NCBI GenBank assembly: GCA_024679065.1
Contig: JAGIQG010000008.1
Span: forward strand, 68,200,001 to 68,264,000
Direction of reading: 5' to 3'
Origin: Sphyrna mokarran
Taxonomy: Eukaryota
DNA length: 64,000 nt
Each line of letters opens with the position of its first letter. Position 1 is the first letter of the stretch. The notes beneath the pieces are model-generated. The model was given only the letters and a program-made list of their open reading frames with translations, had not been told where the DNA came from and did not search any database. Shown piece after piece: positions 1 through 64,000 of the stretch. A program made the translations under genes and the position numbers.

Positions 1-673
1 GAAAGATGGCAAGGGTAGCATGGGTTTTTGTGTATCTTACTGTGTAATTGGCTGCTTCCAGCTCTGAGTCCATGCTGCACTGTATTTCAATATTTTTATA
101 AATAGAGAGTGGCTATCACAGGTGACCACAAAAAACTGGTCGAACGTTACCCCAAAAATCTCTAATAAAGAGATCCTTTTAGAAAAAGAATAGTTACAGC
201 ACAGAAGTAAGTCATTGAGCTCTTTCTGTCAATGCCGGCTCTTTGTAATAGAATCTATCCCTCTCCCTCCCTCTATCCCCAGCTGCTGCTGCTTCTTCAC
301 CCCCACCCCCATGATGACAAAGACTTGGGGATGGAGATTCTGCTAAGGCTCAATTAAGGCAATGAGGATGTAAATTCAATGGTTCGGAAGGGAATAAAGT
401 TGGTTGTGAGTGAACAGAGTTTATGGTGGATGTTGAAGATACTGACTTTAGTCTTACTAATACTAAACTGAAGTGGGAACTCTGCTGCAAAATGCTTGTG
501 CTGAAAGCTTAAGGAGAGTGAATCTGAGCTTTCGAAGAGGAGAATAAATGGTGTATCATTGGTCTCTTTAAATGCTCTTATGCATGTTTGATTACAGCTG
601 AATAGATCCAAATCCCAGCAATATAACAGGATAAGTGAATCACACAGCTGGCCAGCTATGTGATTCATTTATC

Positions 674-1112
674 AAAGAACAAACAAAGAACAAAACAGCA
701 CGGGAAACAGGCCCTTTGGCCCAACGAGCCCGCGCCGCCACCCCACTGTTCCCACCTCTACACGCGATCCCTGTCCATGTTTATAGATCTATGGATTAAA
801 AACCAAATTTGAGACAATTTAGGGAGAATTTGTTTTGCCAATTAGCCTAAGAGCACATCTTGGGATGTGGGAGGAAACCGGAGCACCCGGAGAAAACCCA
901 CGCAAGCACGGGGAGAATGCGCAAACTCCCACAGACACAGGCCCAAATCCATGTATCTGCACAGCACAGCGATAGGCACTGAGCTGTCGTGTTGCCCATC
1001 AAATGGTCCAGGTCAAGCGTACACTTAAGACGTGAAGCACTAGGATACTCTTTTAAAAAAAAAAATCCAAGAGCAGCCCTCTCACGACCCATCGCGTGTA
1101 TGCCCCTCGTTA
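674..1112 (-). mobile_element. 5'-truncated copy of the CR1 3'UTR/V-SINE composite element
   Basis: Reverse complement aligns by eye with 23420-23828: unique segment, degenerate tRNA-like head, V-domain, CR1-type tail with (tgttctt)n end. Confidence 0.85.
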
Positions 1113-1856
1113 TCTTGTTGCACTGCTGGACGATATTATTTGTGGGACTTTCTCTAGAAAGTAATGAACTCTAATAGGTATTTTGTATCATTGTGAATGG
1201 CCCTGTGGATATGAGTCATGTGTGAAATTTCTTTTCCTCACTGGAACTATTATCCTGCTGGCAGGTGTTTGGAAACGGGAATGATGGGTGTACAATAACT
1301 GAGCTGCATACTTGTGAATGAGGTGTTTCACAACTCATGGTGTTATTTTATGTCTGCTGGTGGGCCCACATGTCAAATGACGAATGTTGCATGTCATTAA
1401 AATGTATTTTTCATTTCCAGTGTTCATGAATTAAGTTATTCTTATTAAATACCAATTTAAAGCAATTTATAAAAATCAAGTAATTATTTTCAAAAAAGGG
1501 ACATAGCGTTATATGGCCTTGTTCAAGCATTGTTTTCATCTATTTTGCACTTGGATTTTTAATCCTTCATACTTAGCAACACTTGCATGAAAACAAATTT
1601 GATGCAAACTTTCAAGTGCAATGATAGGCTGCCTCTGTGATCTAATATGAATAGGGATATTAATCTGAATGGTACACATAGTCTCTTTCCAGATATCCTT
1701 CCCTTTCTAGCCTTCCAAATTTAAAAAAAAACTCCATTCTTAAAGTTGCAAAGCCAGTGCTCAGAATGGACCAGGCAATTGGAAATCCTTTCCTTGCTTG
1801 CTCCAAAAACCACATTCAAAATCCAATTAAGTCCAGTTCATAGTCTCTACAAGAGA

Positions 1857-1992
1857 TGATGCGGAGATGCTGGCTTTGACTAGGGTACACACAGGTTAAA
1901 GTCCAACAAGTTTATTTGGTAGCACAAACCACTAGCTTTCGGAACGCTGCCCATTCGTCAGGTGAGTGGGAATTCAATAACAGAACTGCCCG
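1857..1992 (-). mobile_element. Penelope-like element 3' terminal fragment
   Basis: Shares the terminus tgatg(c/t)ggagatgctggc...aaagtccaacaagtttatttggt with other copies; candidate TSD caagaga at 1850-1856 and 1993-1999. Confidence 0.75.
1930..1964 (-). ncRNA. Minimal type I hammerhead ribozyme motif (degenerate stem II)
   Basis: Minus strand reads cac-CTGACGA-atgggcagcgttcc-GAAA-gc-TA-gtg: stem I cac/gtg, core boxes present, palindromic AGCT stem III. Confidence 0.7.
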
Positions 1993-3039
1993 CAAGAGAG
2001 ACATACAAGATCCAAGCTGACAAGGTATTGCACCCCATCTCAGGCTTGATCCAACTGATACTTGATTTTAACCAAAAGACCAACATTCCATGCTGCCATT
2101 AGTAGGTAATGAAAAGTCTGGAGGGAATCCAGATTTAAGTGGACTATTTGTGCAAGGAAACTGCCTGTAAGGTTTACTGAAAGTGGAAAATGGAGCCCTC
2201 TTGAAGATTTGTTATCCTGCACTCAGAACTGGCACATCATTGGTTGGTCTATTTGTGAACGTTGTTCTGTTGGTATTACTGTGATTGACTGATAGGTTGG
2301 GACTAACATTTCTTACAATACTTCATTTAATAGCCGTAGCTCAAATAGACTTTATACAGCATGGAGAAAAGAATTCATTATAAACATCTGCTTCTACACG
2401 AATCACGACACTTCAAAGTATTGTGAATGGAACACTCCAGACATTTCAACATAATAACAGTATAAATGTACGCATTGTAGATTCACTGACTGCAATATTT
2501 AAATTCTATTAAAACTGTTCAGCATTTAATTGTTTCCTTTATTCTTTTCCTTCAGTCTGATAATTGCTTCAGAAAATGTTTAATATTTGACTGGAATTAT
2601 TATCAAATACACCAATGGGATATTTAACCCAGTTTTGCTGTATTTCATACCCTAACAATTAATAGTGTAACTCTCTCCATCTGTATATTTTAATACTGCC
2701 AAGCCCCCCTGTAATAACCTATTGTGTGTTTGCATGGTGAGATCTGTTCCCAGAACATCTTGCTGATCACAATTTCATTGAATAATATCCTCCTGCAATA
2801 GGCTTTGCTAAAGAGATGATGTGGCTGAGATGGGTTTTGCAGACAGTTAGACTATTGGAACAAAGGTTACTGACTTACACACACACTAAAGCCACACTGA
2901 CTGCAGCCACACTGCATCTTCTAATGTTATAAATGTGGTCTAACAGGGGGTTACAAAGCACTCCAGCACAGCATTTTGTTTTACCATTTTTAATGTTTGG
3001 CGCTTGCAATGAGAATATAGTAATTCATTCATACTTTGG

Positions 3040-3378
3040 TTGCAGCCGGTAACTTGAACAAATAAATCAAGGTACTTCATTCCAGTGTCAAATCGCACTG
3101 TTCCAGGTTTGGTCTTCTGTAAGAAACATTAAACCAAAGCTCCAACTGTTCTCCTGAATGAACATTAAAGGTCTAATTGTAATATTGTGGAGAAGAGCAG
3201 GGGAGATGCCCCCATTTTCCTGGCCATTCGGCATCAGAGAATCACAGAGTATCATGTTTGTGGCATTTTGTCATGATTACATTTCCAATAGTGATTACAC
3301 TTCCAAAGCACTTTGTTACCTTTGCTGAGTTTTGGGACATCCTGAGACTGGCATTGTATAAGTGTGTGTTATTTTCTT
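3040..3378 (+). mobile_element. Old DeuSINE (SacSINE1/AmnSINE1-like) remnant
   Basis: Degenerate Deu-domain-like motifs (gaagagcagggg...cctggcca; aaagcacttt...gggacatcctgag) similar to 34435-34840. Confidence 0.55.
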
Positions 3379-3479
3379 TAATGTATTAATAACAACCTTG
3401 AAGCTTTATTACCTGAAACCTGAAGTTGTTAGTGGTACAAAATCCCTCAAAAGAAAACAGCACATTCTTTGTTCATGCA

Positions 3480-4435
3480 AGTCTGGAGCAGAAGTAGGCC
3501 ACCTGGCTCCTTGAGCCTGCTCTGGCATCCAATAAGATCATGGCTGATCTGATTATAATCTCCAATTCACATTCCTACCTACCCAATAACCTTTTACTCT
3601 CAAGAATCTACGTAGCTCAGCCTTAAAAATAGCCAAGGTCTTTGTTCCACTGCCTGTTGAGGGAGAGTGTTCAGAAGACTCTCCACCCTCTGAGAGAAAA
3701 AATTATCCTTTTGTCTATCTTGAGTGACTTACTGATTTCGAACAAAGAACAAAACAGTACGGGAAACAGGCCCTTCGGCCCAACGAGCCCGCGCCGCCAC
3801 CCCTATGTTCCCACCTCTACCCGTGATCCCTGTCAATGTTTATAGATCTATGGATTAAAAACCAAATTTGAAATAGTTTAGGGAGAATCTGTTTTGCCAA
3901 TTAGCCTAAAAGCCCTCTGACGACCCATCGCATGTATGCCCCTTGTTAGACAACAAGGTGGACCAAAGCACCTGTAGGATAAAAACAAGTACATCAATAT
4001 CATCACCTATTTACATACTTCCCGGGGACTCCCAAGGCTCAGGATCCCTATTTTAAATCAGTTTTCTATACCCCTCCATTCCCATTCTGTTCATGTGCCC
4101 ATCTAAGTATTTCTTAAATAACTCCAGAGTGCATGCTCTCACCACTTTACTTGGCAGTGTATTCTATATCCCCACCACCCTCTGTGTGGAAAAAACTCCC
4201 TCTAGCATCCAAATTATACCTTAAAAATGACCCTTAGCATTAGACTCTGCCTCGAGGAAACAATCTCCCCATATTCACTCAAGATCTCTAAGGATCTTAA
4301 AGGTTTCAACCAAGTCATCACTTACTGTTCTAAACTCCAGCAGATACAAGCCTAACCTGTCCAACGTTTCCATTCTTGGTATTAGTCTCGTAAATCTTCA
4401 CTGAACTGCTTCTAACATATTTAAATCTTTGCTTA
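3480..4435 (-). mobile_element. Old CR1 3' region, interrupted by the composite CR1 copy at 3740-4222
   Basis: CR1 3'UTR motif (aataagatcatggctgatct) near 3530-3550; ORF2 C-terminal remnants resume after 4222. Confidence 0.65.
3740..4222 (-). mobile_element. CR1 3' end with composite 3'UTR; SINE head and V-domain deleted
   Basis: Reverse complement matches ~23148-23460 joined directly to ~23676-23828. Confidence 0.85.
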
Positions 4436-4779
4436 CCAGTCAGCAGAGGGCAGTACAAGCTCATTTTAAAACTACTAGTCAGTAGTGTGTGTTTTAATTT
4501 TCCTATTTAACACTTACAGTGACCTAAAAGGGTTTAACACTGCCATAACGTTACATCACAGACTAACTATGAAACTTGCTAAGATCGTGTGATGCCAACT
4601 GAGTACTGAATCTACCCTGATCAGTGGTACCAAGCATTGGTTTTTCCAAAATCCACATTTTTCTGTTAATTGCTGCGATTTTTCAGCACTTTAAAATGTG
4701 AGACCATAGCAATATGATACAACTCGTGATCCTGAGTGGCTCCAGAAACCTTGTTGCGGTATTTTATAATCGTTGGGAC

Positions 4780-5530
4780 CTGCCGGCCAGATCCAAGGTT
4801 GTTTCATTCTCTGTCAGTATGCAGACATTGTTTGCACACACTGAGGTTGAGCTCCAAACCGTTGTCAACATTTTTACTGGGTGTGCGAAAGGATGGGCCG
4901 CACTGGCAAAGATCAGCACTGCTCCAGATTCTCAAAATCCATAGTGAGGCCTTGGACAATGTGGGCGTTTCCTATTAACCAGGGTAGACATTGATGATGT
5001 AGTCCTACATTGTTTCAGTATGCCTGTGCAGACTTCCCATCCATCCATGTGCCTCAGAGATACAGTCTATGAACAGCAGGCACTTCAAAATCCTGGAGAA
5101 GTACCACTACCACTATCTCCAAGATTCTACCAATAGGTGCACCAAAGGCGATGTTCTCGCTCAAAGCAGCATCCCAGCATCAGAACATTGACCATGGTCG
5201 ATCAGTTCTGGCGTGCCTGACAGAGACTGCCAAAATAAGCACTATTACTCAGCTTAGGCACAACAAGCAAGCCTCAGGAGGGCAGAGGAAATGCTTCAAG
5301 AACACCTTCAAAACCTACTTTAAAAAATGCAGCATCTCCATGATGCCTGGGAATCGTTGGTCCAAGCTTGCTCAAAGTGGAGGAAAAGCTCTGGGAAAAA
5401 GCTGAACGCCTCGAGTTTCCTCACAAAAAAACTCAAGCCAAGGCTCAAGCCAAGTCTGATAAAGGACAACATGGCAATCTGGGCACTCTTTCCAACCATT
5501 CCTCCAACCACCATGTGCCCCACCTGGGAC
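4780..5530 (+). mobile_element. Degenerate RTE (BovB-type) LINE, RT and C-terminal region
   Basis: cag tat gca gac (QYAD) near 4815; AHTEVELQTVVNIF; GGQRKCFKNTFK and WESL...KWR are RTE-type C-terminal motifs. Confidence 0.75.
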
Positions 5531-6325
5531 AGAGACACTCTGATCTATTTGTATAAATGGAATGCCCCACAGAGAGAAATATAATATCTGCTATAGCTCT
5601 TTTGAGTTTTCTAAGTCAGCTTCCGTAGACGCTGCAATGCATACTCCAATACCAGCTAAAAGGGCAATTTTTTTTATAAATGTCACTGAAATATGAATCC
5701 ATATTGTTGCAGCATAAATTATGCAGTGTATTCGCACTTCTGTAGAAGCTATGTAGTGCAAATGCACTGCAGTATGAGTTACTTGGGGAAATCACACTCT
5801 AACATCAGTTATGCAGTGTAATAACACTACAGTTGGAGTTTCATAACAGATGCATCTTGTCCGGAAACTTGACAAATTTTCATAAAACGATGAAAGCTGT
5901 ATGTACTATCTGGAATAACGCATATTTTCTGAATGGCCTCAAAGCTGCATGTTTCCCTCCCTGCATGGTGTTCCCAAACTGCCAGCATAAGCAACATCCT
6001 GCTGACTTGCTTTGCACTCCACAGCTATACTCTTCTCTGCCAGAGCTGTGGAATGCTGTTAAAGCTGCAATTACTGTACCTTTTGAAGTGCCTAAATGTT
6101 TCAAACCTCTTGTTTAATGGGTATGTAAGTATGGATGGGGGTGGGTGAGGAGGAGGAGCGGGCTTGGTGACAGTGACTCAATCTCCCTGAATGGAAAAAG
6201 GCTGTGCGTATTGAATTCTACTGCAATTAATGACCTCTTGGTAGGAATGATGCCACATAGGATTGTCAACTCTGGAAAACCTATTCTTGGTGGTTTCATC
6301 ACGTAGCCCTGTAGCTCCAACTCAC

Positions 6326-6512
6326 GATGTAGAGATGCTGGCGTTGGACTGGGGTAAACTCAGTAAAGTTTTACAACACCAATTTTAAATCCAACCAATT
6401 TATTTGATAGTAAATTCACGAGCTTTCCGAAGGCTATAAAGTCGAAAGCTCGCGAATTTACTATAAAATAAATTGGTTGGATTTAAAATTGGTGTTGTAA
6501 AACTTTACTGAG
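6326..6512 (-). mobile_element. Penelope-type mini-insertion with 70-bp inverted repeat
   Basis: Arms 6358-6427 and 6444-6513 (2 mismatches); TSD tccaactcac at 6316-6325 and 6513-6522; same terminus as other copies. Confidence 0.85.
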
Positions 6513-7619
6513 TCCAACTCACACACAGCCATAGAACTTTTTCCTCACTTTTTAATGCTGCAGTGATTTTTTTCCCCGGGTTGTTTGTGAGAAATAAATG
6601 TTTAATACTTAGATGATTGACAGCTGTTATAGAAATCAGGCTCATTATTTGCTCTAACTGCTATCTATGTTTCATTTTTCTAGCTGTCAACAGGGAAAAT
6701 TTACCTATGGAATTTAGCAGCTTAAAACTAAAATGTTAGCTTTCTGAGAAAAGCATACATTTTTACATTAGTGATTTTAAAACTTGTTGTGAAAGTAGTA
6801 GCATTGAGGGTTCATTATGTATATAATGTTTTGGGAGATAGAAGTATTTACAGTAGCTGAACATTCAGGCTTGATTCAAAAATGCACAGTGCTGGTGATC
6901 ATACATTTTGGGGAATTTTGAAGAATGTACAGTACTGATGGTAATACTGATGTTTCTGATTCGAATTCATGAAATAAAGATTGATACTTTATTTTGTTGT
7001 GAGAGGTATGAAAGGCATTTATTTAACTCCTAGTTAGATTGGAGCTCCTTTTATAAATTGAAAAGCTGCATTCAAATGAGGTAGTTAATAACGAGAAGCA
7101 AATCTCCAATACAATCTTGTGTTGCCTAGCACTGCAGAGAAATAGAGTTCCCCAGCAGGGTCTAGTGTTTTTAGTGTCAGTGCAGGGTGAGAAATGGGAA
7201 GATTTCCATGATCTCATGCTTGCTATTCATTAAGAATTGTTTCTGTTCCCTGTTATCTCTGGCCAAGTACATTTGAAGAACTAGAGACTATGCTGGTTGA
7301 ACAGGCCAATTGTGACTGTAACAATGCAAGAGGCATGAGTTGTTCTTAATGTGGCATGCTGTAGGCATTTAGCCATGAGAGCAAAATTATTGTTTTGACG
7401 TCAAATGTGGATAAAGCAAACTAATTGGTGCCTCTTGAAGGGCCTGAGATCCAGTTTGACCCCACACAACCAACAATAATCATTATTGTGAGACACACTA
7501 TATCATGTCACTGAATTTGATAATTTATCACGTTGCATTCAAGTTTATATTTGGATGCTGTGGTGGCAAAGTATGTATTGATTATCATTATTTATTAATT
7601 CATTTAATTTTATCTTGGA

Positions 7620-7860
7620 TTTTGGGAGTGTCCCAAAATCCCATACACTGTTCTTCTCTAACTCTTTCTCCCCCATGTACTCACTCTCCTGTCTCTCACG
7701 CTTGCTCGCTTGTGCTCTCTCGCACGTGCCCTCAGCCTCTCGCGTGCTTACCCCCGTCCCCGCCAGCTTGCCACCCGCCTTCCTCTGGCCCACTAGCCTG
7801 CCTGCCCACCCTCCTCTGGCCCACCCACACTCGCACAGAGATATAAAATGAGCCGTAGCG
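7620..7860. repeat. C-rich low-complexity repeat
   Basis: Degenerate ccacc/ctcgc units; source of spurious Pro/Leu-rich ORFs. Confidence 0.6.
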
Positions 7861-7879
7861 AAACTGGAATCAATAGGTA

Positions 7880-8925
7880 TCTAGTGGAGCATTCTCCACT
7901 GTTTGGAGTCACACCTAGCACAAAGAGGGATAGTTGTGGTTGTTGGAGGTCAGCCAAGTTAGTTACAGATCATCACTGCACGAGTCCCTCTGTGTAGTGT
8001 CTTAACAAAACCGTCTTTAGCTGCTTCATCCATGACCCTCTTTCAAAGTCAGAACTGTGATGTTCGCTGATCATGGCACAATGTTTAGAACCATTCACAA
8101 CTCCAGGCACTGAAGCAATCCGTACAGAAAGACCTGGACAATACTTTAGGCTGAAAAGTGGAAAGTAACATTTGTGCCACACAAATGTTTGCAATGACTA
8201 TTTCCAACAAGAAAGAATCTAATCATTGTCCTTTGCATTGAGTGTCATTACTATCACTGAATTCTGTACTATTAACATCTTCGGGGTTACTATTGACCAG
8301 AAACTGAACTGGACTAGCTATGTAAATACTGTGCTCAGAAACAAGGGATCCTGTGGCAAGTAACTCCCCTCCTGATTCCTCAAAGCCTGTCCTCCATCCA
8401 CAAGATGTAAATCAGGAATGTGATGGAATACTCTCTACTTTCCTGGATGGATGCTGCTCCAATAACACTCAAGCAGTTTAAACCATCCAGGACAAAGCTG
8501 CCTACTTGATTGGCAGCCCATCCTCAAGCATTCACTTCTTCCACCACCAGCGCACAGCAGCAGCAATGTGTATCATCTAAAAGATATACTGCCCAAACTT
8601 ATCATCATTATGAGGAGCATCTTCCAAACCCACGACCACTGCTATCTAGAAGAATAAGGGCAGTACACTCATGGGGACACCAACACCTGAAGTTTCTCTC
8701 TAAGCCACTCATCATCTTGACTTGGAAATATATTGTTGTTTCTTCAATGTCGCTGGGGTTACAATCTTGGAACTCCTTCCCCAGCAGCACTGTGGGTATA
8801 TCTATATCGTATGGACTGCATTGATTCAAAAAGGCAGCTCACCACCACCACTTTGAAGGCAATTGGGGATGGTAAATAAATACTGATCTAGTCATTGACA
8901 CCCACATCCCAAGAATGAATAAAAG
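7880..8925 (+). mobile_element. CR1/L2-type LINE (second family) RT 3' region, degenerate
   Basis: FSCFI motif, GVTIDQKLNW, and 3' tail ggcaattggggatgg...aataaa shared with 21030-22280 and 55700-57545. Confidence 0.8.
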
Positions 8926-9349
8926 TGAAATTGGGTGGCCTAATCCTTGTTCAATAGTCTCTTTACCCTTGCTGTTCAGCATTGAAACCATGCAACATTT
9001 ACTTTATGTATGTTAGCTATTCCTTTTCTTTCCTCTTCTGTTTCCTCTTATATCTCTCCACTCTGTTCAATAAACAATTTCAAAAGGAAAAACTAAAATT
9101 ATGTCTACTTTTAAGAGAAAAAGATTATGGATTATTGGAACCATGTCTGTTGCTTTTACTACTTGTGATGTATTATTTATTAATACATCACCATAATGCA
9201 TCTTTTGGGCCAGAGATGTTTAGCGGGAGCCCTGCTTTTCCTCTTCTGTTTAAAAAATAGTCATAACATTTTTCAGATAAGAGTGGGGCGATTCTGTCCA
9301 GTGTCCCAGTCAACACCTTTCCATTAACTAATGCGAGAAAAACATATCA

Positions 9350-10830
9350 CAGAACCATAGAAACGTTACAGCACAGAAGGGGGCCATTCATCCCATCTTG
9401 TCTGTGCCAGTCCGAGGACTTCCAGGTAACCTTTCTAACCTCGCCTTCCTTCCAACTGGCCCATAACCATGTAGCTTAGATCACTTAAAGTACAGATCCA
9501 GGTATGTTTCAAAATAGTTTAGAGTCTCTGTTTCTACCACCAACTCTGGCAGCAAATACCAGACACCCACTACCCTTTGTGTAAAAAGATTTTTCTCATG
9601 CCCCCTCTACACATTTTGTCACTTATCTTGAACTTATGTCCTCAGATTCTACAATTTTCCACCAAGGGAAACAATTTTATCCTGTCTACTTTTCCTGTCT
9701 ACCTTATCCTGTCTCTTCCCCTCATAATTTTGTACACCCCTGTCAAGTTACTTCTCAGCCTTATTTGTTCCAAGAAAAATAACTTAGTGAAGGAATTAAG
9801 GACTATAGTAAGTAGATGGGTAAGTGGATCTGAGTCCATGAAAAGATCAGACATGATCTTATTGAATGATGGAGCAGGCTCAAGGGACTATATGACCTCC
9901 TTCTGCTCCTATTATGTTTTCATGTTCTAACACCAATGTTTCCAATCTCTGTACATGGCTACACTTCTAGCCCTGGTAACATTCTTGTCAACCTCTTCTG
10001 CTCTCTCTTCAGAGCAATTACATCCTTCCTGTAATATGGTGATCAGAAAGGCATTCTCAGTATTTCAGTTGTGGCCTTGCCAGTGTTTTATACAATTCCA
10101 ACATCATATCCTTACTTTTATATTTTATCACTCTACCAATAAACAAGAGCATCCCATATGTCTTTTTACAATCTTACTTTCTTGAACTGCTGGTTTTAAG
10201 GACCTGTGTACTGTCTTTCACTTTACCTATCCTTGGTATATTCCCATTTATCATATATTTCCTAAAACTGTTTGACTTTCCTAAATGCATTTCCTCACAC
10301 TGTTATGTTTAAATCCATCTGTTACTTTACCGCCCACTCCATCAACCCATCTATGTCATTTTGGAGATTATAGCTGTTCTCTACACTAACCACGACTTGG
10401 CCAATCTTTATGTCATCTGCAAATTTTCCAAATGTGCCCCTGACGTTCATGTCCAAATTATTAATATATAACACAAATGGTATGGGTCCCAACACTGAAT
10501 CCTGTGGGACACCATTTAAAACAATCTTCCATTTGTAAGGGCATCCATTGACCATTAGCCTTTGTTTCCTGTTACTAATTAAAGTTTTTATCCAGTTTGC
10601 AACATTACCCTGTATCAGATGGGATTTTATCTTTCTAACAATCTGCCATGTGGGATATTGTCAGATGCCTTACTAAAAAACCATGTATACAACATCCACT
10701 GCACCACCTTCATCAGTCCTTCATGCAATTTCCTCAGAATTCAATGAAGTTTGTGAGGCAAGACCTTCCTTTAATACATCCCTGCTGACCAGCCCTGACT
10801 TTCTATTTGATAGTTAACCCTATCTTCTCA
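9350..10830 (-). mobile_element. CR1 LINE ORF2 3' half, degenerate, with a short + strand CR1 3' end nested at ~9786-9928
   Basis: ORF 10322-10555 GVPQDSVLGP...KFADDIKIG; CR1 tail near 9350. Confidence 0.85.
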
Positions 10831-10996
10831 GGTTGATTGGAGATTTATTTCATTCCTGTCTGTGGGGCCTGTCACATGCAAATTAAGTGTCGTGCTTGCT
10901 GACATGTGTCTGCAGTTCATGAAAGTAGTCCCTTTGCTGTAAAGCACTTTGAAGAGTACCAAAGATGCGAAAGGTGATATATAAATGCAATTGCTT
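10830..10996 (+). mobile_element. DeuSINE 3' part (5' part probably at ~9270-9349, split by the CR1)
   Basis: gctgtaaagcactttg...gaaaggtgatatataaatgcaa resembles the DeuSINE/AmnSINE-type tail. Confidence 0.55.
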
Positions 10997-11023
10997 GATG
11001 ATATCCTTTCTTCCTTTTCCTAG

Positions 11024-11124
11024 GTGAAAATATTAATGTTGGTGATGCACTCTGTGAAATTGAAACGGACAAAGCTGTGGTTACCTTGGACTCCAGCGAT
11101 GATGGCGTACTAGCAAAAATCATG
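11024..11124 (+). CDS. PDHX: Internal exon of pyruvate dehydrogenase complex component X (E3-binding protein), lipoyl domain
   Basis: Acceptor cctttcttccttttcctag|GT and donor ATG|gtaaga. The 101 bp translate as (G)[33 protein letters not shown], matching the PDHX motif [25 protein letters not shown] (DLAT instead has AEVETDKATVGFE). Lipoyl-Lys codon AAA is at 11071-11073. Missed by the ORF track because it is a short exon. Confidence 0.93.
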
Positions 11125-13074
11125 GTAAGAACATTAATTTCAGGTCAAGCGAGTCATTCATCATCTACCCTCCTCCACAATGGTAAATAGATACCAGTTT
11201 AATTCAACGTTGTGTAGCAGAACCAAAACAAGGATGTGAAAATTGAAGGCAGAGTTATATTTCTCAGCAGCTGTTGGTAGAATAGAATTGGCAGAGTTTG
11301 ATCCATGTGGAAATCAGCCGCTGGTTAAATTGCGAGGAATTGGTGAAGGAAAGTGTGCTGAAGAGGTATGCCTGTCAATTCTGATATTACCATTGTTTTT
11401 TTGTTCTGTCTTTATGTGCAATCTGTATCAACAAGATTTGTATTCTGGTTCTGGGATTTATGAGGAACTTCAATTAGAAAAGTGAAAATAAGTGCATGTT
11501 TCATGAAACGAGCAGCCATTTTCATGAACTTCAGAAGATTAGTGGTTTTCGTGCATGTTATCAGAGATAGTAGCTGAAAAATCCTTTCATCAGTCAAGAT
11601 TTTGCAGATAAACGTGTGCTGTGTAGTAGACCTTGTTCTGATTTGTGTTTTTTCATGGCTTTGGTTACATGGTCCGACACTACTTAATTTATTTCTCATT
11701 AATTTGTCTGTCTACTCATGTTACCCTGCACTTTAATTAAATGGAGTTACCAATAGTTTTTAATGACATCTATAGACGTTAGTAATATTCATAAGATTAA
11801 CAGTAATGTGTTCAGCACCCTCTTGAATTTTCCATCTGTAAATTGATTATATTGACTTTATTTTACCTGGCATTTCATTGATAATTGGGGGAAATTACTA
11901 TTATATCATATCCTATGTAAAGACTTATTGAATTTATTCCAGTTCTGAAAGCTCTTAACCTCAAGTGCTTGAAAGTAAAAGTTAACAATGTGTACTACAA
12001 AATCAAAGCTTTATTGGTATATTGATCTATGAATCTCAATCATTAACTAAATGTGTAAGGAACCTCCATATACCCTGTAGGAAACTAATTCATAACATGA
12101 GAAATATCAATAAAAATCTGTGTAAAATGATGGCATAATTGCTGTGAGAATTTATTCTAAATTTCTGGCAGGTTCTCCAGTGCTGATGCTTGTAGGAACT
12201 ACTAATGTAAACAATGAATTGACTGCATATTTCAATACTTCAATGAAGAACTCCGCTTTATATAGTGTGATACAGATCAGGAGGTTCCCCGGTTAGCTTT
12301 CTACCATTGTCTTTCTATTTTTCTGTTTCTTTGTTGTGTTGACTGGCCCAGATTTTTCCTTGCAAATGCAAAAAACAAATTTCTGGTTGATGTATTTCAG
12401 AACATCAAATAACTGTATTGGTGATTTTTTCTTAATATATTAACAATCTCCTGCATGCTTTTCCTGAGTACAAATCCATATTTTCTTTTGTCACACTTTT
12501 ATATCACTGTTTTTGATTTTTAACTCCTGCCTTCTATTTATAATGAAACTAGATTATTTAATTTAACCCTCTCAGTAACAGTGCCATGCGGTACCTCCAT
12601 TTAGCATTTGCTAAATGGAGTTCTTCATTCCTTGCTGTATAGAAACAATGCTGCGAGCAATTGCAGAATCCCACTTCCCTAATGATGTATGAAATCAAAA
12701 TGAAAACTGAACTAAATTCATTTATCATGTACCAAAAGGCAATCTTGAAAATGATACTTGGTGTAGAATGCTTGTGTAGAAGGTTGCAGAAAAATCAGCT
12801 ATTTTGTCAGAATTTAGAGATCGGGACTCTTCATTACTGTCTTCTAGTTTTTACTTAGTATAAGAATTAAGAGACTAGTTTAATGGAGTTTGAAATGTAA
12901 AATATTTGATATTTATGAATGAACTTTTAACCATTCATATAAATTGTAAAGAATCAAGAATTGTTGTTTGGTTTTGATCTGTTGACTTTTTGAGGCTGCA
13001 TTTCAACCCAGTTCCCCCCAGTTTAAAACAGTATATTTCTTGTGTGCAAAGTTAAAAATGTAAGAGGTTATTCT

Positions 13075-14194
13075 TGGTTATGAATCAGGCCAGAAACTCC
13101 AAAGTGTTTAATGAAGGTAGCCTAGACTCTAAATTTTTACCTCTGAATTTGGCATAGGTGAGCATAAGATGTTTCACGCCAAGTGATCCCTAGAAAGCTT
13201 TTATCAAACAAAGTTTATTTATGAACACGGCATGTAATAAGAAAAATTATAACTTTTACCACTTACAAGAATCAACCATGATGAAGTATAAACCTTAACA
13301 GCTAGCAATGATGTTTCAAGTTGAACAATATCCCGCAAACATACACCTCTTTCTAGACTTGGCACAGTAAAAATAGCTATGTTTGTGTAATGCTGGATTT
13401 TGCAGCTGTTTTAACACCTCTTTTGAAAAGTAAGGTTTATTTATTAGTCACAAGTAAGGCTTGCATTAACACTGAAATGAAGTCACTGTAAAATTCGCCT
13501 AGTCACTATAGTCAGGCCAGTACCCCTAACCAGCATGTCTGTCAGATTATGCAAAGAAACCAAAACACCCAAAGGAAACCCATGCATGCATAGGGAGAAT
13601 GTGCAAATTCCACACAGTGATCCAAGCCGGGTCCTTGACGCTGTGAGGCAGCGGTGCTAATCACTGTGCCAACGTGCCACCATATTGAATTGGTTGGATT
13701 GAATTGAATTCAGTTCAATTCATTGAATTGGTCTCTTGAATGTTGGATTAAAATTCTGAAGTTTCCCAGTCTTGTAACTTTCAGCATGCCTCATTGTCTG
13801 CATTCACCAGCTTCTAGCTAGCAACTCATAATGCCGAATTCTCAACTCCAGAGAGAAGGGAAAACAAGGGACACTATTCTCTGTCTGCAGTCAACAGAGC
13901 ATTTGAGAAAAATGAAACTAAAACCTTGGACTTTTCTGTCAGAAAGGAATAGTCCCCAGCCAGCAACTGACCTGTTAGTCCATGCAACAATTTCAAAAGT
14001 ATCATTAAACTCTAGGACACTTGATTTGACCAGATTAAAATAAACATGAGCCCCATTATATTGCCTCAGTAACAATTAGAGGACACTGGCTATAGATGTA
14101 ATGGTGTCAATAAAATAAAATGGTTGGAGCTGCTTCCAAAACTTGCGAAGCAACAGGATTAAAAATATATTTCTTAAAGCACAGTATCGTAACA
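13075..14194. mobile_element. Probable solo LTR, with a V-SINE inserted at 13431-13681
   Basis: Starts (g)gttatga and ends cgtaaca; left end resembles the reverse complement of ~16460-16615 and ~31790-31938. Confidence 0.45.
13431..13681 (-). mobile_element. HE1-like V-SINE with non-CR1 tail
   Basis: tRNA-like head (rc gtggcacgttggcacagtgattagcaccgctgcctcacagc), V-domain, tail ...ttacttgtgactaataaataaa. Confidence 0.8.
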
Positions 14195-14199
14195 TTTTA

Positions 14200-14830
14200 A
14201 ATAGAGAATGCTGGAAATACACAATGGTTTAGTCATATCTGTGGAGAGAGACATGGAGTCTGCGCATTAGATTACAGCCCTTTCATCAGAGCAGGGTTTT
14301 TTAAATGAGAGAAATAAAGAAATAAAATATTTATCTCAAGTACTGTGACTAGCAGGATCAAAAAAAGCTGCAGTCCAAAAGTGAAGAAAAAGGGGGAAAA
14401 GGAGAAAAAACAAACCAGAAAAATGTAAATTAAATAGTATTGGGGTTGCAAGCTAAAATTATTGAATTCATTATTGTGTCCAAAAGGCTATATTGTGCCC
14501 ATTTTAAAGATAAGATGTTCTTTGAGCTTGTATTGAATTTCATTGAGATGCTGCAGGAAACCGAAAACAGAAAAGTTCAGAGTGGAAGCAAGCTGGAGAA
14601 TTAAAAGAGCAGGTGACTAGAAGCTCAAGGTCATGTTTACAGATTGAATGGAGGTGTTCTGTGAAGTGTTCACCTGATCAGCATTTGATCTCCCCAGTGT
14701 AGAGGAGACCACATTGTGAGCAGTGCATACAGTATATTAAAGAGAAGTACCAATAGGGAGTGTCTAATGTCATAGGACACTGAAGAGAGAGGAGATAAAA
14801 GCATCTTTTGCGCTTGCATGGAAAGCGGCC
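14200..14830 (-). mobile_element. Penelope-like element 3' region: GIY-YIG endonuclease remnant plus terminal repeat
   Basis: YCMHCSQCGLLYTGEIK (ORF 14678-14977) resembles the PLE GIY-YIG motif; downstream ctgatgaaaggg...ctctccacagat...tttccagcatt terminal repeat. Confidence 0.75.
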
Positions 14831-15269
14831 TTGGGAAGGTGGGAAGATTTTGGGGTAATTGAGGAACAAACCGGAGTAATACAGAGAGAACAATAATTCC
14901 AACTTTGTTAGTGATTGAATAATTGAGACTGCTGTGTAAAACATGGTTGCCTTTATTGATGAGCAGCTTCCTTCCATCTGACAAAATTAAAAAATACTAT
15001 GTTGTTTTCCCTCATGAATGAGGTCATGGTTATAAAGCAAGACCTAGTCCAAAAAGTCAGTTTAATCTTGATCTGATTTCCTTCACTCCAGTTGTGGTTG
15101 GGTTGTCTAGGAAGTTTCTACAGGTTTGCCATTCTGAAATGATTGATTAACTATATTCTAGTAATCTCAATGAGATGTGAACGGTTCTGTGTCAACAACA
15201 TTTTCTCTAATATAGATAGCATGGCCTGATGCCTTGCTGAGAGTAAGACATCTGGCCAAAAGTAAGTCA

Positions 15270-15292
15270 TGATGTAGAGATGCGGACTCTTA
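15270..15292 (-). mobile_element. 23-bp Penelope-type micro-insertion
   Basis: tgatgtagagatgc terminus between exact 13-bp direct repeats caaaagtaagtca (15257-15269, 15293-15305). Confidence 0.7.
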
Positions 15293-15351
15293 CAAAAGTA
15301 AGTCAACATGTGCTCCTGATGTTAGATTATATCCATGTTATTTTTGGAGAT

Positions 15352-15590
15352 TCCCAAGCCAGGAATGGAACCTTGGTTCCTGGCGCTGTGAGGCAGCAAT
15401 ACCAAGCCTGCTCGGCCAGTCAATATGATCATGTCTGATCTGATTTTAACTTCAACCCCACATTCTTGTCTACCTCAATAATCTTTTATCTCCATGCTTA
15501 TCAAGAACCTATCTAGCTTTGCTTTAAATATTTTCAAAGACTTTGCTTCCACTGTCTTTTGAGGAAAAACATTCCAGAGATTCACTGCAT
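15352..15590 (-). mobile_element. V-SINE head fragment followed by a CR1 3' fragment
   Basis: cctggcgctgtgaggcagc head; caatatgatcatgtctgatct CR1 3'UTR. Confidence 0.6.
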
Positions 15591-15619
15591 AGAGCAGTTT
15601 CTCAGCCAATTGAGGAATA

Positions 15620-16615
15620 GAGATTAAACCTGGAAACATAGAAGGCTGGGATGAACCAATGGAGGAGTGGAGAACAGCTCAGTAATGGGGCATCTGGAGC
15701 AGAGAGGAATGAAATCAAAGAAGTGGAGTCCAATCAAGGAATTAGTAACACAAGTATCAGCCAAATCAGAATTTAAGGAGCCAGTCTCAGAGTCAGGAAA
15801 TAAGTGGGTAGTGAATAAAGAAAGCAATGTACCTTAGATTGGAAAAAGGGAGGATAGTTTAGAAACCGACACAGTCAGCATACTCAGAAGGCATCGACCA
15901 ACAAATCTATACTATAACTGTTAGTAAATACATAGTAACTCAGTCAGCAATCAATAATCCAAAAACTTAGGGTACAACAGTCAGAAAATCCATGTATATC
16001 AATTTTTGATGCACCATTCAGTGACCTCATAATACACCAGAGAACACATTGCCTATCAATATTAGACAACCCTTACTCAGGTCTGTAATAATCTCCATAT
16101 ATCATGGTAGAGAATTTCAGGCTGATGGGATGAGGATTCACAATAATTGGAGATTCTGAAAAGTCAGTTCTGTTCCCTGAATTGAACATTCATCTTTAAA
16201 TCGCATCAGAATGTGTGTGCGTGCGCGTGTCTGTGTCTGTGCGTGCGCGTGTGTGTCTCTCACCTGTCTGTCATTCAATCAAAGGACTAAGTACCAGCAT
16301 CATGTGAGCATTGGTATTTTCTGAGATAAGGATTTTATACATAGAAATTTTTTTGATTTTAACATTTCATATATTTATTGAGGGTTATACTATACCTTAT
16401 TGCTTACAATTGGTAAAAGAGTTTGCTCATTTTCTTTCCAATCATGTTAACTGTTTTCTTAAATAAGCTTTGTTTGATAAAAGCTCCTTAGTGGGTCAGT
16501 TGAATCAAAGCTGAAATGAAATATCTCATGCTCACCATAGACAAATTCAAAGTGTGAAACATATGATCCAGTTGGTCTTCATAAAATACTTTTATTTTCT
16601 GACCTGAATTATAAT
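15620..16615. mobile_element. Probable LTR remnant related to 13075-14194 (opposite orientation)
   Basis: 16460-16615 resembles the reverse complement of 13076-13220; left boundary uncertain. Confidence 0.4.
16212..16260. repeat. (GT/GC)n microsatellite
   Basis: tgtgtgtgcgtgcgcgtgtctgtgtctgtgcgtgcgcgtgtgtgtctct. Confidence 0.8.
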
Positions 16616-16644
16616 GCTCCTTAGATGTATTTTTGTATTTCTGA

Positions 16645-16742
16645 GGAATTTTACTGGCATATCTTTCTGAGGATCATACAATCCCACTCGAGGTCAACAG
16701 AGAATGCCGTTCGGGGCGGATATGCCGGTAAAATTCCGGCCT
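16645..16742. mobile_element. Small MITE-like element
   Basis: 19-bp inverted repeats ggaattttactggcatatc (16645-16663) and gatatgccggtaaaattcc (16719-16737), 1 mismatch. Confidence 0.6.
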
Positions 16743-16894
16743 GAATGTCTAAACAAGCAACTAAAGCAATTTGATGACAAATTTCTTGAGAAAATTAGGG
16801 AAATTAGTTATAGTTTGTATAATGTAGAGGTGACTTTGACAACCACTGATGAATCAGAAATATCAGGGTTCCATACTTTATGTAAGGGCAACTA

Positions 16895-18325
16895 TGAGGG
16901 CAGATGGAATTTAATCCAGATAAATGCAAGGTGATGCAATTTGGAAGAAATAATGTAGGGAGGGAGTTATACAATAAATGGTAGAACCATCAAGAGTATA
17001 GAAACACAGAAGGACCTAGGTGTGCAAGCCCACAAATCCTTAACATGACAGCAGAGGTGGTGAAAAAGGCATATGGTATGCTTGCCTTTATAGGAAGGGG
17101 TATAGAATATAAAAGCTGGAGTCTGATGTTGCATCTGCATAGAATGTTGGTTAGACCACATTTAGAATACTGCATCCAGTTCTGTCGCCACACTACCGGA
17201 AGGATGTGGAGGCCTTAGAGAGAGTACAGAGGAGGTTTACCAGGATGTTCCTGGTATGGAGGATCTTAGCTATGAAGAGAGATTGGGTAAACTGGTATTG
17301 TTCTTTCTGGAAAGATGGAGAATGAGGGGAGACCTAATAGAGATATATAAGATTATGAAGGGTGAACAGTGGGAAGCTTTTTCCCAGGTCTGAGGCGACG
17401 ATCATGAGAGGTCACAGGCTCAAGGTGAGAGGGGTGAGGTGTAACTCAGATGTCCAAGGGACATTTTTTTTTACAGAGAGTAGTGGGGACCTGGAATGCT
17501 TTGCCAAATAGGGTGATGAAGACAGACACGCTAGGGTCATTGAAGACTTACCTGGATAGTCACATGAGCAGACTGGAGATGGAGGGATACAAAAAAATGT
17601 TCTAGTTGAAGATCAAGAGCCTCAGGACGTTCCTGGGAATTAATAGATTCCTATTAGTCGTCCAACAAATTTTAAGGCTCACCTTGCCATTTATTTTGGA
17701 GCTATTGGGGATCTTCCATTACTGTCTATATAGCCTGTTGTATGTCTATTTATGTTTATTGATGTTTCCTTTTACATCCACAGGGGATTTGGTCTGCCTT
17801 GTTGGTCAACAAGGTGCTTACATATGGTGGGTTGTGCGAGGGTTGCTCTTGGATATTGCTTCGAGAGTTGCCTAGTGCTTCATGTCCATTAGTGTATGCT
17901 TAATCTGGACTAATTGATGGGCAACACGTCAGCTCAGTGACTATCACTGTCTGCTGTACAATTACAGGGACCCAGATCGGATCTCCGGATTGGATCAATA
18001 CCTGTGGAAGTGCGCACATTCACCCCATGCTTGCGTGAGTTTTCTTCGGGCACTCCAGTTTCCTCCCATACCCCAAAAACATGCTTTTTAGACTGATTGG
18101 CATCAATAAATTGTCCCTTAATTCGATCTCCCTTAATTTGGCATCCATATAATTCCCTAAATTTCCACCCCCTTTATTGTGGAGTTCCACTAGAGGTAGA
18201 CTAAAGCGTCAACGAGCAACGAAAGAACTTGAATGAGGCACTCACTGAGTATGTTAAAATGGGTGGCTCAGACTTGTGGGGCCAAAGAACCTGTTTACTG
18301 TGCTGTGCTGTTCTTTGTTCTTTGT
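16895..18325 (+). mobile_element. CR1 3' end with ~720-nt composite 3'UTR containing a V-SINE
   Basis: ORF2 C-terminal motifs ([12 protein letters not shown]) end near 17605; tRNA-like head from ~17919; V-domain ~18020-18110; tail tgttctttgttctttgtt. Confidence 0.85.
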
Positions 18326-18479
18326 TAATAGCATGTAGCTATTTTAACAAACTAGCTGCCTATGATAAACTAGCTGATTATATGCCAGAGGTAATATTGA
18401 AGTTTTAAACCTGTCCTTAGAACCTGATGACTATGCCAAAGGGTGAAAGATTAGAGTTTATTTACAGGTGGTACATATT

Positions 18480-18885
18480 TTTTATTTATGCTGTCATGGG
18501 CTGTGAACATCATTGGCAAGGAGAGCATTTGTTGCCCATCCCAAATTACTGTTGAACTCAGTAGCTTGCTATACCATTTCATAGGGTATATTAGAGTCAA
18601 CCACATTGCTATTGGTCTGGGATCATGTACAAGTCAGGCCACGTAAAAATGGCAGATTTCCTTCCCTTAAGGTCATTGGTGACCAGGTGGATTCCAGCAA
18701 TCGACACCAGCTTCATGGTCATCATTACTAGCTTTACAATTTCAGATTATGAATTGAATTTAAATTCCACCAGCTGCCAGATTGGGATTTTAAGATTTGA
18801 ACCCCTGACTCCAGAGCGTGAGCCTAGGCCTGTGGATTATAAATCCACTAGCTACTGTTTCTACTTCCCCCGCCACACCATGTAA
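18480..18885 (-). mobile_element. Degenerate SINE/LINE-tail fragment
   Basis: agcatttgttgcccatcccaaatt tail shared with the 21030 family. Confidence 0.5.
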
Positions 18886-21029
18886 CTGAAGTATTGTATC
18901 ACTGTTGTGTTGTCTGATCACCACTTATTGGAAAATTGTAAAATACCATATTTATTACAGTGAATGTGGAAAATGAGTAATTTTTTTAAAATCTTGAGTT
19001 GAGTGTTACAACATTTTCACGTCCCAATTAAGTGATATGCAGACAGTGAAGTGTGCTAATAGTTATAAAAAATATGTGAAGTAATGGAAACATCAGAAGA
19101 GCTAATGAACCAGTTTTGTAATGAACCAATCCTAATGTGAAAACATTACAGACTTCTCAATATGTGCAGTAGTTTGTTAGGGAACCCATTGTTATTTCAC
19201 AGAAAAGACGCATTCATCTACCAGAACATCAAACCTTAATATTAGAGCATTTTTTCTAACCTCTGATTTTTGCAGAAGTAAGATTGCACAAATAATTACA
19301 AGCCAACTGGGAAATTAAAATCTGAAACTATTGCTGGTTGTGATTAGATGTTTGAAGGTCCGATGCAAGGCTATAATTTAATCAATTAAGTAACTGGAAG
19401 CCATACCACCAGTCATCTTATGACTTGGTTCTCTTTTGGGGTTTCAGAGAGAATTTAACTATTGCTTCGTTGCTTCTCCAAGTGATCACACTTGCTCAAT
19501 CTGACTGGAAATGTTTTGAATTGCCATTTTCTTCACTCAGATGCAGATGTGTTTCAGTCCATGAACTAGAAATGATGGTGTGTGAGATTTCAATGGGTTG
19601 AGCATCAATATGTTCCCATGTGCTACTATGCCTGAAGCAATTTTCAAATTTAACTCAAATTAGTGAAGTAAAGCAAGTGGCTTTGAGCATAAGCTCCAGC
19701 GTTCTCTAGCTGCGTGATAGCGCAAATTAAATGTTGCAAGTCTCTACAGTACCCCATGCTACAGAATATAGTGAGCAATTCAAATATCAATACATTCCAG
19801 GTAATGCTTGACAGAACTTTAGCATTCTTGAAGCTGTGTTGTTTGTTTTTATTTATTTTTAATGATGAATTGTCATTATTTTTCCTTTGAACAATTTTTT
19901 TCTAAGTTTCAACCTGACTTGCGCTTTTTGTTGCATTTCAGTGTCTTCCATTGTATTTCTCTGTTTGTTTTACCCGGTTTTGAATTGTAAATGCTTGTGG
20001 CTTCGCAAAAATCTGCACCAATTCCTGCATTTTTGCAAATTTTATTTCAAAAAGTCATTTGCAGGACTGTTGTGAGGAATATGCAAATTGTCCCAGTATT
20101 TGACTGTAACAAATGAGTGGCACCTTGATGTCAATACTGCGCCAAGTAATGCCTTCACTGAAGGATAATTCAGATTTGTTTTGTTCTTTTGTCCTTGTTT
20201 TCTTTCTGTGGTTTGCTGCTGAAAAATACAGCTAAAAAATTGAAAAAAAACCTGCATGTCTGTCATCTTCAGCAGTTTGTCGCTGAGTGGTTGCACTGAT
20301 GTCTTCGTCTAATACAGTCTGATCTGCGGTCAGGTAGAAATGTTTGGTACTGATCCAGCGCTATAACTTGCAATAGATACGTGAAAAGTACATCCTAATT
20401 CTATTTGAGTTACTTTGAACTTATATACACAAATCCCACCACACATCCCACCCTAAACACATCAATGAAAAAGGCAACAGTTTTCATTGAAGGATTTAAA
20501 GATCTAAAAATCATTATCAGTTGATCTTTTGGGCATTACCAATGCAGATTTTTAAGCTCCCTGACCTTTTTCCACAATTCAAGGGATAAACACAGGTTGA
20601 ATATAGACTTTCATCGATAGTTTTTGATATTGTCAAATCTTTACTATATCATGGGATGGAATATGGATGACTTTTTAAACTTAAATAAGGGCAACTATGA
20701 GGACATGAAGGTGGTGCTAGTTAAAGTGAACTGGCACCTACGCTTAAGGTATAGATCAAGAGAGGTTCAGTGGCAGGAATTTGAAGCAACTTTTCAGAAT
20801 ACATAAAATAAACACATTCCAGTGAGAAAGAAGAATTCCAAGGGAAGGACCCATCATCCATGGTGAAGTAAAAAAAGACAATGACAGTATTAAACTTAAA
20901 AAAACGCATATATCTGCACAAAGATGAATGGCAGATCAGGAGATTGGAAAGAATATAAACAAAACAAAAAAAAACAGTGATAAGGAAAGAAGGTTTCATT
21001 AAATTGGAAGATAGCAAATAATTTTTTTT

Positions 21030-22280
21030 TATTCATTCATGGGACATGGGCATCGCTGGCTGGCCAGCATTTATTACCCTCCCTAGTTGCCCTTGAGAAG
21101 GTGGTGATGAGCTGCCTTCTTGAAGTGCTGCAGTCCATATGCAGTGAATTGATCCACAACGCTATTAGGGAGGGAATTCCAAGATTTTTGACCCAGTGAC
21201 TGAAGGAATGGCGATATATTTCCAAGTCAGGATGGTGAATGGTTTGGTGGGGAACTTGCAGATAGTGGTGATCTCATTTGTCTGCTGCCTTTGGTCTTTT
21301 AGATGGAAGTGGTCATGGGTTTGGAAGGTGCTGTCTAAGGATCTTTGGTGAATTGCTGCAGCGCATCTCTTAGATTGTATACACCGCTGTTACTGGGCAT
21401 TAGTGTGGAGGGATTGGATGTTTGTAGATGTGATGCCAATCAAATGGCTGCTTTGTCTTGGATGGTGTCAAGCTTTTTGAGTGTTGTTGGTGGCAAATGC
21501 GGAGTATTCCATCATACTTCTGACTTGTGCCTTGTAGATTGTGGATATGCTCCAGGAATCAGAAGATGAATTACTCGCCGCAGTGTTCCTAGCCTCTAAC
21601 CTGCTCTTCTAGCCACTGTGTTTATGTGATGAGCCCAGTTGAGTTTCTGGTCAATGATAACCCCAAGGATATTGACAGTGGGGGATTCAGTGGTGAAAGT
21701 CGAGAGGTAGTGGTTAGAGTGTCTGTTATTGGTGATGGTCATTGCCTAGCATTTCTGTGGCATGAATGTCACTTACCACTTGTCAGCTCAAGCCTGGATA
21801 TTATCGAGAGCTTGTTGCATTTGAACATGGACTGCTTAGTATCTGAACATTGTGCAATCATTGGCGAACTTCCCTCTTCTGATCTTATGACAGAGGGAAG
21901 GTCATTGATGAAGCAGCTGAAGATTGTTGGGCCGAGGACACTATGCTGAGACACTCTTGCAGAGATGTCTGGAGCTCGAATGACTGACCCTCCACAACCA
22001 AAAGTACATCTTCCTGTGTACCAGGTATGACTCCAACCAGCGGAGAGTTTTCCCCCTGATACCCATCGATTCCAGTATCGCTAGGATTAGTGATGCCACA
22101 CTCAGTCAAATGTGGCCTTGATGTCAAGGGCTGTCACTCTCACTTCACCTCTGGAATTCAGCTCTTTTATCCATGTTTGAATGAAGGCTATAATGAGGTC
22201 AGGTGCTGAGTGACCCTGACGAAACCCAAACTGGGCGTCACTGAGCAGGTTATTGCTGAGCAGATGCTGCCTGATAGCAT
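21030..22280 (-). mobile_element. CR1/L2-type LINE (second family) RT region
   Basis: ORF 21769-21954 SVLGPTIFSCFINDLPSVIRSE; 3' tail at 21030. Confidence 0.85.
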
Positions 22281-22902
22281 AAGAACATAAGAAATAGGAG
22301 CAGGAGTAGGATTCTAGCCCCTCAAGCCTGCCCTGTTATTCACTAAGATCATGGCTGATCTGAAGTGAGTCAATTCCACTTACCCGCTTGCTCCCCATAA
22401 CCCTTAATTCCCTTATCGATCAGAAATCTATCTACCTGTGACTTAAGCATATTCGGCGAGGTAGCCTCCACCACTTCAATGGGCAGAGAATTCCAGAGAT
22501 TCACTACCCTCTGATCCCATCTTATTTTGAAGCTGTGACTTGTAGTTCTGGTTTCATTTCTAAGTGGAAAGAATCTCTCTACCTCTATCCTATTTAGCCC
22601 TTTCATTACCTTACATGTCTCTATAAGGACACCCCTCAGCCATCTAAGCTGCAACGAATACAGACCCCATCTGCTGTATCTCTCCTCATAGGATAACCCC
22701 TTCATCTCCGGTATCAACCTGGTGAACCTTCTCTGTACTCCCTCCAAGGCCGATATATCCTTTCGCAAATAACAGGACTAAAATTGCACACAGTACTCTA
22801 GTTGCGGCCTCACCAGTACCTTGTACAATTGCAGTAAGACCTTCCTGCTGTTATATTCTATCCCCCTCGCGATAAAGGCCAACACTCCATTTGCCTTCTT
22901 GG
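22280..22902 (-). mobile_element. CR1 3' end
   Basis: ORF 22370-22768 LEGVQRRFTRLIP...QRVVNLWNSLP; CR1 tail. Confidence 0.9.
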
Positions 22903-23828
22903 CCGTAGAGACTCTGGAGAGAGTACAGAGGAGATTTACCAGGATGCTGCCTGGCATGGAAGGTCTGAGTTACAAGGAGAGTTTAGGCAAATTGGGGCTG
23001 TCTTCCTTAGAAAGACGTAGACTTAGAGGAGATCTAATAGAGGTGTACAAGATTATGAGGGGTATAGATAGAGTAAACAGGGTTAAGCTTTTTCCTAGAA
23101 TGGACTGGAATAGCATGAGGGGTCATGGGCTTAGGGTGAGGGGGGTAAGGTATAATTTGGATGCTAGAGGGAGTTTTTTCACACAGAGGGTGGTGAGGGT
23201 ATGGAATGCACTGCCAAGTAAAGTGGTGGAGGCAGGCACTCTGGAGTTATTTAAGAAATACTTAGATGGGCACATGAACAGAATAGGAATGGAGGGGTAT
23301 AGAAAACTGATTTAAAATAGGGATCATGAGCTTTGGGAGTCCGTGGGAAGTGTGTAAATAGACGATGATGTTGATGTGCTTGTTTTTATCCTACAGGTGC
23401 TTTGGTCCACCTTATTGTCTAACAAGGGGCATACACGTGATGGGTCGTGGAAGGGTTGCTCTTGGATTTTTCGAGCGTATCCTAGTGCTTCATGTCGTTA
23501 GTGTACGCTTGACCTAGACCATTTGATGGGCAACACGACAGTTCAGTTACTGTTGCTGTGCTGTGCAGATACATGGATTTGGGCTGTGTCTGTGGGAGTT
23601 TGCACATTCTCCCCATGCTTGCGTGGGTTTTCTCCGGGCGCTCCGGTTTCCTCTCACGTCCCAAAGATGTGCTCTTAGGCTAATTGGCAAAACAAATTCT
23701 CCCTAAATTGTCTCAAATTTGGTTTTTAATCCATAGATCTATAAACGTAGACAGGGATCATGGGTAGAGGCGGCATGGGCTCGTTGAGCCAAAGGGCCGG
23801 TTTCCCGTGCTGTTTTGTTCTTTGTTCT
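22903..23828 (+). mobile_element. CR1 3' end with composite 3'UTR containing a V-SINE
   Basis: Intact ORF2 C-terminus ([14 protein letters not shown]...FFTQRVVRVWNALP) with stop at 23315; 513-nt UTR with V-domain; tail tgttctttgttct. Confidence 0.9.
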
Positions 23829-23899
23829 AACATTCACCACTTTTCAGTCCTCTGGCACAATCCCTGTGGACAGTGAGGACTTAAAGATCAAAGCTAACA

Positions 23900-25000
23900 T
23901 CTGTCATAGGAAAAACAGTAGAAGCTATTATTAAAGGTGATACCTAACAGAGCATTTAGAAAAATCAAAGGTTATTGCAGAAAATAATAGCTCATGGTAG
24001 GAGGTAACCTACTGGATTGAAGATTAGCTACCTAACAGAAAACAGAGTTGGCATAAATAGATCTTTTTTTGGTTGGCAGATTGTGATGGGTAGTGGGGCC
24101 TCAACATTTTATAATTTATATAAAAGACTTGTTTGAATTTGCTGATGATACAAAAATATGTAGGAAAGTAAATTGTGAAGGGGATGTAAGGTCGTCATGG
24201 GAAAAAAATCTGGTAAATGGAGTATAACGTGGGTAAATGTGAAATTGCCCATTTTATTAGGAAGAATCAAAAACTTTACAATCTAAATGATGAGAGATTG
24301 CAGAGAGATGTGTGTTCTCATGCATGAATCACAAAAGTCTCGTATACCGATGCAGCAAGTTATTAGCAATGAGTAATTAGCAATAGAATGTTGTTGTTAT
24401 TTTGTGAAGGGAATTAATTACAAAGGTAGGGAGGTTATGCTTCAGTTGTACAGGGCATTGGTGAGACCACATCTAAAATATTGTATACATTATCAGTCTC
24501 CTTGTTAAAGAAAATGCATTAGAAATATTTAAGAGAATGTTAATTAGATTAATACTAAGAATAGGCAGGTTGCCTTATGAGGAAAGGTCTGTATCCATTT
24601 AGAGTTTTGAAGAATAAGAGGCAAACTGATTGAAACATACAAGATCCTAACAGTTCATGACAAGGTGAATGTGGAGACAATGTTTCCTCTTTTCGGAGAA
24701 TCTAGAACTAGAGGTTACTGTTTAAAAACCAGGAGTTGCTCACTTAAGGTAGTGATGAGGGGAACTTATTTTTCTCATGGGTTGTGAGTCTCTGGAACTG
24801 TCTTCCACGGAAGGCAGTGCAGGCAGAGTCTTTGAATATTTTAAGGCAAAGCTGAATAGATTTTTGATTAACAAGAGGATAAAAGTTCATTGGAGATAGA
24901 CAGAAATGTGGGGTTGAGATTATAATCAGATCAACGTGAACTTATCAAATAATGGAGGAAATTTGAGGGGCTGAGTGGCCTTCTCATTTTACAATTCAGA
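23900..25000 (+). mobile_element. Old degenerate CR1 ORF2 3' half
   Basis: FADDTK, LVRPHL and CR1 3'UTR remnants. Confidence 0.75.
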
Positions 25001-25085
25001 TTACCAAAAGTAGAAGTTCCCAGACAGGTGCTGGGTTACACAACACAATCACATGATTAGAAATTTTAAGTCATGGCTGAAGTCC

Positions 25086-25173
25086 AGACTTAAACCTGGT
25101 TGGACTTAAACCTAGTATTGTCAGACTCCTTCATGTATTTACCCCAGTCTAACACTAGCATCTTCTCATCATA
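25086..25173 (+). mobile_element. Penelope-type 3' terminal fragment
   Basis: taaacctggttggacttaaacct...accccagtctaacactagcatcttctcatcat; candidate TSD aagtcc. Confidence 0.6.
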
Positions 25174-25719
25174 AAGTCCTTTTGACGTTATTGGCAATAA
25201 AGACTGTAATCCTCAGTCACCAACTTCAGTTGTGCTATGTTTCAGTCACAAAGTAGTGAATTCTGTGTTGGTATTTTAGGTGAAAAACAATGACAGTATA
25301 CTTGCAGATTTCCAAAACAGCTTCGGTAAAAATAGGGAAATCCTTTTCCTGTTTCATGAGCTTTTTGACAATTTTCCTCAGCAATGTTTGCAAAGAGAAA
25401 GTAAAGCTTATAATCTAAAACAAGGTTTATTCACAATTCTTCCAGAACAAAAGCAAGGAAGGCAGAAAGTGGTTAAAGCATGAATGTTCCCAGTTTTGTC
25501 GTTGTCTCCCAAGTATAACAATCAATGAACAATTTATTAGCCTGTCTCAATAATTAATAAACACCTTCCATGCATTGTGGAGGGAGGAACCTGGTTCCCA
25601 GTACTCAGTAGATTATCTGGCATAGACCTCTCCATTCAGACTACAGAGGTGAAAAACTGCTGATAACAGAATCAGATTTAATACAGAAAACTGCGAAGGC
25701 AGTCAATTACAGCAAAACT

Positions 25720-25830
25720 GAGACATTAACTCTGTTTCTTGCTCCACAGATACTGTCTGATCTGTTGAGTATTTCCAGCACTTTCTGTTTTGATTTCAGA
25801 TTTCCAGCATCAGTGGTATTTTACTTTTGT
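25720..25830 (+). mobile_element. Penelope-type terminal repeat fragment, second family (related copies ~49190-49332, ~54450-54580)
   Basis: ttaactctgtttct...ccacagat...tttccagca...tttcagatttccagcatc motif shared with 14200-14295. Confidence 0.65.
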
Positions 25831-26194
25831 GAAGGTGCAAGGAGATTGATATGCTAAACAGAAACTAGAAATTATCAAGCAAGGTGACTCACTTGACATG
25901 GAATGTGCAGCATACACATTAATTTGTATTGTTTTACAGAAAAATACTAAATATGTGGCATCATGTCTCTGCAAGAAGGGGCTTTTCCATTCACAGTCCA
26001 TAGTTCTGTACATTATTGGCACCTCCAGCACATTTCCAGTTCGGTAAATATCTGCTGAGAGTTTCCACCTCCACTACGTGAGTTCAAAATCTCAATCCCT
26101 GGCAGTGTCCTCATAAATCTCCTTTGTACCCTGTCTATTGCTGTCACAATTCCTGCAATGTAAACTAAACACACAGACTGAATCATTTCTTTTC

Positions 26195-26925
26195 TTATTC
26201 ATTCTTGGGAAGTGAGCACCGCAGATAAGACCAGCATTTATTGCCCATACCTAATTACCTCTGAGAAGATGATGCAAGTCTCTGCCTTGAATTGCTGCGG
26301 TCCACATGGTATGCGAGTGCCGGGAGGAAGAGAGCTGCAGGATTTTGACCAGCAACAGTGAAGGACTGGTGATATAGTTCCAAGTCAGGATGGTGTGTGA
26401 TTGGAGAGGAACTTGGATGGTGGTGTATACATGCATCTGCTATCATTTTTAGTGGGAAAGATTGCGGATTGACAAGGAGCTGTTGAAGGCGGCTTGGGAG
26501 TTTGCTGCATCTTGTAAATGGTACATTGCTGTTATTGTGTCAGTGTTGGAGGGGGTGAATGTTTAAGTTGGCGAATGGGCAGTCATGCAAGAAACCTAAC
26601 CACTTTTCTATGACATTTAATCGTACTAACGTTGTTGAATTCCCCACCATCAATAGTCTGGGGTTACCATTGACCAGAGCCTGAACTGGACTAGCCAAAT
26701 AAATAATGTCACTACAAGAACAATTGAGTAATTCCCCTCAAGTGATATGCTTTGCCCTTTGCTTCTTGAGCATTGTTGGACTGCAGTCATCCCGGCAAAT
26801 GGAGAGTATTCCATCCAACTTCTAACTTTGCCTTTTAGACATTGGACAGACTTTGGGGAGCCAGGAGGAAGTTGATGGTGGAGGATTTAGTATGTTAACG
26901 CCATTGCATGTCAAAGGGAAGATAA
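26195..26925 (-). mobile_element. CR1/L2-type LINE (second family) with internally inverted segment ~26590-26725
   Basis: Flanks match the 21030 family on minus; middle segment (GVTIDQSLNW) reads on plus. Confidence 0.65.
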
Positions 26926-28939
26926 CTTTCAATTACTCAGTAGCTCAAAGATAAATTGTACTGATTCAATTATTGCACCTAATTCAATTATTATAGCAAT
27001 GCTGACCTTTAAAATGCAGCAGCTTAATGGTTTGATTTATACCTGGCTCCATCATACCAAACTTTTCTTGGTCCGCCTTTGAATCATTTGGAGGAACATA
27101 AGAGAGATTTCACACGAAGGACACAATGTTCACTTTGACTATCAAGAGGTATGATGCTTCTCACATAATTAGATACAAGCAGAACAAAAGCAGCATACAA
27201 ATATTCTATGATCTTATTGCAGAAGTGACTGTCACTATGGAACCAGAGAAGGATACAAATCCATAATGGCTGTTAATCTTCAGCATGAGGTTTTAATGCT
27301 AATAGTTCTTATGAATATCACGCAAGGAATTAATCATCTTACGTGTTGTCTGGGAATAATTGCAAGCAATATTCCTTATCTTTACAGCTTTTTTAAAGAA
27401 GAAAACTCTGAATTTTTGCTGCCTATACGATAGTACCAGCTTAAGGTACAACTGTTTCCCCACAGGATCAGTTTGCCCTCAGTGTGATAGTGGGTTTGCT
27501 GAAATGAAAGACACAATCACAGAGCTTATTTGTTTTCAGAGCTCTCATGAGACAGTACAGAAGCTGCATTGTGTACACGCAAATTAAAAATTCTAGTACG
27601 AAAGCGAGCAACCAGTTTATGCTATTTTTGATTAATGTATTTTTACAAGATGCTGACTGATTTCCAATTCTTTCATCATTTTAATATTTATTCCAAGGCA
27701 AAACTTAGAGAAACACAAATTCAAAAATACAAAGATATGAGAAAATGTATTAATATTTACAGGAATATTGTTTCATTAAGGAAAAATCAGTGAGAATCAG
27801 AGTTAAATATATTTATCATTTACAATTCCAGCATTTAGATTTTGTGTATTCAATATACGCTGAACTTTTGCCTTTTAGATATTAAAAAAATCTTTTATCT
27901 AATTTGAGAAAATATGAAATAAACATTGAAAATTCCTGGGAATTGTTTGCAGGGATAAAGGCCAGCGGCATGTGGCTCAGAATATTGATATTGCCGTTGT
28001 TGTCAAAAGCTGTGATTTAGAATCAGGATCTCTCCTCCACAGTATATCATTTTTATGACTGTAATCTGCCACTTCTCTCCCTTACTTTCTTGCACTGGTT
28101 CAAGGATTTTTCCATTAGTCTCATATAATTAATTTTCAACATACATCAAAAGCCCCAGATCTTAAGCATCTCCAGTTTTCAAGGTCCAGGCCATAAATGT
28201 TTTTCTGTTTTAATCACTGACATGATTTGATAGTTGCAGAGAAACGTGTCCATATTAGAAGCCACGATTGCTATTTCTGTTCAATTCCATCAGCCACCTG
28301 CGATCCCACTGCTCAATAAACAATGTGATCCACTTGCCATTTATCCATAATCAATTTATGGTCAGTTTTCTTTCTCTCTGTTAGCTGTGACAATTAACTT
28401 CTAATTTTAGCTAAGCTATTACTGAAAGCTAGCAAGTGATGGGTTACAAACTTGTGTGAGATATTGAGGAAATATTGTGCTTGCTTTCACATGAATGGGT
28501 AAATCATTTCCCATCATTCTGTCCAGGTGACTGTTAAAATGATTAATGTCCTTTAATGGTTAATGTAAGGTGAATGTCCTTTGGTTTTATTTGAGTAAGT
28601 GTAGGAGAATTTTCCCATTGTCCTTACTGACCAGTAGCACCTAAAGGATTATTTGCTGGCAATTCCCCATCACTTGGAAATTTCTCTCTTGATGCAGAAG
28701 GAAGCTAAACTGTAGGGCCCTCTTCACAACACTCAGATGCAGGAACAATTACTGCAGATATTCACTTTCCCGACAGACGAAAATGGTTTGTATGTAACAA
28801 GAGGAAGCAACAAACAAAATCAAATCCTACACTCTGCAATATATATCTGGATGTTAACATTGAGTACATTTCATTCAGAAGCACAAGCTGGGATTACTTG
28901 TTTGATTTGACTTTTCAGGAAAATATCCTATAACTGCAA

Positions 28940-29286
28940 ACCCTTACAGTGCAGAAAGAGGCTATTAGGCTCATTGAGAACATGCTGACTCTCTGAAAGA
29001 GCATCTTATCAGCAACTCTCCCCCACAACCCAGTCCCATCGCGTGCATCCTTGATCCTTGTAAAACTGCACATTTACTGTGGCTAATCTGCCTAATTTAC
29101 ACATTTTTGGATACTAAGGGGCAATTTAGCATGGCCAATCCACCTAACCTGGAGAGATCTTTGGACTGTGGGAGCAAACCGGAGCATCCAGAGGAAACGC
29201 ATGCAAACACAGTCACCAAAGGCTGGAATTGAACTCAGGATCCTGGCATTGAGACAACCGAGTTAACAACTCTGCCACATGCTCCC
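28940..29286 (-). mobile_element. HE1-like V-SINE
   Basis: ggggcaatttagcatggccaatccacctaacc...ttggactgtgggag V-domain; CR1-type tail. Confidence 0.8.
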
Positions 29287-29815
29287 TTTGATTTCCCAGG
29301 GCTTAAGAAACCTGAAGTTTTTGAGGGAATGTTAATGTCTTTACAGCACTGCTTGTAGGCTATATGAGTAGCAGAAGCGCTTTTAATGTATCACTCCCTC
29401 ACCTCCCCCCATTTTCCACCTCTTTTCCCCCAGCAACCAGCTTGGAATGTCAAGCTCTCACTAGATGCTTCAATTTTTGGGTTGTGCTGAGTTACTTAGT
29501 TAACACTTGGGAAGGTGGTCAGGGTACAACTCTCAGCATCATTGCACTGGTTTATATAAATTCCACCTGGAAAATGGCACATGTGGTTGATGGCTGAGGA
29601 TGAGATCAGTATTGGTGATACCTAATAGCCTGATGGAATTCATTGTTTCATAACAGAAGAGTGGTTCCTGTGTGTGGTGCATGTGGAATAGTACTCAGTC
29701 ACAGTACTCTTCATTTCTGCAGCCTCTTTAATCCAAGAGGGGGATATTTGAGTTGGTGACTAAACACTTGACCAAAGAGATCGGCTTTAAGTGGCGCCTT
29801 AAAGGAGGAGAGGAA

Positions 29816-30068
29816 CAGCGTGGTGGCAAAATGGTTAGCACTGCTGCCTCACAGTGCCATGGACCAGGGTTCTACCCGCAACTTGGGCCACTGTCTGTGT
29901 GGAGTTTGCAGGTTCTCCCCGTGTCTGCGTGGGTTTGTTCCAGTCGCTTCAGTTTCCCCCTCGGTCAGGTGCATTGACCTGACAAGCACCAGAGTGTGGT
30001 GACTAGGGGAATTTCACAGTAGCTTCATTGCCATGTTGTAAGCCTTACTTGTGACTAATAAATAAATG
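29816..30068 (+). mobile_element. HE1-like V-SINE with non-CR1 tail
   Basis: tggttagcactgctgcctcacag head; tail gtgactagggg...ttacttgtgactaataaataaa. Confidence 0.8.
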
Positions 30069-31199
30069 TTACTTTGGAGTGCTGAATGTTTGGGAGAATA
30101 AAATGCAAGGGTTAGAACTTAGATGGCTGAAGAAATGATCATTGATGGTGGGTTAAAAATGATTGAGGGACAGGAATTGGAGAAATGTTGAGTTCTCAGT
30201 GGATTGAAGGACAAGAATTAAAAGTAATTTTTCAGCTGAGGCAGAGGACTGGGGGAGAGAGACGACAAGAAGCAAACTGGAGGGAAAAAAAATCAGCATT
30301 AGTGTTTAATTACAGTTTTAAGCTTGAATTTGTATTATGCAGATCTACACAAATGCAGAATTTTGTCAGAAGAGAAACAGATGTAGAAACTATAGTTCAT
30401 GATTATTGATAATGAAGTTGTGCCAGCTTCAGGACCAAAGATCCATTAGCTACAGATAGTCTATTTGTGGGGTCTTAGTTTGGGAGCATCAATTCAAACA
30501 TTATGGTCTTACTAAAGCAGCAGAATCATTTGGTAAAATACTAGACGTGCTTGGAGGTCGTCCATGATGATCCATAAGGAATAACTTTTTTTGGTAAGAT
30601 AATTTTCTTTTAATGAAACATTCATAAAACATGAGCTCACTACAGCACAAATCTTGTAGCTTACATCCTTTGACTACAAAGTCTTTAAATAGATTTCTAT
30701 CATTTATAATTCTGAAAAGCTCAAAATATTATTGAAATTATTGTTGACAACCATTGAGATAATGTCCCCAATGTAAATATTATATTTGGTTCTCCCAAAA
30801 AGGCTTACAGATCTCTTCTGCAAGTTAAGGGAAATTGAAGAGGAACGTATTCTTACAATAAAAGTGCATCTTCCCTCCTAGCAAGCTTGAGTCGAGTGTG
30901 GAAATTCTGAAGTTGCAGACAGTGCTCTGTGGACCACCTGACACCCCCAGAGCTGGCAAAAGTAAAATCTGTGAGAGCTTTATCTTTCCAATCACATGTT
31001 GTTGTTAGAAATCATGTTAAAAAAAGATTTTAAAAAGATTCATAAAATTCTGACAAACAATAGAATTTTTCCTAATGAAGTAACTTGATAATCCTTGCAA
31101 AGTTGCTGTGCCTTTTAAGGAATGTATTTGTTTTGTTTCTTGTGTGGGGTTTGTTTTAGCAGTTAGTAGTATTATCAGTGTCCTTGTGTCTGGATCTGA

Positions 31200-31938
31200 C
31201 AGCACATGTGGTTACTGAAGCAGCATAATTGATCTTAATTGCTGGAATATTTGTGTTAATCTGTGCTGATGCAATGTTGTTGTTTGTTGTTTTCCCCTGG
31301 GGTTTTTCAGAGTGGGGCTTGATTAGATTAGTTGACAATTAAGGCCACGTGACTAGGTCGGGCTAGGTTCACAGAAGGAAATGTAGCTCAGTTGCTGTTT
31401 AGGAGCTGGAGAGAGAAGAAATAGCTCTTTGTCTTTTTCTCTCTCTGGGGATTATCCCAGAAAATACATCTCTTTCTCTGATGTTCTACTGCTTGAAACT
31501 GAAACTGCTGTACGGAAGTCAGAAGACAGGTGTTTTTCTAGCATCTTCAGGAGCATGACTATTTTTGCCTCTATTTGATTTAGAAGAAAGATATATGTCT
31601 ATGGAGCTATCACTTAAATTGGAACTATAGAGATAGATAGTTGTTATGTTTAAGTATTTTAATTGGTACAAGTTGTGCTAATTTTTGTTACATTCTAACA
31701 TATTCTGTACATTCTTGTATTCTATTTTGGTACAATTTTGGTTGGCAAGGGGCCTGTTCCTGTGCTGTACTTTTTTTCCTCTGTGTTCTTAAACAAAGTT
31801 TGTTTCAGTAAAAACTACCTTGTGGGTCAATAAAATCATACCTGAAGCAAAACATCTAACTTTAATCCCAAGATCAAATAAAGTCCATGCTAACTTCACA
31901 ATCTACCTTGGAGGCTCTTATTTGGTCCCTGACATAAT
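31200..31938. mobile_element. Probable LTR remnant
   Basis: Right end resembles 16460-16615. Confidence 0.35.
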
Positions 31939-32119
31939 GGATGTCTATAAAATGATGAATTTGACTTTTAAATTAAGTACTTAATTTTTAAGTTTTTCAG
32001 AATATTTTAGCTTCTGGTTTTTTTTGCCTGTGTATTTTCCAATCTTGAATTTACTTTATGTAAAAAGAAAAAAGTGATCTGAGTGTCCTGTCTGGTTATG
32101 TGAAAATGTTTTGATGTAA

Positions 32120-32440
32120 GGGCGGCACGATCGCACAGTGGTTAGCACTGATGCTTCACAGTGCCAGAAACTTAGATTCAATTCCAGCCTTGGGTGACTG
32201 TGGAGTTTACACATTCTCTCCATGTCTGCATAGATTTCCTCCGGGTGCTCTGGTTTCTTTTCATACTCCAAAGATGTGTGGGTTAGGTTGATTGGTCATG
32301 TTAAATTGATACTAGCATGAGGGGGATTAGCAGAGTAAATACATGGGGTTATGGGGATAGGGCTTGGATGGGATTGTTGTTGGTACAGATTTGATGGACC
32401 AAATGGCTTAATTCTGTACTGTAGGGATTTTATGATTCTA
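32120..32440 (+). mobile_element. Full-length HE1-like V-SINE
   Basis: gggcggcacg...gtggttagcac head, V-domain, CR1-type tail ...tatgattcta. Confidence 0.9.
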
Positions 32441-32782
32441 CATTAATTGGGTGCTTGGACAGAATAATAACATCACCAGATCTCCACTCTGAAAGTCCAA
32501 CGTAGAATCTTGCTATCAGCTGGAGGATCACTGTTCGGTGATAGAGGTGAAATTTTCATCCGAGAAATTATTAAATTTCACAAGACTTCCTTCGATATCG
32601 TTGGTAGGAGCCCCTGCTACAGTGCTGGCTGCAAATTCTAGGTCTTTGACTATGGACAAAACACAAAAAAAATTTGATGGGAATCTGGTGGCTCCACCTG
32701 TCTCAGGGTAAAGTATTACTTCAGTGGTTTTTATCCATTGTGATATGAATATTGAAAACTGAGATCACAGTGCCACTACAGC

Positions 32783-34350
32783 AACATAGAACATAGAACA
32801 TAGAACAATACAGCACAGAACAGGCCCTTCGGCCCTCGATGTTGTGCCGACCAAAATAAAAAGCAATGCCCCTCCTAACTAAACCATTCCCTTCTCATCC
32901 ATATACTTATCAACTAACCTCTTAAACGCCACCAAACTTGGCGCATCCACAACAGCTGCAGGCAGGGCCTTCCACTCCCTAATCACTCTTTGAGTAAAGA
33001 ACCTACCTCTGATATCCGTCCTATAACTCATACCCCTTAATTTAAAGTTGTGTCCCCTCGTGCTAGCTTTCTCCATCCTAGGAAAAAGGCTATCACTGTC
33101 CACACTATCCAAACCTCTAATCATCTTATATGCTTCAATAAGATCCCCTCTTAGCCGCCTCCTTTCTAACGAAAACAACCTCAAATCCTTCAACATCTCT
33201 TCATAGGACCTGCCCTCCATACCAGGCAACATCCTGGTAAACCTCCTCTGTACCCTCTCCAATGCCTCCACATCTTCTTATAATGTGGGGACCAGAACTG
33301 CACACAATACTCCAAGTGCGGCCGCACTAGAGTTTTGTACAGCTGCAACATGATGATGCGGCTCCTAAATTCAATCCCCCTACCAATAAAAGCTAAGACT
33401 CCATAAGCCTTCTTAACAACTTTATCCACTTGACTGCCTACTTTCAGGGATCTATGACACATACACCAAGATCCTTCTGTTCCTCAACACTATTAAGAGC
33501 CCTACCATTAGCCCTATACTCTACACATTTATTGTTCCTGACAAAGTGCATTACCTCACACTTTTCCACATTAAACTCCATTTGCCACCTCTCGGCCCAG
33601 CTCTGAAACTTGTCCAAGTCACTCTGTAAACTAAAACACCCCTCTTCACTATCTACCACACCACCAACTTTAGTATCATCTGCAAATTTACTGATCCATC
33701 CCTCAATACCTCATCCAGATCATTTATAAAAATTACAAACAGCAGGGGCCCCAAAACAGACCCCTGAGGCACACCACTCGTCACCGAACTCCACGAAGAA
33801 AATCTCCCATCAACCACCACCCTCTGTGGTAATGCAGACAATTACAATCCATTCGATCAAATATCTGCCACTTGTATGAATTTAATATATGATAGATAAC
33901 AAACATATCTCCATAAGCCTCCATAAGCCTTCTTAACAACTTTATCCACTTGACTGCCTACTTTCAGGGATCTATTGACACATACACCAAGATCCTTCTG
34001 TTCCTCAACACTATTAAGAGCCCTACCATTAGCCCTATACTCTACACATTTATTGGTCCTGCCAAAGTGCATTACCTCACACTTTTCCACATTAAACTCC
34101 ATTTGCCACCTCTCGGCCCAGCTCTGCAACTTGTCCAAGTCACTCTGTAAACTAAAAACACCCCTCTTCACTATCTACCACACCACCAACTTTAGTATCA
34201 TCTGCAAATTTACTGATCCATCCCTCAATACCCTCATCCAGATCATTTATAAAAATTACAAACAGCAGGGGCCCCAAAACAGACCCCTGAGGCACACCAC
34301 TCGTCACCGAACTCCACGAAGAAAATCTCCCATCAACCACCACCCTCTGT
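32783..34350 (-). mobile_element. Young CR1, 5'-truncated, partly tandem-duplicated
   Basis: [38 protein letters not shown]; (aacatag)n tail at 32783-32808. Confidence 0.93.
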
Positions 34351-34431
34351 GGTAATGCAGACAATTACAATCCATTCGATCAAATATCTGCCACTTGTAT
34401 GAATTTAATATATGATAGATAACAAACATAT
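33399..34431. repeat. ~510-bp tandem duplication (33399-33908 and 33919-34431)
   Basis: Near-identical units with an extra ctccataagc decamer at the junction. Confidence 0.9.
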
Positions 34432-34434
34432 GTC

Positions 34435-34840
34435 GCCTGTAGCTCAATTGGTAACAATCTCACCATACAATTCCAGGTTCAAGTCCCACCTCAGGGCTTC
34501 AGTACAAAAGGCTCACATTCCATTGCAATACTGAGGGACAGCCTCAATGTCAGAGCTACCATCCCTCAGATAAGATCTGAGGCCTCTATCTGCCTGCTTT
34601 GGTGGATGTAAAAGTTCTTAATTTGGAGAAAAACTGAGGAGTGATTCCGTGTCCTGGCCAACGTTGGTTTAATCCCTCATTCGATATCACCAAATGGATT
34701 ATTATTGGGTCATTATTACATTGTTGGTTGTGGGAGTTTGCTATGTCCAAATTGGTTATGACCGTGACTATGTTTCATTGGTTGCAAAGTGCTTTGAAAC
34801 ATCTGATTGTTATGAAAAACATTATAGTTGTAAGTCTTTT
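34435..34840 (+). mobile_element. DeuSINE (SacSINE1-like), near full length and old
   Basis: tagctcaattggta (A box-like), ggttcaagtccc (B box), then gcaatactgaggga...ggtggatgtaaaag...gtgtcctggccaa Deu-like domain. Confidence 0.75.
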
Positions 34841-35336
34841 GTTTATGTCCATCACCAATAACCTCTTGTATTCAGTGGTAATTCCTGTAAACAAACGTGA
34901 TATTTCTCAGAATTAGCTGCATGGCTGTACCTAGTTATGAGATACTTTGATCCAGGGACAACTGCCCATTATTTAAATTGATGCCATGCCTTCAGGTGCA
35001 CATTTTCAGTTTTATTGTAGATGGTCTTTTCCCTACGTTTTACAATTGACTGTACAGGATAACAATTGCAGCAAGTTTGAATGACTTCAACTTAGTCTCT
35101 AGCATCTGCAGCTGGAATCATTTCAAGATATATGTTGGGCCTGAGCAGCACTATTGCCAAGGTAGTTGGGCATTACTTGACCCTCCACAGCTCCATTGAT
35201 CATCCTTCCAGATGGGGTTTTTCATCTATTCAATGCCCAAAAGAAAGTTGCAGGATTGATTCCTATCTAGAGACTTTTGGTACATTTGTCAATTAAACTT
35301 GCTTCCAAAGAACCCCACCTTCTCTTGAAAGGAACT

Positions 35337-35558
35337 TAGAACATAGAAGAACTACAACACAAACAGGTCCTTCAGCCCACAAGTTGCGCCAAAGGTATCC
35401 TAAAAACTCGGCTTATCTAAAACCTCTATCTTACTAAATCCCATGTACTTATCCAAAAGTTTCTTAAAACACCTTATTAAATCCGCCTCCACCACGACTG
35501 CTGGCAGCCGAGTCCACGCACCCACCACCCTCTGAGTGAACAACTTACCCCTGATATC
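35337..35558 (-). mobile_element. CR1 3' end fragment
   Basis: agaacatagaa tail; FTQRVV motif on minus. Confidence 0.75.
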
Positions 35559-35599
35559 TTGATCTTCGTGCAACTGGAAGGAAAAAATTGAAAGAATGG

Positions 35600-36742
35600 A
35601 GATTGAAGAAGATTATCTCCAATTGCAACGAGATCTTGATCAATTGGGCTGGTGGGCTGACGAATGGCAGGTGGAGTTTAATTTAGATAAATACAAGGTG
35701 ATGCGTTTTGATGGAGTGAACCAACGTGAGACTTAGTTAATGGTAGGACGTTGGGGACAGTTCCAGAGCAAAGAGATTCATAGCTCCTTGAAAGTGGAAT
35801 TATAAGTGAACAGAGTGATGAAAAAGGCATTTAACACGCTTGGTTTCATTGGTCAAAACATTGATTATAGGAGTTGGGTCATTTTGTTGAAGTTGGATGA
35901 GACGTTGGTAAGGCCATGCTTGGAATACTGTGTACAGTTCTATTATTAAACTAGAAAGAGTGCAGAAGAGATGTACCAGGATGCTACTGGGACTTGACAG
36001 TTTGAGTTAGAACCCTACAGTGCAGAAAGAGGCCCTTCGGTCCATTGAGTCTGCACCGAACACAATCCCACCCACGCCCTTTCCCAATGTCCGTACATGT
36101 TATACCCACTAATCCCTCTAACCTATGCATTCCTGGATACTAAGGGGCAATTTCTTAGCATGGCCAATCAACCTAACCTGCACACCTTTGGACTGTGGGA
36201 GGAAATTGGAGTACCCGGAGGAAACCCACACAGACATGAGGAGAATGTGCAAACTCCACACAGATAGTGACCTGAGCTGGGAATCGAACCCAGGACCCTG
36301 GAGCTGTGAAGCAGCAGTGCTAACCACTGTGCCACCGTGCCGTAAAAGAGAGGCTTGAAAGATTGGAACTTTTTTCTCTGGAGTGAAGAAGGCTGGGGGG
36401 TGATCTTATAGAGTCTATAAAATAATGAGGAGCATAGATCAGCTAGATAGTCAATACCTTTTCCTAAAGACAGGGAATCTAAAACTAGAAGGCATAGGTT
36501 TAAGGTGAGAGGGGAAAGATACAGCAATTTTTTCACAAAGAGTGGTGAGTGCTTGGAACAAGCTGCCAGAGGTAATAGTAGAAGTGGGTACAATTTTGTC
36601 TTTCAAAAAGTATTTAGACAGTCATGTGGATAGGATGGGTATTGAGGGCCAAATGCGAGCAATTGGGGCAATTTTTTTAAAAATAAGAAGCAAGTTGGGT
36701 CGAAGGGCCTATTTCCATACTGTAAACTCTATGACTCTATGA
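35600..36742 (+). mobile_element. CR1 3' half interrupted by a V-SINE
   Basis: WQVEFN, LEYCVQF, WNKLP motifs; tail tatgactctatga. Confidence 0.8.
36009..36342 (-). mobile_element. Full-length HE1-like V-SINE
   Basis: rc cggcacggtggcacagtggttagcac...gggttcgattccc (A and B boxes); V-domain. Confidence 0.92.
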
Positions 36743-39700
36743 ATCCCAGTCCTCTGAAATCTGAATATATCAATGAAGTGTTTCCCATGCTGCTCTTGAT
36801 CATGTGGCTGCTAACGAACATTCCAATCCACTCTTTGTCCCAGTGGTTTCAAGATGGGGTTGTAAAGTTGGTTACCTGTTCTAAAGCAACATTTGAACGT
36901 AAATGACTTTGACACTTATTAATGAAACAAATGATTGAATATCCCAAATATTTTTAGTTATGTTTCCACCCAGATTAGAATTGTTGTTTCATCTGTATAA
37001 GTTGATCATCTTGTTTTTAATATTATCAAATCTTTGCACTCCATAATTGTACGTAATAGGATCGATTTTATTTAGACTTGAATGTTTGGAGGATTACATT
37101 TTTCCAATTTTTATGTTTGACGTATTCTATTCATTACAATATCCTGCACGGCTCTTTCTAAACCAGTGTTGTGAATTGCTATATAACAAGTTTCAGAAAA
37201 AGACAGATTTATTTCTGCGAACTGTTATGAGAGGCACATATTTATGTAACCAGTATGTGCACAGGTTTATTTATGGAGGTGCAGGACCTGAGGGAAATAC
37301 ATTTATTCATGCGCACTATTTACTTCATGTACGCCACCATCTGTGGCAGAGTCTTCAGCTGCTATGCATTAAAAACCTTGAAGTTTCATTCTTAACATCT
37401 TGCTACATTTCTCTCCACCTTCAAATTCTTTGGTTGCAACCTTAGTCAAACCTTTTTTCAACTTCTATCTGATGTCTGTCTGCTTTCCCCGCTTTCCCCA
37501 ATGTAAAATTTTGGGGGATGTTTTGTTAAATCATGCTATGTGGTACATGAACTCAATTTACTCTAAACGTTTGTGTCATAAATCCATGTCAGAAATCTAT
37601 GTAGTGACATATTTGTGCAGTCTCAAGAATTTTAACAAAACAGATGAATTTCTTTTGTTTATGGATACAGGTTTCTTTAATTATTATGTGCTGATCCCCT
37701 GAGAAAAAGAATGTTCCTTAGGTTGTTTCAATGCTTTTGAGAATGTTTCCCATAACTATTCTAACAGGCTGTATATTTGGTCTCAAAGAACTTTATCTTG
37801 GTGATAATGCACCAAGGAATAGCTGTTTTGACTCCATAGTGGAGGATTGGTGAAACCTCTCGAACATATCCACTTTCCACTATTTCTCCAGGATTTTTCT
37901 CCTGTCACAATTAGAATGGGAAATCATGAGAATCTTCCAGAAATCATTCCCATTAAGTTTAGGCTCATTGAACCAAAATGGTAAGGTCTTTAAACAGCTG
38001 TAAAATTTGTGTTGATAGCTTACTGCTCCATCAGACTGTTGTCAGCTCACTGAGGAGAATCAATCTTTTTTACCATGTGTGGCCCATAAGTAAAATCATC
38101 AAGACCTGAGTATTGACTTAAAAGATTTATATTACTTTGGACCTGGTGATTTGGACAGTGACTTAACGTGGGAGAACATCCTTATAAAATTTAATTGCTC
38201 AAAATTAACTTTAATTTTGCAGTGATAGTCATTACCTAATTGACTGACAAATTCAAACCTTTCCTAGGCGTTTACTCTGCTGACTAGGTAACACACAGCA
38301 GAATGTACGGCGTAGGTAATATATATATTGCAAGTTACCTCTATTAACTGAACTTTTGTAAGGAACCTTTAGAGTTTCTGGCATTGAAATGCATTTTCTT
38401 GCTAGTACATCAGCCTAGTGAAAGAATTTGAATGGCAGGACAATTTGGAGTTAGGTCTGCCATGTAGTCCTGATTCTCTGAGTCATGCTCTCTAAGCGTG
38501 GCATTCTGCTGGGAAAATGAATTTACCCATTTAATCTATTTATTCACAAACTTATACTTGCAATTCTCATTTTCTGCTACTTGCAAGCTGTAGATAATTA
38601 TTCAGAAATTAGAAATTCTTCTTTAGGGGCTGTGTTAACAGTTTTGTTTTCGCCTTTGTTGAAAATTGCTGCCGCTGATCTAATCTGTGCTATATCACCA
38701 TGGTGATGATGGAGTGCTCATGTTCAAAGGGAAAGAATTCATCATCTCTCACCTCCTCTTGGGAGGATCTGTCCCTGTCACCAGAGGCACTGAGAGCTCT
38801 AACTTGACAATTTAATGTATGTTAATAAGTTTATACTATCCCAAGAACTGATTGCCTTGGGACCTTGATATTTTAGTATCATTTCATCATATGGTGTTCT
38901 TTCAGATCCTGTGTCTCAGAAAGCAAGTGGACCATGTACCTACCATACAGATGAGATGCTATTCATAGCATGTAAAGTGGTGAAGTACCATTTTACCTTC
39001 ATGACTCTAATCACATTCACAAGACTTATCTATATTCTGTCACGTTATCCTTAGGTTTATTAGTAGTAAATTTCATTTGCCTTTTCACTGGGCCTCTGCT
39101 TCACCCCTGACAATTTCATTCAGTAGCTGGACAGGCCACACTGGAATCTTCACTCAGTCGGCAATTAAAATCCCAGCAGAGTATTGTCACCAGATGGAGC
39201 CAATAACTGAACTGTGTATGAACGAAGCAGATGTTTATCTCTGTAGGAGACGTAGTGCAGTTTTTGCAGTTACTGATATCCATGAAGAGTTTGGCTCAGA
39301 ACTTCTGCAAATATTTGATTGGTGAATTCAATTGTTGTTTTTCAACTCTTTGCTGCAAGTTCTGATTTTGCTACACTTCATATGTTGTATGCCAACAAAT
39401 CAAATTAACTTTATGGTTAACTTTGATGTATCCAGATGATGGATAATGGATCTCCCCAGTGGCTTCCCTTGAATGGGGAGCCCAGTGGGAGGAGGTCTCC
39501 TTTTGAATGGGGATCCCTGGAGGATTTCCTCATAATCTGATGTTACTTCTCTTATTAGTTATTTCTCATCCTTATTTTAATTTTCCTGATGTGTTTTTTT
39601 TTTCTTTTGTTGGTTTTCTTATTAAGTTGCTGGGAACCTGTCGACACTTTTTGAAATTTGAATGAATTGTAAGAGAGATTTTCAATTTTTTTTCTGTTCA

Positions 39701-39839
39701 GTTGTGCACATCATCTATTGTTTTCCTATCATTAAAATTTATCTTCTTTTATATGATGTGGAATTTCACAGTCTGTAGCTTCCATAGGCAAAGTTTTTTC
39801 AAAATTATGAGAAGGTGCACCAGCATCAATTGTACACTG

Positions 39840-40065
39840 TCTCTAGGAGGACATTGGGGAAAGTTCCAGAACAAAGGGATCTCAGGGTACTGGTTCATAG
39901 CTCCTTGAAAGTGGAGTCACAGGTGGACAGAGTGATGAAAAAGGCATTCAACATGCTTGATTTCATTAGTCAGGATACAAGCAGTTGGTCTACATAGAAC
40001 AACAAGATCGTGCAGGATTGGAGAGCCAGAGGGCCTGTTGCTATGTTATACTGTTCTTTGTTCTT
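39840..40065 (+). mobile_element. CR1 fragments
   Basis: EQRDLRVLVHSSLKVESQVDRV and CR1 tail. Confidence 0.65.
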
Positions 40066-40269
40066 TTGTAGCTAGCTCTGACCCCTAGGCCTTACTTTCT
40101 GGTGTCTAACTCCTCTTTTCCATATTAATTCAAATGTTATTTCCTGCATAACTAAGTATTTTAATGCCACAATAGTTGATTGTTTAAGTCCTTTCTCCCA
40201 TATTTCACAAGCAAAGTGTTTGAGTGGAAACAACTGCAGTGCGTGCAGCAATGAGCGAGTTAGTTTCCT

Positions 40270-40480
40270 TTATTATTCATTAAGGAATGTAGTTTTTGCT
40301 GACTAGGCAACGTTTATTGACCTTCCTTAATTGCCCTTGAGAAGATAGGGATGAGCTGCCTTCCATGTGGTGTATGTACAGCCTCAGTGCTATTGGAAGG
40401 AAGTTCCAGGATTTTGACCCGGCGATTGAATGAATTGTGATATGTTTCCAAATAGACATTTCTATCTTGATTTCCAGGTG
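40270..40480 (-). mobile_element. CR1/L2-type (second family) 3' end
   Basis: ttattcat...ttaattgcccttgagaag tail. Confidence 0.65.
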
Positions 40481-43078
40481 AGAGCCTGAGGGATGCATTA
40501 GTGGTTGTGCATATTAAGAATATGTTATGTAGGTGAGACATGAAAACAGGCAGAAACTTTAGGAATATGTTCTTGTGGGGGCTGAACAGCAACATAAATG
40601 GGATGGACTGATTTAGCTGGTTTTAGTGTTGTTGCCTCTATAATTTCATTGCGATGCTCCTTCAGCCTGGAGCAATTTGATTATTTTATCTGTTACCAAT
40701 ACTAAATCAATAGTTACATAGGTCTGATTTTATGTCCTTTTTATATACTTTCAAGTCTGCAGTTAATTATTTCTGTCCAAGAAAGTATGGATTTTGTTTC
40801 TCCAAGCGCTTTCCTTAAAGCTGCCACAAAATGATGTTATATCACATCAAGAAATTGGCATGGCTAGGCAATTCAGTATATTTTGAGTTGTATTCAAGGT
40901 TCAACTTCCCACTTTTGATTAAGATGTGCATGTGTTCGCCCAGAGCCTAGACAGCTGGGAGAAGAACACCCCCTTTATCATTGTTATTATCCTTCTTTTT
41001 CTCCAAATGAGCAAACAGAGTAATGATGTAGTAAGTATGCTCCCATTCCAGCCAGGTTCTTGAGCATTCTTCCTAAATTCAATGTTCTGGTGGTTCTTGG
41101 AATAAGCTCAACTCCTGTAATTTTACTAGGTTATTAGCATTAACAACATGAAATACAATGTTCACCAGATTCAAATACTTTATTGTCATTCAGATATGAT
41201 TCATTGTACACAAAAGGCATCGGCTTTCCGATAGGGAGTATCACTGATGGTAATTTAGTAAGTGGGGGCTTGGAGAGGATGTGCAATGATTATCAATTAA
41301 AACTAGGATTCATCTTCAAGGCTCTCAGTTGATCAGTGATCTCAACCATTTGACTATAGTCTGTCAATACAACTTGAACTTCAAAAGCATGCAGCTTTAG
41401 AAACAGATGCTGTTTTCAAAGAATGACGCAGGCAGAATGGACCAAATGGCTTCCTTCTGTGCTGTAAGATTCCATGATTTTCAGGTTGAAGATTCATAAA
41501 ATGTTGCAGTAATGCGAGTTGCCAAGATCAGATCTCACACGGGAGGTGTTCTTCAACTCTCTTACCGCTGCTTAAAATATCTCTCATTATCATTTCATGA
41601 CTGCTAATTGCTGTCTTCATTCATTTTACATCATTAACATTGCATAAATTATGTAGAGTATTTCTGTTCAAATAAGTGGTTCCATTGCAGAGCTTCATTA
41701 TTTCTGTTACAGCACATCTGGCCACTGCAGTGTTATTTTGTGTGAAGCAGCATATTATCATCACATCTGAAAAATACAGAGAAAAAATAAAATTGGTGGA
41801 GTTTGAATTTCTGTTTGGCAGTCAGTCTTGGACTGGATTTGGATGCATGCCCATTTTGCACTTTCATGAATTACTTCTAACTGACACATTCATGTAAAAC
41901 CAGAAGGTGTAAAGTTTCACAGGTCTCCATAAGGATTCCTCCGTTCATCCTATTGTGTAGAATTTTGGCCTGTAGTAGTCTATCCTGCTAGTTCCACTGC
42001 CTTGTTTTTTCTCTGCAACTCTGCAATTTTCCCCCCTTAAGGTTTCTTTTAAAATGTCATTATTTTATTTAACTCTTTTTTTTTAATATTCAGTTAACTT
42101 CCCTATTTAAATGACAACAGAAGAGAACTGAGTAATTCATAGATTCACAGAATCTATTGTGCAGAAGGAGGCCATAATTGGTGAGACTTTTTAAATTATG
42201 TTTGTTATATAATAGAGAAATGGTAAAGCAACTCTGAGCTCTCCTGCGCACTAACGTTATGGGCACAATTCCTGTCTTCTAGATAACAACATGAAGTGTC
42301 GTTAGTTGCAGTATCTCAAGCTCCCAGCTTTGAAACTTGAGCAGCAGCTGATATCACTGCAATACATCCATGAGTTTGAGAGCTTTATGGATAACACATT
42401 TATAATGTGGTCACTGCACGATTTAAGAGCATGCAGGTAGAGAGGGGATGGGTGACTACTAAGCTGTCAAGAAGAAAGAGGCAGGTAATGTAATGCAGTG
42501 TCTATCTGAGCATCCCAATCTCCAGTTAGTATGCAATTTTGAATGCTGATAAATGTAATGGTTCATCTGAGCAATGAACCAAAAGCAAAATCCATGGCAA
42601 CGCAGTTAACTCAGCTATATTGGGATGGGGCACAAGTAAGACTGGAAGAACATCAATGATCAGAGATTCAAAAGGAGAGCAGATGGGTGATTTTGTGGCC
42701 AAAGATGTTAATCCAGGATGGTGTGTTCCCTCCTTGATGCCAGGGTTTAGACATGGGAGCCAGGAGATCATTGCAAGAGAGGATTGTCAAGATGCGCAAA
42801 AAACTTGAGTTGTTAGATAGCACGAGAGTAAGCTATTGATGCATTCAAAGCAAGGAAAAAGTAGTACATTTGATTTGATTTATTATTGTCACGTGTATTA
42901 ATATACAGTAAAAAGTTTTGTTTCTTGTGCAATATACAGACAAGGCATACCGTTTATAGAGAAGGAAAGGAGAGAATGCAGAATGAAGTGTTACAGTCAT
43001 AGCTAGGATGTAGAGAAAGATCAACTTAATGCAAGGTAGGTCCACGCAAAATCGATGGCAACAAGGAAGAAGCTGTTC

Positions 43079-46000
43079 ATTGCGAACGAGTATGATTTGA
43101 TGGCCATTACAGAGACACGATTGCAGGATAGTTGAACATCCAGGGGTATCAAACTGTCCGGAGGGACCGACAGGAACATAAGGAAGCTGGTATAGCTCTG
43201 ATATTTAAGGATGACAATGTGCGATAGTGAGAGATGATGAGTTCTGTGGAAAAAGGTTGGGTGGAAATTAGAAATAGGAGGGAGAAAAAGTCACTGATAG
43301 GCATAATCCATAGGCCACTAAATAATTACATCATGATAGGGTGAGAAATAAACAAAGAAATAACTGCATGTAAAAATGGTACAGTGACTATCATGGGGGA
43401 TTTTAATCTACATATCAATTGGTCAAACCAGGTCGGTCAAGGCAGCCTTGAGAAAGAGTTCATAGAATGTATTTGTGATAGCTTCCTTGAACAGTATGTA
43501 ATGGAACTGACAAGGGAGTAAGCTATCCTAGATCTGGTCCTCTGTAATGAGAAGGGAATAATTAATGATCTTGCAATAAGGATCTTCTCGGAATAAACAA
43601 TCACAGTATGCTTGAATTGAAAATACAAATGGAGCGTGAAAAGGTAAAATCCAATATCAGTGTTTTGTGTTTAAACAAAGGAGACTACAAAGGAATGAGA
43701 GAGAAATTGGCTAAGGTAGACTGGGAGCAAAAACTTTATGGTGGGACAATTGACGAACAGTGAAGGACTTTCAAAGCGATCTTTCACAATGCTCTGCAAA
43801 AGTATATGCAGTTATCAGGAAGGACTGTAGAAAAAGAGATAATCAGCCAGAGATATTTAAGGAAATAAAGAGGGTATCAAATTGAAAGAAAATGTATACA
43901 AAGTGACAAAGATTAGTAGGAATCTAGAGGATTGGGAAATCTTTAAAAGTCAGCAGAAAGCCACGAGAAAACCAATAAAGAGAAGTAAGATGGATTATGA
44001 GAGTAAACAAGCTCAAAATATAAAAACAGATAGTAAAGGTTTCTACAAATTTATAAAACAATAATGAGTGGCTAAAGTAAACATGGGTCCTTGAGGGGAT
44101 GAGAAGGGGGATGTAATAACTGAAAATGAGGAAATGGCTAAGGCATTGAACAGGTATTTTGTTTCAGTCTTCACAGTAGAAGAAACAAATAACATGCCAA
44201 AAATTGATGACAGAAAAGTATGGCAGATGAGAATCTAGGAACTATCATTATTATGAAATAGATAGTGTGGGGCGAGTTAATGGGGCTAAAAGTAGACAAG
44301 TCTTACAATCCCAATGGAATGTATCCTCGGGTACTAAAAGAGATGGTGGGAGAAATAGCAAATGCATTAGTGGTAATTTACCAAAATTCGCTGGACTTTG
44401 GGGTAGTTTCCATAGATTGGAAAACAGCAAATGTGACTGTTTTAAAAAGGAAGTGAACAAAAGGCGGGTAACTATTGGCTGGTTAGCTTAACTTCTATAG
44501 TAGAGAAAATGCTTAAATCTATCATCAAGGAAGAAATAGCGAGACGTGGATATAAATTGTCCCATTGGTAAGACACAGCATGGATTTATGAAGGGAAGGT
44601 TATGTTTGACTAACTTTGTGGAATTCTTTGAGAACATTATATGTGCAGTGGACAACGGGGAACATGTGGATGTGATGTATCTGGATTTCCAAAGGGCAAT
44701 TGAAAAGGTGCCACACCAAAGATTACTGCACAAAATAAAGGTGCATGGTGTAACGGGTAATGTATTCATATGGATCGAGCTTTGGTTAACTAACAGAAAG
44801 CAAAGAGTGGGGGTGAAGGGACATTTATCTGGTTGGTGATCAGTGACTACTGACGTGCCTCAGGGATCAAAGTTGGGACCACAATTGTTTACAATTTATT
44901 TAGATGATTTGGAGTTGGGGACCAAGTGTAGTGTGTCAAGATTCGCAGATGTCACTAAGATTGGTGGCAGAGCAAAGTGTGCAGAGGATGCTGAAAATCT
45001 GCAAAGGGATATAGATGGTCTCTGTGAGAGTCTGGCAAATGGAATACAGTGTTGGTAAATGTGAGGCCATCCATTTTGGTAGGAAAGCAGCAAAGTAGAC
45101 TATTATTTAAATAGTAAAAAATTGCGGCATGCTGCTGTGCAAAGGGACCTGGGTGTCCTTGTGCAAGAATCACAAGAAGTTGATTTGCGGGGGGCAGCAG
45201 ATAATTAAGAAGGTCCTTCATTGCTAGAGGGATGGAGTTTAAAGACAGTGAGGTTATGTTGCAGCTATGTAAGGAGCTGGTGAGGCCACATCTGGATACT
45301 GTGCACAGTTTTTGTCTCCTTACTTGAGAAAGGATTTCCTGGCACTGGAGGGGATGCAGGAGAGATTCACCAGATTGATTCCCGAGTTGAGAGAATTGGC
45401 TTATGAGGAGAGTCTGAGTAGACTGGGGCCATACTCATCAGAATTCAGAAGAATGAGGGAGATCTTTAGAAACATATAAGATTATGAAGAGAATAGAAAG
45501 AAGCAGGGAAGTTGTTTCCACTGGCATGTGAAACTAGAACTAGGGGACATAGCCTCAAAATAAGGGGAAGCAGATTTAAGATTCAATTGAGGAGGAACTC
45601 CTTCATGCGAAGGATTGTGAATCTGTGGAATTCTCTGCCCATGAAGCAGTTGAAGCTACCTCATTGTTTTTAAGGCAAGGATAGATAAATCTTTGAACAG
45701 TAAAGGAATTAAGAGTTATGGTGAGCAGGCAGATAAGAGGAGCTAAGTCCACAAAAAGATCAGCCGTGATCTTTGGGATGTACCCCAGGTTACTGTGGGA
45801 GGTGAGGGAAGTGATTGCAGACCCCCTGGCGATGATCTTTGCGTCATCGATGGAGACGGGAGAGGTTCCGGAAGATTGGAGGATTGCGGATGTGGTGCCT
45901 ATTTTCAAGAAGGGGAATAGGGATAGCCTGGACAATTACCGACCAGTGAGTCTGACCTCAGTGGTCAGTAAGTTGATGGAGAGGATTCTGAGAGATAGGA

Positions 46001-47352
46001 TTTATGAGCATTTAGAGAAATTCAATATGATCAGGAATAGTCAACACGGCTTTGTTAAGAGCAGATCATGCCTTACGAGCCTAGTTGAATTCTTCGAAAA
46101 TGTGACTGAACACATTGATGAAGGAAGAGCAATGGACATGGTTTACATGGATTTCAGCAAGGCGTTTGATAAGGTCCCCTATGCAAGACTTCTTGAGAAG
46201 GAGAGAGGGCATGGGATCGAAGGGACTTTGGCCTTGTGGATCCAGAACTGGCTTGCCTGCAGAAGGCAGAGAGTAGTTGTGGATGGGTCTTCTTCTGTAT
46301 GGAGGTCGGTCACCAGTGGAGTGCCCTAGGGATCTGTTCTAGGACCTTTGCTGTTTGTCATTTTCATAAATGACCTGGATGAGGAAGTGGAGGGATGGGT
46401 TAGTAAGTTTGCCGATGATACGAAGGTCGGTGGTGTTGTGGATAGTCTGGAGGAATGTCTGAAGTTGCAGCGAGACATAGGATGCAAGACTGGGCGGAAA
46501 AGTGGCAGATAGACTTCAACGCAGATAAATGTGTGGTGGTCCATTTTGGCAGGAACAATGGGATGAAGCAGTATAATATCATGGGTAGGAGTCTTGGCAG
46601 TATTGAGGAGCAGAAGAATCTTGGCGTCCAGGTCCATAGGTCTCTTAAATCTGCCCCGCAAGTGGAGGATGTGGTCAAGAAGGCATATGGTGTACTGGCC
46701 TTCATTAATAGAGGAATTGAGTTTAGGAGTCAGGAGGTAATGCTGCAACTTTATAAGACCTTGTCAGACCCCACTTGGAGTATCGTGTGCAGTTCTGGTC
46801 GCCTCACTATAGGAAGGATGTGGAAGCTATTGAGAGGGTGCAGAGGAGATTTACAAGGATATTGCCTGGATTGGGGGGCATGAAGATAGGTTGAGAGAGC
46901 TAGGCCTCTTCTCCCTGGAGAGACGAAGGTTGAGAGGCAACCTGATAGAGGTTTATAAGATGTTGAGAGGAATAGATAGAGTGGATTCTCAGAGGCTATT
47001 TCCCAGGGCTGAAATGGTCGCTACGAGAGGACACAGGTTTAATGTGCTGGGGGGCAAGTACAGAGGAGATGTTAGAGGTAAGTTTTTCACTCAGAGGGTG
47101 GTGAGTGAATGGAATCGATTGCCATCAGTGGTGGTAGAAGCGAACTCGCTGGGGTCTTTTAAAAGACTTCTGGATGAGTACATGGGATTTAATGGGATTG
47201 GGAGTTACAGATAGGTCTATGGCCTGGTAAGTACTGATATGATCGGCACAACTTGTGGGCCGAAGGGCCTGTTTGTGCTGTAGTGTTCTATGTTCTATTA
47301 TCTTATTGAAAGGTGGAGCAGGCTTGAGTGGCCACATGTTCCTAGTTCTTAT
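43079..47352 (+). mobile_element. CR1 ORF2 (endonuclease plus RT), degenerate: 43079-45771, with the 3'UTR end at 47298-47352
   Basis: IMGDFN, LDLVL, QHGFMKGRLCLTN, YLDFQRA, PQGSKLGPQLF motifs. Confidence 0.88.
45772..47297 (+). mobile_element. Younger CR1, 5'-truncated, inserted into the 3'UTR of the previous CR1
   Basis: ORF 45718-46329 RT (NYRPVSLTSVVSKLME, YMDFSKAFDKV); tail tgttctatgttcta; atctt repeated near both junctions. Confidence 0.92.
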
Positions 47353-49739
47353 ATTCTTGAGTTGGTTGATATGTGATCTCAGACTTTTGTATCTTTTTCA
47401 CAAGGGAAGAAGGTGGAAGAGAGAATGTACGGGATGTGTGAGGTCCTTAATTATGCTAGCTGTTTTGCCAAGACAGTGGGAAGTTTAGACGGAGTCAATG
47501 GATGGGAATTTGGTTTAAAGTCTAAATTAGGCTCACTGTGTTTTTGTGAATGTGTGGAATATAGTACATAAGACAGGTGAGTTGTGGACATAAAAAGCTA
47601 CATGGAAATACAAGATCTGACTCAAAGAAGGGCAGGACTGGTATTAAATATTCCTGAATACAAGACGTTCAGGGAAAATAGAGGGTTGGCTGTATTGATT
47701 AAGGGAAGAAAGAATATCCAGATGGGTCAAGGACAAAATTTATCTGGATAGAGCTAAGGAACAAAAAAGGTGCAGTCACTTTGCTTGGTGTAGTTTATAT
47801 GTTACCAACCAGAGAGAAAGATGTAGAGGAAGAAATTAGCAAGGAAGTAGCAGAGAAGTGCAAGAACTAAAGGACAAGGAGCAATTCAGAATCAAAACAT
47901 TTAATCGGGTTGTGGGGTGGGAAGACAGTGGGAGAGGAGTGGTGGTGGTGCTGCTGCAAGCCAACTTCGTTGGGGTAAGAATGGATCTGACTCAAATAAA
48001 TTGGAATCAAAGATTAACAGATAAAACAAACATTCCCCTGGATGATGAAAAAGATTAAAATTAGACGGAAAGCGTAGGCTTATGCTAGATGTCAGTGAAC
48101 AGTACAGTTGAGAACCAGGCTGAACATAGAATGTACAGAGGGAAATTGAAAAAAGCAGATAAAATAAGCAAAGAGAACATGGAAGGAGTTTGGCAACTAA
48201 CATAAAAGAGAATCCAAAAATTTTCTGCATGTTTATAAACAATGAAAGGAAGAGCAGGGAGAACCAAAAAAGGGATTTACCCATGCAGCATAGGATATGA
48301 CTGAGGTAATATTTAATACTTTGCATCTGTCTTTACCAAGGAAGAATATGCTGCGCAGCTCATGGTGAAAGAAGAGGGCATTTAGATGCTAGAAAAGTTT
48401 AAAATTAGAGGTATTGCATAGGCATCAGGACCGGATAAGATGCATCTAAGGATACTAAGGGAAATTAGAAGTTGCAAGGGAACTAGTCATAATTTTTTTA
48501 AAATTCCTTGGACTTGGATATACCAGGGACTGGAGAATCACAAATGTTAAATCCATGTTCAAAAATGATGTAGAGTAAACCCTGAAATTACAAGTTATTC
48601 ACATTAACTTCACCAATGGGGAAACTTCTAGAAACAATAATTTGCAGCAAAATTATTGGTCATTTGGGTGAATGCAAATTAATTAAGGAAAGCCAGCACA
48701 GATTAATTAGGGGTAAATCGTGTTTAACTAACTTGCTGAAGCTTTTTGATGGGACGAACAAAGAGAGTTGATGAGACAATGCTGTTGATGTGGAGTGCTT
48801 GGACTTCCAAAGGGCATTTGATAAAGTCACATTAACATCAAAACAGTCCTGGCCCTTTCAGTGGGGAATTCTGGGATTAATTTCAAAATCAATTGTTTTC
48901 TCTAGAACTTGTGATATTTTTCATGTTAAAACCACTGATAATGTGATACAACTTAGCCTCCCATTTGGGTAGCATTAAACAGCTCTTGCCCTTTTGTCAC
49001 AGAGTTCAAAAATATTACTCAAGACACATGTATTCCAGTTCACATACATTACGGAATTGAACAATAAATTCATTCCCACTTGTGCTTTTACAGGAATAAC
49101 TGATTTGAGAATGAATCAGAGATTAAGGTATCTATTTTCAATAGCTCATTACTCTTTTCTTCTCTCCATCAAAAGAAAAAGAGGGAGAAGAAAGCAAATT
49201 ACTGCAGATGCTGGCATCTGAACCAAAAGAGAAAGCAAACAAAGAGTCATCTGGATTCAAAATGTCAGCTTTTTTCTCTCCTTACAGATGCTGCCACACC
49301 TGCTGAGATTTTCCAGCATTTTCTCTTTTGGAAGCAAAAAGGGGAAATTGGTGATAGGCAGACTGAGAACTCCAGGGCAGACTCAGTTAGACAGTGGAAT
49401 TTGAGCAAATTGTTTAATGAAGAAAATAACATTAAATTTTTTGTATCATTCAAAGAATCCTCCCAAATCATACACATAGCTTGTGGTGTCACTCAAAACT
49501 TAAATAATTTGAATCAAAAGCTGAAATAGCAACGATGATGTACATACAAAGTTTACAGATTAATATGTGTACATTGGTTTCCTTGTTTTCTCCTCAGTAT
49601 TTTGTGTTCAAAAAGAATTTTGCTCCCCAAACATCATTTCCCCTTTTCTCCTGTGGGCATATCGTCATCTGCTGGATACAGACAATCCTCTCAAGTACTT
49701 TGCCCAAGAGAGAATTTTTCACCTTCTAATCTAAATGTT

Positions 49740-50825
49740 GAGGGACATTTGTTTGCCCAGAAACAGGGGCCATCCAGCTATTCTAATCTCATTTCTCAGC
49801 ATTTGCTCCATAGCCTTGTTTGCCTCAGCATCACAATTGCACATCTAAATGCTTCTTAAATGTTATGAGGATCGCTGCCTCCACCACTCTTTCAGACAAT
49901 GAATTACACTTCCATCATCCTCTGGGTGAAATTGTGTTCCTCACATTCACTACAAATCTCCTTACTTTAAATCTATGCCAGCTGGTCTTTAAACACTCCC
50001 ACCTGTTTCTTCCCTTCTACTCTATCTATGCCCCTCATAATTTTATACATCTCAATCATGTATTGCCTCCCCCCCAAATCTCTTCTGCTTCAAGAAAAAC
50101 AACCTCTGTCTATCCAATATCCATAACTAAAATTCTCCAGTCCATGCAATGTCCTGGTAAATCTCCATTGCACCCTTTCCAGTGTTATCATATTTCTCCT
50201 ATAATATGGACTCCAGAACTGCACACACTACTCTTGATGCAGCCTAGCCAATGTTTTGTTTAGTTCCAGAATAACCTCTTTGATCTTAAACTCAATGCCC
50301 CAGCTAATAAAGATGTATACTGTATGGCTTTTTAAAAACTTTATCAATCTATCCTATCTTAAGGGCCCATTGTCCCTCTGATACTCAGTGATTCCCAAGA
50401 CTCTGCCATTCATCATATATTCCTTTGCCTTGTTTGTCCTACGTAAGTGCATTAACTCTTACTTATCTGGAATGAATTCCCTTTGCCTCTGATCAGCCCA
50501 TCTGACCAACCTGATTATATCTTCATGTAATCCAAGGCTATCCTCTTCACTGTTTACCACTTCACCAATTTTCATAACATCTGAAAACTTATTGATCAAC
50601 CCTCCTACGTTTAAGTCTGGATCATTTATATAAACCACAAACAGCAAGGCCCAACCCTGATCCCAGTAGGACCCTTGTGGTCGCAATCTTCCTGTCAGAA
50701 AAACATCTTCGACCATCACCCTCTGCTTCCTGCCACTGAGCCAATTCTGGATCCAATTTGCCAAATCTCCTTGGATCCCGTGGGCTCTTATTTTAATTAT
50801 TAAACTCCCATGTGAGATCTTGTCA
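49740..50825 (-). mobile_element. Old CR1 3' half
   Basis: WIQNWLSGRKQRV...LFVVYIND motifs. Confidence 0.8.
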
Positions 50826-51721
50826 GAAGAGTTTATGGGCCTCAGAGCTTCACATGGTTGTACTGCTTTGCTGATATTATTCCCCTACCTTTATAATACG
50901 AGTTATTGTCTCTATGACATTCAAAGCACACATTTGTAAAAAAGAGCAGTATCATCACACGAAACTCAGTTATAGAAATCTGTTTTTTCTGGAGCGGTGT
51001 GGGAGGAGGTGATGATGGGAGGTAGCGGCTGTTGTTTGGGGACCTTGTGCCACAGCATGGTATTTTTATTATAAATTCGCCTGAATGAAAAGCTGCAGGT
51101 CCCATCTTCTGTCACTAGAGGGAGACCTGATTATATTTAAAAAAGTTATTTATTAAAGTTTATTTATCTGCATCAAAGATAGGCTTACATAGAGGCCTTA
51201 ATGCAAGATTATGATGATGAACAACACAAAACTGATTGATAAATCATGTTAAGTGATGAAAAATAACAACGTTTGATCTTGGATCCTGAACTCAAACGTT
51301 TCCACATTTCTGCTATCTCTTTTAGGTTATAGGCAATGAAAAGTTGTGGAACTGAATAGTAATAGAGATCAGTGGACTGCGTATTAAGGATGATATGCAT
51401 AAAATAGATTTTAAATTGTTAGTTAAGAGTTTTCTCTCATCAAAGTAACAGAATCCTTTGTCTAACTGTCTGTGTGCTGAAAAAAGAGCATTTATGTGGT
51501 ATCTTTCATGACTTCTCTTTATATTCAGTGAAACACTGGTCGTTTGGAGTGAGGGATTGATTTTGTAAATTTGCATAACTTTTAGTAAGAGGGATGTTAC
51601 TTCACAGGAGAGCTGAGGGCACCTTATCTTGGCAGCACAAATATACAGTGCTATCGTCATAAACAAGGGTTCAATGTCCCCTTCAGCAAAAAATTTTATT
51701 TGTGCTTGAGTGGATGACACT

Positions 51722-52015
51722 AGCACGGTAGTACTTACTGGGATGATGCACTGCTGCCTCACAGTACCAGGGACCCAGGTTCAATTCCGGCCTTGGGTCA
51801 CTGACTATGGAGTCTGTATTTTCTTCCTGATGCTGCGCTTTCCTCCCATAGTCTAAAGAAGTGCAGATTGGGTTAATTGGCCATGCTAACTTGACCCTAG
51901 TGTCTGGGTGACTAGCTGGGTAAATATGTGGAGTTACAGGAATAGGGCCTGGTAGGATTGTGGTCAGTACAAAACTGATGGGTGGAATGCCCTCCTGTAT
52001 TATCAGGATTCTATA
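51722..52015 (+). mobile_element. HE1-like V-SINE
   Basis: gcactgctgcctcacagtaccagggacccaggttcaattcc; ttggccatgctaa. Confidence 0.82.
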
Positions 52016-52317
52016 GTTCAAAAGAAGATCACATATCCAGTCTAAATCTTTCATACTCGTGGAGGGGAAGTAGCATTCAAACTTCTCTTCAGTGGTTTAA
52101 GATGTGGAGATGAGATTGACTATGATTTTATCAGCTGGTTTTGCTGATACCAATTTCAACACCTCACACAGCATGCAAGCCCCTTTAACCAGTCTAAAAA
52201 AAATCCAGACCATGCATCAGTAGGAGATCAAGGTTTATCGAAGCTAGGAAATGCTGACTACGGAGCTGAAGACAAAGGCTAGGTTTCCTTAGACTCCTTC
52301 CTTAACTATAGCATCAG

Positions 52318-52810
52318 AGGGACCAGATTATTGGTGACCTAGACACGTAGAAACTTGAAGCTGTTAACCATTTCCATTTCATCCCAGTTGAGGTAGATCA
52401 GGGCATGTCCTGCACTATGCTTCCTGAAGTCAATGGCTATCTCCTTTGGTTTACTGACATTTTGAAGGAGAGATTATTATCATTCACCGTTTCATCAGAT
52501 TCTCTATCTCTTTCCTATACTCCATCTCATAATTGTTTGCAATCCGACTCACCACCTTGCTGTCAGCAGCAAACTTGAAAATTGCATTGGAGCAGAATTT
52601 GGCTATGCAGTCATAAGTGCATAAAGGGTATAGCTGAGGATATGGTGCGAGGCACTGATGTTGAAGATAATTGTGGAGATTTTGTTGCTGTCTATCCTTA
52701 CTGATTGCCATCTGTGGGTTATGAAGTTTAGGATCTGGTCACAGAGGGAGGAGCCAAGCCCTAGGCCACGGAGTTTAGAGATGAGTTTTGTAGGAATGAT
52801 GGTGTTGATA
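52318..52810 (-). mobile_element. Rex1/Babar-type RT fragment
   Basis: TYDCIAKFCSNAIFKFAADSKVV...EYRKEI (ORF 52484-52711) followed by TKG-IDFRK-like sequence. Confidence 0.75.
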
Positions 52811-52986
52811 GTAACAACAAAGCTAACCTACCCAACCCTCAGAGACTGTGGAGGTGAGTGATCCATGTACATTGAGAGAATAGAAAGGTTTACAATAAAG
52901 TGATCACTGTTATGTTCCTACATTAAGCCTTAGCCAAAACTTGGGGTGATAATACACAGCCAGAGGAAATTGCAGGAGGAGCAAAA

Positions 52987-53026
52987 ATTGCTTCTCGGAC
53001 TTTTGGCTAAGATCAAGTGTAGTATC
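52987..53026 (+). pseudogene. U2 snRNA 5' fragment (nt 1-40)
   Basis: attgcttctcggacttttggctaagatcaagtgtagtatc versus U2 ATCGCTTCTCGGCCTTTTGGCTAAGATCAAGTGTAGTATC: 38/40 identical, includes GTAGTA; no Sm site or 3' domain. Confidence 0.9.
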
Positions 53027-53288
53027 GACATGTAATGCTTTGTTGAAGTCATTAGGTTACATTTTAGCTTCATTTGAAGCAATTTTTAAAAACGACATCT
53101 TGGCCTTTTGGCTAAAATGCAGATGAGACTCAGCCTTGGAGGAGGAGCTATGCCTACTCCAATCAGTTTGGAATATGTAGGTCAAGCCTAAGACAGGAAG
53201 TGAGAGTCCTGTCTTGTCAGCTTGGATCGGGAATGTCTCAACTTGTTGAGACCCTGAATTGCATTTGATTTGATTGAATTGGAATAAA
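52987..53288 (+). mobile_element. Candidate U2-headed SINE-like element
   Basis: Two U2 5' fragments, three hairpins, (ttga)-rich tail; flanking direct repeat agcaaaaat (52980-52988, 53289-53297). Confidence 0.6.
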
Positions 53289-55699
53289 AGCAAAAATAAA
53301 TCCGTCAAGATATGTCTGTGTTACATGGCAATATAAAATATCTAATATATCTATGTAACAAAGTGAAATTTAATATCATTAATCATTGAAATTATGCTTT
53401 CACCTATGATATTCATTATCCAAAGAAAATTAAAAACTAACATTTAAAACTGCCACATCAATTTTGAACTGTACCCCCACTCTGTCACCCCAGGACAAGA
53501 ACTATCCTTTCCATATTTGGTTACTAGCCTGACCTCAGGCTATTCTATGTCACTCCTTGCTTGAGAAAAATATGAATATCACAGTGTTTGCTAATGTGAA
53601 GTACTATCCCTAAAAAGCACTTTGGTAATCTCATGCCCTAATTACTCACTGGACATTACCTACACTCCAACTGCAATTTACAACTGGAACTTTTGTGTGG
53701 CATCTGCTAAAGGTTTCTCTCTCGAAGAAACTTTGATTCCTGTCCCTTCTTCTTACAGGACGAGCACTTTAGTACTGTGTGTTGGGTTCTTGACATTCAA
53801 AGCTGAATGTAGATAATTGCATACTGTTACATCTTTCACTTGCTCATTTCTACACAAGCAAACGTCATGGTTCACAACTTAAATGAATGTAAACACTGTT
53901 TGAAGACCTGCAACCAATGACTTAGCAAATATTCTTCATGGAGCCAGCAGTTCATTGGTGCACAGTGTGTGTTTTGGACCTGAACCAGCCCACACCCTTA
54001 AAGGTGGAATTGGAAAACTTGGGAATGGAGTCAGAAATCCCAGCACTGGGTCCCAACCACCATCTTAAAAGGATTCCTAAGTCATCCCAATCAGTGAAAA
54101 TCCATGACATAATCTCAGGATAATGGGGTGACCATTTTCACACTCGAAAAGGCAATAAATATCTTTCCTCTATACCAGAAGACTATATATGCCCAGTTAA
54201 TGAATACATTCAAACTGAGATTAATCGATCATTGGACACTATGGGGATCAAAGAAAATAAGAATACTGGGGATAAGTTGGGAGATCAGCCATGATCTTTT
54301 AATGGGAGAGCAAGTTCGAAGAACGTATCCTTGCGCTCACTCCTTTTGTTCTTATGCCTGTCAATGGTTCATAAGCCTGGTTAGAAATTAGAGTAACATT
54401 CACTCCATCTGTCACAGCAGTGTATGGTTATGTAGGTTTAACATTAACCATTGAAGGATCATGTTAGACTTGATTCATTAACTCTGTTTCACTGTCTCTC
54501 CATTGATGTGGCCAAGACTGGCAGAGTTTTTCCAGTAATTTCTGATCTTATTTCAGATTTCCAACAACTCCAGTATCTTATTAAAATCATCTAAGATCAT
54601 ATTGAATGACAGGAAAGTCTTGAAGAGTCAAAAAGCCTGCTCCTGCACCGTTTTTTTATGTCCCCAAAACAGTGAGTTTGAACAGAGAGCATCATATAGC
54701 ATATTATGTGGCAAAGGTTAAGCAGGAACATGCAGGGAATTACTTGGTTCAAGTCCTCCTTTGGCTGAAATCTAGTGCTAGGACCCATCTACAGAAGCAA
54801 TTTGCTGTTTAGGTTTGACCTCCTACTAGTTCATTTGAAAGTGCCCAAAGCACACTGTAAGGTGTGGGTACATGTGTAGGGGAGTTTTCTGGAATGGTTT
54901 GGTCAAGTAATCTGCATCCATACCAGTATCTGAAGCAAAGTTGCAGAGGTTCAAAGTACAGTTTCAGTAGCTCTGTTTGCTATATTAGAGGCTGCCAGTT
55001 CCAAACAGCTTCTCTTGCTGGCAAAATGATCAAGAGCCAATATACAGGACTTCACTGCCATTGTTACAGTTCAGAGATCTACTCCAGAGCATTCAGTCGT
55101 TACTGAATCATCATCTAGGATGCAATTTCTCACACTCTTGCATATTTACTGGCAACTCCAGCCTTGAATATTGCTGGCCACTCCTTGTGTATGAGATAGT
55201 TATTAAGGATAAAGTAGAGTGAATACTATTGAAGTTTCAGTGTATTGTGTCCTAGGAGCTAAAGCATTTTGATTATTTGAGATTGTGAAAAGCTGACAGG
55301 ATTGAATAGTTGTGGGACAGTAATAACGAAAGCAATTACCGAGATTTTGATATCAAAATGAGGTCATAAGTCAATGTAAAATGCTTCCATAGATTGTACA
55401 GCTGTCTTTCACACTGGAACAACAGTAGCCGGGTGGCCTATTCCTGCTCCGAATTTATATGTATATATAAGGCTTTAATATTCTTTTCATCACCTGGTTG
55501 TTTAGATCACTTCCATAAATAATAACACAGTGATGTTTGAATTACTGTGTTCTCTGCAATTTTTAGTGGCAACATCAAAACAGGCTTGGTGGAAAACTGA
55601 GTAGATTTGTATCTACTCAGGCTTTATTCCTTCAGCTGAGTATCAATTGAATTGTACGTTGATAGATTTGAAATACAATAGATGTGGCGACAATAAACA

Positions 55700-57545
55700 T
55701 CCTAAACTCCCCATATTAACCAATATTCTGGAGGTTACCAGTGACCAGAAACTGAACTGCACTAATCATATCAATACTGTGATTACAAGAACAGATCAGA
55801 GAATGTGAATTCAGTACACAGTAACTCACCACCTGACTCCCCAGAGCCTGTTCAAGATACAAATCAGGAGTGTTACGGAATATTCTCCACTTATCTGGCT
55901 GAATGCAACTCCAGTAATACTCAAAGAATTGGACATCATTCAGGTGAAAGAAGCCTGCTTTGATTGACATCCTTTTCACAAACTATTATTTCTATGATTC
56001 TAACCACTCATTCCGATGCCACCAGCAAACATTGGCAGTAATGTACACCATTTACAAAATGCATGCAGGAATTCGCCAGGGACCCTTAGGCAGCACCTTC
56101 CAAACCACAACCACTACCATCCAGACAGACAAGCAGCAGATACCTGGGAATACCAACGTTTGGAGATTCCCTACAAATCATTCACCATCCTGACTTGGAA
56201 ATATGTCACCATTCTTTCATTGCCTCTGGTTCAAAATCCTGGAATTCCCTCCTTAACCACTGTGGGTGTACCTACAACACATGGACTGCAGGGATTCAAC
56301 AAGGCAGCTCATCACCATTTTATTGAGGGCAATTAGAACATAGAACATTACAGCGCAGAACAGGCCCTTCGGCCTTCGATGTTGCGCCGACCAATTAGGA
56401 AAAAGCAATGACCCTCTAACCTAAACCATTCCTTTTTCATCCATAAACTTATCTACTAACCTCTTAAACGCCACCAAACTTGGCGCATCTACAACTGCAA
56501 CAGGCAGGGCATTCCATACCCTTACCACCCTCTGTGTAAAGAACCTACCTCTGACATCTGTCCTATAACTACCACCCCTTAATTTAAAGCTATGTCCCCT
56601 TGTGCTAGCTTTCTCCATCTGAGGAAAAAAGCTATCACTGTCCACCCTATCTAAACCTCTAATCATATATGTTTCAATAAGGTCTCCTCTTAGCTGCCTT
56701 CTTTCTAACAAAAACAACATCAAATCCCTCAGCCTCTCTTCATAAGATCTGCCCTCCATACCAGACAACATCCTGGTAAACCTCCTCTGTACCCTCTCCA
56801 ATGCCTACACATCTTTCTTATAATGTGGGGACCAGAACTGTACACAATACTCCAAGTGTGGCCGCACTAAAGTTTTGTACAGTCGCAACATGACGTTGCG
56901 GCTCCGAAATTCAATCCCTCTACCAATAAAAGCTAAGACTCCGTATGCCTTCTTAACAAGCTTATCGACTTGATTGCCAACTTTCAGGGATCTATGCATA
57001 TATACACCAAGATCCCTCTGTTCATCAACAATATTAAGAGTCCTACCATTAGCCCTATACTCTACACATTTGTTATTCCTGCCAAAGTGAATTACTTCAC
57101 ACTTTTCCGCATTAAACTCCATTTGCCACCTCTCGGCCCAGCTCTGCAACTTGTCCAAGTCTCTCTGCAAACTATAACACCCCTCTTCACTATCTACCAC
57201 TCCTCCGACTTTGGTGTCATCCCCAAATTTACTAATCCATCCTTCAATACCCTCATCCAGATCATTTATAAAAATTACAAACAGCAGGGGCCCCAAAACA
57301 GATCCCTGAGGTACACCACTTGTAACCGAACTCCACTATGAATAACTTCCATCAACCACCACCCTCTGTCTTCTATCTGCTAGCCAATTCCTAATCCAAT
57401 TAGCTAAATCACCCTCAATCCCATACATCTGCATTTTCTGCAGAAGCCTTCCATGGGGCACCTTATTGAACGCCTTACTAAAGGGATGGGCAACAAATGC
57501 TGGCCTGACCAATGATGCTTATAACCCATGAAAGAATAAAAGGAA
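55700..57545 (+). mobile_element. CR1/L2-type (second family) 3' region, split by the CR1 at 56336-57481
   Basis: Tail gagggcaattag at ~56335 resumes as gggatgggcaacaaatgctggcc at ~57483. Confidence 0.8.
56336..57481 (-). mobile_element. Young CR1, 5'-truncated (same family as 32783 and 63565)
   Basis: ORFs 56421-56801 and 56805-57296 are nearly intact RT C-terminus; aacatagaac tail. Confidence 0.93.
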
Positions 57546-58376
57546 TGCAACAGTGTACTCCATTTTTGTTTTCTGTGTGCTCTTGTTGCCACTAGTGACC
57601 AGCAGTATCTCCAGAGAAATAATGTAAATGACTGTATCATGGTGGAGAATCTAGATGGATAGTCCCACTTGGAGTAAGGACTGGGATGTGGGTGCTGGGG
57701 TCCTGCCTACTGCAGAATGCATGTTAAGCTTTCTCTGTTTAGGTGGCATTAGTTGGATTGTCAAAACTACTGCCCATCATGATCTGCCTACCATGCATAC
57801 TTCTGATAGATGTTTTTAACGATAGCGCTAACAAGTGCCTTCAGTAAAGTTGTACTAAAAGTGCTGAAAGTATTAGAGAACGGATGCCATTTTAGCATTT
57901 GAATGGCACCAAAACTATGAATACTGCAGCAATATTAAATAGAGCACATTGTTGAACAGGCAATGTTGCACATGCAGTATATTGGCTACATCTTTCAGCC
58001 ATTAATTTGACTATATTTTGCCATTTCAACCCATTATTGAAATAAATGAACAGCAAACCCATTATAAAAATTTCAGAATCTTGATTTTGATGTATATTAA
58101 AGTTGTGCTGATATGATCAGAATATTATGTACATGCGAACCAATGATGCCTGCCATTTTGCTAGTTAGATAAATAGAAAAGAGTTCAATTTGCAGGGCTA
58201 AAGAACTTTCCTCCCATTCTTTCAGAGGGAATTATTTCAAATCTAAGTAGGACTATCTGCACAGTTGTGTTGGTGGGAAGCTGCTGATAGAGTCAGAGAA
58301 AGAGGGAACCAACATGAGAAAATAATCTTTCTGTTACCAGAATTACCTGATACAAGCATATCTGTCCACAATAATA

Positions 58377-58529
58377 TGATGTGGAGATGCTGGCATTGGT
58401 TTGGGTAAGCACAGTAAGAAGTCTCATAACACCAGATTAAAGTCCAACAGATTTATTTGGTGCCACAAGTTTGTGTGACCAAATAAACCTGTTGGATTTT
58501 AACCTGGTGTTGTAAGACCTCTTACTGTG
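58377..58529 (-). mobile_element. Penelope-type mini-insertion with 52-bp imperfect inverted repeat
   Basis: tgatgtggagatgctggc terminus; arms 58410-58461 and 58478-58529. Confidence 0.8.
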
Positions 58530-60768
58530 GTCCATAGGTAGGCGTGACTCTTCTTCAATATTATTATGAAGACAGATGCCCTGATTTTAAGGGAGCAGGA
58601 GTTGAACAGGCAGAAGCCAAATGAACCGACTTCACCATGGCAGCATAAAGCAAGATTTTAATTTCCAGCTTTCTGTCTGAAACTGGTAGAAAGTTGAGCT
58701 GATCAGATAGGATAATGTTGGGTAGCTGGGGACCATCCAGGAGGAAGCCAATCCTCTGGAATGTCAATTGGGGTGGGAGTAGGGAATGCGTGAGCAATCT
58801 AGCATAGGGACAACCTCAACTTTCCTAATGCGGCCAAGTTGAACAGTCCTGCCCTCTTGGTCCCAGATTTCTCCCCTTCAATTTGTTTAGTGGGCATCCT
58901 TTTTGGGCCTCTTGTTTAAAATAACAATTATGTTCAAAAGGTATGGCAGGACCTGTAAATAATCCTGGTGAGCTATCCTCGGAGTCTAATTTAACAGAGA
59001 AGTAAAGGCCAGTTTGTACCCAGTTAAGAAAATAACTGCAAGAGAGCAGAGAGCCAGTCAACTATTAATGATCCTGAAATTCTGTGAGGTTCCCGTGGTC
59101 TGCTACAGTAACACCACCAGAGATCGGCATCACCTCCACAGAAATAATATTAGTGATTGAGTTACGGTGGAGACACTTAAAGAATTTACAATTTGTTAAA
59201 ACCAAACCCATCCTTCACAGAACTCTACGTTGTTGATATTTAGAATCCTATAACCAGACTCCATCTGCCAGTTTTTTTTACCTCAATTATAAATGTTCAT
59301 GTCTGTTTATTTTAAGAAGAAAATAGATTTCTGGACTCTAGATTCTAAAGGTGTCAAGGGGTATGGGGAGAACAACGGAGTATGGCTATGAGATGGATGA
59401 TGAGCCTTGATCATATTGAATAGTGGAGCAGGTTAGAAAGGCCAAATAGCCTACTACTGATTTCTATATTTCTCCAGTTGTCTTGGGGACAGTTTGGGGT
59501 CATGCTCCCAAAGCCTCAATCAATATCGTATGGAAACTCCCATCAGAAAATATGCAAGGGTGGTTTGCAGTGACTTACTCTGTGATCCCTCCTTGTTGCG
59601 AAGTATTGCTTGTCTGACACTGAATAGCTTTTGAAATACTCCTATGCTGTAGATGATAGACACAAAACTTGAGTCCTGCCCTTTCCCAGGCACAGAGTGC
59701 CTTGTCTCCAAAACATTCTGCTACTTAAGTTCTTAGAGTGATTTTCTCGTAGATTTAGTGGGGATAAGGAAAGGATTTGTCATAAAAAGTACCTATATTT
59801 AGTTTTCAAACCTGGAGATAAATGAGAGCGGATGTTAACAACAAAATAATGAACTATTTCATTTAACTAATCTTAAAAATAGGATTTTCGTCAGAGAAAG
59901 CTGAGATTGTTTGCGCTAAAAGGAACAGTGTTGCAATTTGTTGAAAAGCTCCCTAGGGCTCCAATTGCTGAATAACCCAGCTGTTGAATTGCACTCTGTG
60001 ATAATTCTCCAGCTTTGGAACCGTGCTAAGAATCCTGAATAACATCACTGAGTGTAGGTAGTGTGTGCTGTTGACAAACAAGGCTGAGACACAGTAAATG
60101 GGGATGGAGTGATACATTCTCATCACTGCTCTGCAGTGAGTAAAAATTCTCTCGCTAAAAGAAAGGAATAATTTAACCAGACCAAGGGCCAAATCTTGGT
60201 CAGCAATGATCTATTAATTCCTCTGTTACTAATGTTGAGCTCAGTGTGATTGGCACCCTTCCAGAAGGGAGAGAATTATTAGTATTAATTCATTTGTATC
60301 TAAGACCAATGTCTGAGTCACTGTGATAAAATTATGTTTGTTAGTTATGTAGTAAGAATGATACCAGTATTTAGGAATGTTAATGATCAGCAGACACTGA
60401 ACAGGCTAAGATTGTTCTTCCTCCCTGTCAGAGTGAATGCTGAGGAGTGATAAAGCTTTTTGAAATGATGAAAGGGTTATCGAGAAGATGCTTCCATCTG
60501 AAAGGGACCAGAACTAGAGCTTGTGAACGTTAACAAGAGGCAGCACAGTCACTCAGCGTTTAGCACTGCTGGCTCACAGCTCCACTGACCCAGGTTCAAT
60601 TCTGACATCTAGTGACTGTCTCTTTGGAGTTTGCATGTTCCTTCCATATCTGGGTTGATTTCCTCCCATTTTCCAAAGATGTGCTGGTTAAGTGGATTGG
60701 TTATGCTAAATTAGTAAGAATTTAGCAACACTAATTTTTAATCCAACCGATTTATTTGATAGTAAAAT

Positions 60769-60803
60769 TGCGAGCTTTCAACACTCTGTGTCTTCCTCAG
60801 GCA
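60769..60803 (-). ncRNA. Minimal type I hammerhead ribozyme motif (inverted copy)
   Basis: Exact reverse complement of 60811-60845. Confidence 0.8.
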
Positions 60804-60810
60804 AATGCAG

Positions 60811-60845
60811 TGCCTGAGGAAGACACAGAGTGTTGAAAGCTCGCA
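60811..60845 (+). ncRNA. Minimal type I hammerhead ribozyme motif
   Basis: tgc-CTGAGGA-a-gacac aga gtgtt-GAAA-gc-TC-gca: stem I tgc/gca, stem II gacac/gtgtt, palindromic AGCT stem III, UC cleavage site. Confidence 0.8.
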
Positions 60846-61949
60846 ATTTTACTATCAAATAAATCGGTTGGATTAAAAATTGGTGTTGTTAAATTCTTAC
60901 TGAGTTCTTACCACCCCAATCCAACGCCGGCATCTTTACATTATGCTAAATTACCCATTAGTGTCTCAAGATGGATTAGATTAGATGGATTAACAATGGG
61001 AAATGTGTAGGGTTATGGCGTAGAAGGCTTGGGTAAGATGCTCTGTCAGAGAGTTGGTACAGGCACAATGGGCCAAATGGCTTCTTCTGCGCTGTCGGGA
61101 TTCTATGAAAACGCCAGGAATTGAGAAGAAATGTCTTCCTCGAGAGCAGTTACAATGTGGTACTCGCTATGACAGTCATTTAGGTCTCTGATTTAGATGC
61201 ATTTAAGGAAAAACAGAGTAAGTCTACCAGGGAAAAAAAATAAAAGATGTGCTAGTAGGGTTAGATGAGTTAAAGTGGGAGGGGGCTCATGTGGAGCATA
61301 AGAATGTGTGGTGCTGTCCTGGATTTTATTCTCACACCTCATCATTGATGGTTTTATCGGGGTGGCTGAACCAACTCCTGAAATGCTGGAGGCCAGAATT
61401 CATCTTATTGACTTTAAATCTCTCCTGCAACAACCTTCAGTGAGAATGAGAAGTCACTGTGGGAGTAATTATACCTACTGACTTGCTGAATGCAAGGCAT
61501 TGTGTTGATAAGTACATGCATTACTTGTCAATGCCATCTCATTATGGGGGATTGATAGTGGTTAGCTGTGAAGTGGCCATCTTAATGAACCCTGGTAGAT
61601 GAACAATGACCAATGCTAAAAGAAAAAAATGTATAAAACAAACATGAGAACAGAAAACATTGGAAATGTACAGATTTGGCTATTGTGCCTGACACCTCCA
61701 AATAAAGAGAGTGGTACAATGTAAAGTATGGAGTGTGTGGAAAATGGCCCAATCTATTTCTCTCCAGCAATTTCACCAGTTTTCCACGTTTGCCCTGATG
61801 AGTTTGTGAATCATTAATCTTTTTTTCAGACATGGACTGGCTTTTTTTGTTTATCTTGTTTTTATAAAATTTGAAAGATTCAGCACAAGGTTGGGTGAAG
61901 AGTGCTGCACAGTTTTATTTTCAAAGAGCCAATCAATGAAATTTAAAAC

Positions 61950-62340
61950 CCTCAACCTGACTGCCCCCCCCGCCCCACTGATCTGACCCTAATGTTCCTT
62001 GACCTGACTACCTCCTGACTGCCCCCACCAACCGCCCCCCTGCCCCAATCCAACTACCCATTGACTGTTCTGTGACCTGACACTAATACCCACCCCCTGA
62101 CCTGACTACCGTTGGCTGTTCCCCCATTCTAATAACCCACTTATTTGACTGCTGCTGACTTAATCTGCCTGCCCCTACCCCGACCTGATTACCTGATTAC
62201 CCTGCTGACCTGACCACACAGCCACACCCCTCCACCCCCAATGCTAACCAACAATTCCCTTCCTCACCCGCCAATCTTGCCTAGGTACACAGTGATTCAG
62301 TCACATGTATGCTTACTGACGCAGTCACCCACTTGACTGC
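61950..62340. repeat. C-rich degenerate (acctg/actg/cccc) repeat
   Basis: Recurrent gacctgact and cccccc motifs. Confidence 0.6.
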
Positions 62341-63104
62341 TGTTTTAAAAAAAAGGTAGTTGTCTTCTCCTCCTCCTGACTACACTCCCCTTAAGTTAGA
62401 AATGTTGAGCTGCCCATTGCTGGATCAATCGGAGTTTGGAAAAAAATGGGCAATACAATTCCGTTGGGACCATTTTCGTGGGCAGCCATTAACTAAAAAC
62501 TTTGGGCCAATATCTTCTTGTTCTTTATAATCATAGAGGCACCTCAGGTCTCACTTTTGTGAAAAACATGCCTAAAGTTCCACTTCATAACTGTAACCCT
62601 TCATTCTTTGTTTTTTCCGGCTGATTTGCTATTTAGTTACTACTATCATGCAATGTTTGTTTATATTTTGAAGATTTCTTCATTTATTTTCTGTTACCAA
62701 CTGTATTTTTTAAAAATCTTGTCATAATCTTGAGGCAGAAGGGGGGAAGATGAGTTAATATAGTGCTGTTCATTTAATAGGTTCAAACTTGTCAGCCTTC
62801 CACGTAATCTTATCAAGCATTAAAAACATAATAAAAGTGTGTAATGCAGAAGCCACTTATCCCATTGATTTGGCTCATGCAGCAGTAAAATTAATCGATT
62901 CACTCTGATCTTCCACAATATTAACTTAATTACAGGGCAGGGTAACCACAGTTGAAAATCTTGAAACCTCACCTCACTCCTGGAGACCGTTGTGCCTCGA
63001 GACACAGAAATCCTGTCATTGGAGCAATTGGCTTTAGAAACTTTATTGAGGAACACTGCAGGATGCAGAAAGAGTAAATATTTACCTCAATTTCAGTACT
63101 ATCT

Positions 63105-63210
63105 TGTTCAGTCTGTTCTGTTCCATTCTGTTCAGTTCCATCCTTTTCCAACAAATAAGTCTGTTCTGATCCAGCACGAAGCCTGTTCTGTTCTGTTCCA
63201 AATTTGTTCT
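63105..63210. repeat. Degenerate (TGTTC)n simple repeat
   Basis: tgttcagtctgttctgttccattctgttc...tgttctgttctgttcc. Confidence 0.7.
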
Positions 63211-63564
63211 CACAGTCAGTGGCTATACTATTTTTATATCTAATTAGGCAGAAAGCCATTGCGTTATTCCATAAGTCCCATATACAATGATTATCTGCTT
63301 ATACAAAACTAAATTCCACAAAATTGAACCAAGATGAGACAGGGTAGTAGGCAGACTCAAATACTCATCCTGTCACTGCAGTATCAACAAAGTCACTACT
63401 TCACGTAGTAATAGAAACAGCTTTTTTGTGGGCTAAAAGTAATTTGCACCATAGGCTAAGAAAAAAACTAGAAATGTATCAATACGCTGTCCTTTGCAAC
63501 AGGATTGGTGATTCTACAACAATCATCCATAATAGTGAAATGTTAAGGAGTGGTGACCTGTAAG

Positions 63565-64000
63565 TATAGGAAGAGGCATTGGAGAGGGTACAGAGGAGGT
63601 TTACCAGATGTTGCCTGGTATGGAGGGCAGGTCTTATGAGGAGAGGCTGAGGGATTTGAGGTTGTTTTCGTTAGAAAGGAGGCGGCTAAGAGGAGACCTT
63701 ATCAAAACATATAAGATGATTAGAGGTTTAGATAGGGTGGACAGTGATAGCCTTTTTCCTAGTTTGGAGAAAGCTAGCACGAGGGGACACAGCTTTAAAT
63801 TAAGGGGTGATAGTTATAGGACGGATATCAGAGGTAGGTTCTTTACCCAGAGTGTGGTTAGGGAGTGGAATGCCCTGCCTGCGGCAGTTGTAGATGCGCC
63901 AAGTTTGGTGGCGTTTAAGAGGTTAGTTGATGAGTTTATGGAAGAGAAGGGAATGGTTTAGTTTGGAGGGTCATTGCTTTTTTCATAATTGGTCGGCGCA
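63565..64000 (+). mobile_element. Young CR1 3' end (runs off the window)
   Basis: ORF 63608-63961 is near-identical to 32879-33271 and 56421-56801. Confidence 0.93.

Follow-up and report, generated by a model that had tools for sequence, protein, structure and literature searches.

The 64-kb window (the whole stretch of DNA that was analysed) contains one PDHX exon, located at 11023-11127 on the plus strand and belonging to the lipoyl domain. All of its residues (35/35) are identical to residues 72-106 of PDHX from Mustelus asterias, and this 35-residue exon shows 94% identity to PDHX from several other sharks; the host is thus a shark, in agreement with the cartilaginous fish proposed in the original prediction. 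No second PDHX exon was found within the window, and the intron located 3′ of the lipoyl exon would exceed 52 kb (no PDHX exon in 11128-64000). The present analysis identified two related elements that start with a piece of U2 snRNA: a unit of about 300 nt on the plus strand (hereafter the long unit) and a shorter, interrupted copy on the minus strand (hereafter copy 2). We infer that both are intronic in PDHX, the long unit in sense and copy 2 in antisense orientation, because the next PDHX exon is absent from the window. The sense orientation claimed earlier for the long unit agrees with that of the single exon (plus strand).

The long unit begins with a U2 snRNA head (nt 1-40; 52987-53026, plus strand) that is absent from copy 2. 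The Rfam U2 model matches it from model position 1 (44.3 bits, slightly below the Rfam gathering score of 46 bits; E 2.8e-7), and a count by eye against the human U2 line given in S1 Fig of PMC4640811 yields 38 identities out of 40, with mismatches at nt 3 and nt 13, which reproduces the extent and identity originally claimed for this fragment. The head ends at U2 nt 40, i.e., 2 nt beyond the cut site (38|39) published for Keno and Utopia elements. No separate duplication marks the end of the head at nt 40; the flanking repeat encloses head and body together. This 9-nt direct repeat (agcaaaaat, 9/9) is found at 52980-52988, where it overlaps the head by 2 nt (U2 nt 1-2), and at 53289-53297, so the target-site duplication described previously is exact at both ends. 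Direct repeats of at least 9 nt occurred by chance in 16 of 3000 random zones, and the flanking 9-mer occurs four times in the window, both strands counted. Since a single duplication encloses the whole unit, its retroposition as one piece, as first proposed, is supported, and we hold with good confidence that the long form was inserted in this way.

The head is followed by a 70-nt linker (53027-53096, plus strand) that is absent from copy 2 and has no distinct second match anywhere in the window. A perfect 12-nt inverted repeat relates linker positions 53076-53087 to the left junction (52983-52994), where 4 nt belong to the flank and 8 nt to the start of the U2 head; such an inverted repeat is present in 3 of 199 tiles of 320 nt. 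Beyond the linker lies an older U2 piece (nt 6-27; 53097-53118, plus strand), which matches copy 2 and heads what we consider below as the family core. For this second fragment, the earlier count of 19/21 identities with human U2 (53098-53118) was obtained again by eye, compared to 18/21 with the young head; alone, it gives a weak Rfam U2 match (model 9-24, E 9.1). The remainder of the body, also on the plus strand, comprises (i) hairpin module A (53131-53183), which aligns to the module of copy 2 (score 29, attained by 0/1500 random windows), (ii) hairpin module B (53181-53227), a long stem-loop shared with copy 2 (score 53, 0/1500), (iii) the terminal hairpin 3 (53235-53252; 7 pairs), also shared with copy 2, and (iv) an AT-rich tail devoid of poly(A) (53253-53288), common to copy 2 up to about 53282. 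By eye, 53162-53176 resembles U2 nt 48-60 with a 2-nt insertion.

The repeated frame noticed earlier around the first two hairpins is visible in a three-way alignment. Since modules A and B each match copy 2, module A is likely, from its sequence, a duplicate of the family hairpin module; a direct local alignment of A against B returned only their 10-nt overlap. The whole long unit folds better than 100 out of 100 shuffles (z -2.87). Hairpins 2 and 3 together give z -4.17, with 2 of 200 shuffles equally good, whereas hairpin 1 alone is at chance level (z -0.05; 86/200). The folding signal of the unit therefore comes from hairpins 2 and 3 and, among the three hairpins initially listed, only these two fold beyond shuffles.

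The second, colinear copy is located on the minus strand at 2086-1799, 51 kb from the long unit; a BLAST search of the window with the long-unit region as query (word size 7) matches it at 1998-2086 (minus strand). Its 5′ part (1993-2086) carries the U2 piece, U2 nt 47-54, one hairpin module and the 5′ arm of hairpin 3, and its 3′ part (1799-1849) carries the 3′ arm of hairpin 3 and the tail, for a length of 145 nt without the nested repeat that separates them. With U2 positions numbered by eye on the published U2 line, copy 2 starts with nt 6-31 (20/26 identities) and passes directly to nt 47-54; because nt 31 is joined to nt 47, the branch-point-pairing hexamer is lost. With E values up to 10 admitted, the Rfam U2 model has no match in copy 2. 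A candidate 8-nt duplication (7/8) flanks this copy at 2087-2094, where it abuts the first homologous base, and at 1791-1798 (both minus strand); its chance expectation is about 0.018 in a 30-nt zone for a repeat that was picked after looking. AGCA starts the duplications of both insertions (52980-52983, plus strand; 2094-2091, minus strand) and could possibly be a shared target or priming motif. A motif resembling an Sm site is present in the tail of copy 2 (1823-1817, minus strand) and has no equivalent in the long unit.

The repeat that interrupts copy 2 (1850-1992, minus strand; 143 nt) is unrelated to it and is bracketed by a 7-nt duplication (1999-1993 and 1856-1850). It has six further matches in the window (E up to 0.16), and its relatives include 6324-6447, 58375-58507, 60738-60941 and 25101-25172. 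Head-to-head pairs of this repeat form long hairpins (6348-6524, 60723-60998 and 58432-58509); Rfam microRNA matches on these pairs are under the gathering score and were rejected as spurious. We take the nested repeat to resemble the terminal repeats of Penelope-like elements, with a decayed hammerhead-like core, for which a motif scan gave no passing match. Minimal hammerheads have been described in fish Penelope-like elements (PMC4209133).

Leaving out the nested repeat, 106 of 131 aligned columns are identical between the long unit and copy 2. Four segments of the long unit align in order to copy 2 and each outscores all 1500 random windows, including the older U2 piece against 2086-2065 (minus strand; score 33, 0/1500) and the tail (53242-53282) against 1853-1810 (minus strand; score 39, 0/1500). 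Furthermore, a 24-base two-part pattern from module B matches only there and at 2009-2049, with no match in 100 shuffles. Both copies thus share the same order (older U2 piece, hairpin module, terminal hairpin, tail), and the long unit has in addition a second hairpin module, the 70-nt linker and the U2 1-40 head. No alignment was obtained between the flanks of the two copies, which are bordered by different duplications (9/9 for the long unit, a 7/8 candidate for copy 2). The body could have been single-copy or could have occurred apart from U2; it is neither, since a second, diverged copy lies in the same window and here too follows a U2 5′ piece. The tail alignment shows a shared 3′ end. 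Copy 2 starts at U2 nt 6, without the 1-40 head.

At U2 positions 6, 10 and 25, the older piece of the long unit and copy 2 agree with each other against both the young head and human U2. These three common non-U2 substitutions argue for a single ancestor and not for two independent captures of U2, the substitution at position 10 weighing less because it is a CpG site. It is therefore likely, on sequence grounds, that both copies derive from a single master of about 145 nt, whose head was a U2 5′ end that had already diverged. The family core of about 145 nt would likely start at the second U2 piece, and the 300-nt unit would be a derived long form. Hence, the original view of the unit of about 300 bp as the family unit is retained for the shared core and abandoned for the head, linker and extra module, which copy 2 does not have. 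The young head is closer to U2 than the piece of the core (38/40 compared to 19/22, by eye against human U2) and, judged by this divergence, is younger. As to the GUAGUA branch-point-pairing sequence (U2 nt 33-38), it was rightly reported for the young head but is absent from the older U2 piece in both copies; it is not a feature of the family core.

Secondary structure adds little to this relationship. The long stem is present in both copies (8/9 and 9/9 pairs), as is a predicted 5-pair closing stem, and hairpin 3 of copy 2 has six predicted pairs once the nested repeat is omitted. However, the shared stem is nearly invariant over the three aligned rows, too few to reveal covariation, with a single two-sided swap beside a loop indel, and the core of copy 2 folds at chance level (z -1.03; 27/200 shuffles as good). 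Since the stems hardly vary and copy 2 folds at chance, structure conservation is weak evidence.

A profile built from both copies revealed no convincing third copy in the window. The match at 24630-24723 was rejected as a LINE fragment whose E value was beaten in 1 of 20 shuffles, and those at 54758, 29437 and 13687 (E 1.3-4.4) are at shuffle level. Body patterns gave no match in metagenome contigs, viral contigs and prokaryote genomes, which, being non-shark DNA, are uninformative on this point. A 16-base pattern was found at no fewer than 119 loci of the metagenome contigs in 32 of 64 parts (estimated total about 240), also non-shark DNA, and was discarded since none of the matches extended: the best of the 119 loci has 9/17 downstream bases, and the 6-base upstream frame occurs in 3/119. 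Among sequencing runs, 22 share sequence words with the query, one of them more than half of the words and none of those listed being RNA; the small shares of the other 21 carry no weight as evidence. One extra copy per 64 kb implies a density of 16 copies per Mb (95% range 0.4-87), assuming an even spread. We consider it quite likely that the two copies belong to a dispersed family.

Signals for transcription (PSE, octamer, Sm site, 3′ box, box A and box B) were scored against consensus motifs. Upstream of the long unit, a PSE-like match (52924-52939, plus strand; 3/13 positions mismatched) lies at -63 to -48 from U2 nt 1, an agreement expected by chance with a probability of about 0.006 in a 9-nt zone; two of its three mismatches fall in the 5′ core. 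No octamer was found within about 340 nt upstream of the head with one mismatch allowed, no 3′ box at up to two mismatches, and no PSE-like match upstream of copy 2 at three mismatches. An antisense U2 look-alike (52916-52946, minus strand; nhmmer E 3; 77% over 22 nt) is located 40 nt upstream of the unit. Since it overlaps the PSE-like match, at most one of these two readings is meaningful, and the PSE-like match may be due to chance. The long unit is not a full-length U2 snRNA gene: its match of 44.3 bits is driven by nt 1-40, it has no Sm site, and no U2 match was found downstream of it at E up to 10. Neither copy has an exact Pol III box A or box B; one-mismatch box B look-alikes occur in both, runs of at least four T are found four times in the long unit and three times in copy 2, and no Pol III promoter is convincing in either. 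No tRNA was found in the window by ARAGORN, and the long unit has no open reading frame, with stops in all three sense frames. Both AT-rich tails have a longest A run of at most 5.

Short elements with an snRNA head are known as SINEUs, which the cited passages of Kojima 2015 (PMC4494074) report from crocodilians and from no other group. According to the same passages, SINEU subfamilies grew by repeated 5′ addition of U1 or U2 pieces and by partial duplication, have no Pol III promoter, carry a poly(A) tail in all groups and were likely moved by Tx1 elements; their transcription was left open. The shark elements resemble this group by their U2-derived 5′ head in both copies, their small size (about 300 and 145 nt) without coding capacity, their target-site duplications, the absence of exact Pol III boxes and the internal T-runs, but they lack a 3′ poly(A) tail. 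As in SINEU-1, a short U2-derived 5′ end is placed on a non-U2 body, the whole being under 500 nt, newer forms seem to arise by a fresh 5′ snRNA piece and partial duplication, the duplications are near 10 nt, and T-runs occur with neither a Pol III promoter nor a partner LINE tail found. Unlike SINEU-1 as described there, the shark unit has no poly(A), and neither a U1 piece nor a Mariner target was seen. In SINEU-3, a U2 5′ end of about 32 nt is joined to later U2, just as copy 2 joins nt 31 to nt 47; however, SINEU-3 keeps 83 nt of middle U2 compared to 8-13 nt in the shark core, whose body is mostly not recognisable as U2. Because of the missing poly(A), and because the comparison concerns build and not body sequence, we do not file the unit under SINEU; in our best reading it works like SINEU and is likely of separate origin.

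Insertion of the retrotransposons Keno (Tx1 clade) and Utopia leaves a 3′ flank whose first U2 base is nt 39 (PMC4640811), the upstream U2 portion being given as 37 nt in the corresponding passage of PMC6136364. The shark head, ending at nt 40, stops within 2 nt of this insertion site. They are, however, autonomous elements, kilobases in length, with U2 from nt 39 on their 3′ side; the long unit was rejected as a Keno or a Utopia since it has neither a reverse transcriptase-endonuclease frame nor such downstream U2. Tailless U2 retropseudogenes and snRNA-LINE chimeras (as presented in the passages of PMC5322556 and PMC4494074) also show 3′-truncated U2 from nt 1 beside a duplication, but in the shark a single duplication encloses the head along with the body, which is itself found again in copy 2. 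Internal priming, independently of Keno, may also produce U2 fragments that stop close to nt 40 (the PMC5322556 passages give no U2 breakpoint position).

Other short non-autonomous retroposons are found in sharks and chimaeras. HE1 is a chondrichthyan SINE with a tRNA head. CmiSINEs and SacSINE1 also have tRNA heads with A and B boxes, together with L2 tails, and the word “snRNA” is absent from the text of the paper describing them (PMC5499810). The long unit was rejected as a tRNA-headed shark SINE, as no tRNA was detected by ARAGORN and no tRNA-derived head with A and B boxes is present. In the open-licence literature searched, mostly judged by title and the start of the abstract, no paper on a U2-headed SINE in sharks or rays was found. 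The family looks undescribed in this literature and may exist under an automatic name in Repbase or Dfam.

Our preferred explanation, which we consider slightly better than evenly probable, is a non-autonomous retroposon from a U2-headed family, copied from RNA and inserted whole by LINE enzymes. An internally deleted U2 5′ end (nt 6-31 and 47-54) would have been fused to the hairpin body, giving the master of about 145 nt. A later master would have gained a fresh head, most likely after a copy had landed inside a U2 gene, at the Keno/Utopia site (38|39) or beside it, and read-through by Pol II from the upstream promoter of the U2 gene would have produced an RNA starting at U2 nt 1. Target-primed reverse transcription would have copied this RNA right up to its first base and placed it at the present locus, the 3′ hairpins possibly serving as a handle for the LINE protein. 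The present copy would have probably lost its promoter and would be a passenger in the PDHX intron. A master lodged in a U2 gene is the simplest single account of a head that runs from nt 1 to nt 40 at the Keno/Utopia site, and the existence of such a separate master for the long form is a little favoured. The most likely partner is a LINE of Tx1/L1 type and, with somewhat less than even probability, of Tx1/Keno type, given the head-end junction near the cut site and the SINEU precedent; a search of the window for the tail of such a partner gave none, the best scores against nine LINE stretches (36 and 31) being within the range of random tiles. Counting against the family are the number of copies (only two, both from one window) and the single long form; counting against insertion at a random site is the location of the PSE-like match at the canonical snRNA-gene distance.

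Among the alternatives, the core could be a family and the long form a one-off chimera, the reverse transcriptase having jumped from the element RNA to U2 snRNA and copied it from nt 40 to nt 1. Such a template jump fits nearly as well as a long-form master, since copy 2 has neither head nor linker, 5′ additions in SINEU-2 are described as many separate events (PMC4494074), and the 12-nt inversion of the left junction within the linker could be a local by-product. Nevertheless, a single jump leaves the module duplication and the 70-nt non-U2 linker unexplained and does not predict a junction within 2 nt of a published U2-targeting site (Keno/Utopia), so that we regard this scenario as somewhat unlikely. 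We consider it rather improbable that the body, instead of being a separate SINE-like family, represents an autonomous or already annotated LINE of the Keno/Tx1 type, either its 3′ end alone or a version with an internal deletion. Copy 2 has a short antisense likeness to 24630-24660, presumably a CR1-type fragment, but its score (36) compares with 32 for the next of 121 tiles, and one of 20 shuffles gave a better E value than its 0.036. A U2 head is present in Tx1-11_Crp according to the cited part of PMC4494074; however, both shark copies start in a U2 piece instead of extending into LINE sequence, U2 from nt 39 follows neither of them, in contrast to Keno and Utopia copies, and three body motifs are absent from 10 Utopia supplements.

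The long unit could also be a variant or decayed snRNA-type gene at its own promoter, flanked by the 9-nt repeat by chance. Consistent with this reading are the location of the PSE-like match (-63 to -48; chance about 0.006), the U2 sequence starting from nt 1 with its branch-point-pairing hexamer kept, and the good fold. It would, however, be a gene devoid of octamer, Sm site, 3′ box and the remaining U2 downstream; the 9-nt repeat at both ends is equally improbable by chance, and copy 2 has no PSE-like match, which makes such a gene very improbable. Finally, the presence of both copies inside one 64-kb window could reflect a local DNA-level duplication near PDHX rather than a dispersed family. 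This is extremely improbable, since the homology ends at the element ends, the flanks are unrelated, the strands are opposite and the copies have separate duplications.

If the retroposon family that we favour does exist in sharks, with a SINEU build but another tail, a second origin is likely, and SINE-like elements would then be able to arise repeatedly through U2 capture. Whether promoters are borrowed from U2 genes can be tested concretely on the head, which runs from nt 1 to the Keno site. If the density estimated above holds, the family would be a source of presence/absence markers for the phylogeny of sharks, and annotations of their genomes would contain too many U2 genes. We also put forward, while considering it unlikely, an abundant shark family, apart from that of crocodilians, that hijacks the U2 Pol II promoter at the Keno cut site and yields a capped chimeric RNA of 300 nt with the branch-point-pairing sequence, the copy with the PSE-like element being maybe itself transcribed. 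If true, such a hijack would give a testable answer on the transcription of snRNA-headed SINEs as well as a natural U2 mimic.

The window also contains LINE fragments with reverse-transcriptase-like frames (32794-33827, 56334-57369, 63573-64000 and 46153-47298), up to 91% alike, which we take to be of CR1/L2 type. Inside a LINE fragment lies a tandem duplication of approximately 520 nt (33394-33911 and 33914-34434; 98.5% identity), which is either a recent duplication or an assembly artefact.
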